Of a stretch of DNA of 64,000 bases, positions 1 to 64,000 are shown one piece after another (positions within the stretch are counted from its first letter, which is position 1; each line of letters begins with the position of its first letter). Below the pieces are notes generated by a model. It worked only from the letters and a program-made list of their open reading frames with translations, was not told the DNA's origin and ran no database searches. The translations under genes and the position numbers were made by a program. The DNA is from Candidatus Zixiibacteriota bacterium (GTDB lineage: Bacteria > Zixibacteria > MSB-5A5 > GN15 > FEB-12), in contig JAHOYZ010000028.1 in assembly GCA_019038695.1 (NCBI GenBank), positions 12,492-76,491 on the forward strand, read 5' to 3'.

Positions 1-77
1 AAGGCGGTAACAACTACAGCCAGACCGATAACCCACCAGGGGTGATTGATAGAAAAATCTGTAAGTCCTCTCTTCAT
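1..77 (-). CDS. Partial (N-terminus only) membrane protein, possibly an MMPL/RND-type transporter
   Basis: GGAGG RBS then ATG at 77; MKRGLTDFSINHPWWVIGLAVVVTA resembles RND/MMPL N-termini; runs off the window. Confidence 0.5.
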   Translation of the reverse strand, partial: MKRGLTDFSINHPWWVIGLAVVVTA

Positions 78-363
78 GGCACTTCCTCCATCCGCTATTA
101 TTTGTCTTTCAGAGTTAGATAAGGAAGCGACAGAAATGATTCAGAAAATGGGACCATCGGAGATAAATTTGATCCCCAAATCCCTCTCCGGTCCAGCTTA
201 GGTCTACTGATGAGACTCGAAAGCAAACTAAAGGTAACACATAGACTGAGAAATACGCTGCAACTCTGATTGCATTTCTACTTGCACGTTTTTTTCAAAA
301 TGCCTACATTTTGTTAATACGCAATAAGATAGTATTGCATATACACATGCATAAGGAGTTGCA

Positions 364-1527
364 ATGCCGCTAAGCAAAGATAAAATTCTCCAATTTGACT
401 TGCTGGATGATGTCGATCTGGATAGAGCCATCGAACTCTTCCGACCAATAAACAGGATCAGTGGTCTATTGACTTTGGTTACTGAAATGCCCTCTTCACC
501 TCGAGTTCCTGCAGTGATTTTCAGGAATGAACTGAAACGGGCAGTTGGCAGTACTACTGCTATTGAGGGAAATACGCTGACCGAGAATGAAATAGCAGCG
601 GCTTTTGAGAAGTCTGACAAGGGCCAAACTCTCAATAGGCTGGAACAGGAGAACCAGAATATTCGCAATGTCTACGAGTTTTTAGTGGACCAAACCAGTG
701 CAGATGGTCCCACTGAGATGAGTGTTGGGTTTCTGCGACAGATGCACACATTCATCACTCGGGACTTGCCGGATCCGTCTAACAAGCCGGGCCAACTTAG
801 GACAGGGCAAGTCCACTTTGGGGTTCCTCTCCTTCCATCTCTCTTTCCAGATCAAGCTGGAGTTGAAACTGCGGTGGACGGATTCGTAAAGTGGTACAAT
901 TCCAGTCAACAGGGATTGGGTGGCGATCCGTTCCTAAAGGCCCTGATGTCGCACTACTATATATCCGAGATACACCCTTTCTTCGATGGAAACGGACGAA
1001 CCGCGCGAGCACTAGAAGCGTACTGCCTATTGACAGAAGCAAGAATGCCTAGCCAGTTTTTCTTTCTCCTGTCAAATTACTGGTATGGTAACAGAGACCA
1101 GTACTTACAAGAGCTACGAAATGTGCGGTCCACCGGATCAGTTGCGGAATTCGTCGGATTCGGCCTTACGGGTGTGCAAAAGGAGATGGATTACATCAGA
1201 GACAGAATTGTCATAAAGACAAGCCAATTAATGTTCAAGGACTATGTTCACTACCTATATCGTGAGAAGAAGAAACGCCCTCACCGCTTGATCAGACGGA
1301 TGGTAAACGTATTGGAGTTGCTCGTGGAAGATGAACCCCAACCGCTAAAGAAGTTCATGAGTTCTCCCCCCGTGAGAGCTCTATACTCCGGCGTCGATTC
1401 CAGTACTCGTTCTCGCCATCTGAAGAGGCTGCAGGAAAACAACTTGGTCCTGATATCAGGAAAGCGTGGCGCAGAAACCATCGAGGCGAATATTGGCATT
1501 CTCAGGGGTGTCGCCTACAATGTCTAA
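364..1527 (+). CDS. Fic family protein (AMPylase), class II-like, with C-terminal wHTH-like region
   Basis: Intact HPFFDGNGRTAR Fic motif; N-terminal TTAIEGN matches the (S/T)xxxE(G/N) inhibitory helix. Confidence 0.9.
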   Translation: MPLSKDKILQFDLLDDVDLDRAIELFRPINRISGLLTLVTEMPSSPRVPAVIFRNELKRAVGSTTAIEGNTLTENEIAAAFEKSDKGQTLNRLEQENQNIRNVYEFLVDQTSADGPTEMSVGFLRQMHTFITRDLPDPSNKPGQLRTGQVHFGVPLLPSLFPDQAGVETAVDGFVKWYNSSQQGLGGDPFLKALMSHYYISEIHPFFDGNGRTARALEAYCLLTEARMPSQFFFLLSNYWYGNRDQYLQELRNVRSTGSVAEFVGFGLTGVQKEMDYIRDRIVIKTSQLMFKDYVHYLYREKKKRPHRLIRRMVNVLELLVEDEPQPLKKFMSSPPVRALYSGVDSSTRSRHLKRLQENNLVLISGKRGAETIEANIGILRGVAYNV

Positions 1528-1539
1528 TAAATCGGTCCC

Positions 1540-1803
1540 TTATTTTCTCCCGAACTTCTTTTCCCAGTGTTTTCTCAGGAGACCCGTGAGCTTCTCTTCA
1601 AGCGCCTGTGGCAGCTGTTCTTCCACTCCGTCACGGCACAGTTTTACGGTCTGTTTGAGAGTGTCAACCATGATTCGGCAATTTCGGCATTCGCCCAGAT
1701 GGGCCTGGATTTCGGCGCACAGTTCGGGGGAAACACCGCCGTCGAGATAGTCGTTGAGATTACTTATGTATTCAGGACACTTTCCGGCCATATTCATCCT
1801 CAA
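1540..1803 (-). CDS. Soluble zinc-finger (zf-HC2/ZAS) anti-sigma factor
   Basis: HLGECRNC (HxxxCxxC); overlaps the 3' end of the ECF sigma gene. Confidence 0.88.
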   Translation of the reverse strand: MRMNMAGKCPEYISNLNDYLDGGVSPELCAEIQAHLGECRNCRIMVDTLKQTVKLCRDGVEEQLPQALEEKLTGLLRKHWEKKFGRK

Positions 1804-2395
1804 ACGTTTTTGCCAGCCGATCGCGCAACGCCAGCCGCGCTCTCAGAATACGCGACTTGGCCGAAGCATCAGACTGTTTGGTCAACCGGGCAACTTCCTT
1901 CACAGACAACTCTTCAACGTACCGTAAAATAAAGGCTTCCCGATACTTGTATGGTAACTCGTTGATAGCCTCGTCGATTATCTTTTTTAACTGCTCTGTT
2001 TCCAGTTGTTTATGCGGATCCCTCCAGTCGAACAGGGCTGATTGCTCATGGTTATGACTGCCACTGTCGGTGAGGCCAGGGAGATATTCTTCAATAGGCT
2101 TGAGGTCGGCCTGGCTTTTTTGCGCAAACCGGCCACGAGCGAAATTCAATGCAATAGTGTACAGCCAGGTACCGAACGAAGAATCCCCGCGAAACTGATC
2201 GATCTTGTCGATGGCTTTCAGCAGTGTATCCTGCATTATATCCTCGGCGTCCTGTTTGTTCTGTGTCAACCGACGAACCATAGCGTACACCTTGCCCTTG
2301 TGAGCATCCACCAGGGAAAGAAAGGCCTCAAAATCACCGGCCTTGGCTTTGGTTAACAGTTCCTTCTCACTCATTTGATAGCCAGGATAGGTCAT
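1772..2395 (-). CDS. ECF RNA polymerase sigma-70 factor
   Basis: Region 2 DAEDIMQDTLLKA/FGTWLYTIALN and region 4 LPYKYREAFILRY...SRILRARLALR. Confidence 0.93.
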   Translation of the reverse strand: MTYPGYQMSEKELLTKAKAGDFEAFLSLVDAHKGKVYAMVRRLTQNKQDAEDIMQDTLLKAIDKIDQFRGDSSFGTWLYTIALNFARGRFAQKSQADLKPIEEYLPGLTDSGSHNHEQSALFDWRDPHKQLETEQLKKIIDEAINELPYKYREAFILRYVEELSVKEVARLTKQSDASAKSRILRARLALRDRLAKTFEDEYGRKVS

Positions 2396-2489
2396 TTGAT
2401 TCAGGATATGAAGATAAATATTAAGGATGTCCGCTTGACCTTTGTTAAGCCCTCAACTTGAGGATTAGGAGGATACTCTGATGAGGAAA

Positions 2490-2518
2490 GCGGTGTTGGT
2501 TATACGAATTTCGCAACT
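2490..2518 (+). repeat. att-like repeat, L family
   Basis: GCGGTGTTGGTTATACGAATTTCGCAACT; family also at 3624, 13355, 17481, 17556. Confidence 0.8.
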
Positions 2519-2706
2519 ATCTGCAGTGGGAGGACACCAGGAACCTTCTTGAATCCTACACCGGGTTCTGCTGAGTGCCGGTCGCAACTGGGTGATGGAG
2601 AACGCGGCCCAAAGGACATTGCCAGAGCACAAACCGTGGCTTAGATTGCAACACCACTTGTCCGAATTGTCTAAAGACGTACTCGCCGGACCAAACCTGA
2701 CATTCT

Positions 2707-3420
2707 TCAATCCTTCACACAGCGCACTGACTTTCCCGCATACGGCCAACTTCCACCTCGAAGGATCTCAGCTGATCTATAACTCAAACTGGTATTGAGC
2801 ACTGTAGTAGCATTCAGGTAGGATGATGTCCAGAAATATGCCTCCTCTTCCATTCTATCAAAGTGGCCGGCGGGCATACGCTGGCCGCCGGGAAGGGCAG
2901 TAAATCCGTACTCATCTGAGGCTCCCGTGTTTGGACTGCGCCAATGGTTTGTCCCACGTTGTTTCAATTTACCACCGGCCGTGTAGTAGTCACCGACAAA
3001 ACCGATAAGAGTCTGCCATTCACTGTCGGACGCCACATGCCAACCTGCAGGAGCAATTTTGCGGCTATCAACTACCGCATACGAGTTATATATCCTTCCG
3101 TATGTGTCGATGATTGTATCACTGTTATTGTAGGAGCAGCAGGCACCGACTCTGGTTTCAAACCAGCCCGTATTGTCGGTGATTACGTTGATCTCATCGC
3201 CGTTGCGATAATGAGTCACGCGCAGGTTTTCAGCCATCCACCACTGGTTGCCAATCTTCACCGTGGCATAGACATTTCCATCAAGATCAGTGACACTCCC
3301 GGTTTCGATTGTGTTTTCATCACCTGAGTTAGCAGGATTGTCATCGCCACATCCCAAAGCGCAGAGAACCAGGCCGAGTGCTATCAGGATTGTGAAAAGA
3401 AAGAACCATGAAGATTTCAT
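2707..3420 (-). CDS. FISUMP (Fibrobacter succinogenes major paralogous domain) lipoprotein
   Basis: Lipobox ALGC; DLDGNVYATVKIGNQWWMAENL, PAGWHVASDSEW, SVRCVKD. Confidence 0.9.
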   Translation of the reverse strand: MKSSWFFLFTILIALGLVLCALGCGDDNPANSGDENTIETGSVTDLDGNVYATVKIGNQWWMAENLRVTHYRNGDEINVITDNTGWFETRVGACCSYNNSDTIIDTYGRIYNSYAVVDSRKIAPAGWHVASDSEWQTLIGFVGDYYTAGGKLKQRGTNHWRSPNTGASDEYGFTALPGGQRMPAGHFDRMEEEAYFWTSSYLNATTVLNTSLSYRSAEILRGGSWPYAGKSVRCVKD

Positions 3421-3623
3421 GACTCACCTCACGGTTTACCTAAGGTATTCATGTCAACATTAACATAGGCAGCATAGATCATACTGTCAATGTCGATTAG
3501 AATCGGCGAGATGCCGTCTGCTGCGAGGGAGATAGAAGAAATTTTGTCGTATATGACGGAAGTACTGCCTATCGACTGTCGTGGCGGGAGCGTAAGGCAT
3601 TGTTGTATTACGGCTTAATGAAA

Positions 3624-3652
3624 GCGGGGGTGGTTATGCGAAGCCCGTAATT
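3624..3652 (+). repeat. att-like repeat, L family (degenerate)
   Basis: GCGGGGGTGGTTATGCGAAGCCCGTAATT, ungapped alignment to the L consensus. Confidence 0.65.
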
Positions 3653-3839
3653 TTTATAGTGGGAAGCGACCAAACCAAAGGTGTTAATTCAAACAATATT
3701 ATAATAATGTGAGGGTTACTTACGATATTTGAGTTGCGAATGTAACCATTGGTCAATTGAAGACTGATGCAATAACGATGTCGGTACCGCCCTCGCTGTT
3801 GACGTTGCCGCAAATATAAAAGGGCACTTGAACGGATGA

Positions 3840-4892
3840 TTATGCCAACCCGCGGCTTTCGAGGCGTATCTTTTCCCAGGTTGGAAAATCTTTAGGCGGG
3901 TGGACTATCTCACTCTCCGGTTTTAGTTTCAATTCGATCGCTTCCTCTGGGCATTCTGTCACGCACAATCCGCATCCGATACATTGTTCACGTATGATAA
4001 CCGAAACATCATCCTCCGTTTCAATCGCGTTCACCTGGCATCTATCATGACAGGTCTGACAATCGCTGCAATTATCGGAGTCAACAACAGCGTAGTAGTT
4101 GGCATAGGCAACCGATTTACTTATGCCCCATTCTGTGATCCCCCGCAAAACGGCGCAACAGCATCCGCAACAATTGCAAATATACCCGATACCGTCAGTG
4201 ACGTTGCTAACGCAGTGCACCAGTCCGACTTCTTCAGCCTCATCAAGAAGCGCCAAAGCTTCTTCCTGCGATATAGAATCGAATCCCGGCGTTCCGCTCT
4301 GTAGATTGAACACCAGACAATTCCTGACAGGAAAATCACATTTTTGTCCCAGATGCGCTTTTTGAACCCGGCAAATACAATCATGATTGGCAAACGACTT
4401 CGCTTTCATAAGGATTTTCTTGACGTCATCGTATGGAAGCACCCAATCTCCCGTGACCGCACCCCGCACCGGAATCACGCGATGAAGCGCCGGATCATAC
4501 TTCATAATTCCTGCCGCTCCGCCGTCCGCGAGGTAATCATCAACCAACTGAGCCAGTTCCTTGTCCATGCTAAATACTTGTGCTTCATAAATCCCTACAA
4601 CGAACGGAGCCAATCGGAACTTCACATCGTCGGAGCTTCTATCAAGCCACACCAACCCTTTCTGAGCCATTTCTTTTAACGCGGCCGCCACCTCGTCGAC
4701 AGGAAGTCCGGCTCTATGCGCAATAGCTTTGGTCGGTTCCATTGTCCCGGTTAAACACCCCACCAGCTTTGCTTCTTCCTCCGAAAATATCTTCTGCAGC
4801 AATGTAATTTCAACATTGGAAGGAGTCCGCGGAAATCCGTTTGGTAATCTATCCAAAGCCTGCGCCAGTTTTTCATAAATTTCAGTATTCAT
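3840..4892 (-). CDS. 4Fe-4S dicluster protein with N-terminal wHTH-like region
   Basis: CSDCQTCHDRC and CIGCGLCVTECP ferredoxin motifs plus ICNCCGCCC; start taken at MNTEIY. Confidence 0.8.
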   Translation of the reverse strand: MNTEIYEKLAQALDRLPNGFPRTPSNVEITLLQKIFSEEEAKLVGCLTGTMEPTKAIAHRAGLPVDEVAAALKEMAQKGLVWLDRSSDDVKFRLAPFVVGIYEAQVFSMDKELAQLVDDYLADGGAAGIMKYDPALHRVIPVRGAVTGDWVLPYDDVKKILMKAKSFANHDCICRVQKAHLGQKCDFPVRNCLVFNLQSGTPGFDSISQEEALALLDEAEEVGLVHCVSNVTDGIGYICNCCGCCCAVLRGITEWGISKSVAYANYYAVVDSDNCSDCQTCHDRCQVNAIETEDDVSVIIREQCIGCGLCVTECPEEAIELKLKPESEIVHPPKDFPTWEKIRLESRGLA

Positions 4893-5089
4893 CCTTTTCC
4901 TGTCCTTCTGTATTAGTTCCCACTCATTCGTTCCCACCGGAACCTGCAATTAATGATTGATGCTATAAATAAGGGGAAGTATACCGATTGAATCAAGAAT
5001 AAATGTAATTAACGGGGGTCCTATGTCTAATGACACTCTTGTGTGGCGAGGATCCGTAAGTTATTGTGTATCAAAATAAGTAACCCCAA

Positions 5090-5108
5090 TATCACTCTCA
5101 GAAAACTT
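5090..5108 (+). repeat. T-family arm; perfect 17-bp inverted repeat with 6442-6458
   Basis: TCACTCTCAGAAAACTT (5092-5108) vs AAGTTTTCTGAGAGTGA (6442-6458). Confidence 0.75.
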
Positions 5109-5621
5109 TGGTGGAATTCGATTTCGAGGTGAGATACGGCTATTTCATTTTAATCGGAACGAGATGGAAAACAATTAAATAGAGGATTAGAACCCCATAT
5201 TCGCGTGGCAGCACAAGGAATTACACAATATTTTGACCATATTGTGACCGTTTTCCGGGGTGTATTTCAGCAGTAGCATCTTCTCGGTCACGACATGGTC
5301 TTCAGCCTGGAACCTATAGAATTGACGCATATCGAAACAGCTTTACCGGAGGAGTTAGTACCATATCAAACAACAGTATGCGCACCTGCCGGCTCTACCC
5401 AGTCGACAAGGGTTGAAGGGATTGGGATAGTCCTGAGTCATAACTGTCCTTTGAATCGTCGCAGGGATGAGGATGTTACTTTGTCCCAGTATAGCGGCAG
5501 CAAGCCACTGTCGTTACCCTGATTTACAAATGTAATTCCAAGGATTTATTGACACTGTCATTCCGGTATGCAGAATTGCCACACAAAACCGATGAATAAT
5601 AGTACATTAGAAGGCAAGAAT

Positions 5622-6281
5622 ATGATTAGAAGATTAGCTTTTTTTGTGGCACTGCTGGTGCCCTCTGTTGCAACTACAACCGAACGTATGATTGGCCTTG
5701 TCGAGGTCGCTGCTTTCCACGAGATCTCGGGTAAAGATGGACAGGACATACCCAGAGGGCCGGTTGTTTTATATGTAGAGCCAAATATTGACGCGAAGAT
5801 TGCGGTTGTCGTTCGAGACCATAAGCACTTGGAGTCCCGCGAACACAGCTACGAACAGGTGTCCGCTGTGGTTTACGATCGAACCAGAAATTCGGGTGGA
5901 GACTTCTGGTACAAGCTCCGGTACTTTGACGGGGAGAAGGAGATCTTTGGGTGGCTAAGCCAAACCGACGCCGGCAAGTTCCGAAGCTACCCTGATATCG
6001 TAGTACGCGATTTGACTTATTTGTCTGCCGATTGGGACAAACGGCTTTTCGAGCGCCCCGACACATCTGCTCCATTCAGACAATTTGAGGAATTGGGAGA
6101 ATATCCAGACGTGCGCGTGGCCGATGTTAAGTATGTTAACGAGGATGTCTGGTTTCTTGTCGTAGTAGTTGATGGTAATATCTGCACTGGCGGAGGAACT
6201 AACATCATTGCAACAGGCTGGGTATTAGCTTACGCAGAGAACGGCTCAGCTACAGTTTGGTACTACTCGCGCGGTTGTTGA
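5622..6281 (+). CDS. Hypothetical secreted protein
   Basis: Open 219-aa frame with signal-like MIRRLAFFVALLVPSVA; start uncertain. Confidence 0.6.
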   Translation: MIRRLAFFVALLVPSVATTTERMIGLVEVAAFHEISGKDGQDIPRGPVVLYVEPNIDAKIAVVVRDHKHLESREHSYEQVSAVVYDRTRNSGGDFWYKLRYFDGEKEIFGWLSQTDAGKFRSYPDIVVRDLTYLSADWDKRLFERPDTSAPFRQFEELGEYPDVRVADVKYVNEDVWFLVVVVDGNICTGGGTNIIATGWVLAYAENGSATVWYYSRGC

Positions 6282-6441
6282 AATCGTAAAATATACATTG
6301 TTAAAACGAGTAGTAATAATTGAGGATTTCTTACCCTGATCATACTATCCTCATTGTATATTTAGGTTTTAATCATTTGCAGGGCTTTTCGCCGCCTACC
6401 CCACGCATGAATATAAGATAACTGGAACGCAAATGCTGGAT

Positions 6442-6461
6442 AAGTTTTCTGAGAGTGAGGT
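6442..6461 (-). repeat. Inverted T-family arm
   Basis: Reverse complement ACCTCACTCTCAGAAAACTT; first 17 nt identical to 13890-13906. Confidence 0.75.
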
Positions 6462-6509
6462 TTGTTGGCTGACAGATGCTATAAGCTAATGAATAAAACG
6501 GTACAAAAA

Positions 6510-6541
6510 GCGGGGCATACGAAACGCGTTCATCAACTGGG
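6510..6541 (+). repeat. att-like repeat, R family
   Basis: GCGGGGCATACGAAACGCGTTCATCAACTGGG, aligns to the 9510 copy. Confidence 0.7.
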
Positions 6542-6719
6542 TAATTGAAAACATCGAAGCGTGAGACATCACACTCCTGCCATTTAACTTCTTCTTTCGC
6601 TATACCCACTTCAAGGTACCGGACCGTAGAAGAAGTGGACAGAAACTATTTGATGATGTATGATACATTGAAAGTTTTAATATCTTGTTTTGATGTCCAG
6701 TAGATTCATATAACGAGAA

Positions 6720-7376
6720 TTGTTACCCGTGAAGATAAAAGCTGTATTTTTTGATTTGGATGGAACAATAATTAGGAACACCGATTCTGTTAGATATCTC
6801 TGTATACAAAATGATAGATTAAGTGAATTTGAAAAAATAGAATGCCTTGAAGACGATAACAATATTCCGTGGATTGAGGCCGATTATCTTAAGGCAGAAC
6901 TAATCAAAGGCCTCAGTTTCAGAGATGCAGATGACAAATTCGATGACAATATAGAACTTATTCAGAATCTGGAAATGGTTTTGACATATTTGAAAGAAAA
7001 GGGAGTGAAATCGGTACTAATAACAGCAGGGCCAATTCAAGTTGCCAATATCCTCGGGACTAAATTTGATTTCGATGGTATTTATGGCAGTCAGTATGAA
7101 TTAAAAGACCAGAAATTTACCGGAAAGATCTTATCTCACCTGGGAAGTAAAGGAAAGGTAAATGGTCTTAATGATTTTTGTGCAAATAACAGTATTTGCT
7201 TGAACCAGTGTGTTGCAATTGGAGATAGCGAATCAGATATTGATATCTTTAAAAAATGTAGTAAGTCAATCGCCATAAACTATTCCGACGCATTGAAGGG
7301 AAAGGCATCTGATTATATTATCACCGATGATCTTTCGGACATTATTGATATTATTGAATCCTGGCTCGCCGAATAA
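6720..7376 (+). CDS. HAD-superfamily phosphatase (phosphoserine phosphatase-like, IB)
   Basis: FDLDGT motif I, ITAG motif II, GDSESD motif IV; AT-rich. Confidence 0.88.
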   Translation: MLPVKIKAVFFDLDGTIIRNTDSVRYLCIQNDRLSEFEKIECLEDDNNIPWIEADYLKAELIKGLSFRDADDKFDDNIELIQNLEMVLTYLKEKGVKSVLITAGPIQVANILGTKFDFDGIYGSQYELKDQKFTGKILSHLGSKGKVNGLNDFCANNSICLNQCVAIGDSESDIDIFKKCSKSIAINYSDALKGKASDYIITDDLSDIIDIIESWLAE

Positions 7377-7486
7377 GTAATGTCGAACTGATAATGTGGC
7401 TTCAGTATCATGGCGAGGTTGCTGGGATGCATATCGAAACTTTCTGGTAAGTAAGACAGGAGCATCTGGCTCCCGTCATATACTTG

Positions 7487-7981
7487 TTAGAAAGACCAGT
7501 TGACTATAGGAAAGACTGGAAACTGACCTCCCTGCTTGATGATATTCACCAATCCGATCTGCAAACCTTTCATGCTCAAGGCATAGTTGACAAGCCCAAG
7601 TTGAAATCCACTGGCGTGGCCAGCGTAGTTCACAACACCCCACTGGAACCCTTCGAAATTACCTTTGGTAATGTTCACCGCAGTGCTCTGCCAGCCCGTG
7701 AAGTCGGCGTCAACAAGACCGACAAACCCGAACTGCACACCCTTGGACATGCCCGAAGTAGAATGGCTGACAAGCCCCCAATCCAAGCCCGTGACATACT
7801 TATTCCGTCCGTACAGCAAACTGAGTCGAACACCTGATATTGGATTCTCTTCAGGAACGAGTTGAATCGGAGAAAACAACGAAAGCTGGATCGGCTTCTC
7901 CTGAGCCAGTACCGGCTGGGCAACAAGAATGAGAGTGAGGATCGCAACCCCGAATAGACTACAGTTTTTCTTAGACAACAT
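7487..7981 (-). CDS. Secreted protein with LA_2272-like GxQxGLVN repeats
   Basis: Signal peptide; repeated GFQWGVVNY/GFQLGLVNY/GLQIGLVN; terminal Phe. Confidence 0.7.
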   Translation of the reverse strand: MLSKKNCSLFGVAILTLILVAQPVLAQEKPIQLSLFSPIQLVPEENPISGVRLSLLYGRNKYVTGLDWGLVSHSTSGMSKGVQFGFVGLVDADFTGWQSTAVNITKGNFEGFQWGVVNYAGHASGFQLGLVNYALSMKGLQIGLVNIIKQGGQFPVFPIVNWSF

Positions 7982-8151
7982 ATCCTCCTATCTGTTGATT
8001 CCCACAATTACTAGGAACTCTAGTGATAAATATACGAAATCCCGTATCCATATTCAAGCTAAAGCAGATTCCACAAGATTGTGCAGCGGTTCAGCCTAAT
8101 CAGGACACGGTTGACTTGAAGTTAAGCCGTGTCTTGCTAAACAAGTAGAGT

Positions 8152-8244
8152 AGTTCTTGACAATGAACAGTCAACTGTTTGTTAATGTGTTGTATTGTAG
8201 GCTATTACGATAGATGCAGGGTTAACCGTTCAATACCCAGAATT
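8152..8244. repeat. Composite attP-like junction: inverted P arm, 25-bp palindrome, tRNA core, direct P arm
   Basis: AGTTCTTGACAATGAACAGTCAAC (8152-8175); TAAT-N17-ATTA (8183-8207); GCAGGGTTAACCGTTCAATACCCAGAATT (8216-8244). Confidence 0.7.
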
Positions 8245-8403
8245 TTTCATCTGAGTTTTCAGATCGATTAGGAATATTGGGAAAAGCGGTGTTGAGGTCA
8301 CAATCGACAGTATTTTTTGGATGCGATTTTGGCTCCAATAGCCCCGAGTCACATAAACTTTGGCAATGACGTTATTGGTTAGTAGTGGTGTTTTTTACTG
8401 AAA

Positions 8404-9486
8404 TCAGAATCGCTTCTGGTAGAAATGGCAGTAGGGCATTTTGCCGGTGTCTTCATAATAATCCTGATGGTATTCCTCGGCCGGCCAGAACTCTCCTGCA
8501 GGTACCACCTCGGTAACCACATCGAACCCCTTCTCCTTCAAAATCGTGATAAGCTCCAGAGTCACCTTTTCTTGTTCATCACTGGTTACCAGGACCGCCG
8601 ACCGATACTGCGGTCCAACATCTAGCCCCTGGCAATTGCTCTGAGTCGGGTCGTGGATTTCAAAAAAGAACCGTGCCAGAGTCTCAAAGGATGTCACCGA
8701 TGGGTCAAAGGTTATTTCGACAGTCTCCGTATGACCTGTCTGGCCTGCGCAGACTTCGCGGTAGCTCGGGTTCTCCGCCACTCCACCCATGTATCCGACC
8801 TCAGTTTCCAGTACCCCTTCCTGCTGGCGCAGCAGATGTTCGATTCCCCAGAAGCAGCCGCCAGCAAAATAAGCCTTCTCCACTCCTCTGGACGTTTCTA
8901 CGGGAACGAAGACGAGTGAGATGGAATTGACGCAGTGCCTGGTATTTTTAGGAGTGAAACCTTCGCGCAGAAAGACGTGACCCAGGTTTCCTTCACAGCT
9001 GACGCAGACAATCTCTGTTCGGTTGCCGTCGGTATCAGGCTGGTGCTTCACTGCTCCGGGTATTTCATCGTCGAAACTCGGCCAACCACAGCCTAATGAG
9101 AACTTGTCCTCCGATCGGTACAAAGGTGCATTGCACTGCTGGCAGATATATGTACCGATCTGTTTGTGATCATTGTACTTGCCACTGAACGACACTTCTG
9201 TACCCTTATGAACAATGACTCGCTCTTCTTCCAGAGTCAGCTTGTTGTATGTCATAATCTTCTCCTTGCTACCTGCTATATCTTCCGATTCTGCGATTGC
9301 ATAAGTCAGTAGCGTCATCAGAATCATGAGAATTGCGCCGGAGGTAAATTTTACTCGTCGCCTTATGCTCTTCAAATCATCCATCATGTGATAAAACGGT
9401 CTCGGGATACGATTTGTGCCCGGTTTCATCAACCCTTCCCGAGCCACCGGTATTGACATTACGAAACGAAGGCTTTGTAGGTACAA
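8404..9486 (-). CDS. msrAB: Bifunctional methionine sulfoxide reductase MsrB-MsrA, probably exported
   Basis: MsrB GCGWPSF and RHCVNS; MsrA FAGGCFWG and AEEYHQDY; hydrophobic N-terminal stretch; true start probably downstream of 9486. Confidence 0.93.
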   Translation of the reverse strand: MYLQSLRFVMSIPVAREGLMKPGTNRIPRPFYHMMDDLKSIRRRVKFTSGAILMILMTLLTYAIAESEDIAGSKEKIMTYNKLTLEEERVIVHKGTEVSFSGKYNDHKQIGTYICQQCNAPLYRSEDKFSLGCGWPSFDDEIPGAVKHQPDTDGNRTEIVCVSCEGNLGHVFLREGFTPKNTRHCVNSISLVFVPVETSRGVEKAYFAGGCFWGIEHLLRQQEGVLETEVGYMGGVAENPSYREVCAGQTGHTETVEITFDPSVTSFETLARFFFEIHDPTQSNCQGLDVGPQYRSAVLVTSDEQEKVTLELITILKEKGFDVVTEVVPAGEFWPAEEYHQDYYEDTGKMPYCHFYQKRF

Positions 9487-9509
9487 CTCAGGGTGAGCTA
9501 ACGAGAATG

Positions 9510-9545
9510 GCGGGGTGGACGAGACACGTTCCGCAACTGGGTGAT
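9510..9545 (+). repeat. att-like repeat, R family (longest tRNA-Asp homology)
   Basis: GCGGGGTGGACGAGACACG vs tRNA reverse complement GCGGGGTTGACGAGACTCG (17/19), followed by TTCCGCAACTGGGTGAT. Confidence 0.85.
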
Positions 9546-9584
9546 AGAGAATTCGGCAGCGTGATTATGGAGGAAGCAACGTCT

Positions 9585-9926
9585 CTACATTTCAGTAATC
9601 GCTTCCTTGGCCTCGTCCATGCTGTCATAGCAGTCGAATACTTGAATCAAGCGCGTTAATACCAGCAACTCTCGGACACTGTCAATTCTGGCTAAAGCTA
9701 CATGTCCGCCAGCCCTCTTCACTGAGGTATAACACCCTATCAACATACCGAGACCCTGTGAGTTGGTCCATTCGACATCACCCATATCTATTACAAACTT
9801 CCTTGTATTAGATTTGAGGTGGTCGTGGAGTCGGTTTCGACACATCACAGTGTCCTTACCGCCCATAATCTTCCCGGAGATACTGATGACAACAACATCG
9901 CCTTCCAATACATCCTTGAATTCCAT
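9585..9926 (-). CDS. STAS-domain anti-sigma factor antagonist
   Basis: VIDMGDVEWTNSQGLGML phospho-Ser motif; GGAG RBS. Confidence 0.88.
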   Translation of the reverse strand: MEFKDVLEGDVVVISISGKIMGGKDTVMCRNRLHDHLKSNTRKFVIDMGDVEWTNSQGLGMLIGCYTSVKRAGGHVALARIDSVRELLVLTRLIQVFDCYDSMDEAKEAITEM

Positions 9927-9997
9927 ATAGGGCTCCTTTCACATCAAGTGCGACATCTACCGCCCTTTGGTCCGCCACTTATTATCACTCTCCGCTC

Positions 9998-10359
9998 CTA
10001 TGGACACTCAGCTGGTGGTGCACCTCCGCCAAATAGATAAGCGACCAAAGCCGTTAGATCGGCGATATTAATCGTCTCTCCCGCATCACCGTTAACATTA
10101 GCTTCGGGAAGGCACTCTGGAGTTGCACCACCTCCGAAGAGGTATGCTACGAGCGCTGTAAGGTCAGCTATGTTAACAGCATCCTCTTGATCATAGTTGA
10201 CATTGCCGCGAATCGATGGGATGCAGCAACTTGGGGGAAGATTCATGAGTGCCATCAGAGCCCCCCCACCGCTGCCCATGAGGATGTCAACCGTACCATT
10301 CCCATCAAGATCGCCGACAGACTGAGACATATCAACAGGGCTGTAACATTACGTCGCAT
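9998..10359 (-). pseudogene. Split or truncated secreted FG-GAP/dockerin gene
   Basis: AGGAGG at 10365-10370, ATG at 10359, giving a 34-aa signal-like ORF (stop at 10255). The overlapping -1 frame encodes VGDLDGNGTVDIL plus a dockerin (GNVNYDQEDAVNIADLTALVAYLF x2). Confidence 0.6.
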
Positions 10360-10490
10360 CGTGGCCTCCTGCGGTGAGTATGTAATCTTCCCTACGATGC
10401 AGATCGACGGTGTGGTTATTTAAATATAGCGAGAATAGACCAAAAAGTCAATGCGGAAGTGTACAGAACATAGACTAATAAAGTCTATAA

Positions 10491-10520
10491 GCGGGCCCAA
10501 TATCACTCTCCCCAAACTTT
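10491..10520 (+). repeat. att-like repeat, T family
   Basis: GCGGGCCCAATATCACTCTCCCCAAACTTT. Confidence 0.7.
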
Positions 10521-10687
10521 TGTAGAATTCGAATTTTTTAATCCAATTCACATATTCAACCGCATCTGGAACACGTTGGCACATATTACGCTTACAGTAA
10601 GAAAGGAAGACCATTTATCCACTCCCGCTACCAGATTCCAACTTGGAAAAAGCTAGGCTTCTTGTTTATTCCGCATCCAGATACTAG

Positions 10688-12430
10688 TTGCGAGTGACCA
10701 CCCGGCTGTATATACTGTTATTCATGTCTGGAAGGGTCCTTAAGAACATCGAAACTGCAATCAGATGGTTGACCGTAACCACCACAGTATTTTTCCTGAT
10801 TGAGGAACTCGTAAGAGTTGTATGGTATGTGATAGGCGAATGGGGGATTTTTCAAGCAATAATTGATGGTGCTGTCCTTTATAAAATGGGCGAGACAGTC
10901 ATACTGATACCATTTTTCTTGCATATACATTGGAACGGCGTTTGGACTGCAGAGAGACTACGTGATTTTGTTAGAAAGACGCGATGGTTGATTTGGTTTG
11001 GGGGAATTTTAGCGCTGGTTGCATCATTTGACCTGTTCAACAGGGTTGACTGGTCATTGTGGACCATTCCGTTGATGGTAATAGCCCTGACTCTGCCCCC
11101 TGTCATGGGCTTTCTCACCAAAAGAAGGGCGGTGTGGAAAGGACGAATACTAGCAATGGCTATAGTTTTTCTAGTTTTTTGTCACTATGCCGTCAGTTTT
11201 ATTTTCACCGGTTATTTTATAACCCCTCTACCATCTTCTCATCCATCCCCAGCTAGCACCGCTCAAGGTCGATGGCAGCAAGATCTGGAGTATATGGCTG
11301 ATAACCTGCCCCGGCTTCATCTAAACGCGTTTCATACCGTTCAGAAGGAACAATTTGAGGGGGAGGTTACCAGTTTGTACGATGCCATCCCTAGTTTGGA
11401 CGAACATCAGATCATGGTTGGTTTTTACCGCATTACTGCTATGATTGGAGATGGTCACACGGCGATTACATCGTGGAGTGGTCCTGCAGCGGTCAAGTTC
11501 CCCATACGCTTGTACTGGCTGAGCGATGGACTATTTGTTATAGCGGCTACCGAAGAATACCGTAACATACTTGGTGGGAAGGTTTTGAGACTAGAAAATC
11601 TAACCGTCGATTCGGCTTTCAACGTTGTGAGCACCCTATTGCCATATGAGAGTGATGGATACTTGCTTCACAAGAGTGTGCGGTATCTTATCGACGTTGA
11701 TTTCCTCAAGGGGTTGGGCATCGCAAATGAAAATGGTCAGATGGCTCTCGTTGTTGAAAACAGAGATGGAGATACGATCTATACAAACCTTGAATCGGTA
11801 GCACAGGTAGGTCATCAAGAGTTGATCCGACTACCGGAAACTTTCCCTTCTTACATGTCACATTCTAGGGGCGAGTATTGGTCTGAATATTTTGATGACT
11901 ACAAGACAGCCTATCTAAAGTATAATTCTTTCACTAATCCGGTAGAGTTTCCGAAGTTCACGGAAGAATTCTGGGCGATGGTTGAAAATAAATCGGTCGA
12001 ATATGTCATTATAGATTTTAGAGAAAACAGCGGAGGATATTCCTCGTGCTTTGATAGCTTTTTTGAAAACATTCTATTGCACGACAACATCAACCAGAGA
12101 GGCCACTTGTATCATTTGACGAACCGGCGCACTTACTCTTCCGCATCGCTGTATACTGGAATTATTCGGCGTGATACAGAAGCCATTCTGGCTGGAGAAG
12201 AGATGGGCGGTGGTCTGAACCGATATGGAGACATGCGCACGTTCAAGCTACCGAATTCTGGTGTCAAAGTGAGCTATAGTACGAAGTACTTCGAACTCTG
12301 GCCTAACACACTCCCGCCTTTCGAGATGGATCTTTTGTTAAGTCTCTCATCCAAAGAATATTTCACAGGACAAGATCCAGTTCTAGATTCCGTGCTTCAG
12401 CTTATCAGGTTGAATATCGGCATAGATTAA
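10688..12430 (+). CDS. Membrane-anchored S41-family peptidase-like protein
   Basis: About 5 N-terminal TM segments; AMIGDGHT, IIDFRENSGG and TYSSAS are S41-type motifs. Confidence 0.75.
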   Translation: MRVTTRLYILLFMSGRVLKNIETAIRWLTVTTTVFFLIEELVRVVWYVIGEWGIFQAIIDGAVLYKMGETVILIPFFLHIHWNGVWTAERLRDFVRKTRWLIWFGGILALVASFDLFNRVDWSLWTIPLMVIALTLPPVMGFLTKRRAVWKGRILAMAIVFLVFCHYAVSFIFTGYFITPLPSSHPSPASTAQGRWQQDLEYMADNLPRLHLNAFHTVQKEQFEGEVTSLYDAIPSLDEHQIMVGFYRITAMIGDGHTAITSWSGPAAVKFPIRLYWLSDGLFVIAATEEYRNILGGKVLRLENLTVDSAFNVVSTLLPYESDGYLLHKSVRYLIDVDFLKGLGIANENGQMALVVENRDGDTIYTNLESVAQVGHQELIRLPETFPSYMSHSRGEYWSEYFDDYKTAYLKYNSFTNPVEFPKFTEEFWAMVENKSVEYVIIDFRENSGGYSSCFDSFFENILLHDNINQRGHLYHLTNRRTYSSASLYTGIIRRDTEAILAGEEMGGGLNRYGDMRTFKLPNSGVKVSYSTKYFELWPNTLPPFEMDLLLSLSSKEYFTGQDPVLDSVLQLIRLNIGID

Positions 12431-12457
12431 GGATCAGAGGGGTTATTGAAAAGAAAG

Positions 12458-12482
12458 AGCCCACGCATTAACGTGGGCTTTA
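12458..12482 (+). terminator. Intrinsic terminator after the S41 gene
   Basis: AGCCCACG-6-CGTGGGCT followed by TT. Confidence 0.6.
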
Positions 12483-12492
12483 TTGGTCTATG

Positions 12493-12520
12493 TCGGGCTG
12501 CTACTGACAGACTTGGAACT
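12493..12520 (+). repeat. att-like repeat, Q family
   Basis: TCGGGCTGCTACTGACAGACTTGGAACT; TACTGACAGACTTGGAAC identical at 18171. Confidence 0.75.
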
Positions 12521-12924
12521 TGTTTGGCTTCTCCAACACCGTGTGTAACCCCGGACTTGATGATACGTGTCAGGGCCTATCTATGTGATTGCCTGTGAAG
12601 GGTCTATATCAGTTCCGGTTCCAACTTCCCTCGCATCCGGCGTCTGCATGATCCGGCCCTTGAATCCAATCAAACGCAGCTGAATATAATCATACTGAGA
12701 AACAGGCTACCTCGCCTGTTCCCCGGCAGGGGGACATATTTATTAGTTGGAACTATAATGATAGTGGATTTGTTTAATCCATGATATGAAGAGTGGCCCG
12801 GATAGAGACACAGATATTTGCTTGCTGGCGGAGCCTTGCGACTATCCGGAACATTCCTGTAAAGAAATCGCAGAAATAACAGACGGCGGTTGCTTTCCAA
12901 GTGACCAACTAAGGAGAAATTGAT

Positions 12925-13296
12925 TTGAAGCTACGCAAAGAAGAATTACCAGTTGCCCTGGAGTTGCCTGTCGCGACATTTCGTGTCGCTGAATGGGATG
13001 ATATGGCGGTAGCGTATGTCGAACTGGCGGCGGGTGCCGACGCCACACCGCTGCTTGAAGGACTTCATGAGGACAAGTGTCAGTGTCCACATTGGGGGTA
13101 TATGCTCAAAGGGGCCATTCACGTTCGTTACGGCAATGGCGAAGTGGAGGTATGTCGAGCAGGTGAGATGTTTCATTGGCCGGCCGGGCATACAGTTTGG
13201 GTGGAGGAGGACACGTCCTTCGTCGAATTCAGTCCAAGGAAAGAACTCAAGGAGTTGTACGACCATATAGGTAAGAAACTGGCGTCCGCTTCCTGA
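12925..13296 (+). CDS. Cupin-domain protein
   Basis: CQCPHWGYMLKG and WPAGHT motifs; AAGGAG RBS, TTG start. Confidence 0.85.
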   Translation: MKLRKEELPVALELPVATFRVAEWDDMAVAYVELAAGADATPLLEGLHEDKCQCPHWGYMLKGAIHVRYGNGEVEVCRAGEMFHWPAGHTVWVEEDTSFVEFSPRKELKELYDHIGKKLASAS

Positions 13297-13316
13297 GAGA
13301 TTTGGCCTGGTAGGAA

Positions 13317-13341
13317 AAGCCCCCTGCAAACGAGGGGGCTT
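13317..13341 (+). terminator. Intrinsic terminator after the cupin gene
   Basis: AAGCCCCC-9-GGGGGCTT. Confidence 0.6.
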
Positions 13342-13354
13342 CTTCATATCTATG

Positions 13355-13383
13355 GCGGGTTTGGTTATACGAATTTCGCAACT
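13355..13383 (+). repeat. att-like repeat, L family
   Basis: GCGGGTTTGGTTATACGAATTTCGCAACT. Confidence 0.8.
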
Positions 13384-13519
13384 TCTTGATGTATGAGATA
13401 GGCAATTCTTATTTGGAATTGTAGAGATTATAATACTGTGCTACTAGAGTGGACTTACATCTCTTGCTGCTATTAGGACTTCTTAGATCGAAGATCTACT
13501 AAGTAAACCGAACAACAGC

Positions 13520-13807
13520 TCAGCGATCAATAATATACCTTTTTACTATAATCTCAATTATCTTATGAAGGATCATTACGACAATCACTCCGAAAACAAT
13601 GAGTATTAAATGTGCCAATACTGGAACTCCTTGTTCTGTATCTATAAAACCATCAAGGAATTCATAACCTCTTATCGGAATTGTTAAGATGTAGGCTATT
13701 ACAAATAGTATGGAAGCGATAAGTCTACGTTGTCTCCAATAATACCAATCTTTCCATCGCATAGCGTAATATAAGAAAAAAAACTCACCGTTCAATTGAT
13801 ATTGCAA
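13520..13807 (-). CDS. Hypothetical small membrane protein
   Basis: Two hydrophobic segments, AT-rich; start uncertain. Confidence 0.5.
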   Translation of the reverse strand: MQYQLNGEFFFLYYAMRWKDWYYWRQRRLIASILFVIAYILTIPIRGYEFLDGFIDTEQGVPVLAHLILIVFGVIVVMILHKIIEIIVKRYIIDR

Positions 13808-13880
13808 TCAAAATAACCTTGAGGGTTTATGAGATGTGCTCGAACCGGTATCTCATTGTAATACAGGGGGATGAGAAAAA

Positions 13881-13910
13881 GCGGGGTGGACCTCACTCTC
13901 AGAAAATTTT
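13881..13910 (+). repeat. att-like repeat, T family
   Basis: GCGGGGTGGACCTCACTCTCAGAAAATTTT; inverted partner at 17409-17423. Confidence 0.8.
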
Positions 13911-14021
13911 GTGGTGTTCCGTTTTTCTATTCGGTTACACTATGCCACGACCAGTGGAAGACGTTGGAAGTCAATAAAATGCGACAAGTAAGGTATGGCA
14001 AAAAGAAGATCGTCCTTGCTG

Positions 14022-15008
14022 TTATTTCTCGTCAAAGGTGATGACCACTTTTCCTCGTGCGTGTCCTTTTTCAACATATCGGATCGCCTCAGGAGTTTCA
14101 CTCAAAGAGTACTTCCTATCTACTACAGGCGCTATTTTGCCGGCCTCCAAAAGCTCCTTTATGAAGACCAAATCTGCCTGATTCACGTTCGCCATGAATG
14201 AAATAACTTTTCTATCCTTCATCCTTGCAATAAGAGGATTGAAAATCAGCGATTGTAGAATACTCGAAGTTGATGAAGAGCCGCCAACTCCGACATATAT
14301 GCCGGTAGCTTTTAGCACGCGCAGAGGCTTTCGTATTGAATGAAATGCGGCATTGTCTAAGATCAGATCATACACCTTCCCGCTCAACCAGAAGTCTTCT
14401 TTAGTATAATCTATCACGTGATCTGCGCCAATCGACCGAACCATCTCGAAGTTTTTTCCGCTACACACTCCGGTTACTTGCGCTCCTAGCATCTTAGCTA
14501 TCTGTATCGCAAATGTCCCCACTCCACCGGATGCGCCGTTGATCAAGACATGTTGTCCTGATTGCAGTCGTCCGTGATCACGAAGAGCCTGCAACGCTGT
14601 AATGCCGGCGACCGGCACAGTTGCCGCCTGCTCAAGAGTCATGGCTGTCGGCTTCAGCACCAATTTGTCCTCGCGAACACACGCATATTCTGCAAATCCA
14701 CCCATGCTCGAGCCAAAGACTTCGTCACCAACCTTAAACTGAATTACATCCTTACCAACAGCTTCAACCCGGCCAGCCATGTCGGCACCGAGTATCTGGT
14801 GTTTCGGTTTCAGAAGTCCAAAGCCCATTAGTCGAACCAGAAAAGGCTCGCCACGTAGAATGTGCCAGTCAAGCGGGTTCACCGACGCCGCATGTATCTT
14901 TACCAAAGCTTGATTGTCTGTTGGCGCGGGCTTGTCGACTTCTTTCAGTTCCAAGATATCGGGCGATCCATATCTTGTGCGTACGATAGCTTTCATATTA
15001 AACCCCAA
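14022..15008 (-). CDS. NAD(P)-dependent MDR-family oxidoreductase (zinc-independent, quinone reductase-like)
   Basis: SVNPLD, NGASGGVGTFAIQ, GHARGKVVI. Confidence 0.92.
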   Translation of the reverse strand: MGFNMKAIVRTRYGSPDILELKEVDKPAPTDNQALVKIHAASVNPLDWHILRGEPFLVRLMGFGLLKPKHQILGADMAGRVEAVGKDVIQFKVGDEVFGSSMGGFAEYACVREDKLVLKPTAMTLEQAATVPVAGITALQALRDHGRLQSGQHVLINGASGGVGTFAIQIAKMLGAQVTGVCSGKNFEMVRSIGADHVIDYTKEDFWLSGKVYDLILDNAAFHSIRKPLRVLKATGIYVGVGGSSSTSSILQSLIFNPLIARMKDRKVISFMANVNQADLVFIKELLEAGKIAPVVDRKYSLSETPEAIRYVEKGHARGKVVITFDEK

Positions 15009-15024
15009 TGTTTAATACACGATA

Positions 15025-15642
15025 TTAGCGGTTCGTTGTTTTCCTTCTCCTAAATTCATCTTTCGATATTGTCCTTGTTAGGTGATAATATAGGAATAAT
15101 TTTTTTACGATAAATATTATCCCAGTTCTAACATATAGATAAAGTACAACTCCTATTAAAGCTAATATAGTACCCACTCCTGTGGGAAGAACTGCACCAA
15201 TTGTAAATGTCATACCAATGACAAATCCTAAGAAACATTCTGCTCGATAAATTGGATAGAACAGAGCCAATAGAAAAAGTCCATACATCATATAGCCTGA
15301 AAGATTTGAATAACCAAGAGTGAAAAATACAGAAAGTAGTATTCCGAATGATAAAGCAAAGAGAAACCCGTAAGTATATTTTATTGGAAAATTTAATAGG
15401 TTTGACTTATTATCATTATTACGAATTAGTCGTTTTTGTATGCGATAAGTTAAAGACAATGTAAGTAAAGGAAGTAAGAGACCACTCCACCAATTAGAAA
15501 TTTTAGGCAAATCCCCCCGTTGTAATATATGGTGGCTTGGTACACCACCATGGTAGTGATCCCATATCAATAGTGACCATATGCCAACTGTTACTATTCC
15601 TGTAAAATATAGACTTCTTTTATAAAACGTTTTTTCGGTCAT
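15025..15642 (-). CDS. Hypothetical multi-pass membrane protein
   Basis: About 5 TM segments; HGGVPSHHIL motif; very AT-rich. Confidence 0.7.
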   Translation of the reverse strand: MTEKTFYKRSLYFTGIVTVGIWSLLIWDHYHGGVPSHHILQRGDLPKISNWWSGLLLPLLTLSLTYRIQKRLIRNNDNKSNLLNFPIKYTYGFLFALSFGILLSVFFTLGYSNLSGYMMYGLFLLALFYPIYRAECFLGFVIGMTFTIGAVLPTGVGTILALIGVVLYLYVRTGIIFIVKKLFLYYHLTRTISKDEFRRRKTTNR

Positions 15643-15720
15643 AATGATTTGATTTTAAGCGGCTTGTTATTTTTTCTTTTCTTGTTGTCTACTGTCAATA
15701 GGCGAAACTGTCTATTGTCA

Positions 15721-16431
15721 TTATTGTCTTTCAATTGCTGATATATTGTTTTTTACACCTTTAATTAAGAGCCATAGGGTTATTGAAATTTCTCCTAGAA
15801 TCAAGAAAGGCATTGCGAATTGTGTAACAATAGTTTGGTAATCAGGAAAAAGTAAAGATACGAATGAATGTATGATGTAAGCTATACCATTAAGAATTAG
15901 AAAAACCCCAATTAAACGAGGGATGAATCCCGATTTATAAGCCAAATAACCAAATGGCAAAAGCCAAAGTCCCCAGAACATTTCTAATGTCAAACTCCCG
16001 TAATTATTAATTTTTAGAAAAAGCATTGCCAAATCTTGTCTTTGACTAAGTTCAAATGTTTTCAATACTTCGCCTTTAAAAATCATAAGGGAAGCAATAC
16101 TAAATCCGTCCATAATAAAAATCACAGGAATTGTCACAGAAAACAATGCTACTATAAGTAAAGCTTGATGTTTATTCACTTGTTCGAACAATTTATAAAG
16201 AGCGAATAATAAAAAGATACAAATAGTAACACTAAGAAGATCATTTATTATACCTGTTCGAAACATAAACTCATTACTTAGTAATTTATTGGCTGTGGCA
16301 ACTGCATTGCCCGCAACAATAGTTTGTGAAGGAACATATATCATCCCATATATGCCAGTTATTACCCAAATAAGATATAGTCCGCCAGCAAGTCTTGCGG
16401 TCTTTTTTAGAGTGAACACTTTATTTTCCAT
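15721..16431 (-). CDS. DUF4386 family membrane protein
   Basis: ARLAGGLYL, FWGLWLLPFGYL, GEISITLWLLIKG. Confidence 0.85.
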   Translation of the reverse strand: MENKVFTLKKTARLAGGLYLIWVITGIYGMIYVPSQTIVAGNAVATANKLLSNEFMFRTGIINDLLSVTICIFLLFALYKLFEQVNKHQALLIVALFSVTIPVIFIMDGFSIASLMIFKGEVLKTFELSQRQDLAMLFLKINNYGSLTLEMFWGLWLLPFGYLAYKSGFIPRLIGVFLILNGIAYIIHSFVSLLFPDYQTIVTQFAMPFLILGEISITLWLLIKGVKNNISAIERQ

Positions 16432-16461
16432 ATATCTATTTTTATTAGATTTTTGTAATTT

Positions 16462-17178
16462 CTATTGATTTACCGGATTTGGCTGAGCTTTTAATCCCTT
16501 AATCAGAAGCCAAAAACCTAATGTTAGTTCGAAAATAGTTAAAGGCACATCGAACAAACCTATGTGAACTATCTCTCCATAGCCAGGGAAAATGAGGTAA
16601 GCAAAAGCACAGAACACACACCATGCCGATGATGTGATGCCAAAAATAGCTAATGTCTTTGGTATATACTTTGATTTGAGCAATAGGTAGCTGCAAACCG
16701 TAGCAGCTAATCCCCAGAACGGCAGGCCAACATAGTATGCGTCCCAACTATTGTTAAGAAGTAACCTCGATAGGGCTTGTAATTGATCTGTCTCAAAGAC
16801 TTTCAGGAAACCGGCATCACCCAGAAGGCGCAACGCACCAAATGTATTGATAGCCATAATGGCCCACATAGAAGCATATACGAACCTGGTTAATGCTGCT
16901 GTCAGAGCAAAATTCTTGTTAACCGGCTTGAGTATCACATAAAGCGATGTTGACATTAAGATCAGGGTTGCAAGGTAGATTAGATTACAAATAATGTTGA
17001 AACGAAACAATGTTTCATGTGCCAACATGTTCCGGGCAGTTTCTGCAACATCCGAAACGATAAACCGAAAGCCGACGCTGTAATTTGAAATAACTACAAT
17101 TGCGATCGCGAATATTAAAGTGAATCCAGCGATTCGTGCGGCCTTGTGTTGTGACTCATTGGGTGCGATGTTTGTCAA
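16462..17178 (-). CDS. DUF4386 family membrane protein (paralog)
   Basis: AARIAGF, LLLKSKYIPK, FELTLGFWLLIKG. Confidence 0.85.
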   Translation of the reverse strand: MTNIAPNESQHKAARIAGFTLIFAIAIVVISNYSVGFRFIVSDVAETARNMLAHETLFRFNIICNLIYLATLILMSTSLYVILKPVNKNFALTAALTRFVYASMWAIMAINTFGALRLLGDAGFLKVFETDQLQALSRLLLNNSWDAYYVGLPFWGLAATVCSYLLLKSKYIPKTLAIFGITSSAWCVFCAFAYLIFPGYGEIVHIGLFDVPLTIFELTLGFWLLIKGLKAQPNPVNQ

Positions 17179-17480
17179 ATCAATTCGTCCTTTCCGGAAG
17201 GATTAGAGTATTTCCATGCATACTAATCCTGTATTCTTTCACAGATCTAAATCATTATTCTAAGGAATACGAAGTTCCCACCCCAGATGTTTCACGGAGA
17301 AGCACGGCCAGTCTTTGGAACTACAGCATCGAAGTATCGCCTGAATTCGCGTGCTAAATTTTTCCGACGTCTCGATACACCAGTAGCAAAGAGGAAAGAT
17401 TGGTAAAGAGTTTTGTGAGAGTGCTGTTAGCGATTCGGAGCGGCCGCTAACTCATCGGAATCCTAATAGATATAATAAAA

Positions 17481-17584
17481 ACGGGGTTTGTTAGATGATC
17501 TTCGCAACTTTTGTTTTACGAGAGAATTGAATTAGCCCTTTAGACTATTGAAAAAGCGGGGTTGGTTGTACGAATTTCGCAACT
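17481..17584 (+). repeat. Doublet of L-family att-like repeats, 75 bp apart
   Basis: ACGGGGTTTGTTAGATGATCTTCGCAACT (17481) and GCGGGGTTGGTTGTACGAATTTCGCAACT (17556). Confidence 0.8.
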
Positions 17585-17726
17585 TTTTGCTGCATGACAA
17601 TTACATGATGGGGAGGGTGGAATGTGTAGAAGTAGGGAGAGGTTGAGATGGATGTTGTCTACGAAGACACTTGTTGAATATTTCTCTCTTTGGCTGGTAG
17701 TTAGTTTAGACTGGAGGATGAAATAG

Positions 17727-17984
17727 ATGAATGCTTATAAAATCGAAATCGGGGAAGCTGTTCGAGTACGCAAGATGTTCTTTTACGAAACTCAAATTGC
17801 TTATGCCGGGATGCCGAGTGCGGATATATATTCATTGGTAATTGTAAATACCGAAGCTCATAATTCCTGGTCGTTTAATCTCTATGTACCTGTTAGAAAA
17901 AAAGAGATTAAGATAAGCAAGGGGACAATCCGGGTGGTTAGGGTTGATGAGAATTCGGTTGAGTTTGAGTTCTTGAAGAATTGA
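17727..17984 (+). CDS. Hypothetical protein
   Basis: 85-aa ORF between att-like repeats; GGAGG upstream. Confidence 0.45.
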   Translation: MNAYKIEIGEAVRVRKMFFYETQIAYAGMPSADIYSLVIVNTEAHNSWSFNLYVPVRKKEIKISKGTIRVVRVDENSVEFEFLKN

Positions 17985-18099
17985 TGGAGCGGATTGGTCT
18001 GAAACGACACTGTCAAATATGCAAAGTGATAAGGAGTGTCAATGATTAGACTCGAACTGAAAAGGAGTGTATGTGAATGTAGAACAACGACTTATATAA

Positions 18100-18188
18100 G
18101 CGGGGTTGACTGTTCAATACCCAGAACTTTTCGGATGAGGTTCCGGCTGGCCTAGGACAAAGCGGGCCGTTACTGACAGACTTGGAAC
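18100..18188 (+). repeat. P-family plus Q-family att-like repeats, 62 bp apart
   Basis: GCGGGGTTGACTGTTCAATACCCAGAACT (18100) and GCGGGCCGTTACTGACAGACTTGGAAC (18162). Confidence 0.82.
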
Positions 18189-18582
18189 ATATCTACTTAC
18201 CAATCCAAACCCGAAGGTCATGGAAGTGCTTGAACCAGTGGGACGGTTGTCTGCTTGGCGTGTGACGAACTGAGCGAAGCTGGTTTGCGGGTCAGCTGCT
18301 ATCACTGGTTAAGTACACTGGTTCCTATTGATGCTTCTATTCCCGGTCATAATTTCTCGACTATGGAGCAGAGTCCATATTGGCCGCGGCAAAACATCCA
18401 GGCCGTCTTTGAGACTATTTGCTTGCTCGTAAATGCCACACTATAGATAATGCGGTGGTTGATTGATATGAAACTATGGAAGTGACTGCCTTTGAAGCCA
18501 AACCAGATATGTTGGACGGTCACGAAACAGCTCTACTAAATTTCGATGCCAGACTTAATCCTAAGATGAAGGGAGGAGAAAG

Positions 18583-19086
18583 TTGAAAAAGATGCTCGTA
18601 GTCTCATTACTTTTTCTTGCAATATGTACTACCTGTTCAATGGCAGGTGAGGCAAGCCACAAGAAGACTGCTTTGGAGCTCCTGGAGATCACTAACGCAG
18701 AAGAGACGTTTGATCAAATGTTGACATCAATGGAAAGCATGATGGAACAACAGCTGATAGCAACCGATCTGACACAAGAGGCAAAAGAAGCTTCGCAAGC
18801 TATGCAGAAGGAGATGATGGATTGGATGTCTGGGTTCTTTAGTTGGGAACAGCTACGAGAACAGTACGCTGATATCTATGTTGAAGTCTTCACTGAAGGT
18901 GAATTGAAGGAGCTTATTGAATTCTATCAATCTCCTATTGGACAGAAGTTTCTCAGCAAGATGCCAGACATCATTCAAAAGTCAATGGAATTGACGCAAA
19001 CTGTGGCTTTGGATATGTGGCCAGAGTTTAATGAACGACTTCAGAAGAGAATCTTGGAACTCGATGAAGAGCAGGAAGACGACTAG
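18583..19086 (+). CDS. DUF2059-family secreted protein
   Basis: Signal peptide; FTEGELKELIEFYQSPIGQK; GGAGG RBS, TTG start. Confidence 0.85.
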   Translation: MKKMLVVSLLFLAICTTCSMAGEASHKKTALELLEITNAEETFDQMLTSMESMMEQQLIATDLTQEAKEASQAMQKEMMDWMSGFFSWEQLREQYADIYVEVFTEGELKELIEFYQSPIGQKFLSKMPDIIQKSMELTQTVALDMWPEFNERLQKRILELDEEQEDD

Positions 19087-19311
19087 TTTTCAGACATAAC
19101 ACAAGCATATCACGAATGTGACCGCGCACAGACTGTGCAGCGATATATCGTTCAGAGTTTGTTCTGGAAGTTCGAATTGGCACATAGCTGAAGTATTGCA
19201 GTATTCAGTTCTAAGAGCAGCTACTAACAGGTTTTGCACGATTCTGCAATCCGGGAAGGCAACCGAAATCAGGCAGAAGATTAGCTGCATTGAAGCCTCG
19301 AGTGCCTAGAC

Positions 19312-19440
19312 CTGACAGTCTTGGAAACGCTAAGTCGATCGTTCGTAGCTGGATATGTAAATGCGGGGTTGACTGTTTAATACCCAGAACTTTTAGGATG
19401 TGGTTTAGGCTATGCTGACAGGAAACTCGGGGTTGACTGT
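19312..19440 (+). repeat. Triplet of att-like repeats (Q arm, P, P-like)
   Basis: CTGACAGTCTTGGAAAC (19312); GCGGGGTTGACTGTTTAATACCCAGAACT (19363); TCGGGGTTGACTGT (19427). Confidence 0.78.
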
Positions 19441-20005
19441 ACGTCTTCAGACAATCCGGACAAAGCACCTTGAGGCCCAAGCCATAGTCTGTACTCTGTC
19501 ACCTGTCCATCATATCAACTGAGTCGATGAGAGTAGAGCGCAATACTAGTATGACACCGATTCCAATCTTAGAATGCGTTAGATGGGAAGCAGAAAATCG
19601 AGAAAGGAGCGGCACGACAATATGTGATGCCACTGGCTACAATGAATGGCGGAGAAAGTAGGCTTCTAACCGAAGTACACAGACATTTACTCACATGTCA
19701 TAATCTGTATTAAACAGAAAACAACCGAGAAATGGCACAAATCTATTATATGTACTTGCAAGCTATTGGGAGACAAGGCCGAGCAACAGACTCAAGTCCT
19801 CTCACGCCAACCATCTTGTCATCCCCGACTAAGACACAATTGGACGCCAAGACAGGGAAGAGGCAACAGCTATTACGGAAGCATGCAATGTGATTTGAAA
19901 TGGACTTTGCTTACAGTCATCTCGAAACTGCTTCAAAATGAAAGAACCAACTCTTGACCGCCGTCGTAAGGCTGTGTAGATGAGGGGATTACAGCCTACG
20001 TCTTG

Positions 20006-20093
20006 CCGGGGACTGCGAGACATTCTCCCCGATCAAGAGATGTGCAATATCGTTAGGTTACAACAAGAAAGCGGGCTTTACGAGACGAGTTCC
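20006..20093 (+). repeat. Doublet of degenerate R-family att-like repeats
   Basis: CCGGGGACTGCGAGACA (20006) and GCGGGCTTTACGAGACGAGTTCC (20071), with CGAGAC at the same offset as in the 9510 copy. Confidence 0.55.
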
Positions 20094-20227
20094 TAAAAGC
20101 CTCGTCAAGCCGTTCTCTCATGCTTTTGCGGATCTGGAGCAAGGTCGGGGAGCAATCCACCCGCTGGCATCTCTGCCAGCGGGCTCATGTCTAATCGAAT
20201 GTTCAGTAGGTCGAAGTCGGCTTCCGG

Positions 20228-21466
20228 CTATCCGAAGATGACACGCGCTATAAGCAGTTGCAAGTCGCTGATGGTCACCACGCCATCGCCGTCAAGGTCA
20301 CCCGATTCGATTGAATTGGGCGCCGGACCACCCAGGAAGAGATAGCTTACCATATATGTTAAATCGGCAATATTAACTTGGCCGTCGAGATTCAAGTCAC
20401 CCGAAATGTGACCAATGAGCGTGACATCGCCAAGAAACAGAAACGGCGAGCCATCATAGTACATGCCTGAAACTGTGTAGGTCTCGGACACGGTGTCCCA
20501 GAACGTCATGTAGCCAAGAATAAAGTCTCTCATCGGGCAGGTGATTTCCAGCACACCGCCGGTGAAGTCGGGATGCGAACCGAGGAGCGTTGTCGCAACC
20601 GGCGCAATGCCACCATTGATCTGCACCGTTGAGGGATCAATGTCAACGACCGTGTGCCCATCGGTAATATCCCCGACATAGATACTAGTCGTGAGCACGG
20701 GAACGGTATAAGCCTGGTAAGTGTGCATCGTGTCCGGATCGATCAGAGACACTCCGTTCGATCCGCAATTCCCTTCCAGAGAATTAAGTCCCTCTGACCA
20801 GAGCTCAAGGTTCCACGTAAAGCCAGCATCGTCAATAAGATCCAACCATTCTCCGTTGTAATTGTTGTACGTGGCGTTACTTCGCGGTGGAACAATAACA
20901 CCATCATCTACGACTACGTCCAGTAAGTCGAAACCGAGAGCGGTCGGAACCCAAAGTCCTGCATAGTAGGGTCCTGTCACACAGCATGGGTCGGGAAAAG
21001 GCAGACTCACGATGTAAGCCCCTGGGCTGGGGAAACTGACAGTGTACAGTGGCCCTGGGCATATCACATTACCTATGACGTCGGGGTCACCATAATCGAA
21101 CACGAGTGGCTGCATTTCAACGGTCAATGCCTGTTGCACGTGGACGGCCCAGTTGATGGCCGTAACTTCGAAGGGGTAGGTATTAAGGCATCCTGTCTCG
21201 ACCGGATCTTGATAGGCGGCGTAGTACTCCTCCCCGTATAACCACCCACCGACGAAGTAGGCTAGGCCGCCCTGCCACTCGCCGTCACAGAAGGCACGGT
21301 TGCCACCCTGGTCGGGCTGAATTAATTGGGGCGTGATGTTTACAGGTGTCGCGGTTAACGCAATGGCCTTCACTTGCTGTGGTTTTTCAATCGGGTCTGC
21401 CCAGGATGGTGCGATCAGGAGCACCAGCAGTCCCATGGCAACCAGGAGCGTAAAGGTTCGCTTCAT
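20228..21466 (-). CDS. Secreted protein with C-terminal dockerin-like domain
   Basis: AGGGAG RBS, MKRTF signal peptide; GDLNLDGQVNIADL and GDLDGDGVVTISDL duplicated Ca-binding repeats. Confidence 0.85.
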   Translation of the reverse strand: MKRTFTLLVAMGLLVLLIAPSWADPIEKPQQVKAIALTATPVNITPQLIQPDQGGNRAFCDGEWQGGLAYFVGGWLYGEEYYAAYQDPVETGCLNTYPFEVTAINWAVHVQQALTVEMQPLVFDYGDPDVIGNVICPGPLYTVSFPSPGAYIVSLPFPDPCCVTGPYYAGLWVPTALGFDLLDVVVDDGVIVPPRSNATYNNYNGEWLDLIDDAGFTWNLELWSEGLNSLEGNCGSNGVSLIDPDTMHTYQAYTVPVLTTSIYVGDITDGHTVVDIDPSTVQINGGIAPVATTLLGSHPDFTGGVLEITCPMRDFILGYMTFWDTVSETYTVSGMYYDGSPFLFLGDVTLIGHISGDLNLDGQVNIADLTYMVSYLFLGGPAPNSIESGDLDGDGVVTISDLQLLIARVIFG

Positions 21467-21737
21467 GACAATCTCCCTTCTGTGGATAAGTGAATATCGC
21501 AGTACAGACCTAATGTAGTCTATTTTGCCCTTGTCGTCAAAGCTTTTTGCAGTGTACGGAGGCACAGATGGAACTTTGTGAACGCACCGCTCCTTTTTGA
21601 ACCCGTCGTGTTTATAGCAAACGCATCAACGCCGATGAGATCGTCCCATACCTCTCAATTATTCCGATGTACTGCAGTACAACTAAATACGGGTCTGGGC
21701 GGGGATACGGTTGAGGAGATCGGAGCGAACAAGGAGG

Positions 21738-21812
21738 AGTTCTGTGTGTTGAACAGTTGGCGTTCTGCTAATGAACTGTATTGTAGTAGATTACGATAGA
21801 TGCGGGGTTGAC
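21738..21812. repeat. attL-like block abutting tRNA-Asp: inverted P arm, 25-bp palindrome, core
   Basis: AGTTCTGTGTGTTGAACAGT at 21738; TAAT-N17-ATTA at 21769-21793; AGTT-to-core distance 64 bp, as at 8152/8216. Confidence 0.75.
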
Positions 21813-21876
21813 GAGACTCGAACTCGCGGCCTCCTGCGTGACAGGCAGGCGTTCTAACCAACTGAACTACAACCCC
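21803..21876 (-). tRNA. trnD: tRNA-Asp (GTC)
   Basis: GGGGTTG/CAACCCC acceptor stem, CCTGC-CTGTCAC-GCAGG anticodon arm, GTTCGAG T-loop; CCA not encoded. Confidence 0.97.
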
Positions 21877-21950
21877 GTTATGGGTATATCCACTTATCGA
21901 CAATCTCTTGCCGATCCTTTGCCATCGCGCCTCGGGGTCACCCAAAATAC

Positions 21951-22024
21951 TGGGCGATACTGGATTCGAACCAGTGACCCCCTGCGTGTAAAGCAGGTGC
22001 TCTAACCAACTGAGCTAACCGCCC
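21951..22024 (-). tRNA. trnV: tRNA-Val (TAC)
   Basis: GGGCGGT/ATCGCCC acceptor stem, CCTGC-TTTACAC-GCAGG anticodon arm, GTTCGAA T-loop. Confidence 0.97.
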
Positions 22025-22140
22025 TTCACGACGCAACCGCATCGGCGAACAAGTATAGTCAAAGTCTCAAAAAAAGCAAGGCCAAATCCTGCCCTGACGG
22101 AAAACTTAGAAAAATGTCTCGGGGCAGTGGATTTTCGCCT

Positions 22141-22356
22141 CTAACCCTCGCGCACCGGAAGAACATGAATCGCCTTGACAACCAGCAGAACTTCGTCGCC
22201 GACTTTGAGGGCGAGGTCTTTGGCCGATTCGGTAGTCAAAACCGAGGCCATCTGGCAGGGCTCGGTGATATCAAACTTCACCAGCGACATTACATCACCT
22301 TCCTTCACCGACATCACCTTACCCTGGATACAATTGCGAGCGCCGTATTTCATCAC
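22141..22356 (-). CDS. Molybdate-binding TOBE (Mop/molbindin) protein
   Basis: GARNCIQGKV, SVLTTESAKDLAL, VVKAIHV; GGAGG RBS. Confidence 0.9.
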   Translation of the reverse strand: MMKYGARNCIQGKVMSVKEGDVMSLVKFDITEPCQMASVLTTESAKDLALKVGDEVLLVVKAIHVLPVREG

Positions 22357-22443
22357 CTACCTCCTCGTTTGATTACAGTCTACGCCCATATCGAAACAAC
22401 AGGCCACGCCTGTGTCAAGGTTTGACAGAACCCCAACACGAAC

Positions 22444-22471
22444 AAAAAAGGCGGAGCGTCCTTGCTCCGCC
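22444..22471 (-). terminator. Intrinsic terminator upstream of the mop gene
   Basis: GGCGGAGC-6-GCTCCGCC-TTTTTT on the minus strand. Confidence 0.7.
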
Positions 22472-22665
22472 ATACACCTGGGACTCTGCATACATGCAGG
22501 TATGTGCTTTCCCTAAACCCGGTAGTCCGGCCCTCCCATAGTGCCTACTAGTTAAACAATCCATTCCCCCGGTTGGTTCACTTCGTTTGGCTTTGTCCAT
22601 TATGTTGCATCACGCCAACGACTGACGCATAATGGACTAACTGATTTAAGATCGGAGGTTGTTCG

Positions 22666-23061
22666 ATGGCCAGCCCAACTATGGCAGTGGATATTGTAAT
22701 TGTCTATCCTGACGGCGACGTAGTACTCATTGAGCGCGGTGTGGAGCCATTCAAAGGCACTTGGGCGTTGCCCGGTGGAGGGGTTGAGATCGGAGAGACG
22801 GTTGAGCAGGCGGCAGTGCGGGAGGCCAAAGAGGAAACCGGTCTGGATATTCGGCTGGAATACCTGGTCGGAGTCTATTCTGATCCCGGGCGCGATCCCC
22901 GCGGTCACACCGTCTCGATTGTCTATCGTGCCATACCGATTGGAGGGGAACTATACGCCGATACCGATGCGGCTAAGGTGATCAAAACAAGTGATTATCT
23001 TAATATCTCGCTGGCTTTCGATCATGACCGGATTATCCGAGACGCTCTTGACGAGGGGTAG
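22666..23061 (+). CDS. NUDIX hydrolase (ADP-ribose pyrophosphatase-like)
   Basis: GGGVEIGETVEQAAVREAKEETGL Nudix box; RDPRGH. Confidence 0.92.
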   Translation: MASPTMAVDIVIVYPDGDVVLIERGVEPFKGTWALPGGGVEIGETVEQAAVREAKEETGLDIRLEYLVGVYSDPGRDPRGHTVSIVYRAIPIGGELYADTDAAKVIKTSDYLNISLAFDHDRIIRDALDEG

Positions 23062-23285
23062 ACTGCGATCATGTGGCGACAGCTTCCGTCCATGTTCACG
23101 TTCGGTGCGAAAGAGTCTTCGACAAGAAAACGTCCAGCCCATACACGCCTGGGACTCGCCACCGAAAAAATCGAACCCTTTTGCTAAAACTTTCGTCTGA
23201 TATAGTATGTGTTGTGGAGTACCAATGCGTCCAATTCGAGATTCAAGAACAATGTAAATAGACAAATCCAGTGGAGGTAACCGTC

Positions 23286-24830
23286 ATGGGAGACATGACC
23301 CGAAGAGATTTTGTCAGAGTAGGAGCACAGGGACTAGCTCTGGCCGCCATTCCTGTGGTCTTTAGAGTAAACCCCGCCGCCGCTTTTTCAGTCCCGGCTG
23401 GGGGAGACACGCGCTTGAGTACTTTCCTCGACCATTTTAGCGTAAGTGAAACCGACATTCGCCAGGTAATGGGAGTGGCTCTCGAACGGGGTGGAGATTT
23501 CTGTGACCTGTTTTTCGAACATCGCATCACCAACTGGGTCGGACTAGAGGATGAAGCTGTCAACCAAGCTTACAGTACTATTGATCTGGGACTTGGCATT
23601 CGTGTTTTGGAGGGCGACCAGTCAGGTTTCTCCTTTACCGAGGAACTCACTCTCCAAGCCATGAAGAGGGCTGCACGGACAGCGTCGAGGATTGCCAAAG
23701 AGACCGCCAATGCGGCTCCCGAAAAACTTGCATTCGCAGAGACGCCGGACTATCACGTCATAAAGCAGCCCTGGGAACAAGTAGGTATTGATCAAAAAAT
23801 ACCGTACCTCCAGAAGATCAACAGCAATATTCACAGCCTCGACAAAAGGATAATAAAGTCGCGGCTATGGTTTGGTGATCAGACTTCATATTGCATGATT
23901 GCGACCTCCGACGGCCTGATCGTGTGCGACTATCGACCCATGACCCAGATAGCCGCCTCGTGCACAGCCGAACAGGGCAACCAGCGCGAGAAGAACGGGT
24001 TCAGCCTTAGCGGTCGCCAGGATCTCAATTTCTACAGTCAGGTCAACATTGATCGTATCGCCAAAGAAGCCGTGGGACGTACGGTGCGTCTGTTCGACGC
24101 TGTCAAACCGGAAGCAGGCGAAATGGAAGTTGTTCTCGCGGCCGGCAACTCCGGTATTCTGCTCCACGAAGCGATTGGTCACGGTATGGAGGCTGATTTT
24201 AACCGTAAGGGGATTTCGATATTCGCTGACAAGATCAACAAAAAGGTGGCCGAGGACTTTGTTTCGATCGTCGATGACGGCACCTGTGAGCACGCCCGCG
24301 GCTCATTGAACGTCGATGATGAAGGCAACAATACCGAGAAGACTTTCCTCGTCGAAAACGGTATTCTCAAGAGCTACCTTCACGATAACATCAGCGCCAA
24401 ACATTATGGTGTTACTCCTACCGGCAACGGACGCCGGCAATCCTTCCGCTATCCACCCATGCCCCGCATGAGGTGTACTTATATGCTGCCGGGTCCGCAT
24501 ACCAAAGATGAGATTATCGCCAGTTGCAAAAAAGGCATTTACGCTGAGTCATTCAACAATGGTGAAGTCCACATCGGGGCCGGTGATTTCACCTTCTATG
24601 TCAATTCCGGTAACCTGATCGAGAACGGCAAACTGACCGCCCCGATCAAGGACATCAACATTATTGGCAATGGTCCGGAGGTTCTCCGCAACATTGTCAT
24701 GGTGGGTGATGATCCCAGGTTAGCCGAAGGTGGCGGTATGTGTGGTAAGAACGGTCAGGGAGTGCCCACTTCGATGGGACTACCGACGGCCAAAGTTTCG
24801 GCCATTACAGTGGGAGGTGTGTCCTCGTGA
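23286..24830 (+). CDS. tldD: TldD metalloprotease with Tat-like signal peptide
   Basis: LHEAIGHGMEAD and CGKNGQ motifs; N-terminal TRRDFVR; GGAGG RBS. Confidence 0.92.
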   Translation: MGDMTRRDFVRVGAQGLALAAIPVVFRVNPAAAFSVPAGGDTRLSTFLDHFSVSETDIRQVMGVALERGGDFCDLFFEHRITNWVGLEDEAVNQAYSTIDLGLGIRVLEGDQSGFSFTEELTLQAMKRAARTASRIAKETANAAPEKLAFAETPDYHVIKQPWEQVGIDQKIPYLQKINSNIHSLDKRIIKSRLWFGDQTSYCMIATSDGLIVCDYRPMTQIAASCTAEQGNQREKNGFSLSGRQDLNFYSQVNIDRIAKEAVGRTVRLFDAVKPEAGEMEVVLAAGNSGILLHEAIGHGMEADFNRKGISIFADKINKKVAEDFVSIVDDGTCEHARGSLNVDDEGNNTEKTFLVENGILKSYLHDNISAKHYGVTPTGNGRRQSFRYPPMPRMRCTYMLPGPHTKDEIIASCKKGIYAESFNNGEVHIGAGDFTFYVNSGNLIENGKLTAPIKDINIIGNGPEVLRNIVMVGDDPRLAEGGGMCGKNGQGVPTSMGLPTAKVSAITVGGVSS

Positions 24831-24890
24831 ACTTCGGAAAAAACAGACCGGAAAACAGGACACCACAAATGAGAAAACAAGGTTGGAATC

Positions 24891-26213
24891 ATGAATAGTA
24901 AGGAAAGACTGGCTCTGGCCCACTGGGTAGCCACAGAAGCCAATAAGAACGGTGCCGATGAGGCCGCCGTCAATCTCAGCAACTCTCGAGATGTGAGCGT
25001 ACAGTTTAGAGATCGTACGCTTGAAGAACTCAACGAATCGGTTCAGAACTCGCTTAGTCTCAGTATCTACGCCAACCATCGCTACTCGGCGCATACGACC
25101 AATGATCTCCGCAAGGAATCGTTGGAACGGTTTATTAGTGAAGCGGTGGCGATGACGAAGTATCTCAGCGAAGATGAGTTCCGCACCCTGCCCGACCCTA
25201 AACACTATACCGGTAGGGAGGATATCGACCTGCAGGTGTATGACGAAGCGTATGAGTCGGTCACTTCCGATGAAAGGATCAGGATCGCTACCGCGATTGA
25301 AGACGCCGCTCTGGGTCACAGCGACCGCCTTATCTCCTGCACCACCGGGTTCAACGATTCGCTTTATGAATCGGTTAAGGTGCACAGTAACGGCTTCGAG
25401 GGAGTACGTCGCGGGACCAGTTTTTCGGCCGGGGCCGAGGCAACCGTCAAAGGGGACGGGGACAATCGACCCGAGGATTGGGACTGGAGAACGGTTCGAT
25501 TCCTGAAGGACATGCCCGCTCCCGAGCAGCTCGGTATCAACGCCGTCAATCGCGCCCTGGGCAAACTCGGCCAGAAGAAGATCGAGTCCGGCACGTATGA
25601 CATGATTATCGAAAACCGAACTGCAGGACGATTCATCTATCCGCTCTATGGCCCCATGCAGGCGTCGTCTTTGCAGCAAAAAAACTCCTGGCTCGATGGC
25701 AAACAGGGCGAGAGAATAGCCTCCGACAAACTCACGATGATTGACGATCCCTTCATCAAGAGCGGCCTCGGTTCGAGGTTATTCGATGGTGATGGCATCG
25801 CTACAAAACAGCGTACTATCGTCGATAAAGGCATTCTGAAGTCCTACTATATCGACTGGTATTACGGTCGCAAGATGGGGCTGGAACCAACCGTCGGCTC
25901 ATCGACCAACCTGACTTTCGGATTGGGTAACCGCTCCCTTGACGAAATGGTGAAAGGCCTCGAGAGGGGCATCCTGGTGACCGGTTTTATCGGCGGCAAT
26001 TCCAATTCGCTCACCGGTGATTTCTCCTACGGCATCATGGGCAAACTGATCGAAAACGGTCAGGTCGTGCACCCGGTCAACGAGATGAACATCTCCGGAA
26101 TCCTGGTCGATATCTGGAATCAATTGGAGGAGATGGGCAACGACGAGTGGGTCTACTCTTCGTGGCGTCGCCCATCAATGTACTTCAAGGATGTTCAATT
26201 TAGCGGCATCTAA
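24891..26213 (+). CDS. pmbA: PmbA/TldE family protein
   Basis: Follows tldD; DDPF...FDGDG and TGDFSYG motifs. Confidence 0.9.
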   Translation: MNSKERLALAHWVATEANKNGADEAAVNLSNSRDVSVQFRDRTLEELNESVQNSLSLSIYANHRYSAHTTNDLRKESLERFISEAVAMTKYLSEDEFRTLPDPKHYTGREDIDLQVYDEAYESVTSDERIRIATAIEDAALGHSDRLISCTTGFNDSLYESVKVHSNGFEGVRRGTSFSAGAEATVKGDGDNRPEDWDWRTVRFLKDMPAPEQLGINAVNRALGKLGQKKIESGTYDMIIENRTAGRFIYPLYGPMQASSLQQKNSWLDGKQGERIASDKLTMIDDPFIKSGLGSRLFDGDGIATKQRTIVDKGILKSYYIDWYYGRKMGLEPTVGSSTNLTFGLGNRSLDEMVKGLERGILVTGFIGGNSNSLTGDFSYGIMGKLIENGQVVHPVNEMNISGILVDIWNQLEEMGNDEWVYSSWRRPSMYFKDVQFSGI

Positions 26214-26231
26214 CAGTTATCTGACAAAATC

Positions 26232-26264
26232 AACGCCAGTCCACAGATAGTGGGCTGGCGTTTT
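26232..26264 (+). terminator. Intrinsic terminator
   Basis: AACGCCAGTCCAC-5-GTGGGCTGGCGTT-TT. Confidence 0.75.
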
Positions 26265-26499
26265 CTTCTGATTCACCATTACCTGTCGCATTGGTCGTAA
26301 ATTTCCCTGGTCTTCCGGTTTAATTAGTCTTCCCTGATTGCCGAAGAGCGCGACATCAACTTTTCAAAATCCATCGCACCCAGCATCACCCCAATCCTGA
26401 AAAATCCAGACAAACATAAACAAACAATAATATCCTTGACATAACAGTATCAAATACCGATATTAGTCATAGAACCGAATAAAACAAGGATAGGTTGCT

Positions 26500-27309
26500 A
26501 TGAGCGATACCAAAAACTCGATACTCGACTATTTCCCCACGCTCCACAACACCGAGGAATATTTCACCAGGATTACCAACGAGGATGGGGCGACAGGGCG
26601 GATACTCAAACAGTACCTCATGCTGATATTGTTTGCCTTTCTCTATGGCGCAGTCATGGGTGGCTACCACAGCGCTCTTCAGGCGGTCGTGGCGGGAGGG
26701 AAAGTGGCCGTGTTGTTTACACTCGCGCTGATAATATGTTTTCCCGCCCTCTTCATTATCCAGTTCATTCTCGGGTCGCGGCTGCGGCTGTTGCAGATGG
26801 TGTCGATCATCCTGTCAGGGTTTGTGCTCACCTCGGCCATCATGGTTTCGTTCTCGCCGATTGTGATCATCTTCCTGCTCACCGGCAGCAACTACTATTT
26901 CCTGCAACTGCTGCACATCCTGATTTTCGTTCTGTCGGGGGCGTTCGGGATGAAAACCGTTGTCGATGCTTTGAAATTCTCCTGCGAGAAAAAATCAGTC
27001 TACCCTCAGACTGGTGTGGTGGTGTTTCGTTTCTGGGTTGTTATTCTGGCTTTTGTGGCGATTCAACTGGCCTGGAACCTGCGACCGTTCCTGGGTGATC
27101 GCGGCCAGCCGTTTGCGTTGTTCCGCGCCTACGAAGGGAATTTTTACACAGCCCTGATCTACTCAGCCCGACAACTCCTCGACGACATTGATCAACCACC
27201 CCAAACCTACTCCCCTTCGAGCGGCATGTATCGTCTTGACGATGGCACCGCGGCCGATACAACGCTACAATCGTTCGAGCGTGATTATCTGGGAGGCGAC
27301 ACACTGTGA
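26500..27309 (+). CDS. Conserved hypothetical membrane protein (about 5 TM, Yip1-like topology)
   Basis: Hydrophobic segments; QLAWNLRPFLG motif. Confidence 0.7.
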   Translation: MSDTKNSILDYFPTLHNTEEYFTRITNEDGATGRILKQYLMLILFAFLYGAVMGGYHSALQAVVAGGKVAVLFTLALIICFPALFIIQFILGSRLRLLQMVSIILSGFVLTSAIMVSFSPIVIIFLLTGSNYYFLQLLHILIFVLSGAFGMKTVVDALKFSCEKKSVYPQTGVVVFRFWVVILAFVAIQLAWNLRPFLGDRGQPFALFRAYEGNFYTALIYSARQLLDDIDQPPQTYSPSSGMYRLDDGTAADTTLQSFERDYLGGDTL

Positions 27310-27533
27310 AGACGGACATCATGACTCTCGAAGAAGTAGCTCGTTACCTGAAAGTCAAGCCGCAGACGATATATACCTGGGCGCAGGAGAAACGGATCCC
27401 AGCCGCGAAATTGGGCAAAGAGTGGCGGTTCAAGAGATCGCTCATTGATGAATGGTATCTTCAGCACATAGACGGTAAATTTGAAGCCGTAATCCAGAGC
27501 TGCCAGCAGAAGCAGACTAATGATGAGGAATAG
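27306..27533 (+). CDS. Excisionase-family (MerR-like) HTH DNA-binding protein
   Basis: MTLEEVARYLKV..TIY....IPAAKLGKEWRF; GTGA overlap with the upstream gene. Confidence 0.88.
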   Translation: MKTDIMTLEEVARYLKVKPQTIYTWAQEKRIPAAKLGKEWRFKRSLIDEWYLQHIDGKFEAVIQSCQQKQTNDEE

Positions 27534-27605
27534 TTAGACTACTGCGAGAGACTCGATGGAACAGAGCCCGTCACGGGAGCCTTCCGACTTCATACGGATT
27601 AACTG

Positions 27606-29825
27606 CTAGTTAGAACGTAACGAGGTCTTCTGCACAAGTACAGATATGGACAGGCCGAGTGCAATATAGCCACAGATGACCTCTATCACGGCAAGAAGCT
27701 GCGCGGGCCAATAAGAAGCAAGTCGATAGGCGGTGCTGTCCATTGAGCAGAACTTAGTGCAACTGAATATCAGTGTATGCAAGAAATCCACCTGTCTGTG
27801 GTCAACCGTTACCCAACCGAAAAGGGCGTAAACGCACGCACACGCAAGAATCACGGCAGCACTCGCAAGCATTACCCACCAGATGTGTTCTCCATATCTG
27901 GTCAGGCCACCCCAAAACCTGAGAGTCCAGTTTCCCTGAGCGCTTAGTCCGACCTGTAGCTTTCGTATATCCGATAATCTGTCATCATTACCGTATTTTG
28001 TCATCTGGGTGATTAGCTTTCCGCAAACCTTCTTCTTCATTGCGTACGCCTCACCGTCGCTCACGGATATTTCATCGCACAGACGGAAAACCTCTTGCAT
28101 TACGGAAGAATCTCCGAGCCAATCCAAGGGTCCTAGCCAATTCGGCTCATAGTGCTTGATCCTCGCAAGCAGGAGATCCTCCAAGCACTCGAGCACCTCC
28201 CGGTTCCCTCTATCTCGTGATATCCTCGCAAGAGCGTCAAGTGACTCCAGTTCGCCCTGCTTGTCTCCAGCTGATGAGAAACTCCTCGCGGCAAGATTGA
28301 TACAGTTCCTTGCCGATTCGAAGTCATTCTTACTTTCAAAGCCCGCGCAGAGAGCGCTGTACGCTTTGGCAGCCTTATCATGGTGCCCGGTCTTCACCAA
28401 GTGCTCGGATTCTCTTTCGCAAAGCGCAGCAAGTCTGACATCTTTCATTTGGTCGTTTTTGACCGCATTGGACGCAACCGTAACAGCCTTACCCCAGTAA
28501 GTGCCAGCCTTCTCCGAAAGCTGCAATACGTCGCACAAGTAGGCTGCCATTTCAAGAGCCTTCAGCCTGTTTTCGGGGCGTGCCTTTTCGTCAAGTAGCT
28601 GCAAAGCTTGCTCAGTGTGCCTTAGGGCGAGGTTATGGTCAGGTATCTCCGCGGCGGCCTCTCCCGCCTTCAAGTACTCCAATGCGACGAGTTCATGGCT
28701 GGTTTGGAACTCCTGGCTCCCGGCACGCCTCAGATGCTCCTCCATCTTCTCTTCCCATGTTGGCGCATTTCGTCTCTCCTTGATTACGGCGATTACTTCG
28801 GGGGGCATCATAACGAGCTGGTCGTCGATGACCGGTGAATCGACAATTCCCGCGACAACGTCAACTGGGGCACCATACTCCCTTATTACTTCAACGCAAT
28901 CCAGTGGACGTCTCTGATACCGCGCTTCCATTATTCTCGAGTAGCTTTCAAAGTGGGCCTTGAAATCGGAAGGTATACGATATGACAAGTAACAAAGAAG
29001 TAAACCTTCACGCTCTTGGCAAACCGGACCGTCCACGTAGAGGAACTTCCAATAGGTATCAAAGCTGATATCGGGAGTCTCTTTCCTGTTTTTCTCTACG
29101 GCTCGCTTATTGGTCACATCACCCGCATCTGCCAGCTGAAGTAATGCCTTGAGGAGTCTCATTCTAATACCCGAAGGAGTCCAGGAGGCTGCTACAGGCC
29201 AGTAACTCTTGTGAAGTCCGGCAATTGCCGCAACATAGTAGGCGCTATCTATTGATTTCAAAGCCTGAGACAGATCGGGGAACACTTTGGTCTTGCCTTC
29301 GTGTGCTTCCCTGATATACTTCTCTGAGAAGTTAGCATGTTCGTTATAGAGATACGCACATTGAGTCTTTTCCAACTTCTCGAAAACCGCTGATTCGAAT
29401 TTGTCCGCCTCATAGTCGCGCATGTAGAAATAGCAATACATTCCAACATCGTGCAAGTAAACTGCCGAACACAAGACGAACAACTCAACAGCTGAAAGCC
29501 TTACCTTCAATCGGGCCTCAATCGGAGCAAGAAACACAAACATGCGCTTCGCATGCTCCCATCCGTTCTTGGCCATGAACTTTGGCTTGGGAGAGCCCTC
29601 AGTTATTTCCCTGATGTGTCCGTCCAACCTCTGGAGTTGGCCATACAGTCGGGCATCAAGTAGTTTCAGTCTGGTTTCCAAAGTCTCAAGCAACGGTAGT
29701 ACCCCCGTGGAATCGATGTAGCCGGTAGGGCCACTGCTCGTACTGGTGTCCTCCGTGGAAAGGTCGTACGTGTCTCCGGCTGGAGCAGAGTACTGAGTCT
29801 GTAAAGCTGTTGAGCCTGAAGCCAT
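27606..29825 (-). CDS. HD-CE-type HD domain, helical TPR-like region and C-terminal 2TM channel-like domain
   Basis: EHAKRM, AVYLHDVGM, LLQLADAGD..KRA; C-terminal TM-pore helix-TM (LTRYGE...FSCTKF); ORF is open from 29852. Confidence 0.65.
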   Translation of the reverse strand: MASGSTALQTQYSAPAGDTYDLSTEDTSTSSGPTGYIDSTGVLPLLETLETRLKLLDARLYGQLQRLDGHIREITEGSPKPKFMAKNGWEHAKRMFVFLAPIEARLKVRLSAVELFVLCSAVYLHDVGMYCYFYMRDYEADKFESAVFEKLEKTQCAYLYNEHANFSEKYIREAHEGKTKVFPDLSQALKSIDSAYYVAAIAGLHKSYWPVAASWTPSGIRMRLLKALLQLADAGDVTNKRAVEKNRKETPDISFDTYWKFLYVDGPVCQEREGLLLCYLSYRIPSDFKAHFESYSRIMEARYQRRPLDCVEVIREYGAPVDVVAGIVDSPVIDDQLVMMPPEVIAVIKERRNAPTWEEKMEEHLRRAGSQEFQTSHELVALEYLKAGEAAAEIPDHNLALRHTEQALQLLDEKARPENRLKALEMAAYLCDVLQLSEKAGTYWGKAVTVASNAVKNDQMKDVRLAALCERESEHLVKTGHHDKAAKAYSALCAGFESKNDFESARNCINLAARSFSSAGDKQGELESLDALARISRDRGNREVLECLEDLLLARIKHYEPNWLGPLDWLGDSSVMQEVFRLCDEISVSDGEAYAMKKKVCGKLITQMTKYGNDDRLSDIRKLQVGLSAQGNWTLRFWGGLTRYGEHIWWVMLASAAVILACACVYALFGWVTVDHRQVDFLHTLIFSCTKFCSMDSTAYRLASYWPAQLLAVIEVICGYIALGLSISVLVQKTSLRSN

Positions 29826-29958
29826 CTTCACTCCCGCGGTCCGGATCACCAAGGTGCCCAGTCAAGCAACGCGTTCCGTCAGCGGTTAGAGAATTAAAAG
29901 GGGGAGGAATCCGACAGTGCAATCGGTCGTGTTTCCCTACGCCCTTGCTATCATTACC

Positions 29959-29987
29959 ATTATACAAATAAAATCGGTTATTTGCAA
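29959..29987 (-). promoter_or_regulatory. Sigma70-type promoter upstream of the HD protein
   Basis: TTGCAA-17bp-TATAAT with extended -10 TG. Confidence 0.6.
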
Positions 29988-30302
29988 CCGAAACTTGACA
30001 ATTGGCTCTCTGTTTGTTTATCGGACAGAAGCCTACTGTCAACATCGACCGTTCACCATGGCAAGTACTCAATGTGCCCCCGGCTTCATAAGCCATTGAC
30101 ATTCGGTTTGTTACGCTACTCCAACAACCCAACGAGATTTCTCCCTTTGGCCAGTCCCTTAGAATGAACCAAGTTAGCGATCTCACGCGAAAAAGCAACA
30201 ACAAAATCCCCCCGAGACCAGAATCTTGAGACTCGGCCCGTCAGTTCGAAACCAACGAGTAATTGCACCAAGGCTCCCTTTTGCGGTTCCGCGAATCTCC
30301 CC

Positions 30303-31079
30303 CTACCCCTTCGCCTTGATCAGAAACATCAGAGGATACGGCGTCGGGCCGTCGGGTGGATAGTAGTAACCGTCTTTCTCGTTCCAGTCTTCCTCGCGGG
30401 CGTAGCACAACTTGTTGTATTCCTCGACTTGCTCTATCGTCAGGCCAGCTCTAATCAACGCATTGATCATGTCAGCTAATGTATGCGGATATTCGACGGA
30501 ATCTTCTTCTATGGTATATTCGCGATCACAATAATCCTTCTCACCGGCATACCGTTGCGGCTCGGTATCAAAATACGACAACCCTTCTTCAAGCATAACA
30601 TTACTCATCGGGTGGATATCGACAATGAGAAACGTCCCGCCCTTCAGAAGGTAGTGCGCCACAACTTCAGCCCAACGATCCAGATCGGAAATCCAGCAGT
30701 GTGTCCCGTAGGTTTGAATGATAATATCGAAACGGTCGTCGATTTTCCCGATCAGTTCGAGCACATCAGATCGCACAAATTCGGCTTTGAGATGGGCGTC
30801 ATTTTTCAGTAGGTTGGCCAACTCAATCGAGCGGTCAGAGATATCTACGCCGGTGACAATCGCACCGCGTCGCGACCAGGCCAGACTGTCCTTTCCAAAA
30901 TGACAGAACAGATGCAGCAGCTTTTTTCCAGTCACATCCCCCAGTGCTGATAGTTCTAACGATTTGAGAGGGCATTGACCCTGTAGGAACTCTTTGACCT
31001 TATAGCCCGGGTGATAGTAGTGAACATCAGCAATCTCGTTCCAGAGTTTGCGGTTCTGCTTGTGGCCGGAGTCGGGCAC
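30303..31079 (-). CDS. Class I SAM-dependent methyltransferase
   Basis: LHLFCHFGKD, GVDIS; GTG start overlapping the lptG stop (TAGTG). Confidence 0.88.
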   Translation of the reverse strand: MPDSGHKQNRKLWNEIADVHYYHPGYKVKEFLQGQCPLKSLELSALGDVTGKKLLHLFCHFGKDSLAWSRRGAIVTGVDISDRSIELANLLKNDAHLKAEFVRSDVLELIGKIDDRFDIIIQTYGTHCWISDLDRWAEVVAHYLLKGGTFLIVDIHPMSNVMLEEGLSYFDTEPQRYAGEKDYCDREYTIEEDSVEYPHTLADMINALIRAGLTIEQVEEYNKLCYAREEDWNEKDGYYYPPDGPTPYPLMFLIKAKG

Positions 31080-32158
31080 TATTTTCTGGCCTTGAGCATA
31101 GAGAATATTCCAATCAACAGGAAAAAACCATTCACCCCCCAGATTGCCAACTCGCGGGGTATTTTTTCGTTGTAACCAACCGACTGGAGAATGCGAAACA
31201 TTATGAAATACGCCAGCGATATCAGCGCCCCGACCGACACCGAAACCGCAATCCCCCCGCGTCGAGGATTGGAAGCAAACGGAATGCACATAAGTACAAC
31301 GATAAACGATGACAGCGGGTATGAATACTTGATACCCAGATCAACCGCCTCCCGCGCATATGGCCCACCGACCCTTTTCATCAAGTCAATGTACTGCTTG
31401 AGTTCTTCGATACCCATGTCTTCAGGTTTGCCGATCCGTTTGGCGAGGTCTTTCGGTTTATCCTGAATATCTTGGAGATATAAGATGTCAAACTCCTGGT
31501 ATGTTTCCCCGATGGTTTCGGAGAAAATCCGCTCTGTGCCATTACGAGCAATCCATCGGTTTTCGCGATACATAACGGTGGGGGCTGTGATGATTCTGGC
31601 GAGGCGGTTGTTTTCGGTGATGTACACACTTAGGTCGCGCCCTTCCCGACGATCAGCATTGAACCGACTCATAGTATAGAAATACCCCGGACGAACCTGG
31701 CGATAAACATTTGAGACCTGGGCATCCGACGCTCGGGAACGTTTCTCAATGACATACTCCTTGATCTCCAGTCGTCGCATATTGGCCGGAGGATAGATGT
31801 ACTCATTGTAGTAGAAATGCGCCCCCGACAACAACAGCGCGGCCACCGCATAAGGCGCCGCGATTCTATAGAGCGATAGCCCGGAGGACTTCATTGCCAG
31901 CATTTCGTTACGTCGAGCAATGATTGACACCGAGAAAAGGGTAGCGATAAGAATGAACATGGGTAGAAATGATTTGAGTACCCACCCGCCCCAGTAGGAA
32001 TAGTATTCCACAATCGTGAGCAACGGCACATCGTGGTCTACGAAATCACGTAACTCTTCAATGATATTGATAATGATGATTGTCAGTCCGAACACAATCG
32101 TCACCACCAGAAGGGAAGCGAAAAAAGATTTCAACAGGTACAGGTCAATCTTTTTCAT
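31079..32158 (-). CDS. lptG: LPS export ABC transporter permease LptG
   Basis: MKKIDLYLLK, NEMLAMKSSG, KYSYPLSS; paired with lptF. Confidence 0.85.
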   Translation of the reverse strand: MKKIDLYLLKSFFASLLVVTIVFGLTIIIINIIEELRDFVDHDVPLLTIVEYYSYWGGWVLKSFLPMFILIATLFSVSIIARRNEMLAMKSSGLSLYRIAAPYAVAALLLSGAHFYYNEYIYPPANMRRLEIKEYVIEKRSRASDAQVSNVYRQVRPGYFYTMSRFNADRREGRDLSVYITENNRLARIITAPTVMYRENRWIARNGTERIFSETIGETYQEFDILYLQDIQDKPKDLAKRIGKPEDMGIEELKQYIDLMKRVGGPYAREAVDLGIKYSYPLSSFIVVLMCIPFASNPRRGGIAVSVSVGALISLAYFIMFRILQSVGYNEKIPRELAIWGVNGFFLLIGIFSMLKARK

Positions 32159-33494
32159 TATCGCTCCCGGTATCAGCCCGGTGGAAATACGAGAAAATCG
32201 GTTTTTCGGTAACAACCTTGTAGATGAGGAATAGGCCAATCCCACCAAGAAGGAAATTAGCGCTCCACATCGCCCAGAATGGCGGTACCAACCCACGGTC
32301 AGCCAGGTCCTCACCGCCAATCAAAAAAGCCCAGTAGAGAACAAAGAGGCCGATGGAAATAGCGATAGCCACCCCCATCCCACCTCTGCGGGAGATAACT
32401 GCCAACGGCGCACCGATAAGGATAAAGGCCAGCGATGCTGCCGGGATTGAGTATTTCTTGTAAATTTCAATTGTAAACTTGTTCACCAGCTTGGTTTGGG
32501 CTGCGATCTGCTGCCGACTGCGCTGGACCACCTTGTACTGGTTAGCTGCCTGCCTTTGTATTCGTTCAAATGCAGCAATATCATCGATAGTTGTATCAAC
32601 GGGGGGAGCCAAACTGTCTGAGAAAAGAAAATCGAACCGTCGCCCAAGCTGATTGGTAATCTTTTCCTCGAAAGGTCCAATTGTCGCCAGCGCCCGATCC
32701 ACAGTCGCCTGCATTTGATCAATGGGCATTTCCCGGTCGGTGCGGTAATCCTGAGCGGTCCGCTTCAACTCGGTTCCAGGTCCAGCGACGTTTAGAACAT
32801 GCTTGTCGAATGCCATCCGTCGATAGTTGGCCGGCTCCTCGGTATCGAGCTTGTGGATCTCTCCATTGTGAAGGGTGAACTGCATATTCATGCCGTTGTC
32901 AGTGCTTTCGAGAAACCCATACTCCGCGACCACTATCTGGGGTTTGGTAGCGTTCCTGGTGTCAGTGATGCGTACACCCTCAACGCGGGAAGTCGTATGA
33001 TTAACCTTATCAATCAGCACCAGATAGCCGGGAATGTCGGAGATAAACACACCGGACCGGAATACCAGAGTAGGCCGCATGGCAGCAATGTCCCCCCACA
33101 GCAACCGGGCACGTTTGTTAAGGTCAGGAAGAATGCGATCATTAAACTCAATCATACCCACCATCAAAACACACCCCACAACCATCAAAGGGGCTATGAC
33201 CCGCATCAGGTGAATACCGGAAGATTTGATAGCCGTTATTTCGAAGTCCGATGTGAGGCGGCCAAAAGCAATAAGAACCGCCACCAGAACCGACATCGGT
33301 ACCGAGAGGGCAAGCATCCAGGCCAGGTTGAAAAAGACCAGCTCCAATGCGACCCAGATCGACAGATCCTTGTCAATGACATGATCAATGATCTTCGGCA
33401 CATAGTCGATCACCAATAGAAACGTGATTGCCATAAAGGCAAAAAGGAACGGAGCAATGTGCTCCCTCAATATGTAGCGAGTCAGTTTCTTCAT
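32145..33494 (-). CDS. lptF: LPS export ABC transporter permease LptF
   Basis: YILREHIAPF, FGRLTSDFEITAIKSSG, KKYSIP. Confidence 0.87.
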   Translation of the reverse strand: MKKLTRYILREHIAPFLFAFMAITFLLVIDYVPKIIDHVIDKDLSIWVALELVFFNLAWMLALSVPMSVLVAVLIAFGRLTSDFEITAIKSSGIHLMRVIAPLMVVGCVLMVGMIEFNDRILPDLNKRARLLWGDIAAMRPTLVFRSGVFISDIPGYLVLIDKVNHTTSRVEGVRITDTRNATKPQIVVAEYGFLESTDNGMNMQFTLHNGEIHKLDTEEPANYRRMAFDKHVLNVAGPGTELKRTAQDYRTDREMPIDQMQATVDRALATIGPFEEKITNQLGRRFDFLFSDSLAPPVDTTIDDIAAFERIQRQAANQYKVVQRSRQQIAAQTKLVNKFTIEIYKKYSIPAASLAFILIGAPLAVISRRGGMGVAIAISIGLFVLYWAFLIGGEDLADRGLVPPFWAMWSANFLLGGIGLFLIYKVVTEKPIFSYFHRADTGSDNEKD

Positions 33495-33614
33495 AGGGTC
33501 ACAGTAGCATTCTGTCGGCAATATATTGCTTATACATGCTACGGCAAGATAATATCAAGAAACAGCGGGGGAACTGTCATAGTGACTGCACATTGAGTGT
33601 TGCTTATGGAATTA

Positions 33615-33644
33615 TACCCGGCAGACGTCACCGTCTGCCGGGTA
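33615..33644 (-). terminator. Hairpin after fumC
   Basis: Perfect 13-bp stem TACCCGGCAGACG/CGTCTGCCGGGTA. Confidence 0.6.
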
Positions 33645-33665
33645 CATTAGCTATTCTGTTGCGGT

Positions 33666-35057
33666 CTACTTCTTCGGCCCGATCATCTTCTCTGGACGAA
33701 CCTTCTCATCAAACTCTTCCGCCGTCAACAGCTTCAGTTTCATGGCCGCTTCCTTGAGCGTACTGCCGTCAGCATGAGCTGTCTTGGCGATCTTGGCCGC
33801 ATTGTCATAACCCACATGTGGATTAAGGGCGGTGACCAGCATGAGAGAGTTGGTCAGGTTCTTCTTGATGTTCACTTCGTTGGGCTCAATCCCAACCGCG
33901 CAGTTCAGGTCAAACATATCACAGGCGTCGGCCAGCAGCCGAATCGACTGAAGCAGGTTGAAGATCATCACCGGCTTGAATACATTAAGCTCGAAATGAC
34001 CCGTCGCGCCGCCGATATTTACGGCCACGTCGTTGCCCATAACCTGTGCGCAGACCATTGTCATAGCCTCACACTGGGTCGGGTTGACCTTACCCGGCAT
34101 GATCGAAGACCCCGGTTCGTTGGCTGGCAGGACCAGTTCACCGATACCGCAACGTGGACCGGAAGCGAGAAAACGAATATCGTTGGCGATCTTCATCAAG
34201 GAACAGGCAAGAGTTTTCATAACGCCCGAGGCCTCGACGATAGCATCATGCGTCGCCAGCGCTTCAAACTTATTGGGCGCGGTGACAAACGGCTGGCCGC
34301 TTATTTTGGCTATCGCCGCCGCCGACTTCACAGCAAAATCAGGATGCGTATTGAGACCGGTGCCGACAGCCGTTCCGCCAAGAGCCAACGGGTAGAGACG
34401 CTTGAGACAGTCATTGATCCGGTCCAGACCAAGCGTAAGTGCCGCCGCATAGCCGGAGAACTCCTGCCCCAGTGTTAGCGGTGTGGCGTCCATCAGATGT
34501 GTACGACCAATCTTGATGATGTTATCGAAGTCGCTGGATTTTTTTTCCAGCGTGTCACGTAACTTAGTAACCATCGGGATCAGTCGCCGGTGGATTTCCT
34601 CGACAGCGGCGATGTGCATCGCGGTTGGAAAAGTATCGTTGGACGATTGAGCTTTGTTGACATCGTCGTTGGGGTGGACCGGCTTTTTTGAACCCATTTC
34701 GCCGCCGGCTAATTCGATAGCGCGGTTTGCTATCACTTCGTTGGAGTTCATATTGGTCTGAGTACCCGAACCGGTTTGCCAGACGACCAGCGGGAAATGT
34801 TCATCCAACTTGCCGTTGATGACTTCGTCGGCGGCCTTCACGATAAGATCACATTTCTCTTTGGGCAGAGTTCCCAATTCCGTGTTGACCTGTGCGGCGG
34901 CTTTCTTGAGAATACCCAGAGCGCGAATGAGTTCACGCGGCATTCTTTCGCCGCCGATGCGGAAATTCTGTATTGAGCGTGCGGTTTGACAGCCATAGTA
35001 TTTGTCGGCCGGCACTTTCATCTCGCCCATTGTATCTGTTTCAATGCGGTAGTCCAT
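33666..35057 (-). CDS. fumC: Fumarate hydratase class II
   Basis: [13 protein letters not shown] signature; [11 protein letters not shown]. Confidence 0.97.
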
Positions 35058-35224
35058 GATTCCTCCGTGTGGCAGCTATTCGATTGCCGCCTGTCAATAA
35101 CGACCCAATTTCTGTTGTGGGAATATACACATTATGCCGGACGGGGCAAGCCGGATCAAGGATGGGCTTGATTTGTCGGGCGCAATTCCATATACTTTTG
35201 CAAACATCTTGTGGGGAGGTATTC

Positions 35225-36223
35225 ATGAAGCATTGTTTTTCGGGAACATTAAGTTTGTGCCTGTCGCTGTTATTGGTGATCGCACTGTTCTGCTCGGAAA
35301 TTCAGGCGGTAACTGTTTACCAACTGGAGTTGACCGACGGAACGATTTTCGAAAGCATTTCATTCAAAATCGACGATGTCTATAAGGTTATTACTTTTAA
35401 CGAGGATGGAAAGAAGCGCAATATTAGCTTCACCGAGATTGCCGGGATTTATAACGCTGATGGAAGCGACATTACCGAAATACTGCTGGGGCCCGGCTAC
35501 GGAGCCGCCGCAAAGAGTCAAACTCGCCAAGAGACGCAGCCAATAGACTCGGGTGGTCAAACAGCCGTGGACCAGAAACAGTCAGGATGGGTATCCGAAA
35601 CCTCAGAGAAATACAAGCAGGGCCAGAAAGCACTATATTCAGTGGCTTTCCGCCTGGGGGGCAACTACAGTATCCCCGCCACCGATTATTATGATGGAAT
35701 CAAATCCGGTTTGGGTTATGGCTTTGACATCGTAGTCCCGGTAACCAGAAAAATCGCAATTCGAGGTACGATCTCAAAATCAGGGATGGAAGATGATCCC
35801 GACCAACTGCTCTCCGGTTCCGGGATGGTGCCCATTAGAGATAACCTGAGTCTGGATGTCTGGCGTTACTTCGTGTCTGCCGAATACTACAGCTGGCCCA
35901 GGTACGTCGAGGGCAGCAAGACGATGTATTACCTGTATTCCGGTTTAGGGGCTATCAGTCATTCGTTCTCCGGTAGCATTCTTGCCCTTGATATCAGCAC
36001 GGATGAGATATGGGCCGTGACGTATGAGTCGCAGAGCAAGTTTGCCTTCACTTTGGGTGGCGGGCTGGTGACCATGTTCTCGAACTCTCTGGGACTTGAT
36101 ACCCGTGCTGCGGCGGATCTTGTTATCGTGGGGACTGACTCAAACGAGTACGGCATGTATGGCAGAACCCAGCAAGCACTTGTATTCGATCTTAAGGTTG
36201 GTCTAGTGGCCATGATTAGATGA
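35225..36223 (+). CDS. Secreted protein with C-terminal outer-membrane beta-barrel
   Basis: GGGAGG RBS, signal peptide, alternating beta-strand pattern. Confidence 0.7.
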   Translation: MKHCFSGTLSLCLSLLLVIALFCSEIQAVTVYQLELTDGTIFESISFKIDDVYKVITFNEDGKKRNISFTEIAGIYNADGSDITEILLGPGYGAAAKSQTRQETQPIDSGGQTAVDQKQSGWVSETSEKYKQGQKALYSVAFRLGGNYSIPATDYYDGIKSGLGYGFDIVVPVTRKIAIRGTISKSGMEDDPDQLLSGSGMVPIRDNLSLDVWRYFVSAEYYSWPRYVEGSKTMYYLYSGLGAISHSFSGSILALDISTDEIWAVTYESQSKFAFTLGGGLVTMFSNSLGLDTRAAADLVIVGTDSNEYGMYGRTQQALVFDLKVGLVAMIR

Positions 36224-36260
36224 TCATTATCGGACAATTCACAACGTAAGGAGGACTGTT

Positions 36261-36803
36261 ATGATAACATTTCATCGTATGTCGCTATTGGTTCTACTGG
36301 GGCTCCTGCTAGTATTCATGGGTTGCACCAAACCATACAAAATAACGCACGACCTGGAGGCTCCAATCCGGCCGCCATCCGCCTGCACAATCGGTGAAAT
36401 CACCGATGGCCTTCCATTCGATACCAAGGATGAAGATAAACCAACCATCGAACACATCGACATGTTCCGAGGTTACCTTGAAGAAGAACTGTCGAAGAAG
36501 GAGATTTTTGGAACGGTTGGAGATCTCAGCGCCGATGCCCAATACCGGGTTGAAGGAACAATACTTGAGTTCAAAAAAGGTAGCGGATTTGTGCGCTTCA
36601 TGATTGGCTTTGGATTGGGTAGTGCCATACTAACCGTGGAACTCCGTCTTATTGAGACCGAGAGCGGGATCACTCTGTTTGCCGGTAATTTCAAGCGGAA
36701 AATTTCAGATTGGGGGGAGTCAGGCGACAAGACCTTTGAGAACGTGGCCAAGGACTTTGCCAAAGAACTTAAGAAGCAGTTGAAGAAACTTAACAAAGGT
36801 TAA
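36261..36803 (+). CDS. DUF4410-like lipoprotein
   Basis: Lipobox FMGC; KKGSGFVRFMIGFGLG. Confidence 0.7.
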   Translation: MITFHRMSLLVLLGLLLVFMGCTKPYKITHDLEAPIRPPSACTIGEITDGLPFDTKDEDKPTIEHIDMFRGYLEEELSKKEIFGTVGDLSADAQYRVEGTILEFKKGSGFVRFMIGFGLGSAILTVELRLIETESGITLFAGNFKRKISDWGESGDKTFENVAKDFAKELKKQLKKLNKG

Positions 36804-36837
36804 TATCCTAATCTTGCAAAGCCATCCGTACAATAAC

Positions 36838-36870
36838 AAGAGGCCGAAACCACAAAGGTTTCGGCCTCTT
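36838..36870. terminator. Bidirectional terminator between convergent genes
   Basis: AAGAGGCCGAAACC-5-GGTTTCGGCCTCTT. Confidence 0.8.
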
Positions 36871-36926
36871 AAATTCTATCGTGAACACCGGACTATCCAA
36901 TAATATGCCCGGAGCCAAACGGTCGA

Positions 36927-37202
36927 CTAATAGCCACCACCTCCACCACGCGGACCACCCTCGCGCGAACGAGCCTGGTTGACATTGACCTCGCGACCGG
37001 CGATTTCAGTGCCGTTGATGCCATCGATTGCTGCCTGTGCGGCGCTATCGTCGGGCATTTCCACAAACGCAAAACCACGTGAGCGGCCGCTTGAACGATC
37101 AGTAATGATCTTGGCCGAGGACACTTCACCATGCTGCTCAAAAAGCTCACGAAGACCGTCTTCGGTCGCGTCGAACGAAAGATTGCCAACAAAGATATTC
37201 AT
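36927..37202 (-). CDS. RRM RNA-binding protein
   Basis: RNP2 IFVGNL, RNP1 RGFAFVEM, Gly-rich tail. Confidence 0.95.
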   Translation of the reverse strand: MNIFVGNLSFDATEDGLRELFEQHGEVSSAKIITDRSSGRSRGFAFVEMPDDSAAQAAIDGINGTEIAGREVNVNQARSREGGPRGGGGGY

Positions 37203-37296
37203 CAGTATCTCCTAATACAAATATCGGTACTTCTTTTCCCTAACCCTGCTTAAGGCATCATAGATCACCCTCCCTTATGGATTCTGAATCTCTCGT

Positions 37297-38880
37297 CTAT
37301 GAATTCTCAATCTTCTTCTTCTCAACAAGCTGTGCCAATATTTGTGAAACCGGCACTGTTCCGTCCTTTAAGTCTCTCATCTGCGGAAACAGGATGACAT
37401 CGCGAATAGTATGCTGATTGGTCAACAGCATTACCATGCGGTCAATGCCAAATCCGAGTCCGCCTGTCGGTGGCATACCGTAGGTCAGGGCGGTGATGAA
37501 ATCATCGTCAAGCGGCTGCGCCTCGTCATCACCAGCTTCGAGCGCTTTGCCCTGTTGCATGAATCGCTCCATCTGATCCACGGGGTCGTTAAGCTCACTG
37601 AAAGCGTTACCCATCTCCTGCCCGGCAATGAACAATTCAAACCGTTCAGTGAGGCGATCATCCTCCCGGTGTTTCTTCGCCAGGGGAGAGATTTCTACCG
37701 GATAGTCGGTGATAAAAGTCGGCTGGATCAGATTAGGCTCGACCTTCAGTTCCCACACAGCCTCGACACATTTTCCCCAGTTGATCAATTTTGTGTCGTC
37801 GGCCCCGAGCTTAACCGCCGCTGCTTTGGCATCTTCGTAGGACATCGTCATAAAATCAAGTTCGGTGGCTTCTTTGACCGAATCGATCATTGAGATCCAC
37901 TTGAATTTCGGCTCGAAATCAATTTCGTGTTCGTCATAGGGTAGTTTGTATGCGCCGTGAAGTTCAAAAACAACGTGCCGAAAAAGATCCTCCAGCAACA
38001 CGGCAATATCACGATAGTCAGCGTACGCCCAGTACACTTCCACCATCGAGAACTCAGGATTATGCGAACGGTCAAGTCCTTCGTTGCGAAAATCTTTGCA
38101 AAACTCCCACACTTTATCGAAGCCACCTACAATAAGGCGCTTGAGATAAAGCTCGTCGGCAATACGAAGATACATCTGCATATCGAGCTTCTCGTGGTGG
38201 GTGCGAAATGGTTTGGCGTTACCGCCGCCATAAATCGGCTGAAGAATAGGCGTCTCCACCTCAAGAAAATCCCGGCCATTGAGAAACTCACGGATAGTTG
38301 CAATGATCTTCGTACGTTTGACAAATGTTTCACGTACTTCGGCATTAACAATTAGATCCGCATAGCGACGACGGTAGCGCGTCTCGACATCCTTCAGACC
38401 AGCATGCTTATCCGGTAACGGATGAAGAGCTTTGCAGAGCAGTTCGAAATTGCTGACGCTGAGGGTCTTCTCACCCGTGCGAGTGACAAACAGCGTCCCC
38501 TCGCAACCAATGATATCCCCCAGGTCAATATCATTGAAAAGTCCAAAGGCATCTTCACCGACGTTATTGATTTTTACATATAACTGAAGACGGCCGGTGC
38601 TGTCATGGAGATCGGCAAAGAAGACTTTGCCCATCTTCCGCTTGAGCATGATGCGACCGGCCAGTTTAACAACTGTTTCCGATTCTGCTAATTGGTCAAA
38701 CTGATCCAGAACTTCGCTGACCAGATGATCACGGTCATAACGGTAAGGATAGGGGTTGGTTCCACTTGAGCGCAGTTGCCGTGCCTTGTCGTAGCGATTA
38801 CCAATTAACTCGGCCAGAGGGATTTGAATCTCCTCCTGAGTCGCTTCATCCTGCTTCTGTTTTCCCTGTTGCTTGGACAA
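37297..38880 (-). CDS. lysS: Lysine--tRNA ligase (class II)
   Basis: FRNEGLDRSHNPEF, YGMPPTGGLGFGIDR. Confidence 0.97.
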   Translation of the reverse strand: MSKQQGKQKQDEATQEEIQIPLAELIGNRYDKARQLRSSGTNPYPYRYDRDHLVSEVLDQFDQLAESETVVKLAGRIMLKRKMGKVFFADLHDSTGRLQLYVKINNVGEDAFGLFNDIDLGDIIGCEGTLFVTRTGEKTLSVSNFELLCKALHPLPDKHAGLKDVETRYRRRYADLIVNAEVRETFVKRTKIIATIREFLNGRDFLEVETPILQPIYGGGNAKPFRTHHEKLDMQMYLRIADELYLKRLIVGGFDKVWEFCKDFRNEGLDRSHNPEFSMVEVYWAYADYRDIAVLLEDLFRHVVFELHGAYKLPYDEHEIDFEPKFKWISMIDSVKEATELDFMTMSYEDAKAAAVKLGADDTKLINWGKCVEAVWELKVEPNLIQPTFITDYPVEISPLAKKHREDDRLTERFELFIAGQEMGNAFSELNDPVDQMERFMQQGKALEAGDDEAQPLDDDFITALTYGMPPTGGLGFGIDRMVMLLTNQHTIRDVILFPQMRDLKDGTVPVSQILAQLVEKKKIENS

Positions 38881-38935
38881 TATTGTTTTCCCTTAGTCGA
38901 TTATTCAAAACCATTCGTTAACATATTCCGAGCTG

Positions 38936-39445
38936 TCATACGTCAGCTTGTTTCCGTTTGAAGGCTGTTCGCACAGGAGAAGGTACCAAACCGCCGATAT
39001 CACCACCGTGCAAAGCAATATCGCGGACTATCGTCGATGACAAATAGACCCAGGATAGCGAAGGCATTAGAAAGACAGTTTCGATATCCCGCGCCAGCTT
39101 GCGGTTGATCAATGCCATCTGAAACTCTATCTCAAAATCCGATACCGCTCGCAACCCACGTACAATTGCCTGAGCCTTGTTCTGGGTGGCAAAATCAGCC
39201 AGCAATCCGTCGAATCCAACCACTGTCACCTGTCGCTTGAATGATTTCCGGCTAAGCGACTGCTCAATCAGTTTGATCCGTTCGTCAAAATCAAACAACG
39301 GGTTCTTATCATCGTTCTTGGCAACAGCCACGATCAATTCACCGAAAAGATGACACGCTCGTTCTATTAGAGAAAGATGTCCATTGGTTATGGGATCGAA
39401 GGTCCCTGGATAGACGGCACGGTTCTTTTTGTTCTTTGTGATCAC
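38936..39445 (-). CDS. coaD: Phosphopantetheine adenylyltransferase
   Basis: YPGTFDPITNGH, RGLRAVSDFE. Confidence 0.97.
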   Translation of the reverse strand: MITKNKKNRAVYPGTFDPITNGHLSLIERACHLFGELIVAVAKNDDKNPLFDFDERIKLIEQSLSRKSFKRQVTVVGFDGLLADFATQNKAQAIVRGLRAVSDFEIEFQMALINRKLARDIETVFLMPSLSWVYLSSTIVRDIALHGGDIGGLVPSPVRTAFKRKQADV

Positions 39446-39521
39446 ACTGTAATTAACTCAATAGCCTACAATTAGCAAGCGTATCTCGTCAACTTATGTT
39501 GAGAGGGGAATTTTGGCAAGA

Positions 39522-40388
39522 TCAATTATCCGAGGCTAATCCGAGAGCTACCAGATAGTTCTCCAGCGGTAGCTCAGCGGCTTTGTTCGGCTCGGCGAAG
39601 AACCCGGAATTGAAACGAGGTTTGGCTACGGGAACAGTGAAATATCGCCCCAGTTCGGTCATGACATCATCACCAAGCTGCTTTCCGGAAACCAGGAGCG
39701 CGGCCATTGGCAGTGTAATGCGATCCTTGAACAATGTTGCCAATTGGAAGTTGATAACCGTCTTGAGTTCTATAGCCAGCTTCTCTCGTCCCGCTCGGGA
39801 AGATAGGTCAAACTGTTTGGTATTCAAACGCGAGAGTCCAACGATAGACTGGTTGAGTACAAAACATATCGATGCCAGACCGTCGGCCTCATCCACCAGA
39901 CAAATCAACTCGCCGCCATGAGGATGGCAGAACGTCAGATACCCGTACCCCAGACCAGCCGCCCGGGCCAGACCGGTTGGAACAGTGGACAATCCTGCGA
40001 CGTGGGAGAAGGGATTGATGATGTCGTCCAATACTGTTTGAAGGCGAACCGCCAGAGCCAGTTGCCAGTTCTCCAGGCCGGTGTCAACAAAATCGAAAGA
40101 ATAGTCGGATTCATCATCGAGTAGCGATTGCGCCATCTCAAAACGTGCTCGTGTATCGAGGTCTATTCCTCCGGCGGTTTCGAGGTGCAGCTTCTTGACA
40201 ATCACCCGGTCATCAGGCACAGCCATAACCACGTCGCCATCCTTCAACAGGTGGTGGCCGTTCAAATGGCTCCGTTCGTAGCGTACCAGAGCCTGTACGC
40301 TGGGGCGACCCTGGCCGTGAACCACCCGCGCGACATGATAAACACCGTCATGGCAATCTACGCCGATTTTTGTCCGTTCGGGTGACAC
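39522..40388 (-). CDS. Divergent PilM-like (actin-fold) protein
   Basis: N-terminal KIGVD; AVPDDRVIVKKL; LLVSG; YLVALGLA C-terminus. Confidence 0.5.
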   Translation of the reverse strand: MSPERTKIGVDCHDGVYHVARVVHGQGRPSVQALVRYERSHLNGHHLLKDGDVVMAVPDDRVIVKKLHLETAGGIDLDTRARFEMAQSLLDDESDYSFDFVDTGLENWQLALAVRLQTVLDDIINPFSHVAGLSTVPTGLARAAGLGYGYLTFCHPHGGELICLVDEADGLASICFVLNQSIVGLSRLNTKQFDLSSRAGREKLAIELKTVINFQLATLFKDRITLPMAALLVSGKQLGDDVMTELGRYFTVPVAKPRFNSGFFAEPNKAAELPLENYLVALGLASDN

Positions 40389-40768
40389 TATCTTGTTATC
40401 CGTAAGTATGGGCGTAGCTTCTCGAACGTCCGGGCACCAATGCCCTTGACGTTGGTAATGTCTATCTCATGGTTGAAACGATGACTCTGGCGATACTTAA
40501 CAATACGATCAGCCAGCGCCGGGCCGATCCCCGGCAACAGTTCCAGAGAATCGGCTGGAGCAGTATTGGGATCAAGCACAAATACACCGGTGAATATCTG
40601 TTCGTTTTCACCCAGGAACACTTCAAACGGCGGGGAGTCTTTCTGGGGCGTGCCCACAGCTCTAACCAGAAGCCATCCGCCCAGGAGTACTACAGAACAG
40701 GTCATCACAGCCAGGAACTTCAACTGTGTAGATGAGAAATCAAAAAAACGATTCATGGATCCCGCCAA
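40388..40768 (-). CDS. comEA: ComEA-family helix-hairpin-helix DNA-binding protein
   Basis: LLPGIGPALADRI and VKGIGARTFEKL HhH motifs; N-terminal TM. Confidence 0.8.
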   Translation of the reverse strand: MAGSMNRFFDFSSTQLKFLAVMTCSVVLLGGWLLVRAVGTPQKDSPPFEVFLGENEQIFTGVFVLDPNTAPADSLELLPGIGPALADRIVKYRQSHRFNHEIDITNVKGIGARTFEKLRPYLRITR

Positions 40769-40863
40769 TAATGTCTGTTTGGCAGAATATACAGGCCCGA
40801 GAAGCGAAACGCAACCGGAGGGGTACAGGGAATATTAAGTGTATTCGTGGTCCGAGATCTACC

Positions 40864-41412
40864 CTATGGCTTTTCGTAGGTGTCGGCTTCGCCGGAAACG
40901 CGGTGCAGTATTTTGTAGCTTTTGATGCGCTGGTCAGCTTCAAAACCCCAGCCACGGGCGATGGCGTCAGGTCGAATGATGCGTACAAAGGCATCAGTGT
41001 AGATACGGTCGGTTTTCGGATTCCAGTGCAATAGCTCGGTTTCCAGCTGCGTGGAATCGGCTGTGGCCACTACTACATGGCCATAAATGACAAACAGACC
41101 GGTCTGTTCGCGGATAAGGGCCGAATCGCCGGTAATTACGGAGTTCAACTGCCCCAGGGAGTCATAGCTTTGGATATCCAGGTTGTAGGCCATGGTTGAA
41201 TCCTGGGCTTCGAACTGGGTGATTTTCTCAGCGACTATTTCAGTAGTCACGCGACCACCATCGTATAGGTTTATCCGCGCTCCACTGACCTCGGAATCAG
41301 GCCGCCCGGTAGTATCGACAGCACTCGTGTTGCCGTTTGACGGAGACTCATTGGAACATCCAATCAGTACTACAAGCAGCAATAATGTAACGGTCAAAAA
41401 TCTATAAAACAT
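40864..41412 (-). CDS. lptC: LPS export protein LptC
   Basis: QLETELLHWN..IYTDAFVRI; located in the kds operon. Confidence 0.75.
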   Translation of the reverse strand: MFYRFLTVTLLLLVVLIGCSNESPSNGNTSAVDTTGRPDSEVSGARINLYDGGRVTTEIVAEKITQFEAQDSTMAYNLDIQSYDSLGQLNSVITGDSALIREQTGLFVIYGHVVVATADSTQLETELLHWNPKTDRIYTDAFVRIIRPDAIARGWGFEADQRIKSYKILHRVSGEADTYEKP

Positions 41413-41472
41413 CTGATCTCCATTTACCTTGTATGCATATCGGCGCCTAAAGACGATGTTTCCAGCAAAATG

Positions 41473-42378
41473 TCAAGCGGTTTTTTCCGGGCGGGTGTGC
41501 CAGCGGTTGTGCAGCCAGATCCATTGCGACCGGTATTGGTCAATTATGGCCTCCAATTCGGACACGCAGGCCTGAGTCACGGCACGGGCGTCTGCGGTCT
41601 TATCGCCTGTTGGAGATATACTTACGGCGGGGCGGATAATAATCTTGTAGCGGTTTTCATCGATTCGGACACAGGCCATAGGGACAAAAGCCGACCCGGC
41701 TCGAAGTCCCAGAAAAGCCTGACCGATAGGAGTGTAGGCTGGTCGTCCGAACCAGTTGATAAAATCACCACGGACTCGGTGGGAGTCAGTGTCTATCAGA
41801 ACCCCGATACCGCCGTTGCCGGCCAGCCAGCGCAGGAGTGTGCGCGGCGACTCATTTGTTGAGAAATTCGCCAGACCAGATGCTTTTCGGTTGGCTACGA
41901 GTAATTGATCCAGACGCCGGTCATACATCTCGCGGCCAATCACGGCAATCGGATACCCCACCGCACCAAGATAAGCTGCCATCAACTCGAAATTGCCAAT
42001 ATGACCTGTGATACCCAGCATCCCTTTGCCCGCAGCAAAAGCAGCGTGATAATGTTCCAGCCCTTCCACCGTCACAAGCGATTTGAAATCATCGAAATGC
42101 TTCTGAAACCGGACTACATCCGTCAGATTCTTGCCACTGTTAATAAAAAACTCACGGCCAATCCGGGTACGGTCAGCTGTGGTCAGACGGTCGCCGTATA
42201 CCATCGTGAGATGGCGGTTTATGCGGAACTGGTCACGGCCTGAAAGCTTCCAGACAATGAGGCCAATCCAGGCTCCCACCGCCTGTGATACGCGACGCGA
42301 CACCAGATTCAGGATAGCTATCATTGCTATCGCCAGATAATAGATAGCGCCCCGCTTGAGCCTCTTGCCCAGCCGCAT
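41473..42378 (-). CDS. Lipid A late acyltransferase (LpxL/HtrB family)
   Basis: TGHIGNFE (HxxxxE), LIDTD, QWIWLHNRW. Confidence 0.85.
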   Translation of the reverse strand: MRLGKRLKRGAIYYLAIAMIAILNLVSRRVSQAVGAWIGLIVWKLSGRDQFRINRHLTMVYGDRLTTADRTRIGREFFINSGKNLTDVVRFQKHFDDFKSLVTVEGLEHYHAAFAAGKGMLGITGHIGNFELMAAYLGAVGYPIAVIGREMYDRRLDQLLVANRKASGLANFSTNESPRTLLRWLAGNGGIGVLIDTDSHRVRGDFINWFGRPAYTPIGQAFLGLRAGSAFVPMACVRIDENRYKIIIRPAVSISPTGDKTADARAVTQACVSELEAIIDQYRSQWIWLHNRWHTRPEKTA

Positions 42379-42380
42379 AG

Positions 42381-43346
42381 TCAGACCAGTTTTGACTTCA
42401 AAATATCGTGCAGGTGCAGAATGCCGACCAAATGATTCTGGTCGTCCACAGTCGGAAGCTGCGTGATGGCGTGCTTCTCCATCAGAGCCAGCGCGGAATC
42501 AAGAATAGCGTCGGCCGAGATTGATTTCGGATTCTTGATCATTACCTCGGCAGCCGTCAGATCATAGAAGTCATCCCCGCCTTCGGCTACACGGCGCAAG
42601 TCGCCATCGGTGAAAATCCCTGCCACGCACCCGGCCTTATCGATCATCGCCACACAGCCCAACCTCTTGCTGGTCATTTCCAGAATCATTTCTTTCATAG
42701 TTGTTTCCGGTTTTGCCAGTGGTAGTTCGTCGCCCTCATGATGCAGTTCTCTCACCCGTTTCAGAAGACGCATTCCCAGCGCCCCGCCCGGATGAAGCTG
42801 CGCGAAATCGTTGGGACCAAAATTACGAGCTTTCAGCAGAGCTACCGCAAGAGCATCGCCCATAACCAGTGCGGCCGTTGATGACGAAGTCGGTACCAGG
42901 ATATTTGGGCAAGCTTCTTCGGCCACCGAACAATCAAGGACAATATTGGCCCGTCGCGACATCTCAGAATCAGGCGTCCCGGATAGAACAATAACGGGAG
43001 TCGACAAACGCTTAGCGGCAGCCACCACAAGCTCTGATTCCCCTAATCGTCCAGATTTGGAGATCAACATCAACACATCCTCTTTCCGGATTAACCCCAT
43101 ATCCCCATGGATCGCCTCTGCCGGATGCAGGAAAAATGAAGAGATACCGGTCGAATTGAAAGTAGCCGCGATCTTCTTGCCGATCAGACCCGACTTACCC
43201 ATCCCCGAAACAATTACCCGTCCCCGACAATTCAGGATGGCATCAACGGCCAAATCAAATTGTCCATTGAGCTTGTCGGCCAAAGCTGCTACAGCTTCGG
43301 CTTCGATCCGGATTACTTCTGCCGCGTGTCGTGTTAGTTCACTCAT
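42381..43346 (-). CDS. kdsD: Arabinose-5-phosphate isomerase (KpsF/GutQ, SIS plus 2 CBS)
   Basis: SGMGKSG, HPAEAIHGDMG, HPGGALG. Confidence 0.95.
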   Translation of the reverse strand: MSELTRHAAEVIRIEAEAVAALADKLNGQFDLAVDAILNCRGRVIVSGMGKSGLIGKKIAATFNSTGISSFFLHPAEAIHGDMGLIRKEDVLMLISKSGRLGESELVVAAAKRLSTPVIVLSGTPDSEMSRRANIVLDCSVAEEACPNILVPTSSSTAALVMGDALAVALLKARNFGPNDFAQLHPGGALGMRLLKRVRELHHEGDELPLAKPETTMKEMILEMTSKRLGCVAMIDKAGCVAGIFTDGDLRRVAEGGDDFYDLTAAEVMIKNPKSISADAILDSALALMEKHAITQLPTVDDQNHLVGILHLHDILKSKLV

Positions 43347-43873
43347 ACCAAAAAGTCTCTGGTATTCTTGCCAATCGCATCAAAATAGTCCTCAAGAACC
43401 TCGCGCACGGCTCCTTTACCCCCTGGAGCGGTGGTCACGTAGTCAACAACCTTTATCAGCTCAGACGATGAGTCAGCCACTGCTATAGAAAGACCGACTT
43501 TCTCAGCCAGGCTGATATCCAATATCTCATTCCCGACAAAGGCAATATGATCAAAGTCGAGCTTAAGTTCTTCCAGCAACGGCGTTATCTGCTTGACCTT
43601 GTCTTTTCTTGCCTGCAGGATATGCTTCACCCCCAGGTCTTTCATCCGCGTATCGGTAGCCGGTGAATACCGACCGGATACTACGGCGATCTCCAGTCCA
43701 CTTCGCATTGCCAGGACAATAAACAAACCGTCGGAGATATTGAACTTCTTGAGCTCCAGACCACTGGGACCAAAGAAAATGCTGTCATCGGTCAACACAC
43801 CATCCACGTCCAGCGCCAGCAACTTGATTTTGCCTATCCGTTCCCGGAATTCATCATGTGAGAGCTTGGCCAT
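43343..43873 (-). CDS. kdsC: Kdo 8-phosphate phosphatase
   Basis: LDVDGVLTD, GGKGAVRE. Confidence 0.93.
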   Translation of the reverse strand: MAKLSHDEFRERIGKIKLLALDVDGVLTDDSIFFGPSGLELKKFNISDGLFIVLAMRSGLEIAVVSGRYSPATDTRMKDLGVKHILQARKDKVKQITPLLEELKLDFDHIAFVGNEILDISLAEKVGLSIAVADSSSELIKVVDYVTTAPGGKGAVREVLEDYFDAIGKNTRDFLV

Positions 43874-44677
43874 CTATTTCTCCTGCTGAGTTGCTTCGCG
43901 TACGTGCATCACGGTAGTCAGTAGTTCCCTCATCTTGTCCAGAGGCAACATCGCCCCGGCATCAGAGAGGGCTGACGACGGATCAGGATGCGTCTCAACA
44001 AAAAGTCCATCGATCCCGACCGCTACTGCCGCTTTGGCCATCGGAATTACATAATCCGGCTGGCCGGTCGAGACCTTACCGGCTCCGCTGGGTTTCTGAA
44101 GCGAATGGGTGGCGTCAAAAACGGTCAGACCATGTTGCTTCATAATTAGAAGTGACCGGAAATCGACAACCAGGTTGTGATATCCGAACGTCGTTCCGCG
44201 TTCAGTCAGCATCAGTTTGTCAGTGTTAGCCTTGGTAACAACATGGGCCATATCTTCGGGAGCCATAAACTGACCTTTCTTGATATTGACCCATTTGCCG
44301 GTGGCTGCAGCTCGTACAATGAGGTCCGTCTGGCGACACAGGAAAGCCGGAATTTGAAGAACATCAACAACCTCGGCCACTTGATCCACTTCAGTGGTCT
44401 CATGAACATCAGTCAGCACCGGCAGGCGGAGCCTGTCTTTTACAGTTTTAAGGATAGATAAACCTTGTTCGATTCCATGACCGGTGAAGGATGACCCTGA
44501 AGTCCGATTGGCCTTCTTAAAAGACGCCTTGAATATGTATGGAATGTCATGTTGGCGGGCCAACTCGGCCACGTGCTCGGCAATCTCCAGGACAAGAGCT
44601 TCCGATTCGATCACGCATGGTCCGGCGATTAGGAAAAAGTCACCGCTTGCGATTCTTGTGAGTGTTTTCTCAATCAT
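43874..44677 (-). CDS. kdsA: Kdo 8-phosphate synthase
   Basis: KANRTS, QIPAFLCRQT, NIKKGQF, FDATHS. Confidence 0.97.
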   Translation of the reverse strand: MIEKTLTRIASGDFFLIAGPCVIESEALVLEIAEHVAELARQHDIPYIFKASFKKANRTSGSSFTGHGIEQGLSILKTVKDRLRLPVLTDVHETTEVDQVAEVVDVLQIPAFLCRQTDLIVRAAATGKWVNIKKGQFMAPEDMAHVVTKANTDKLMLTERGTTFGYHNLVVDFRSLLIMKQHGLTVFDATHSLQKPSGAGKVSTGQPDYVIPMAKAAVAVGIDGLFVETHPDPSSALSDAGAMLPLDKMRELLTTVMHVREATQQEK

Positions 44678-44716
44678 CGTTGGGAATATACACTACCGAC
44701 ATCAAAAAGAAAGCCC

Positions 44717-44735
44717 AAACCGGCGAAGCCGGTTT
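44717..44735 (-). terminator. Hairpin at the 3' end of the 551-aa gene
   Basis: AAACCGGC-3-GCCGGTTT followed on the minus strand by a T-rich run. Confidence 0.5.
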
Positions 44736-46389
44736 AGTATAGATAGTGCGATAGTGAGACGGAGAAGCTGTACTTGCTCCCATCGGACTCATTTGCTCCA
44801 AACAAATCCTCGCTTGCGCTGTCATTCCACCCATATTTAACACTGGCGTACAAAGACGTTGGAATCGATAGACGGTAGGTTAGATTTGATGAAATGTCGA
44901 ATTGATTGCTCTCCCCCGACCAATACTCAGTGATGTATATGCGGCTCCCCCGAGATACTCTGCGAAAATCCGACGATAGCTGGTCATGGTTGTGACGGTA
45001 GTTCAATCGCGTCGACAGCGTAGTGCGGGAGTTGACAATATATGACAGAATCCCCGAGAAAGAGACATCGTATCTATCGTTGTACTCTCGGTTGATCCTG
45101 GTAGTCGTATCCACGTCATTGGTGGGCCTTTCCTCGTAAGTAACCTCCGAGTGAAGATAGTAGTGACCAACGGCATTAAAATCAATCTGCCATTGACGCC
45201 GGAAAGGGACACTATACTCCAACATTGCAGTCAAGTAAGTGTCGTTTTCCAAGTGCTTCTGATATTCATAGCTATCCACATCTGAACTACTAATGTAGAC
45301 GGTATCAATGACATTAGGGGTGTCTGGATGGTATTGAGTGCGAAGAGCTTCATTGTGCTCTGTTGACGATATGTGACGGGAATCGTGAATGTACCTTGTA
45401 CCGATCCCAACTCGTATACGGCTTCCGAACCGCCGACCTGATCTGGGGAAGTAGTCCCAGACATCCTGCACCAGGAGATAGCCGTATGGCCCCATGTCGG
45501 GAGTGTATCCTTTGGCTTGCAAGAATGAAAGAATGGCATTGAGCGCCTCGATCCGATGCAGTCGCTTATCGACGGAGTGCTGAAGGCGGTACCGGTAAAT
45601 GGTGTCACACAGAGTGAACATATGCTCGGTTGAAACCTGACCACTTAGAAGTCCTTCTTTCTGTAGTTCGTCCACCAAATACATAGCAGTGGAGGAATAT
45701 CCTCCTTCGTACATGTGACCCCAGCCGGGAGTGGCTCTGATTTCAAATGCTACAGACCGTTCATCCACATCCAGATCTTCGGATCTGACTATTTCTAAGA
45801 GGTGACGAGAGCCGCCATAATTGTTTAGATCGTGGACGTCTTTTGTCTTCCTGTGATCATTGGGAATTTCGTTGTATTGATAGCGGAAATCGAATATGGA
45901 GGAAACAAAGAAATCGCCGGAGACATACTGCCCGACATCTGCATTAGCAGACAATTCACCCCAATAGGAACTAGCAGAATTGTCTGAGTGCCGACTATCG
46001 CTATCTAGAAACTGTGTGTAGGTTTGTGACGTCTTCGAGGAGGATCGGTTTCCGGACAGTGAGAGCCCAATATCTGTAGTAAGAAAGCGCTGTGGAGTTT
46101 CGTAGCGGTAATTCATCGACGAACCAATGTCAACCCCCCTTGAATCACTGTCATTGGTCCGATCCGACACCACCTGATACGGATTGGTTGCACTGTCTAA
46201 ACTCGTGGCATCGCCACCCGACATCCCCACCGAGCCATCAACCTTCCACTGGAAATCGGTGAACTTCTCTGGTATGTAATCGCTTATCTTGAATGCTCCT
46301 GAGGCACCCCAGGCCGAGCCTGTCATCATGGAAACGATGATTAATGTCAGTAATGCGTACGGTATTTTGCTCACAATTGACCTCCCCAA
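44734..46389 (-). CDS. Hypothetical secreted or outer-membrane protein
   Basis: Signal peptide; aromatic-rich beta-strand pattern ending SLSHYLY. Confidence 0.65.
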   Translation of the reverse strand: MGRSIVSKIPYALLTLIIVSMMTGSAWGASGAFKISDYIPEKFTDFQWKVDGSVGMSGGDATSLDSATNPYQVVSDRTNDSDSRGVDIGSSMNYRYETPQRFLTTDIGLSLSGNRSSSKTSQTYTQFLDSDSRHSDNSASSYWGELSANADVGQYVSGDFFVSSIFDFRYQYNEIPNDHRKTKDVHDLNNYGGSRHLLEIVRSEDLDVDERSVAFEIRATPGWGHMYEGGYSSTAMYLVDELQKEGLLSGQVSTEHMFTLCDTIYRYRLQHSVDKRLHRIEALNAILSFLQAKGYTPDMGPYGYLLVQDVWDYFPRSGRRFGSRIRVGIGTRYIHDSRHISSTEHNEALRTQYHPDTPNVIDTVYISSSDVDSYEYQKHLENDTYLTAMLEYSVPFRRQWQIDFNAVGHYYLHSEVTYEERPTNDVDTTTRINREYNDRYDVSFSGILSYIVNSRTTLSTRLNYRHNHDQLSSDFRRVSRGSRIYITEYWSGESNQFDISSNLTYRLSIPTSLYASVKYGWNDSASEDLFGANESDGSKYSFSVSLSHYLY

Positions 46390-46534
46390 TCGTAGATCGT
46401 AATGCAGCTTGTAGTGTGCCCCCCAAAGCTGGTGGCACTGTTTCTACTCATACATCTGTAATGTGATTTTCTTTCACATCAAAGACGATTTTTTCAGCAT
46501 GGATAAGAACCTTGGTAGTGGCAAGAATGCCTGC

Positions 46535-47890
46535 CTAGTTATTGATCCCCGTTGAAGGCGCCGGTATGCGTCCCCCGCGAGCAACGAAATGATGCGATGA
46601 AAATTTCGACACCGGCATTATCGGCGCCGTCCCAAGCAGACCGCCATAGTCAACCGACTGTCCAACTATCTTACCCGGCACGGGAATAATACGCACCGCC
46701 GTAGTTTTGTTATTCACAACACCAATAGCAGCTTCATCGGCAATGATGCCGGCGATTGACTCAGCTGGTGTATCTCCCGGCACCGCTACCATATCAAGCC
46801 CGACCGAACAAACTGCGGTCATAGCCTCAAGTTTCTCAATCGAAATAGCCCCCGCCTCGACGGCACGGATCATGCCGGCATCTTCACTCACCGGAATAAA
46901 CGCACCCGATAAACCTCCGACGTACGATGATGCCATCAGTCCACCTTTCTTGACGGCGTCGTTGAGCATCATAAGAGCCGCCGTCGTGCCGTGACAACCG
47001 CATCGTTCGAGACCCATTGCTTCGAGTATGTCCGCGACGCTGTCCCCTTCGGCGGGAGTGGGAGCCAGTGACAGGTCAATGATTCCGAACGGTATGCCCA
47101 ATTTCTCAGAAACCTTGCGACCAACCATCTCGCCCATACGGGTAACTTTGAAAGCGGTCCGCTTGATCACTTCCGCCAACGCCCCAAGATCACACTGCCC
47201 TGCTTTCTTTACCGCATGAAGAACCACTCCCGGTCCGGAGATACCGACATTGATCACCGTCTCCGGCTCGGTTACGCCGTGAAACGCTCCGGCAATAAAC
47301 GGGTTGTCCTCGACCGCATTGGCGAACACGACCAGCTTACAACAACCGATTGCCTGGTCGGTTTTCTCCGCCGTCTGTTTAATGATGCGACCCATCAGGG
47401 CGATAGCATCCATATTAATCCCGGCATTGGTCGAGGCCACATTGACACTGGAACACACGCGTTGGGTGTTTGCTAAGGCATGGGGGATAGACTCTATCAA
47501 GTTACGATCTCCGACCGTCATACCTTTTTGCACAAGGGCGCTATAACCCGCCAGATAATCAATCCCGAGTTCTGCCGCGCATTGGTCGAGTGTTTCCGCA
47601 ACTGATATCATAGTTGCGACATCGTGCCCGTCGGCGACGATTGCGATTGGCGTGACGGAGATCCGTTTATTTGCGACAGGAATACCGGACTCGCATGAGA
47701 CAGTCTCAACCGTCTTGACATGGTGTTCGGCAGTCTTCAGTAGTTTCTCTCTGATATTGGCGACTAGTCGCTTGGGGTCACGACTGGCGCAGTCACGCAG
47801 GGAGATACCGAGTGTGACGGTTCTGATATCGAGGTGAGCCACCTCGGTCATGTGTATCGTTTCGGTTATTTCTTGCGGATCGTATGGCAT
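46535..47890 (-). CDS. DUF711/UPF0210 ('PFL family') protein
   Basis: [41 protein letters not shown]. Confidence 0.92.
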
Positions 47891-48046
47891 ATGTCGCTCA
47901 CTTAGAGTCTCATGTTTTTCTGTGTCGTTCCCGTAGCTCGGTCAGTCCTGCGGAGGCAGGAATCCAGCAAGCTTCATCTCTTCTCTCCAATGTCGAAACT
48001 GAAGACAGTTTCGACCTACTCAGCATATTCCTCGCAGAGTGAGTCC

Positions 48047-48634
48047 CTATATCCTATGCATATACTGGAAGGTGTCTTCGTGCATCACGTACACCTTCAT
48101 GCCCAATTGGGTCTCCGTCGCCTGAATACGATCTCGCAGGGCCGAGAAATCAATGGTACAATTCGTGATGTTGACCACCATAATCATCGAGAAAAACTCC
48201 TGCATCAGTGTCTGCGAGATATCCTCAATCGAACAACTCAACTCCGCTAATACAGCCGTAATTGCCGCCACCACCCCTGGGCGATCCTGGCCAAAGGACG
48301 CAATAATAATACGCGTCTTTTCGACTTTTTCGATCTGCTCATACAATCCCCCCTGCTGGCTCACCATCTCTTCTCCGGGAGGTAACGGCGGGGGGGGCGA
48401 AGCCCCTTTTTCCGCTTTTGGATTCAGGTCCAGATTAGAGTGCGGTCCCTCTGGGTCCGGGGTACGGGGTACTTCGCAGGTTGCCCCTGTGATCTCCGGG
48501 TTCGCCTGCTGTTTCTGCATCGCATCGACAACAGAATCAACCACCCGTCGCAACGCTTTAGCATCGAGTTGTTGCCCTACTCTTCCAGCGACAATCTCGG
48601 CGATCTTGCCGATTTCAAAATCAGATAATGACAT
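48047..48634 (-). CDS. ACT-domain protein with N-terminal helical (encapsulation-peptide-like) extension
   Basis: C-terminal GQDRPGVVAAIT..IEDISQT..FQYMHRI is the ACT type usually paired with DUF711; about 100 extra N-terminal residues. Confidence 0.85.
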   Translation of the reverse strand: MSLSDFEIGKIAEIVAGRVGQQLDAKALRRVVDSVVDAMQKQQANPEITGATCEVPRTPDPEGPHSNLDLNPKAEKGASPPPPLPPGEEMVSQQGGLYEQIEKVEKTRIIIASFGQDRPGVVAAITAVLAELSCSIEDISQTLMQEFFSMIMVVNITNCTIDFSALRDRIQATETQLGMKVYVMHEDTFQYMHRI

Positions 48635-48688
48635 CGTATATTGGACCTTCTATATATAATATCTCGTTTTCGTCACCAATCTGTTTCT

Positions 48689-48760
48689 GCAGGAGCGCAG
48701 GGCTCCTGCCCTACCAAGAACAGGCAATGCCTGCTGGATTCCTGCTTTCGCAGGAATGAC
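48689..48760. repeat. Two REP-like palindromes
   Basis: Minus strand GTAG-GGCAGGAGCCCTGCGCTCCTGC; plus strand TGGATTCCTGCTTTCGCAGGAATGAC. Confidence 0.7.
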
Positions 48761-48814
48761 AGAGCCTCGCGATAACAGGCGTCACCAGGTTTCTCATAAA
48801 CCAGGCGATACCGG

Positions 48815-49369
48815 CTACAATATATCTCGCAGCAACTCCGGTCGCGGCGATGGTATTACCACCGTGTTGACCAGCATTCCTTCCCGCGAGACAACTTCCG
48901 TCCCAGCGGCAACAGCCGATTCCACCGCGCCCACTTCACCAGTCAACGTCACAAACGCTTTTCCACCCAACGCCATCGCCAGCCGTATTTCAATCAAACG
49001 CACCTCGGCTGCTTTCACCGCCGCGTCCGCTCCTTCAATCAACGTCGCCACCGAGAACGATTCGATTATGCCGAGCGCGTCGAGTTCATCGACTTGTGTG
49101 GAACCTGACAAAGCGGGGAAAACATCCGGGTGGACATTGGGAATAATAAAGGTCTCAATGACACTCTCGGCGCCATACTCTTCCCCGGCAGCAATCGAGT
49201 TCTTTATTGCCTGAACGTCACCGGCTATGAGATTGATATATTTACCGGAACAGATCGTGCGGCTTATCACCAACTCAACGCTGGCCGCCTTGACCATCGC
49301 ATCCGCCGAGCCGATTCCTTTGGCAATCGAGCTGTATTCGATTAATCCTATCGCATTGTATTCCATCAT
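48815..49369 (-). CDS. BMC-T shell protein, PduT-like
   Basis: Two BMC domains (AIGLIEYSS; ALGIIESFS); TICSGK carries the PduT-type Fe-S Cys. Confidence 0.9.
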   Translation of the reverse strand: MMEYNAIGLIEYSSIAKGIGSADAMVKAASVELVISRTICSGKYINLIAGDVQAIKNSIAAGEEYGAESVIETFIIPNVHPDVFPALSGSTQVDELDALGIIESFSVATLIEGADAAVKAAEVRLIEIRLAMALGGKAFVTLTGEVGAVESAVAAGTEVVSREGMLVNTVVIPSPRPELLRDIL

Positions 49370-50688
49370 CAGGCCTCTATTGTAATCGCTTCGTTCACAT
49401 CAACAACCCGCCCGTTAATCGATGCGTGGATATTTGCTCCCACAGACGAGTCTGCTATTTGAGCAATCAATTGCCCTACAGTGACATTGTCACCCGGTCC
49501 TACTGTGGGTACTGAAGACGTACCCAGATGTTGTTTTAGTGGAATAATAACTCGCTCGGGGTGAACCGTATCATCGGTCCAGACAGCGGGTGTGTCATAT
49601 TGGGCCAAGCCCAGCTTGCGTGTTAATTTCTTCGTTAGCACTTTGCGATGGGCTTGCATCGGATGGGCCGCGAGCGGCCTATTGGGTGGCGTGTATTCTA
49701 TGTTCTTCAAACCTATGTTTGTCTTGGACCGAACACAGGCTTGCCTGGGGTCCAGTTCTTCCGGACAGGCATACAGCGAACAAAGATTACACTCGGAACA
49801 ATTGACCGCGAACTTGCCCCAGTAATCCTCTTTTTCTCCGGCAAATCCAAGTGATCGCATCACTTTGTGCGGCTGTATATCGTACCCAAGTAAATAGCGA
49901 GGACAATACTCGGTGCAGTAGCTACACTGATCGCACGCCGACTGGCCGATCCGCTTGATTTCCGAAATCGCAAGCGATCTTTTCCTAATGAGGTAGTGAT
50001 CTACGGGTAATACAATGTACCCCCCACTAAGCTTAGTTACCGGATTTTCAAAAGAGGGCACTCGTGCCCCCATCATTGCGCCGCCGTCGAGAACGGCAAT
50101 CTCGCCCGATATGGACGGCCCGCCAGCAAGAGCGATAACATCACTGATTGATGTCCCGATAGGCACTTTCAGTGTGACTGGATTATTAACCGCTCCCGCC
50201 ACGGTGATGAATTTCTCAGTCACCGGCACGCCGATACTGGCCAATGCTACGTTGAGCAACGTCTCGACATTGGACACGACACATCCGATATCGACCGGGT
50301 AACCACCGTACGGAATAAGTCGCCCGGTTGCTTCATAGACCAGAACGTATTCGTCACCGGCCGGATAGTGGTCGCCCATTTCAAAAATCTCAATACCGGT
50401 GCCACCAAATATCCGACGGAACTGACCGATTTGATCTTGCGCTTTTGCTTTGATCCCCAGGATACGTCGTGAAGCGCCTACGGTGTCGGCCGCGAGTTTC
50501 ATTCCTTTGTGGACTTCATCGGGAAATTGGCGCATCAATTCTTTGTCTTTATACAGCAGTGGTTCGCATTCTGCGCCATTGGCGAGTAGAACCTCTACCT
50601 GGGTATTGTACTTCAGGTGAGTAGGAAAGCCTGCCCCACCGGCCCCGACTACTCCAGCGTCACGAACTTGTTCTACAAGGGAAGGCAT
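49369..50688 (-). CDS. PduS/RnfC-like Fe-S flavoprotein
   Basis: GVVGAGGAGFPTH, NGAECEP, CDQCSYCTEYCP, CSECNLC. Confidence 0.9.
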   Translation of the reverse strand: MPSLVEQVRDAGVVGAGGAGFPTHLKYNTQVEVLLANGAECEPLLYKDKELMRQFPDEVHKGMKLAADTVGASRRILGIKAKAQDQIGQFRRIFGGTGIEIFEMGDHYPAGDEYVLVYEATGRLIPYGGYPVDIGCVVSNVETLLNVALASIGVPVTEKFITVAGAVNNPVTLKVPIGTSISDVIALAGGPSISGEIAVLDGGAMMGARVPSFENPVTKLSGGYIVLPVDHYLIRKRSLAISEIKRIGQSACDQCSYCTEYCPRYLLGYDIQPHKVMRSLGFAGEKEDYWGKFAVNCSECNLCSLYACPEELDPRQACVRSKTNIGLKNIEYTPPNRPLAAHPMQAHRKVLTKKLTRKLGLAQYDTPAVWTDDTVHPERVIIPLKQHLGTSSVPTVGPGDNVTVGQLIAQIADSSVGANIHASINGRVVDVNEAITIEA

Positions 50689-50710
50689 AGTATCAGTTGA
50701 ACCTCATGAC

Positions 50711-50875
50711 CTATAGTTCCTCAACCAGATCAGTGGCATCGCCGAAACCGAGTTGGTTGGCTCGTTCGTGCTCCCGAAGCCACCACACTATTCCCACTAT
50801 CGCCGTCACACCCAACAGGAGCCCGACGATGTGGTACCAGCGCAGATACCGCATGGCAAGTTTGATAATGCTCAT
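50711..50875 (-). CDS. 54-aa single-TM protein (not in the ORF track)
   Basis: ATG overlaps the BMC-P stop (ATGA); MSIIKLAMRYLRWYHIVGLLLGVTAIVGIVWWLREHERANQLGFGDATDLVEEL. Confidence 0.65.
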   Translation of the reverse strand: MSIIKLAMRYLRWYHIVGLLLGVTAIVGIVWWLREHERANQLGFGDATDLVEEL

Positions 50876-51198
50876 TGTAAAGCCTTCTTGAATGTTACCC
50901 GTTCCGGGTCAAGATCGCCGTTGTAGTACTCCGGTTTGATATCGTATTCATCAATGATCCCTATCACAGCCGCCTCAATCGACATATCTTCGTTGCCGAC
51001 TGCCACTCTGGCCGCCCGGCCATAAGCCACCATGACCAATTCACCTTCACCCGCACCGAGAACATCAGCGGCCACAATAGTGTCGGTGTTGGGCGCTTTG
51101 TTAAGATTATACGGCTGAATGATGAGGAACTTCGCACCGGTGGTGTTGTCTGTCTTTTGAGTCGCCCATAGTGAGCCGACCACTCTTCCAATAAACAT
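50872..51198 (-). CDS. BMC-P vertex protein (EutN/CcmL family)
   Basis: MFIGRVVGSLWATQK, VAADVLGAGEGELV, AAVIGIID. Confidence 0.93.
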   Translation of the reverse strand: MFIGRVVGSLWATQKTDNTTGAKFLIIQPYNLNKAPNTDTIVAADVLGAGEGELVMVAYGRAARVAVGNEDMSIEAAVIGIIDEYDIKPEYYNGDLDPERVTFKKALQ

Positions 51199-51202
51199 AT
51201 CT

Positions 51203-51784
51203 CTATTCCAAATCCAAAAGGTTTGATATCGCTTCTATCAGTTTCGATTTCTTGGCTTGAGAGATTTCCCGCCCTTTGAGACTCAACCCCTCTAAAGTAC
51301 GAGCATACCGTCGAAGCTCAGCGACGGTCATACTCTTCAACATCTGAGGTGTAACTTTACTCCCCGGAACATCACCTCTCGCACTGGAATCAGGTAATTT
51401 CCTTTTTCTTGAAGGACGGCCGCCACTCTGTTTAGTACCGCCTTCAGCGGCTCCCGACTCGGGATCAAGCGACGGACGGTGATCATCGGTATGATACTTT
51501 GACACAAAGCGGCGCGCAGGTAGAATTGCATCAAGACCATCGTCCGCGTTGGCAATTATCGTGACTGCCACAATTTCACCGACACGCTCCGCTGCCGCCG
51601 TCGATGCTTCGCATGCCGCCTGCACTGCTCCCAACTCACCCTCAATCCTGAGAGTGAGAAATGAAGCATCGGTTAACTCTACCGATGACACCACTATTCC
51701 GGCCGCCTTAGCGGCTGCATCGGTAGCCTCGATAGCGGCTATAAGCCCATGTGTCTCAATCAGACCCAGTGCATTTCGTGGCAT
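51203..51784 (-). CDS. BMC-H shell protein with linker and C-terminal small helical domain
   Basis: ALGLIETHGLIAAIEATDAAAKAA...GELGAVQAA; tail MTVAELRRYAR..KKSKLIEAI. Confidence 0.88.
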   Translation of the reverse strand: MPRNALGLIETHGLIAAIEATDAAAKAAGIVVSSVELTDASFLTLRIEGELGAVQAACEASTAAAERVGEIVAVTIIANADDGLDAILPARRFVSKYHTDDHRPSLDPESGAAEGGTKQSGGRPSRKRKLPDSSARGDVPGSKVTPQMLKSMTVAELRRYARTLEGLSLKGREISQAKKSKLIEAISNLLDLE

Positions 51785-51928
51785 AGTATGAAATAATACC
51801 GCATCGGATGGAAAAAGTAAATTGATTATCTATCTGATTGCGGGAAAAACACACTTGCCACTCACATTGTCGAGAAGATATCCACAATTGTGCATAATGC
51901 CACCTCGTGGTGATGCCACCTCGTGGAT

Positions 51929-51967
51929 AAAAAACGGTCACCCGTGCTCCCCTCAAGCACGGGTGAC
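51929..51967 (-). terminator. Intrinsic terminator in the BMC operon upstream region
   Basis: GTCACCCGTGCT-7-AGCACGGGTGAC-CG-TTTTTT. Confidence 0.8.
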
Positions 51968-52029
51968 AAACCGCCAAAGAGAAAAAACATTGTCCGTCTT
52001 TGAGACGGCGCTCAGGGAGTAAAATACAA
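51929..52029 (-). ncRNA. Candidate ~100-nt small RNA or attenuator leader
   Basis: Lies between a -24/-12 promoter and a strong terminator; internal CCGTCT/AGACGG hairpin; no useful ORF. Confidence 0.4.
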
Positions 52030-52039
52030 TTATAGTACG

Positions 52040-52055
52040 AGCAATCTGTGTGCCG
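52040..52055 (-). promoter_or_regulatory. Sigma54 (-24/-12) promoter candidate
   Basis: CGGCAC-ACAGA-TTGCT with correct GG-to-GC spacing; a TATAAT at 52029-52034 also allows a sigma70 reading. Confidence 0.6.
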
Positions 52056-52352
52056 TAGCCAGGGGCAGCGCCATTGAATTGCTATAACCGAGTGTTATAT
52101 AAGAAGATAACAATGCGGCCATACGGACACTGTAAGAGGTTACCATTTGCAGTTCGTACGATTGTACGAGAGGGAGAACAAAGAAAAGCGGTAAGTGCAT
52201 GATAATCACACACTTACCGCCACCAAGGAATATATGTTCACCTTCGTGCCAAAGCACGACAGGTTCATTATGTACAATGCTCACGCGCCTAATGCGACAA
52301 CAGAGCTGCCGACATTATTATAACGCTATGAACAGACTCAGCGATCAGCCGT

Positions 52353-54602
52353 TCAGTTAACGACACCTCCTTCACAGGAAATCCCGTATCTCTTTAGTTT
52401 GGTGCGAACGGTTGCCTCGTGAATCCCGAGTATCCGAGCCGCTCTGGATTTGTTGCCGCCCGATGCAAGCAACGCCTCATTTATGAGCCTCCGTTCGAAT
52501 TGCTCTACGCGCTCAAATAGAGATTTCTCACCCCGAGGTTGGTCTGCGGAAAAAATCGACCGCGACAACTCGATGAGGTCTCCTTCGGTTACCATCGCCG
52601 CCATCACTTCCAATCGTTTGATCTTGTTGACCAACTCGCGGACGTTTCCGGGCCAGTCATACTTGACAAACAGATGAACCAGTTCTGTCGGTATTTTCCC
52701 GTCATCAGTCAGACTGCATTGGCTCAGGAAGTGATTTAGCAATAACGGGATATCCTCTTTTCGTCGTTTGAGCGACGGAATGTGGAAGCTAATTCCGCTG
52801 ATTCGATAGAACAAATCACGACGGAAACTCCCTTTCTCAACCATCAGTTCCAGATTCTGGTTGGTTGCCGACACTAGCAGGATGTCCAGTTTGATCTCAG
52901 TAGTGGACCCGATTGGGATTACCCGACGAGTTTCCAGAACGCCAAGCAGCTTACTCTGCAACGAGAGTGGCAGGTCACCTATCTCGTCGAGATAAAGCAC
53001 TCCGCCGTTGGCCGAGGTCAGCAATCCCGGTTTGTCCTTGTCAGCACCCGTAAAAGCACCCTTGTGATAGCCGAACAACTCGGATTCAAGCAGAGTTTCG
53101 GGTATTGAAGCGCAGTTTACCGCCACAAAGGGACCATCGGGTCGGACCACGGAACGGAAATACCGCGCCATGTGATCCTTGCCGGTGCCAGTCTGACCGG
53201 TGAGCATCATCGGTAGATTCGAACGGCCGATTAGCGACAGCTGTTTTTTAAAGCTCTCGATCTCCGGGCAGGAAGTGAGAAACTCTGCCTTGCCGGCATT
53301 GCTGGTCGGTGCCTGATTGAGCTTATTTTGGTCGAGATCAGAATCTGTATCGGCGATCAGTCGCTGGATACGATCGACAACGTTGGTGATACCATCACGT
53401 CGATAAAACTCCTCAGCCCGGAAGAGATAGGTCAGTCGCTGACGCCGGGTGAATACTTTCGTCCGACCAGCGGCAATCAGAGTCTCCGCCTGAGCCACGC
53501 AAATACCGGATTCTGCCAACAGATCAAGCGATCTGCCATAATGATTGCGTGCATCCGACTCGTTGTCCTGAATCTCGGCAACCTGAGCTCTCAGACGCCA
53601 GAGCGCGCCAACTTCTTCGGTCACACCAGCCTTGTCCATAATGACCATAGCCCGCGCCACATAGCGCTGCGCCATCGGTAAGTTGCTCGACAAAACGGCA
53701 ACTTCGGCCAGATGCCTGAGCACACGACCGGTCAGAGTGGTCTCCGGATCGATCTTCTCGGTTATTGCCAAGGCCTGTTCAAGAATATCCCTAGCCGCAC
53801 CTAATTCGCCGGAGCGATATTTCAGTTCGCCAAGATAAGTCAGGTACATAACCTCATCGCGACGACAGTCGCATTGAACCAGTTGCTCACGAGCATTGTT
53901 GAGAGCGATTTCTGCGTCATCGAATCGGTCAGTCAGAATGTGAACATAGCCCAGCGACATATAAGCCCGGGGCAGCTCCTGAGTCTGACCGAGTTCTTCC
54001 GATAGTTCGATATTGATCTGCAAGTGACTACAGGCTTTTTCAAAATCTCCTACAAATGTGTGAATACGACCAATGTTACCCATCATGAAGGCCAGCTTGT
54101 GGCGATCATTGAGTCGACGGGCAATGTCTACTGCATCCATAAGGACGGTCAGAGCTTGGCTGAAGTCCGACTGCTTAAAAAACAGTCCGGCTAACAGGTT
54201 GAGCGCCCGACTCTGTCCCTCGGGACAGTCATTCCTGCGGAAAATTGATTCCGCATCACGAAAGGCCTTTTCCGCTTCCCTTAGTTCTCCCAGGTTGCGT
54301 AGTATCCCCCCGATTACTACAAAAGTTTCCGCCAATTCACGGCTGTCGCCAAACTCCGCCTGGAGAGTTTGAGCCGTTCGGGCGGTTCGCAACGCAACCG
54401 GGTAATCTGCGAGGGAAGCATAGGCCGTGGCGGCGAGACGCATAACTAGCGCCGCGCCCGGGCCGCCAGCACAGTCCAGTTCACTACGATTGTCCTCGTA
54501 GCAACTGATTGCGCTGGCGAAATCCCGCGAGGTAATCAATGACTCAAGATAGTGAGCCATTGCCTCGTGTATTCCACTGGCATTGTTTTCCATTTTCCTC
54601 AT
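52353..54602 (-). CDS. TPR-containing sigma54-dependent activator (bEBP, Fis-type HTH)
   Basis: N-terminal TPR-like helices; GQTGTGKD, ELFGYHKGAFTGA, LYLDEIG, WPGNVREL, GGNKSRAARILGI; no receiver domain. Confidence 0.93.
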   Translation of the reverse strand: MRKMENNASGIHEAMAHYLESLITSRDFASAISCYEDNRSELDCAGGPGAALVMRLAATAYASLADYPVALRTARTAQTLQAEFGDSRELAETFVVIGGILRNLGELREAEKAFRDAESIFRRNDCPEGQSRALNLLAGLFFKQSDFSQALTVLMDAVDIARRLNDRHKLAFMMGNIGRIHTFVGDFEKACSHLQINIELSEELGQTQELPRAYMSLGYVHILTDRFDDAEIALNNAREQLVQCDCRRDEVMYLTYLGELKYRSGELGAARDILEQALAITEKIDPETTLTGRVLRHLAEVAVLSSNLPMAQRYVARAMVIMDKAGVTEEVGALWRLRAQVAEIQDNESDARNHYGRSLDLLAESGICVAQAETLIAAGRTKVFTRRQRLTYLFRAEEFYRRDGITNVVDRIQRLIADTDSDLDQNKLNQAPTSNAGKAEFLTSCPEIESFKKQLSLIGRSNLPMMLTGQTGTGKDHMARYFRSVVRPDGPFVAVNCASIPETLLESELFGYHKGAFTGADKDKPGLLTSANGGVLYLDEIGDLPLSLQSKLLGVLETRRVIPIGSTTEIKLDILLVSATNQNLELMVEKGSFRRDLFYRISGISFHIPSLKRRKEDIPLLLNHFLSQCSLTDDGKIPTELVHLFVKYDWPGNVRELVNKIKRLEVMAAMVTEGDLIELSRSIFSADQPRGEKSLFERVEQFERRLINEALLASGGNKSRAARILGIHEATVRTKLKRYGISCEGGVVN

Positions 54603-54614
54603 CGCGTGTTACCC

Positions 54615-54983
54615 TTAATTACTGGAAGTTGTGGTCGCGGATTGTCCAATCTCCTCGTTCAAAGTACCGGTCTCCCCGGAAATATCATCTGAAATAGTGA
54701 TATCATCTTTGGGGTCATCAACGAACCAGATATTGATGATGAATTTCCACAGGAAAACATCATAGATGTTATTGCCTGCGATACAACCAAGTTCGCCTCC
54801 CCCGGATGAGGAAATTATGACCGAACCTCCATCCCAGACACTCTCACCACCCCACGGGTGGTCGTCGCCAGTTCCGTCAATTGCTCTGTATCCTTGAGGA
54901 TTCTGACGCGCTTCGGTATTACCGAGCGGAATTGCAATTAGTATCAGCACTACGGCCAATACAAAGATCAGTTGCTTCATCAC
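54615..54983 (-). CDS. Small secreted protein (candidate signalling pro-peptide)
   Basis: AGGAG RBS; signal peptide ending TEA; DDHPWGGE motif; ends 12 bp before the bEBP start. Confidence 0.7.
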   Translation of the reverse strand: MMKQLIFVLAVVLILIAIPLGNTEARQNPQGYRAIDGTGDDHPWGGESVWDGGSVIISSSGGGELGCIAGNNIYDVFLWKFIINIWFVDDPKDDITISDDISGETGTLNEEIGQSATTTSSN

Positions 54984-55088
54984 ATACTCCTTGGTTTAGA
55001 AATGCATGAACATATTTATCTTGTACAAAAACAGTCGGGGTTCGGGGTATAAGTCAGGTGGGGTTAGAATACTTAGTACCTCCACAGT

Positions 55089-55117
55089 ACGATAAGGCAT
55101 AACTACCATGCTGTCAA
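55089..55117 (-). promoter_or_regulatory. Sigma70-type promoter for the peptide-bEBP operon
   Basis: TTGACA-17bp-TATCGT. Confidence 0.5.
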
Positions 55118-55286
55118 CCTCTTTCTCTAATTCCGGAGCGAGTGGTTGTACAACTCCATGACAAACAATCTTGCATCAAAAAAGGTCAACGGCTAAGTTC
55201 AATACGAACCGAGTCTTGCTATGAGCACCCGGTAATCATACATGTGTAGTCCAAATCGTTGGACTCTGACACAGAAAGATTGCGAT

Positions 55287-56477
55287 ATGCGAACGATCTG
55301 TATTTTCATGATAGCAGCAACAGCTCTTGCAATGGTAACACTGCTTTCGTGTGGAAGTGGTGATGGTAGCGACAATAATGACGTTATTGGCGGTGGCAAC
55401 GGCGGGAACCCAATAGATCCGGACCAGATTCATCCCGGAAACGGGATTTTCCCAATTGCAGTCAGCTACGCGACGGCCAAGTACCCGTTATCTGTCTTTG
55501 CCTCTGATTTTAACGGCGATGGTGACAAAGATCTCGCTGTAGCGAGCGAACTGGGAAACAGCGTTACGATCCTGGACAATTCCGGAAATGGGACGTTTGC
55601 CTCCGGCTTCAACGTTATGGCCGGGAAAAAAGCATACTCGGTTTTTATGTCTGATCTCGACGGTGACGGTGACAGTGACTTGGCTGTCGCAAACAAGGAG
55701 AGCGACAACGTATCGATCCTAACCGGTGATGGTGATGGAACATTTGCCGTGGCTGTTAATTACCATGCGGGAAACAGTGCCTGCTGTATTGTCGGTGGTG
55801 ACCTTGACGGTGATGGAGATATCGACCTGGCCGTCGCCAATTATGATTCCGACAACGTATCTATTTTGATGAACGATGGCGATGCAACATTCGCGAGCGC
55901 GGTCAACTACGGAGTTGGTGATTACCCTTACTCCGTCGCCATCTCTGATCTGGACGGCGATGGTGACCTTGATCTGGCATCGCCCTGCTGGGGAGACGAC
56001 AAAGTTTCTGTGTTGAAAAACAACGGTGACGGAACCTTCGCTCCGGCAGCGAAGTTTGACACCGGGACCGATCCCTTCTCTATCTGTGCCGCTGATCTTG
56101 ATGGTGATGGAGATATCGACCTGGCCACCGCCAGTTACGGCTATACTGTGAATGATGTATCGGTCCTAAAGAACAACGGAGATGCAACTTTTGGTGCGGC
56201 CGTGAATTACGAAACCGGAGACAACCCACAATTCATTTGTGCTGCTGATCTTGACGGCGACAAAGATATTGATCTGGTGGTAGCTAATAAGGATTCCAAT
56301 GACATATCAGTTCTGAAGAACAACAGTAATGGAACATTTTCAGCCGCTGTCAACTACAACGCAGGCAATGGACCAAGTGGCGTGTTCGCTTCGGACCTGG
56401 ATGGTGATGGAGATTTGGATCTGGCCGTCGCCAATGCTTTGGCCGATAGCGTCTCAATCCTTATGAATGAAAAGTAG
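55287..56477 (+). CDS. FG-GAP/VCBS repeat lipoprotein
   Basis: Lipobox LLSC; about 7 DLDGDGDxDLA repeats of about 49 aa. Confidence 0.9.
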   Translation: MRTICIFMIAATALAMVTLLSCGSGDGSDNNDVIGGGNGGNPIDPDQIHPGNGIFPIAVSYATAKYPLSVFASDFNGDGDKDLAVASELGNSVTILDNSGNGTFASGFNVMAGKKAYSVFMSDLDGDGDSDLAVANKESDNVSILTGDGDGTFAVAVNYHAGNSACCIVGGDLDGDGDIDLAVANYDSDNVSILMNDGDATFASAVNYGVGDYPYSVAISDLDGDGDLDLASPCWGDDKVSVLKNNGDGTFAPAAKFDTGTDPFSICAADLDGDGDIDLATASYGYTVNDVSVLKNNGDATFGAAVNYETGDNPQFICAADLDGDKDIDLVVANKDSNDISVLKNNSNGTFSAAVNYNAGNGPSGVFASDLDGDGDLDLAVANALADSVSILMNEK

Positions 56478-56663
56478 CCAGCTGAGTATTGTAGTTCTCT
56501 TAAGTAAGGTAGGAGCACTGCGCACCTGCCGGCTGAAATGTCCAGTGTTATGGCAAGGGAGCCAAGGGGTGAGTCGTATTGGAATGTGCGTTCCGGATTA
56601 CAAATGGGCTATTGCCATACTCGATTACTCAATGGATATTACTGGATGCAAATTGGTTACATT

Positions 56664-58040
56664 ATGAAAATCACTACTGGATTCTTAGTCGCAATTATCG
56701 GGCTGGTTGCCGGGCTATCAGTGTTGGGGTGCTGGCAGTCAGATGAAGAAATCGCTCTTCGCAAATTCCCCTACCCATACCGGGCTGCTCTGTCTATTTG
56801 CTCGGATATTGACCGAACCACAAGCATCGAAAAATTCCTTGAAATACAGGAGTTCCTAAATTCGGACAAGGTAACAGCATATGGCTCAGGGCTTGGTCTC
56901 GACATCGGTAACTCGTTTTGGTTCTACAATCAATACTACCAGAAGCGAATGGAATTGCCTGCCTCTGATTCCTTGTCTGGGGAGGAAGCTACTTTTGATC
57001 CCAATCTGGGGATCTCGCTGTTTGTCGGAACTAGTGATAGTTTGTGGTCGCACGCAGGTACTATGGTGAGCCTCATAAGATCCGGTCACCTTGATTGCCT
57101 GCACAGTTATGGGCATTTCCAAGAAAACGGGTTCAGTCGTGAGCTGGCCATTCAAGCGATTGACCTGTTCGAAAGCGAGTCACTTGCCGTCGATGTATTC
57201 ATCAATCATGGGGCTGAGGAAAACCAGAACAATATTGGCGAGGCGTCATGGTTCCTCGGAGATAACCCTTCAACGGACATTTATCATGCCGACCTGACGG
57301 TCTCGATGGGCATCAAGTTCCTGTGGCGTGGACACTTATCCCACTGCATCGGTCAGGATGGATGTTTCTCGATTGTTAACTTGGCCAAGCAGGGCTATGA
57401 GTTCATACAAGACCTGATGTACACAGAACAGAGCTACCCACACGATAATAAACTGGTTCACGTTTGCGAACTTGATGATGGTCAGAAAGTTTTTGAATTT
57501 GTACGTTACAATAATCCCTGGGGTAAGTACTCCAACGCTAACGAGGAATTTTTCGCACATCAGCTCGGCCCGGATCAGGTTGATGACCTCGTTGAAAAAC
57601 AGGGCTATATGATCTTCTACACGCATTTGGGAACCAATCCACATCAACCATATCTGTCACCGTCAACAGTAGATGCTTTGCGATACATAGAGGAGAAGCA
57701 TGATCGGGGAGAGCTCCTGGTCGCAACGACCTCACAATTATTGAACTACTATGTCAACCAGAAACACCTATTCTGGCGAGAGGAAAACAGGCACGGTAGC
57801 TTGCACATAATGATCGATAGTATCGCTAATGAAGTAGAGGGATCCTATGTACCGAGCCACAAGGATCTTGCCGGAATAACTTTCTACGTTCCCGAAGATT
57901 GTGACGTAGTTCTGAGCGTAAACGGTGAACCTGTTCCGTTTGTGCGAAATGTAAAAGACCAGACCGGCAAAGAATCAGTTTCGATACCCTGGCGACGATT
58001 GGCGTTCCCTGATTCTGAGACACCGTTACCGCAGAACTGA
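56664..58040 (+). CDS. Secreted or lipoprotein, possibly with a polysaccharide deacetylase-like fold
   Basis: Signal/lipobox VLGC; ICSDID, DCLHSYGH, INHG, YTHLG candidate metal motifs. Confidence 0.55.
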   Translation: MKITTGFLVAIIGLVAGLSVLGCWQSDEEIALRKFPYPYRAALSICSDIDRTTSIEKFLEIQEFLNSDKVTAYGSGLGLDIGNSFWFYNQYYQKRMELPASDSLSGEEATFDPNLGISLFVGTSDSLWSHAGTMVSLIRSGHLDCLHSYGHFQENGFSRELAIQAIDLFESESLAVDVFINHGAEENQNNIGEASWFLGDNPSTDIYHADLTVSMGIKFLWRGHLSHCIGQDGCFSIVNLAKQGYEFIQDLMYTEQSYPHDNKLVHVCELDDGQKVFEFVRYNNPWGKYSNANEEFFAHQLGPDQVDDLVEKQGYMIFYTHLGTNPHQPYLSPSTVDALRYIEEKHDRGELLVATTSQLLNYYVNQKHLFWREENRHGSLHIMIDSIANEVEGSYVPSHKDLAGITFYVPEDCDVVLSVNGEPVPFVRNVKDQTGKESVSIPWRRLAFPDSETPLPQN

Positions 58041-58221
58041 TGGAAGTAGAGACCGTCTTCAAACCTGTCATCCCAAGAGAGCATTGGCAGGTTTATGGCA
58101 AAACACTTACCGATTCCAATCAAGGCAGCCGTCGAAATATTCGACTTCTACAAAGATGATATTCGCAACGAGTACAGGTACGCGGCAGACATAAAAGTCT
58201 GCCGCGCATCTATTCTTACAT

Positions 58222-59736
58222 TTAGAATCCGTAGATCTCACCATACTTGGTGTTCATATAGTCGATCAATGGTTTGTGATCCAGCGGTTTGCCGGTGACT
58301 TTCTTGCACAAGTCCCGTGCCCGATAGCGCTGACCATGAATGTGAATGTTCTCAAGCAACCACTGCCGCAGGTTTGTAAACTCGCCGCGCTCGAACTGCT
58401 GATCCAGGTCAGACATATCCTGTTTGGCCTTGTCAAAGAAACAGGCGCTGTACAAATTGCCCAGAGTGTAAGTCGGGAAATACCCTACTAACCCCGCCGA
58501 CCAATGGACATCCTGAAGGCAACCATTGGAGTCCTTGTCGACTTCGATACCAAAGTATTTCTTGAAACGACTGTTCCATTCACCAGGTAAATCGGCCGGT
58601 TTGAGATCGCCGGTCAGGAGTACCCGCTCCAACTCGAAGCGGAGAAGAATGTGCAGATTGTATGTAGCTTCATCGGCCTCGACGCGGATAAACGACGGCG
58701 TGACATTGTTGATAGCGCCATAGAAATCATCGAGCGAAACACCGGCCAGGGATTTCCTGAACAGTCGTTGTGCTTGCGGCAGGAAGTATTTCCAGAATGA
58801 TTTGGAGCGACCTACCTGGTTCTCCCACATACGCGACTGTGACTCATGGATACCCAGCGAAACCGCCTCGCCCATTGGCAGGCCGAAATTGTTGGCCTTG
58901 TCCAGTCCAGCTTCATAAAGACCGTGCCCAGCTTCGTGCATAGTGCCAAACAGGGCATCGTTGAGACGATTGGGATTGTAACGAGTGAGAATACGCGTAT
59001 CGCCGTAACCAATGCCGGTGCAGAACGGATGGGTCGTTATGTCCAGCCGCCCGGTGTTAAAGTCGAAGCCCATCGCCGCCGCCACCGATTCACCAAAGAT
59101 CTTCTGAAGATTGACGTCATACTCGCGCTCGACAATCGACACATCAGGTTTTTTTGGGGCGTCTTTGACCTTTTTCAACATAGTAACCAATTCGTTGCGC
59201 AGATTCTTAAAAACATCTACGATGTCGTCAACTGTCGCGCCCGGTTCGTAATCATCCAGCAGAGCATTGTATGGTTCCCCTTCGTAGCCATAGGCTTCCG
59301 CTTTCCTCTTCTCCAGAGCGAGCACCTTTTCCAGCCACGGCAGGAAAATCTTGAAATCGGATTTGGCTCGGGCATTTACCCAATGTTCGTTAGCAAGAGC
59401 GGTCGTCTTGGTGATCTCTTCCACCAAATCGGTTGGCAGTTTGGTTTGTTTGTCGTATTGCCAGCGCAGTTCACGAATATTGGCTGCCTCAGGAGAGGTG
59501 GCATCCTTCACAATATCCGATTGTTCCAATTCGGAGATCAACTCGCCCACTTTTGGGTCGGTGAACTGAGTGTGGGTCAAGTTCGATAGCAGACCAAGTT
59601 GGTCGGCGCGTAGAGCTGCGCCACCGGCTGGCATAAAGGTGTGCTGATCCCAGTACAGTATTGAGCCTGTGGAGCCAAGCAATGAAATTTTCTTACATCG
59701 CTCGACCAGTTCATCGTACGAAGCTTTTGCTGACAT
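58222..59736 (-). CDS. M32 carboxypeptidase (Taq-type)
   Basis: HPFC, HEAGH, IHESQS, IRVEADE, DVHW, FPTYTLG. Confidence 0.95.
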   Translation of the reverse strand: MSAKASYDELVERCKKISLLGSTGSILYWDQHTFMPAGGAALRADQLGLLSNLTHTQFTDPKVGELISELEQSDIVKDATSPEAANIRELRWQYDKQTKLPTDLVEEITKTTALANEHWVNARAKSDFKIFLPWLEKVLALEKRKAEAYGYEGEPYNALLDDYEPGATVDDIVDVFKNLRNELVTMLKKVKDAPKKPDVSIVEREYDVNLQKIFGESVAAAMGFDFNTGRLDITTHPFCTGIGYGDTRILTRYNPNRLNDALFGTMHEAGHGLYEAGLDKANNFGLPMGEAVSLGIHESQSRMWENQVGRSKSFWKYFLPQAQRLFRKSLAGVSLDDFYGAINNVTPSFIRVEADEATYNLHILLRFELERVLLTGDLKPADLPGEWNSRFKKYFGIEVDKDSNGCLQDVHWSAGLVGYFPTYTLGNLYSACFFDKAKQDMSDLDQQFERGEFTNLRQWLLENIHIHGQRYRARDLCKKVTGKPLDHKPLIDYMNTKYGEIYGF

Positions 59737-60053
59737 CTCTTTACTCCAATATGATTGAGGATTTTGCGCTCAAGGCGTTTCAATCCGGTTTTTCGATCCA
59801 ACTGCCAAGATAGTCAAAAGGCGGCTTACAGGCAATACGCTATACGGAATCAATTGTTGCTCCCAAAGAAAATACTCTACAAATCCCTGTTCATGTATTA
59901 TATTGATATGGTAAGCACAACACCGCTCCACAGCTGAATCCACATTCCTGAGCCGACATCCCGACGCGTGCCAACCAGACATGACGGGCAGAGTTCCGCC
60001 ATGACCACCGGGAATCTCTGCCTATTAAGATAACCTACCGTCAGGAGGAAGCT

Positions 60054-60407
60054 ATGAGAACGTTTGTGCTAATGTCAAAGCTGGCGCCACACGGACCAAG
60101 TCTGATTGATGTAGCCGCCAAAGTCAAGGAGGGCGCGAGCACGGGTCGACAATGGGTTGAACGGGTCACTCAGACTTGCCCGGAAGTGAAGTTTCTGGCC
60201 CACTATGCGCTGCTGGGTTCTTATGACTTCATGGACATTTATGAAGCACCCGACGAAGAATCAGCCGCCAAAGTGTCTATGATTTGCGCTGCCGACGGAA
60301 CCTTCAATGCCGAAAGCTGGACCGCCATTCCCGACAAGCGGATTGCTCAGATTGCCAAAGAAATCGATAAGCCGGAGTTCTCTCCCGACTATCACTCAGG
60401 CGCGTGA
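60054..60407 (+). CDS. GYD-domain protein
   Basis: LLGSYDFMDIYEAPD; AGGAGG RBS. Confidence 0.85.
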   Translation: MRTFVLMSKLAPHGPSLIDVAAKVKEGASTGRQWVERVTQTCPEVKFLAHYALLGSYDFMDIYEAPDEESAAKVSMICAADGTFNAESWTAIPDKRIAQIAKEIDKPEFSPDYHSGA

Positions 60408-60488
60408 CGACACGATAGCTGATGACGAGCAACGACCGATGCTGAGTTCTTGCTTGGCATCGACGAAAAACATCGCCATCATTGATGG

Positions 60489-62003
60489 ATGATGAGACCC
60501 GATACTATCTACTCGGCTGCTGTGCGGCTGAGTCATTTCGCCGCTATCATACTGGTACTTGCTACCGGCTTGACCGGCTTGCGTCTGGCATGGCTAAGTG
60601 AGGGGCGACTTTCGTCGACTATGGCAGGTGTTGTTGATCTACTGGTTCCGTCGGGTACGATTCATCAATGGCACTTGTACTTCGGGCTGACTCTGGCGGC
60701 TGTCGGTTTGTTCCATCTTCTGTATTCAGCACTGTCGGGCGAAAGAAGACGTCTGGTTGGTCTATTCTATGTTGGTCCCTATTCGCTTCTGAAAAAAATC
60801 ACTTACCTGGGCGGCTTTGGTGTGGGGTTGGTCGCTATTCTCACCGGTATCTCAATTCATGCCGGTCTTTATGCTGGACCGGACGGCTATCTGTTCAACT
60901 CAGTCATTCATAGCTGGTGCGCTCGACTGTTGCTCTTGTTTGCGGCAGGGCATCTAATAGAAGTAGTGATCAATAAGGATACGAGAATCAATGCCATCTT
61001 TTTGGCCCGGCCATTCGCCGGGAGTTGGTCACCAAGAGTCGCACTAATAACCACGATAATCTGCCTTGTAGTGACAGGGACGATTTCTGTCGCTCTGGAT
61101 AGCCCAACCACTCTTCGGTGCCACTCTCGCAATCGGGGCATTGTCATTGACGGACGCGTATCTGATATCGAATGGTATGGCGTCGATTCAATTGTCGTGC
61201 AAACCAGCGGAGGAGCCAACTTTCAAGTAGGGACAGCCGCGGTCACAATCAAAGCTTTTCATAATCTCCAGAGAGTCTACTTCCTCGTCCGTTGGAATGA
61301 TGCTACCCCATCATTCAATCGCCACCTCATCAAGGATGGTGACCAGTGGTGCGAGGAAGTTTCGGAGTACGCTGATCGTTTTGGAGAGGCGATCTATTCG
61401 GAAGATCAACTCGGGCTGTTTTGGTTTCGCGATCCGGGCGGCTGTGCGGCTACATGCCATGTCGGCGAGGGCGACCGGATGGGATTGCACTACACTGATA
61501 ACGACACCATTGACGGGTGGCAGTGGATGGCGGTCAGTACCAACCCGGCGCTGGAAGCTGATGATCGCTGGTGGGGACTGCGCGATAATGATTCGACTGG
61601 CGGACGTCATACCGACAATAAGGCAGCTGGAGGATACGTTTCCAATCTCAACCGGGACTGGAAACAACCGTATTTTCTTCCAACCCATCGCGCAGTGCGC
61701 GATTGGATATGGCTCGGCTCCTCTGGTTACGAAGCCTACGCCGATAGTCTGGATATCTTTGTGTCCGGTGATCGGGTGCCGGCGGTTTTAGTAGCTCCAA
61801 CTACCGGTGGCCGTGGGGATGTAACGGCACGAGGAATCTGGCATAACGGTGTATGGACAGTGGAAATATCTCGTCTTCTCGCAGCCGAATCACCGCATGA
61901 TATATCCCTGCGCGGTGAGCTGTTTCTGGGAGTGGCCTTGTTTGATAATGCTCAATCCCATCACTCATATCATCTCCGCCCGATAAAGGTCGTGGTGGAA
62001 TGA
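60489..62003 (+). CDS. Cytochrome b-like membrane domain fused to an ethylbenzene-dehydrogenase-type heme-binding domain
   Basis: TM His residues; YFLVRWND, EDQLG, CAATCH, GIWHNGVWTVEISR, VALFDN. Confidence 0.72.
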   Translation: MMRPDTIYSAAVRLSHFAAIILVLATGLTGLRLAWLSEGRLSSTMAGVVDLLVPSGTIHQWHLYFGLTLAAVGLFHLLYSALSGERRRLVGLFYVGPYSLLKKITYLGGFGVGLVAILTGISIHAGLYAGPDGYLFNSVIHSWCARLLLLFAAGHLIEVVINKDTRINAIFLARPFAGSWSPRVALITTIICLVVTGTISVALDSPTTLRCHSRNRGIVIDGRVSDIEWYGVDSIVVQTSGGANFQVGTAAVTIKAFHNLQRVYFLVRWNDATPSFNRHLIKDGDQWCEEVSEYADRFGEAIYSEDQLGLFWFRDPGGCAATCHVGEGDRMGLHYTDNDTIDGWQWMAVSTNPALEADDRWWGLRDNDSTGGRHTDNKAAGGYVSNLNRDWKQPYFLPTHRAVRDWIWLGSSGYEAYADSLDIFVSGDRVPAVLVAPTTGGRGDVTARGIWHNGVWTVEISRLLAAESPHDISLRGELFLGVALFDNAQSHHSYHLRPIKVVVE

Positions 62004-62029
62004 TGCTTGTATGAGGACGCAGCCGTCAA

Positions 62030-63190
62030 TCAGTGCCCAGAATGGTCAAGATATGGTGCAATCACTCCCCATTCAGCAGCCGTGAAACCCTCTCGGACAA
62101 ACGGCCCATCGTCCGGAGGAGCTTGAATTGCAATAGGTCGATTGAAAGGACGAATCAATAGCAATTGCCTCATGATACTTGTTGGCTGCGGCAGGATCGC
62201 CAGATCAATCAATGAGTTCACATCCTGTGGATATACGCCATAGTACGGAGCATCGTCCAGCAATGGAACCCAGTAGGTTACAAAGTCGTCAATCTCTCTA
62301 CCAACAAACCCAAGATTTGTGAGGAGCGTTCGGAACTCCAATTCCAATCTGTCAGTGGTCAGCATCCAGCCGGCATCGGTATTGAAATCACAGGGCAGAA
62401 GTGCCTCATAGAATAAGTAATCGTAGGTGTCATCAATGATCCCGTCCGGCGACACCTCTACGTTCCAGCCCATATTATAGGGCGGTTCCGACTCGGTAAC
62501 ATGACCTCCATTGGGAAAGGACAGAGTTACCGCAACCTGTGCCTCAGTCTCAGGATAGAGGTAGAGATTGGGGGCCATGGCTTGCTGGGGCTCTATGTAT
62601 GACAGATCTTCGTAGTCAGTTCCTCCCCCGTTGCTGAGATCAAGTACATAGGACACCCCTTCGCACATGAACTCGCACGTGTAGTCTCCAAGTGGAAGAT
62701 CACCAACGCCGTAGCGTCCCTGTTCATCGGTTGTAATTGATTTGCGGAGGCGTCCTGGGCCATGCAGCTCCATCGTCTTGTTGGCATGATAGCTATCCGC
62801 AAAAAAACCCTGTACGCCAAATATCACTCCGGTCATAGATCGTGGGTATCCGGCTACCGAATCCAGGTCGACCGAAATCATCTCCCCCTTCTCGCAGAAA
62901 TACAACTCTGTGTAGTAGTCGTCGGCCACAGCATAAATGTAGTATTGTGCCGAGTCATAATATGGGTTGGATTCGTAAACATCAATGACAACATCACCCT
63001 CAGTAGGCAAGATCATCGAATCGAGAAGTGTCCCCCACCCATTTGAATAAATTGAAAGCTTGATATCGGTCGCAACCCCAGGCACTGGCTTTGGTTGTCC
63101 GCCCTGGCTATTTGTTCCGTTGTCATCACAGCCGAGCATGCACGCGGCTACCAGGACCAGGATCAGCAAGATCGTGATTGGCTTCAACAT
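62030..63190 (-). CDS. Hypothetical lipoprotein with conserved C-terminal domain
   Basis: Lipobox MLGC; APNLYLYP...YDYLFYEA...EIDDFVTYW...EWG. Confidence 0.7.
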   Translation of the reverse strand: MLKPITILLILVLVAACMLGCDDNGTNSQGGQPKPVPGVATDIKLSIYSNGWGTLLDSMILPTEGDVVIDVYESNPYYDSAQYYIYAVADDYYTELYFCEKGEMISVDLDSVAGYPRSMTGVIFGVQGFFADSYHANKTMELHGPGRLRKSITTDEQGRYGVGDLPLGDYTCEFMCEGVSYVLDLSNGGGTDYEDLSYIEPQQAMAPNLYLYPETEAQVAVTLSFPNGGHVTESEPPYNMGWNVEVSPDGIIDDTYDYLFYEALLPCDFNTDAGWMLTTDRLELEFRTLLTNLGFVGREIDDFVTYWVPLLDDAPYYGVYPQDVNSLIDLAILPQPTSIMRQLLLIRPFNRPIAIQAPPDDGPFVREGFTAAEWGVIAPYLDHSGH

Positions 63191-63362
63191 GAATCACCTC
63201 CCATTGTGTCGTGCAACTCAGCGACATCGGGTGTTCCTACTCCCCTCACTCCGGTACCCACTATCAAACTCAGTATACAGATTTACAGATCCGGTAGCAA
63301 GCTATGGGGCAATGTCACCCTACCAGGCTATGCCTGTGATCAGAGTCGAAGGCTAACGGCAA

Positions 63363-63390
63363 ACCCGGCCCAAACGAATTTGAGCCGGGT
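63363..63390 (-). terminator. Terminator-like hairpin after the OmpA gene
   Basis: ACCCGGCTCAAA-4-TTTGGGCCGGGT followed by TT. Confidence 0.6.
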
Positions 63391-63473
63391 ATGCGACGAA
63401 ACGTCTATTAGTTCCGGAATTGTAGCCGCCGCCACGTAATGGCGATAGCGATGTTTTTCAATAACCTCTTAGC

Positions 63474-64000
63474 TTAGAACTGACGGATTACTTCGATCTC
63501 AACCCTTCGGTTCATACGGCGACCAGCGGCAGTGCCATTATCGCCGATCCAGTATTGCGGGTCTTCACCCAAACCCACAGTCTCCATACGGTCGGCGGCA
63601 ATTTCTTTGCTGACCAGGTACTTCTTCACTGTCTCAGCACGGTTGGTGGAGAGCATCAGATTGTACTGCTCCGAATTGAGCGAATCGGTATAGCCGCGAA
63701 TCTCTATACGGAAATACGGATATGCTTTCAAAGATACTGCAACACTGTCGAGTATGGCATGTGCCTCCGGGCTGATAGTATACACATCCGAGGCATACTT
63801 CACCTCGCCGTAGAGCATCAGCGTCTCTTCCAACTTTGAAGCCGTGGGACAACCAACTGAGTCAACTTCCACACCCGCCGGTGTGTCGGGACAACGGTCG
63901 CTCATGTCTGGCACACCGTCTTTGTCGCTATCAACAGGGCAACCATCGGCATCTACAGTCACACCGAGTGGAGTGTCAGGACACTTATCAGTCAAATCCG
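63474..64000 (-). CDS. OmpA-family protein with TSP3-like Ca-binding repeats (partial, 5' end outside the window)
   Basis: DSDKDGVPDMSDRCP repeats; IRGYTDS, LSTNRAETV, NRRVEI. Confidence 0.92.
   Translation of the reverse strand, partial: DLTDKCPDTPLGVTVDADGCPVDSDKDGVPDMSDRCPDTPAGVEVDSVGCPTASKLEETLMLYGEVKYASDVYTISPEAHAILDSVAVSLKAYPYFRIEIRGYTDSLNSEQYNLMLSTNRAETVKKYLVSKEIAADRMETVGLGEDPQYWIGDNGTAAGRRMNRRVEIEVIRQF

Follow-up and report, generated by a model that had tools for sequence, protein, structure and literature searches.

The window (the whole stretch of 64,000 nucleotides analysed) carries a cassette of three fixed parts: a small exported HPW protein, a sigma-54 activator with a TPR sensor, and one small RNA. 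Together they look like a signalling circuit without earlier description. The host is an uncultivated sediment bacterium of the Zixibacteria, and more than 100 relatives have the same cassette. The best explanation of the whole, with a probability of about 0.5, is that a cognate pair of exported ligand and TPR sensor drives a single sRNA. The host genome (3.28 Mb, 96% complete) contains rpoN on contig C4, and a diderm envelope, as claimed in the earlier note, is supported by LPS genes in the window (KdsA, KdsD, lipid A acyltransferase and LptC). A sequencing-run search found the region in two DNA runs only, both from marine sediment, and in no RNA run.

The exported protein and the activator as a gene pair

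The gene of the small exported protein (54615–54980, minus strand) encodes 121 aa from the ATG at 54980. An alternative GTG start at 54983 gives an ORF of 122 aa (54615–54983, minus strand), the ATG being the likelier start, with an AAGGAG 6 nt before it and the same MK beginning as in all homologues. The N-terminus (aa 1–25) resembles a Sec signal peptide, with MK, a hydrophobic core and the sequence NTEA/R, and the mature protein is acidic and probably disordered, with one short hydrophobic stretch of amphipathic character (FLWKFIINIWFV), unlike a TM segment. The motif G-D-D-H-P-W-G-G-E occupies aa 38–46 of the 121-aa protein (54843–54869, minus strand). Neither Pfam nor NCBIfam gave a match for the small protein. 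Its family comprises 302 clusters among 1.84 billion representatives, all of about 110–135 aa, and the precursor length over 100 unique pairs was 93–156 aa, with a median of 120. Conservation of the motif, on which the earlier note had staked its reading, was borne out in the best 149 of the 302 clusters (W in 146, H in 140 and GG in 143), with the family consensus G-[DE]-D-H-[PT]-W-G-G-[ED]. Sequence heuristics point to Sec export: MK or MR starts in 139 of the 149 sequences, a KD15 maximum of 2.3–3.4 in the signal-peptide core in 43 of 43, and small residues at −3 and −1 of the cleavage site (TEA/R, AFA/L, AFS/R).

Two other roles for the small protein were considered. A second hydrophobic stretch serving as TM anchor, as in a bitopic anti-activator, was rejected because of its charged residues and a KD19 maximum after the motif with a median of 1.2, compared with 2.3–3.4 for the signal-peptide core. 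An arrest peptide of the SecM, MifM or VemP type was rejected by reasoning from the motif position, since the motif ends about 21 residues past the signal peptide, too near for any pulling force, and about 225 nt separate it from the activator start codon.

The activator gene (52353–54602, minus strand) encodes 749 aa with TPR, AAA+, AAA lid and HTH_8 regions. According to Pfam and the structure model, the TPR sensor domain (aa 8–428; 53319–54581, minus strand) consists of about ten forty-residue TPRs; Pfam reported TPR_12 in six stretches and TPR_MalT over residues 60–362 (PF17874, E=1.6e-17). It is followed by the AAA+ sigma54-interaction domain (aa 444–605; 52788–53273, minus strand; Sigma54_activat PF00158, E=3e-57), AAA_lid_14 and a Fis-type HTH_8, also found by Pfam (aa 699–739; 52386–52508, minus strand). 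Walker A is GQTGTGK at aa 469, Walker B the DE in VLYLDEIG, and GAFTGA is intact (aa 515–520; 53043–53060, minus strand). Pfam found no REC, GAF, PAS or other sensory domain, and the sequence shows neither a signal peptide nor a TM segment, so that the activator counts as cytoplasmic. The small ORF ends before the activator begins, with an intergenic gap of 12 nt in frame (TAA GGG TAA CAC GCG). In all these points, namely a small signal-peptide ORF of 121/122 aa with DDHPWGGE (G38-DDHPWGG-E46), placed 12 nt from a 749-aa bEBP whose regulatory region is all TPR, the description in the earlier note was accurate.

The pair was seen in about 120 orthologous loci, that is, in all of them, and in about 140 with paralogues included, with gaps from −20 to +18 nt. 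It was present in 22/22 loci of relatives, in 23 of 24 GTDB loci (the remaining one has an N gap) and in all 80 loci fetched by TPR coordinates alone, 77 by motif search and three by a profile match at the expected place upstream of the activator. Activator orthologues formed at least 303 clusters, each of about 750 aa, whose labels are all Zixibacteria or none. In the GTDB family of the window, wherever the small ORF is missing from a genome, so is the orthologous activator, and only paralogue-level TPR matches remain (E 1e-26 to 1e-37), the one exception being a contig-edge case; in genus g59 both genes are lost. In addition, 17 of 17 distant TPR-activator paralogues have their own upstream exported ORF of the HPW, HTW or HPE-acidic kind, as do six extra copies (about 23 in total), with up to six pairs per genome. 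The paralogue families retain HPW and an acidic residue while their flanks differ, and variants such as GEHPWDD, ADPWEH and QGHPWGE occur within single genomes. The paralogue in the host genome itself, on contig C3, likewise has an upstream exported acidic ORF. The exported ORF upstream of homologous bEBPs and the paralogous pairs, both among the checks named in the earlier note, were found, as was joint loss. Judging from these comparisons, the pair is a conserved unit in the Zixibacteria and the cassette is specific to them. Since the two genes stay side by side throughout, disappear jointly and have co-radiated into paralogous pairs with differing motif flanks, the exported protein is probably the input of the activator.

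Predicted output: promoters, enhancer and small RNA

A candidate sigma-70-type promoter of the bicistron, TTGACA-17-TATCGT (55089–55117, minus strand; a consensus match only, 10/12), lies about 110 nt upstream of the small ORF. Sigma-54 autoregulation was rejected, since no −24/−12 element was found upstream of the small ORF in the loci scanned. The bicistron ends in a terminator of conserved sequence, GCGGTAAG...CTTACCGC and a T-run (52187–52230, minus strand), which is preceded by anti-SD-like (A/T)(C/T)TCCTTGG and at which the k-mers GCGGTAA, CGGTAAG and CCAAGGAG are common to 8–10 of 18 loci.

Next comes a candidate enhancer (UAS), the palindrome TCGTA-N6-TACGA (52154–52169, no strand assigned), conserved across loci. 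It stands about 105 bp upstream of the −24 element, in the same place in at least 16 of 18 orthologous loci, and occurs once in the 3.28-Mb genome versus about three times expected by chance. The sigma-54 (−24/−12) promoter, CGGCACacagaTTGCT (52040–52055, minus strand), has one mismatch, and a YGGCAY-N5-TTGCT element was found 184–367 bp past the activator stop in 18 of 20 testable loci. From there a putative sigma-54-dependent sRNA of about 100 nt (51929–52031, minus strand) is predicted on the basis of promoter, covariation and terminator. It is laid out as 5' GUAUUUUACUCCC, a variable hairpin, single-stranded UUUUCUCUUUGG and a terminator hairpin (51937–51967) with the conserved loop GAGGGGAG; ACUCCC and CUCUUUGG are anti-SD-like stretches. 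Compensatory changes were observed in 11 of 13 pairs, a covariation reached by none of 500 shuffles, and slid controls dropped to 38–56% paired. No Rfam family matched the sRNA, at the gathering threshold or at E up to 10.

The earlier note had placed the sigma54 target in the neighbouring sRNA/BMC region. The sRNA half of this proposal held, with its UAS, −24/−12 promoter and covarying RNA, and the BMC half did not: a BMC operon as conserved target was rejected, since only about 7 of 20 loci have BMC genes behind the activator. In a same-genus genome they are missing from this place, and BMC-H is served by a sigma-70-like promoter of its own. Promoter, UAS and sRNA are kept whichever gene comes next, and neither a third conserved gene at the loci nor a conserved kinase gene nearby was found. 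It is well supported in silico that the output is the predicted sRNA directly downstream and not the BMC operon. A sigma-54 sRNA behind every paralogue was rejected, since a downstream sigma-54 promoter was found in only 2 of 10 distant paralogues; the host paralogue on contig C3 has none.

The features expected of a bEBP were all recognized in silico (Fis-type HTH, rpoN, cognate −24/−12 promoter and upstream enhancer), and it is very probable that the bicistron provides an activator which, through the unique palindrome and with sigma-54, serves one sRNA promoter. The sigma-70-type bicistron would make the exported protein and the activator at coupled stoichiometry. The exported product would be an acidic, largely disordered protein of about 95 aa with the invariant HPW motif, and the activator would remain cytoplasmic, with an LGN/MalT-like TPR superhelix as its sole sensory region. 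Its Fis-type HTH would bind TCGTA-N6-TACGA just behind its own gene, and together with sigma-54 it would fire one promoter, giving the anti-SD-rich sRNA. Since the regulon in the host genome is apparently a single promoter, the cassette should be unusually easy to rebuild in a laboratory host.

Other cassettes with a sigma-54 sRNA adjacent to a bEBP gene are known, such as NtrC-NrsZ of Pseudomonas. PxrR-Pxr of Myxococcus (PMC5684412) and LuxO-Qrr1 of Vibrio (PMC8043402) likewise have the sRNA gene beside the activator gene, with an enhancer site, a −24/−12 promoter and a terminator-ended small regulatory RNA, and in PxrR-Pxr the order and the spacing of about 260 bp are nearly identical. However, their activators are receiver-domain response regulators fed by histidine kinases, whereas the input here would be a TPR with an exported partner and no REC. 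In addition, the genome here has no Hfq and the sRNA belongs to no Rfam family.

Possible relay from the exported protein to the TPR sensor

The TPR domain was modelled with pLDDT >90 in AF2 runs as a superhelix of the LGN/Pins and MalT-domain-III type. By sequence, it is similar to LGN/Pins (E=1e-15) and weakly to RapI (3e-5) and RapJ (4e-4). Foldseek matched LGN–peptide complexes (TMt 0.70–0.78) and MalT 1hz4 (TMt 0.71), so that the nearest folds are TPRs enclosing extended peptides; no RRNPP receptor was among the top 50 matches. The sensor has its superhelix of TPR-like repeats, each of 40 residues, in common with MalT domain III and LGN/Pins. Extended acidic peptides lie in the inner channel of LGN, and in MalT a ligand on domain III licenses ATPase-driven oligomerisation of a transcription activator. 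Where the protein studied here has a sigma54 AAA+ domain and a Fis-type HTH, the NTPase of MalT is of the STAND type and its HTH of the LuxR type, and its ligand is maltotriose. LGN serves as a scaffold in eukaryotes, and neither of the two has an exported protein or sigma-54 as its partner.

Docking by AlphaFold, suggested in the earlier note as a check, did not bear out contact. Two AF2 runs were performed on single-chain fusions, the first of the mature small protein with the TPR and the second of the full precursor with the full activator, built as the natural in-frame read-through with TAA read as Gly. Docking was observed in neither run, the whole mature small protein staying below pLDDT 50 (24–41); since MAFFT misplaced most stand-alone small-protein rows, its alignment was shallow (8–22 rows), and this negative result is therefore weak. 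Concave-face positions of a TPR are 2, 5, 6, 9, 12 and 13 (PMC1261162), and here they are more conserved than the rest (entropy 1.23 versus 1.92 bits), which is the reverse of the usual TPR trend and fits an invariant ligand. The change from HPW to HTW or HNW goes with S216A (19/22 versus 0/76), F142Y (21/22 versus 3/76) and M215I (15/22 versus 1/76), at helix-A positions 6, 12 and 5, respectively, in only two to three independent events; in seven control clades, no groove residue was among the top-3 markers. Covariation of the motif positions +5 (E/D), −2 and +6 with TPR columns gave no interpretable signal. Of the motif–TPR covariation that had been anticipated, there remains this hint at three groove residues, and together with the concave-face conservation it faintly suggests direct binding of the small protein by the TPR groove.

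The two proteins might instead have no direct contact. The small protein would then be either a periplasmic or secreted effector or sensor that acts via an intermediary, or mere co-expressed cargo, and the TPR would respond to some other cytoplasmic protein or, like MalT, to a small molecule. The lack of docking in both AF2 runs agrees with this, as do the matches of the TPR to TPR_MalT and to domain III of MalT, a small-molecule sensor, and the inner membrane that separates the mature protein from the soluble activator. It is nevertheless unlikely, given near-perfect adjacency, co-loss and co-radiation in about 140 loci and groove residues that change mainly where the motif changes; moreover, since there is no third conserved gene, only a housekeeping factor could serve as an obligatory intermediary.

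If the exported protein is the input, the most likely single relay route, put forward tentatively, is release, re-uptake and binding in the TPR groove. The HPW-containing N-terminal segment of the mature protein would be released outside the cytoplasm, re-imported by the ubiquitous OPT transporter rather than Opp, and held in the conserved concave groove lined with Arg, Asn and Tyr; occupancy of the groove would relieve TPR repression of AAA+ hexamer assembly. Such an autocrine or quorum-type circuit would be convergent with RRNPP and not homologous. In all RRNPP systems studied, re-import takes place via the Opp/Ami permease. OppA-family binding proteins (SBP_bac_5) are absent from the host genome and from 55 of 61 family genomes, and an OPT transporter was found in the host genome and in 38 of 41 relatives; since OPT also occurs in genomes without the pair, it gives no specific support. 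Several observations stand against the relay: the peptide would face two crossings of the outer membrane, the precursor exceeds an RRNPP propeptide two- to fourfold in size, and the motif is invariant across an order. Pheromone codes usually diverge.

A switch within the cytoplasm would need no importer, in line with the absence of Opp. The TPR would bind the new precursor, or its HPW segment, before Sec export removes it, and the activator would report export flux or the state of the envelope, by the logic of FlgM/sigma-28 or ExsE or of a NifL-NifA-like co-translated anti-activator, with the anti-SD sRNA as an envelope-stress-type output. Dedicated co-expressed partners are known to set the activity of sigma-54 activators (NifL-NifA, PspA-PspF, HrpV-HrpS), the partner gene in NifL-NifA being translationally coupled upstream of the activator, and with FlgM-sigma28 and ExsE it is the partner's export that signals. 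Here the close translational coupling of the two genes (−20 to +18 nt apart) would put both proteins at one site in a fixed ratio, the anti-SD-like stretches are typical of sRNAs repressing many exported-protein mRNAs, and groove conservation and covariation hints fit equally well. Those known partners are cytoplasmic or leave by type III systems, and they bind the AAA+ domain or the sigma factor, whereas the partner here carries a Sec signal peptide and could plausibly dock only on the TPR. Since AF2 with the full precursor gave no docking, a general secretion monitor has no need of up to six orthogonal paralogous pairs in one genome with different flanks, and Sec-substrate sensing by a bEBP is without known precedent, this switch was given a low chance, behind release and re-uptake.

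Relation to RRNPP and meaning for the Zixibacteria

The five-criterion RRNPP signature describes a Sec-secreted propeptide of 10–100 aa with the receptor gene as direct neighbour, and a cytoplasmic receptor of 250–500 aa with its TPR C-terminal to an HTH or Rap-type effector domain; N-terminal-TPR architectures are discarded by RRNPP_detector (PMC10075063). As in the RRNPP systems of Firmicutes and phages (Rap-Phr, NprR-NprX, PlcR-PapR, AimR-AimP), a Sec-tagged small ORF here adjoins a cytoplasmic TPR regulator, and paralogous pairs with different peptide 'codes' occur in one genome. Unlike them, the TPR is N-terminal, the output is an AAA+ sigma54 activator rather than an HTH or phosphatase, receptor and precursor measure 749 and about 120 aa, the small gene is upstream and translationally coupled, the motif core is invariant, the host is diderm without OppA-family binding proteins, and the TPR is nearer LGN/MalT than Rap. 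A true homologous RRNPP member that moved into a diderm lineage would account for the adjacent Sec-tagged ORF and the cytoplasmic TPR receptor, which correspond to three of the five RRNPP_detector criteria, and for the weak RapI and RapJ matches. It is highly improbable in view of a 749-aa receptor whose architecture is discarded as non-RRNPP, an AAA+ sigma54 effector, a 121-aa propeptide, the missing OppA family and a Foldseek result in which LGN/Pins is far closer. The RRNPP-like signalling proposed in the earlier note thus keeps adjacency, Sec tag and TPR and loses on architecture, sizes and OppA. The cassette is at most convergent with RRNPP and not a member.

The sigma-54 activators known so far are switched by receiver, GAF, PAS, V4R or similar domains, or by cytoplasmic partner proteins. 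A class of TPR-sensor sigma-54 activators tied to an exported partner was not described in the literature searched here, where nothing was found on TPR-bEBPs or on sigma-54 in Zixibacteria either. Both the new sRNA family and the 302-cluster protein family lack annotation. With its minimal set of one input gene, one receptor, one enhancer and one sRNA, the cassette is a way into gene regulation of an uncultivated phylum abundant in sediments.

A peptide signalling system of the Zixibacteria's own, convergent with RRNPP, in which HPW pro-proteins yield peptides that are taken up by OPT and read by TPR-sigma54 activators, is a more doubtful extension. If true, some lineages would have up to six orthogonal pairs per cell, each with its own target, here one sRNA, and a diderm phylum would use peptides for cell–cell or kin signalling through cytoplasmic receptors, with AAA+ activators as receivers. 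Firmicutes are seen as the specialists in genetically encoded peptide signals that are read by TPR receptors in the cytoplasm, and a diderm candidate phylum with a convergent system would broaden this Firmicutes-only picture.

The exported HPW protein and its activator

The small ORF lies on the minus strand at 54615..54983 and encodes 122 aa if the GTG start is used. Judging from the sequence, the ATG at 54980 (121 aa) is the likelier start, since AAGGAG stands 6 nt before it and all homologues begin with MK. This N-terminus continues with a hydrophobic core and NTEA|R, followed by the motif G38-DDHPWGG-E46, and the protein has no Pfam or NCBIfam match. Since a second hydrophobic stretch is not TM-like, the mature protein is predicted to be soluble outside the cytoplasm. 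A search of 1.84 billion representatives gave a family of 302 clusters, each about 110–135 aa long. Across the best 149, the motif G-[DE]-D-H-[PT]-W-G-G-[ED] starts at residue 27–52, with W conserved in 146, H in 140 and GG in 143.

The activator ORF (749 aa; 52353..54602, minus strand) follows in frame after 12 nt. Its Pfam domains are TPR_12, TPR_MalT (aa 60–362), Sigma54_activat (444–605, E = 3e-57), an AAA lid and HTH_8. The earlier note had described a signal-peptide ORF with a DDHPWGGE motif 12 bp before a 749-aa bEBP, which was correct, and the domain search confirmed its all-TPR regulatory region lacking REC, GAF and PAS, with GAFTGA intact at aa 515–520.

The window's genome is a 3.28-Mb assembly in 58 contigs, 96% complete, and the sequencing runs containing the region are marine-sediment metagenomes, with no RNA run among them. 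The diderm nature of the host, also claimed in the note, is supported by genes for KdsA, KdsD, a lipid A acyltransferase and LptC elsewhere in the window. Full-length relatives of the activator are labelled Zixibacteria, apart from a few evidently mislabelled ones, and beyond Zixibacteria similarity is limited to the AAA+ part. The small-protein profile matches 129 of 251 Zixibacteria genomes, nearly confined to one GTDB order (families f1–f4).

All 22 loci found via the small protein carry an orthologous activator directly downstream (38–86% identity), with intergenic gaps of −20 to +18 nt. Conversely, 23 of 24 loci found via the activator have the small ORF, two of them as H-to-Y or H-to-Q variants, and the remaining locus has an assembly gap. 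Another 80 loci were retrieved from TPR coordinates only, and all 80 have a small ORF upstream, 77 found by motif search and 3 by profile matches just upstream of the activator. The small protein evolves much faster than its partner, with 58% vs 86% identity in one comparison and about 33% vs 58% in others. Genomes of family f1 without a small-protein match have only a paralogue-level TPR match (E 1e-26 to 1e-37), the single exception being a gene cut by a contig end, and both genes are missing from genus g59. In f3 and f4, three cases that looked like exceptions do contain divergent ORFs (EHPWGDE, EEHPWGGE and QEHPWGGE).

Other Zixibacteria families encode 1–6 TPR-sigma54 activators per genome, with only 25–30% identity in the TPR. 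All 17 paralogous activators examined have their own upstream signal-peptide ORF of 96–123 aa, and six extra copies found via the small-protein profile likewise have an upstream exported ORF. In the paralogue ORFs, an HPW, HTW or HPE core lies 6–25 residues from the predicted cleavage site and is followed by acidic residues. The motif flanks differ between groups (GPIVIxGHPWGE, QEHPWDD, LEHPEQE, ADPWEH and AHTWDE), and different variants are found together within one genome. Given the pairing, the co-loss and these paralogue loci, both the co-occurrence of HPW ORFs with TPR-bEBPs and the paralogous pairs that the earlier note proposed to look for were found.

The window's genome has one such paralogue outside the window (980 aa; contig C3:127277-130231, minus strand), with an upstream exported acidic ORF. 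Behind it, at about 126900-127000, four tandem GGCAGGCATTGCCTGTTGTTGG copies and repeated CCGTGGGCGG...GTCTGCCC hairpin units were observed; no −24/−12 promoter was found within 1.4 kb. The ADPWEH/LAHPWEH paralogues at two relatives' loci (L135, G122:C14; L140, G105:C17) show a perfect sigma-54 promoter, TGGCATaccccTTGCT and TGGCATgcccTTTGCA, about 215–230 bp past the activator, then a CU-rich stretch and a GC hairpin, GCCCTGTCCCGCC...GGCGGGATGGGGC. The element probably represents another sRNA family under TPR-activator control, unrelated to the first.

Only one clear copy stands by itself, a 74-aa exported ORF of genome G193 (L149:3071-3295, minus strand; contig C182), with two motifs, GDDHPWGGDE and TDDHSWGGDQ, and no adjoining activator; a normal pair occurs elsewhere in that genome. 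A profile match in G208:C134, also with no activator beside it, is probably spurious, since it falls within a 413-aa open frame. No third gene is conserved beside the pair in relatives. Divergent from the cassette, at 55242-58040 (plus strand), lie genes for a 411-aa FG-GAP/VCBS repeat protein resembling a lipoprotein and for a 500-aa protein unmatched in Pfam and NCBIfam; neither gene keeps its place beside the pair in relatives.

A sigma-54 promoter and a predicted sRNA downstream

Past the activator stop, on the same strand, a YGGCAY-N5-TTGCT element was found at 184–367 bp in 18 of 20 testable loci, and rpoN is present in the window's genome. The window's match, a candidate sigma-54 promoter, is at 52040-52055 (minus strand). 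It precedes a predicted sRNA of about 100 nt (51929-52031, minus strand), recognized by conserved sequence and a covarying hairpin, whose 5' end is predicted near 52029. This RNA consists of a 5' GUCAUUUUUACUCC, a variable hairpin, single-stranded UUUUCUCUUUGG, a GC-rich hairpin whose GAGGGGAG loop is conserved, and a U-run. The 3' hairpin shows compensatory changes at 11 of 13 pairs, a level of covariation reached by none of 500 shuffles, and slid controls were only 38–56% paired. No Rfam family matches the sRNA, and Hfq is absent from the window's genome. The 5' ACUCCC(U) of the sRNA and its conserved terminator loop GGGGAG(U) are complementary, with 7 possible pairs, which could form a pseudoknot or self-sequester an anti-SD seed.

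The bicistron terminator (52187-52230, minus strand) is conserved in sequence as well as structure: (A/T)CTCCTTGG, GCGGTAAG...CTTACCGC and a T-run are common to 8–10 of 18 loci. The 3' half of the sRNA (CUCUUUGGCGG plus hairpin) looks similar, and the terminator could act as a second sRNA derived from the 3'UTR or as a protein-binding module common to both. Between terminator and promoter lies the candidate enhancer, a TCGTA-N6-TACGA palindrome (52154-52169) that recurs in at least 16 of 18 loci and has exactly one occurrence in the window's genome. In one relative, at least 7 direct copies of (A/T)(A/T)(T/C)TCGTAC(C/T), the same half-site, stand about 20–25 nt apart downstream of the sRNA (L027:5454-5650, plus strand; G028:C79).

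The earlier note had assigned sigma54 transcription of both the sRNA and the BMC region to the activator. The sRNA part is well supported by the sequence, promoter and palindrome being conserved, while the BMC part is not. Only about 7 of 20 loci have BMC genes after the activator, and a sigma-70-like promoter, TTTACT-17-TATTAT (51793-51821, minus strand), stands directly before the extended BMC-H gene (51203-51784), so the shell gene appears to be transcribed independently of the sigma-54 unit, from a promoter of its own. Since the palindrome is also unique, the sRNA is apparently the conserved target of the activator, and the only one in the window's genome. At three BMC-followed loci (L022, L024 and L025) no U-run follows the sRNA hairpin, and transcription could continue into the BMC genes. 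The TPR activator–sRNA layout recalls qrr1 beside luxO (PMC8043402).

A proposed route from exported protein to TPR sensor

We infer, with a probability of about 0.7, that the exported protein is the cognate input of the activator. No paper on a TPR-sensor bEBP or on this small-ORF/activator pair turned up in the literature searched. AF2 predicted the TPR region as about ten 40-residue repeats with pLDDT >90. Among solved structures, LGN/Pins is closest in sequence (E = 1e-15), well ahead of RapI (3e-5) and RapJ (4e-4). The top fold matches are LGN/Pins complexes enclosing extended peptides (TMt 0.70–0.78) and MalT domain III (0.71), and RRNPP receptors are absent from the top 50. With the canonical register set from W4, L7, G8, Y11, A20, F24 and A27, the concave-face positions 2, 5, 6, 9, 12 and 13 showed stronger conservation than the remaining positions (median entropy 1.23 vs 1.92 bits). 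HOP binds peptide through the same positions, which in TPRs generally vary the most (PMC1261162). Residues at least 90% invariant include R132, N135, G175, N176, R179, Y219, Y256, E259, Y262, R296, H297 and E300; such a constrained, polar, aromatic groove would fit an invariant acidic, Trp-containing ligand.

As both genes share a reading frame, translating through the TAA as Gly gave a natural single-chain fusion for AF2. Neither the mature small protein with the TPR (106-row alignment; small part pLDDT 26–36 throughout) nor the full precursor with the full activator (50 rows, 22 covering the motif) docked; in the latter, pLDDT was 70–75 for the signal-peptide helix and 24–41 for the rest of the small protein. 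This is a weak negative for direct binding, the alignments being shallow and the model a single-chain fusion instead of a multimer, and it would agree with an absence of any direct contact between the two proteins, a reading we consider unlikely. Covariation points the other way. Among 98 unique pairs, HPW changed to HTW/HNW in 22 sequences (3 parsimony events), accompanied by S216A (19/22 vs 0/76), F142Y (21/22 vs 3/76) and M215I (15/22 vs 1/76), which occupy helix-A positions 6, 12 and 5. Seven similarly sized control clades had no groove position among their top-3 clade markers. With just 2–3 independent events, this is a hint of direct binding, not proof.

The preferred relay, which is speculative and put forward tentatively, is that an HPW fragment of the exported protein would be taken back into the cell and bound in the TPR groove. 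The window's genome has no OppA-family binding proteins, and 55 of 61 family genomes also lack them. An OPT-family oligopeptide transporter occurs in 38 of 41, the window's genome included, where its gene lies at C10:76630-78372, and also in genomes without the pair. Ranked after re-uptake, a cytoplasmic interaction coupled to secretion seems improbable; the reading without contact is listed after it, as about equally improbable.

The RRNPP-like peptide signalling proposed in the note was not upheld as membership: compared with the criteria of PMC10075063, the cassette differs from RRNPP systems in size and architecture and lacks OppA-family binding proteins. The comparison of loci lends good support to a conserved cassette that combines the exported HPW protein with a TPR-sigma54 activator, a unique enhancer, a sigma-54 promoter and an sRNA, and that may work like an RRNPP system without belonging to that group.
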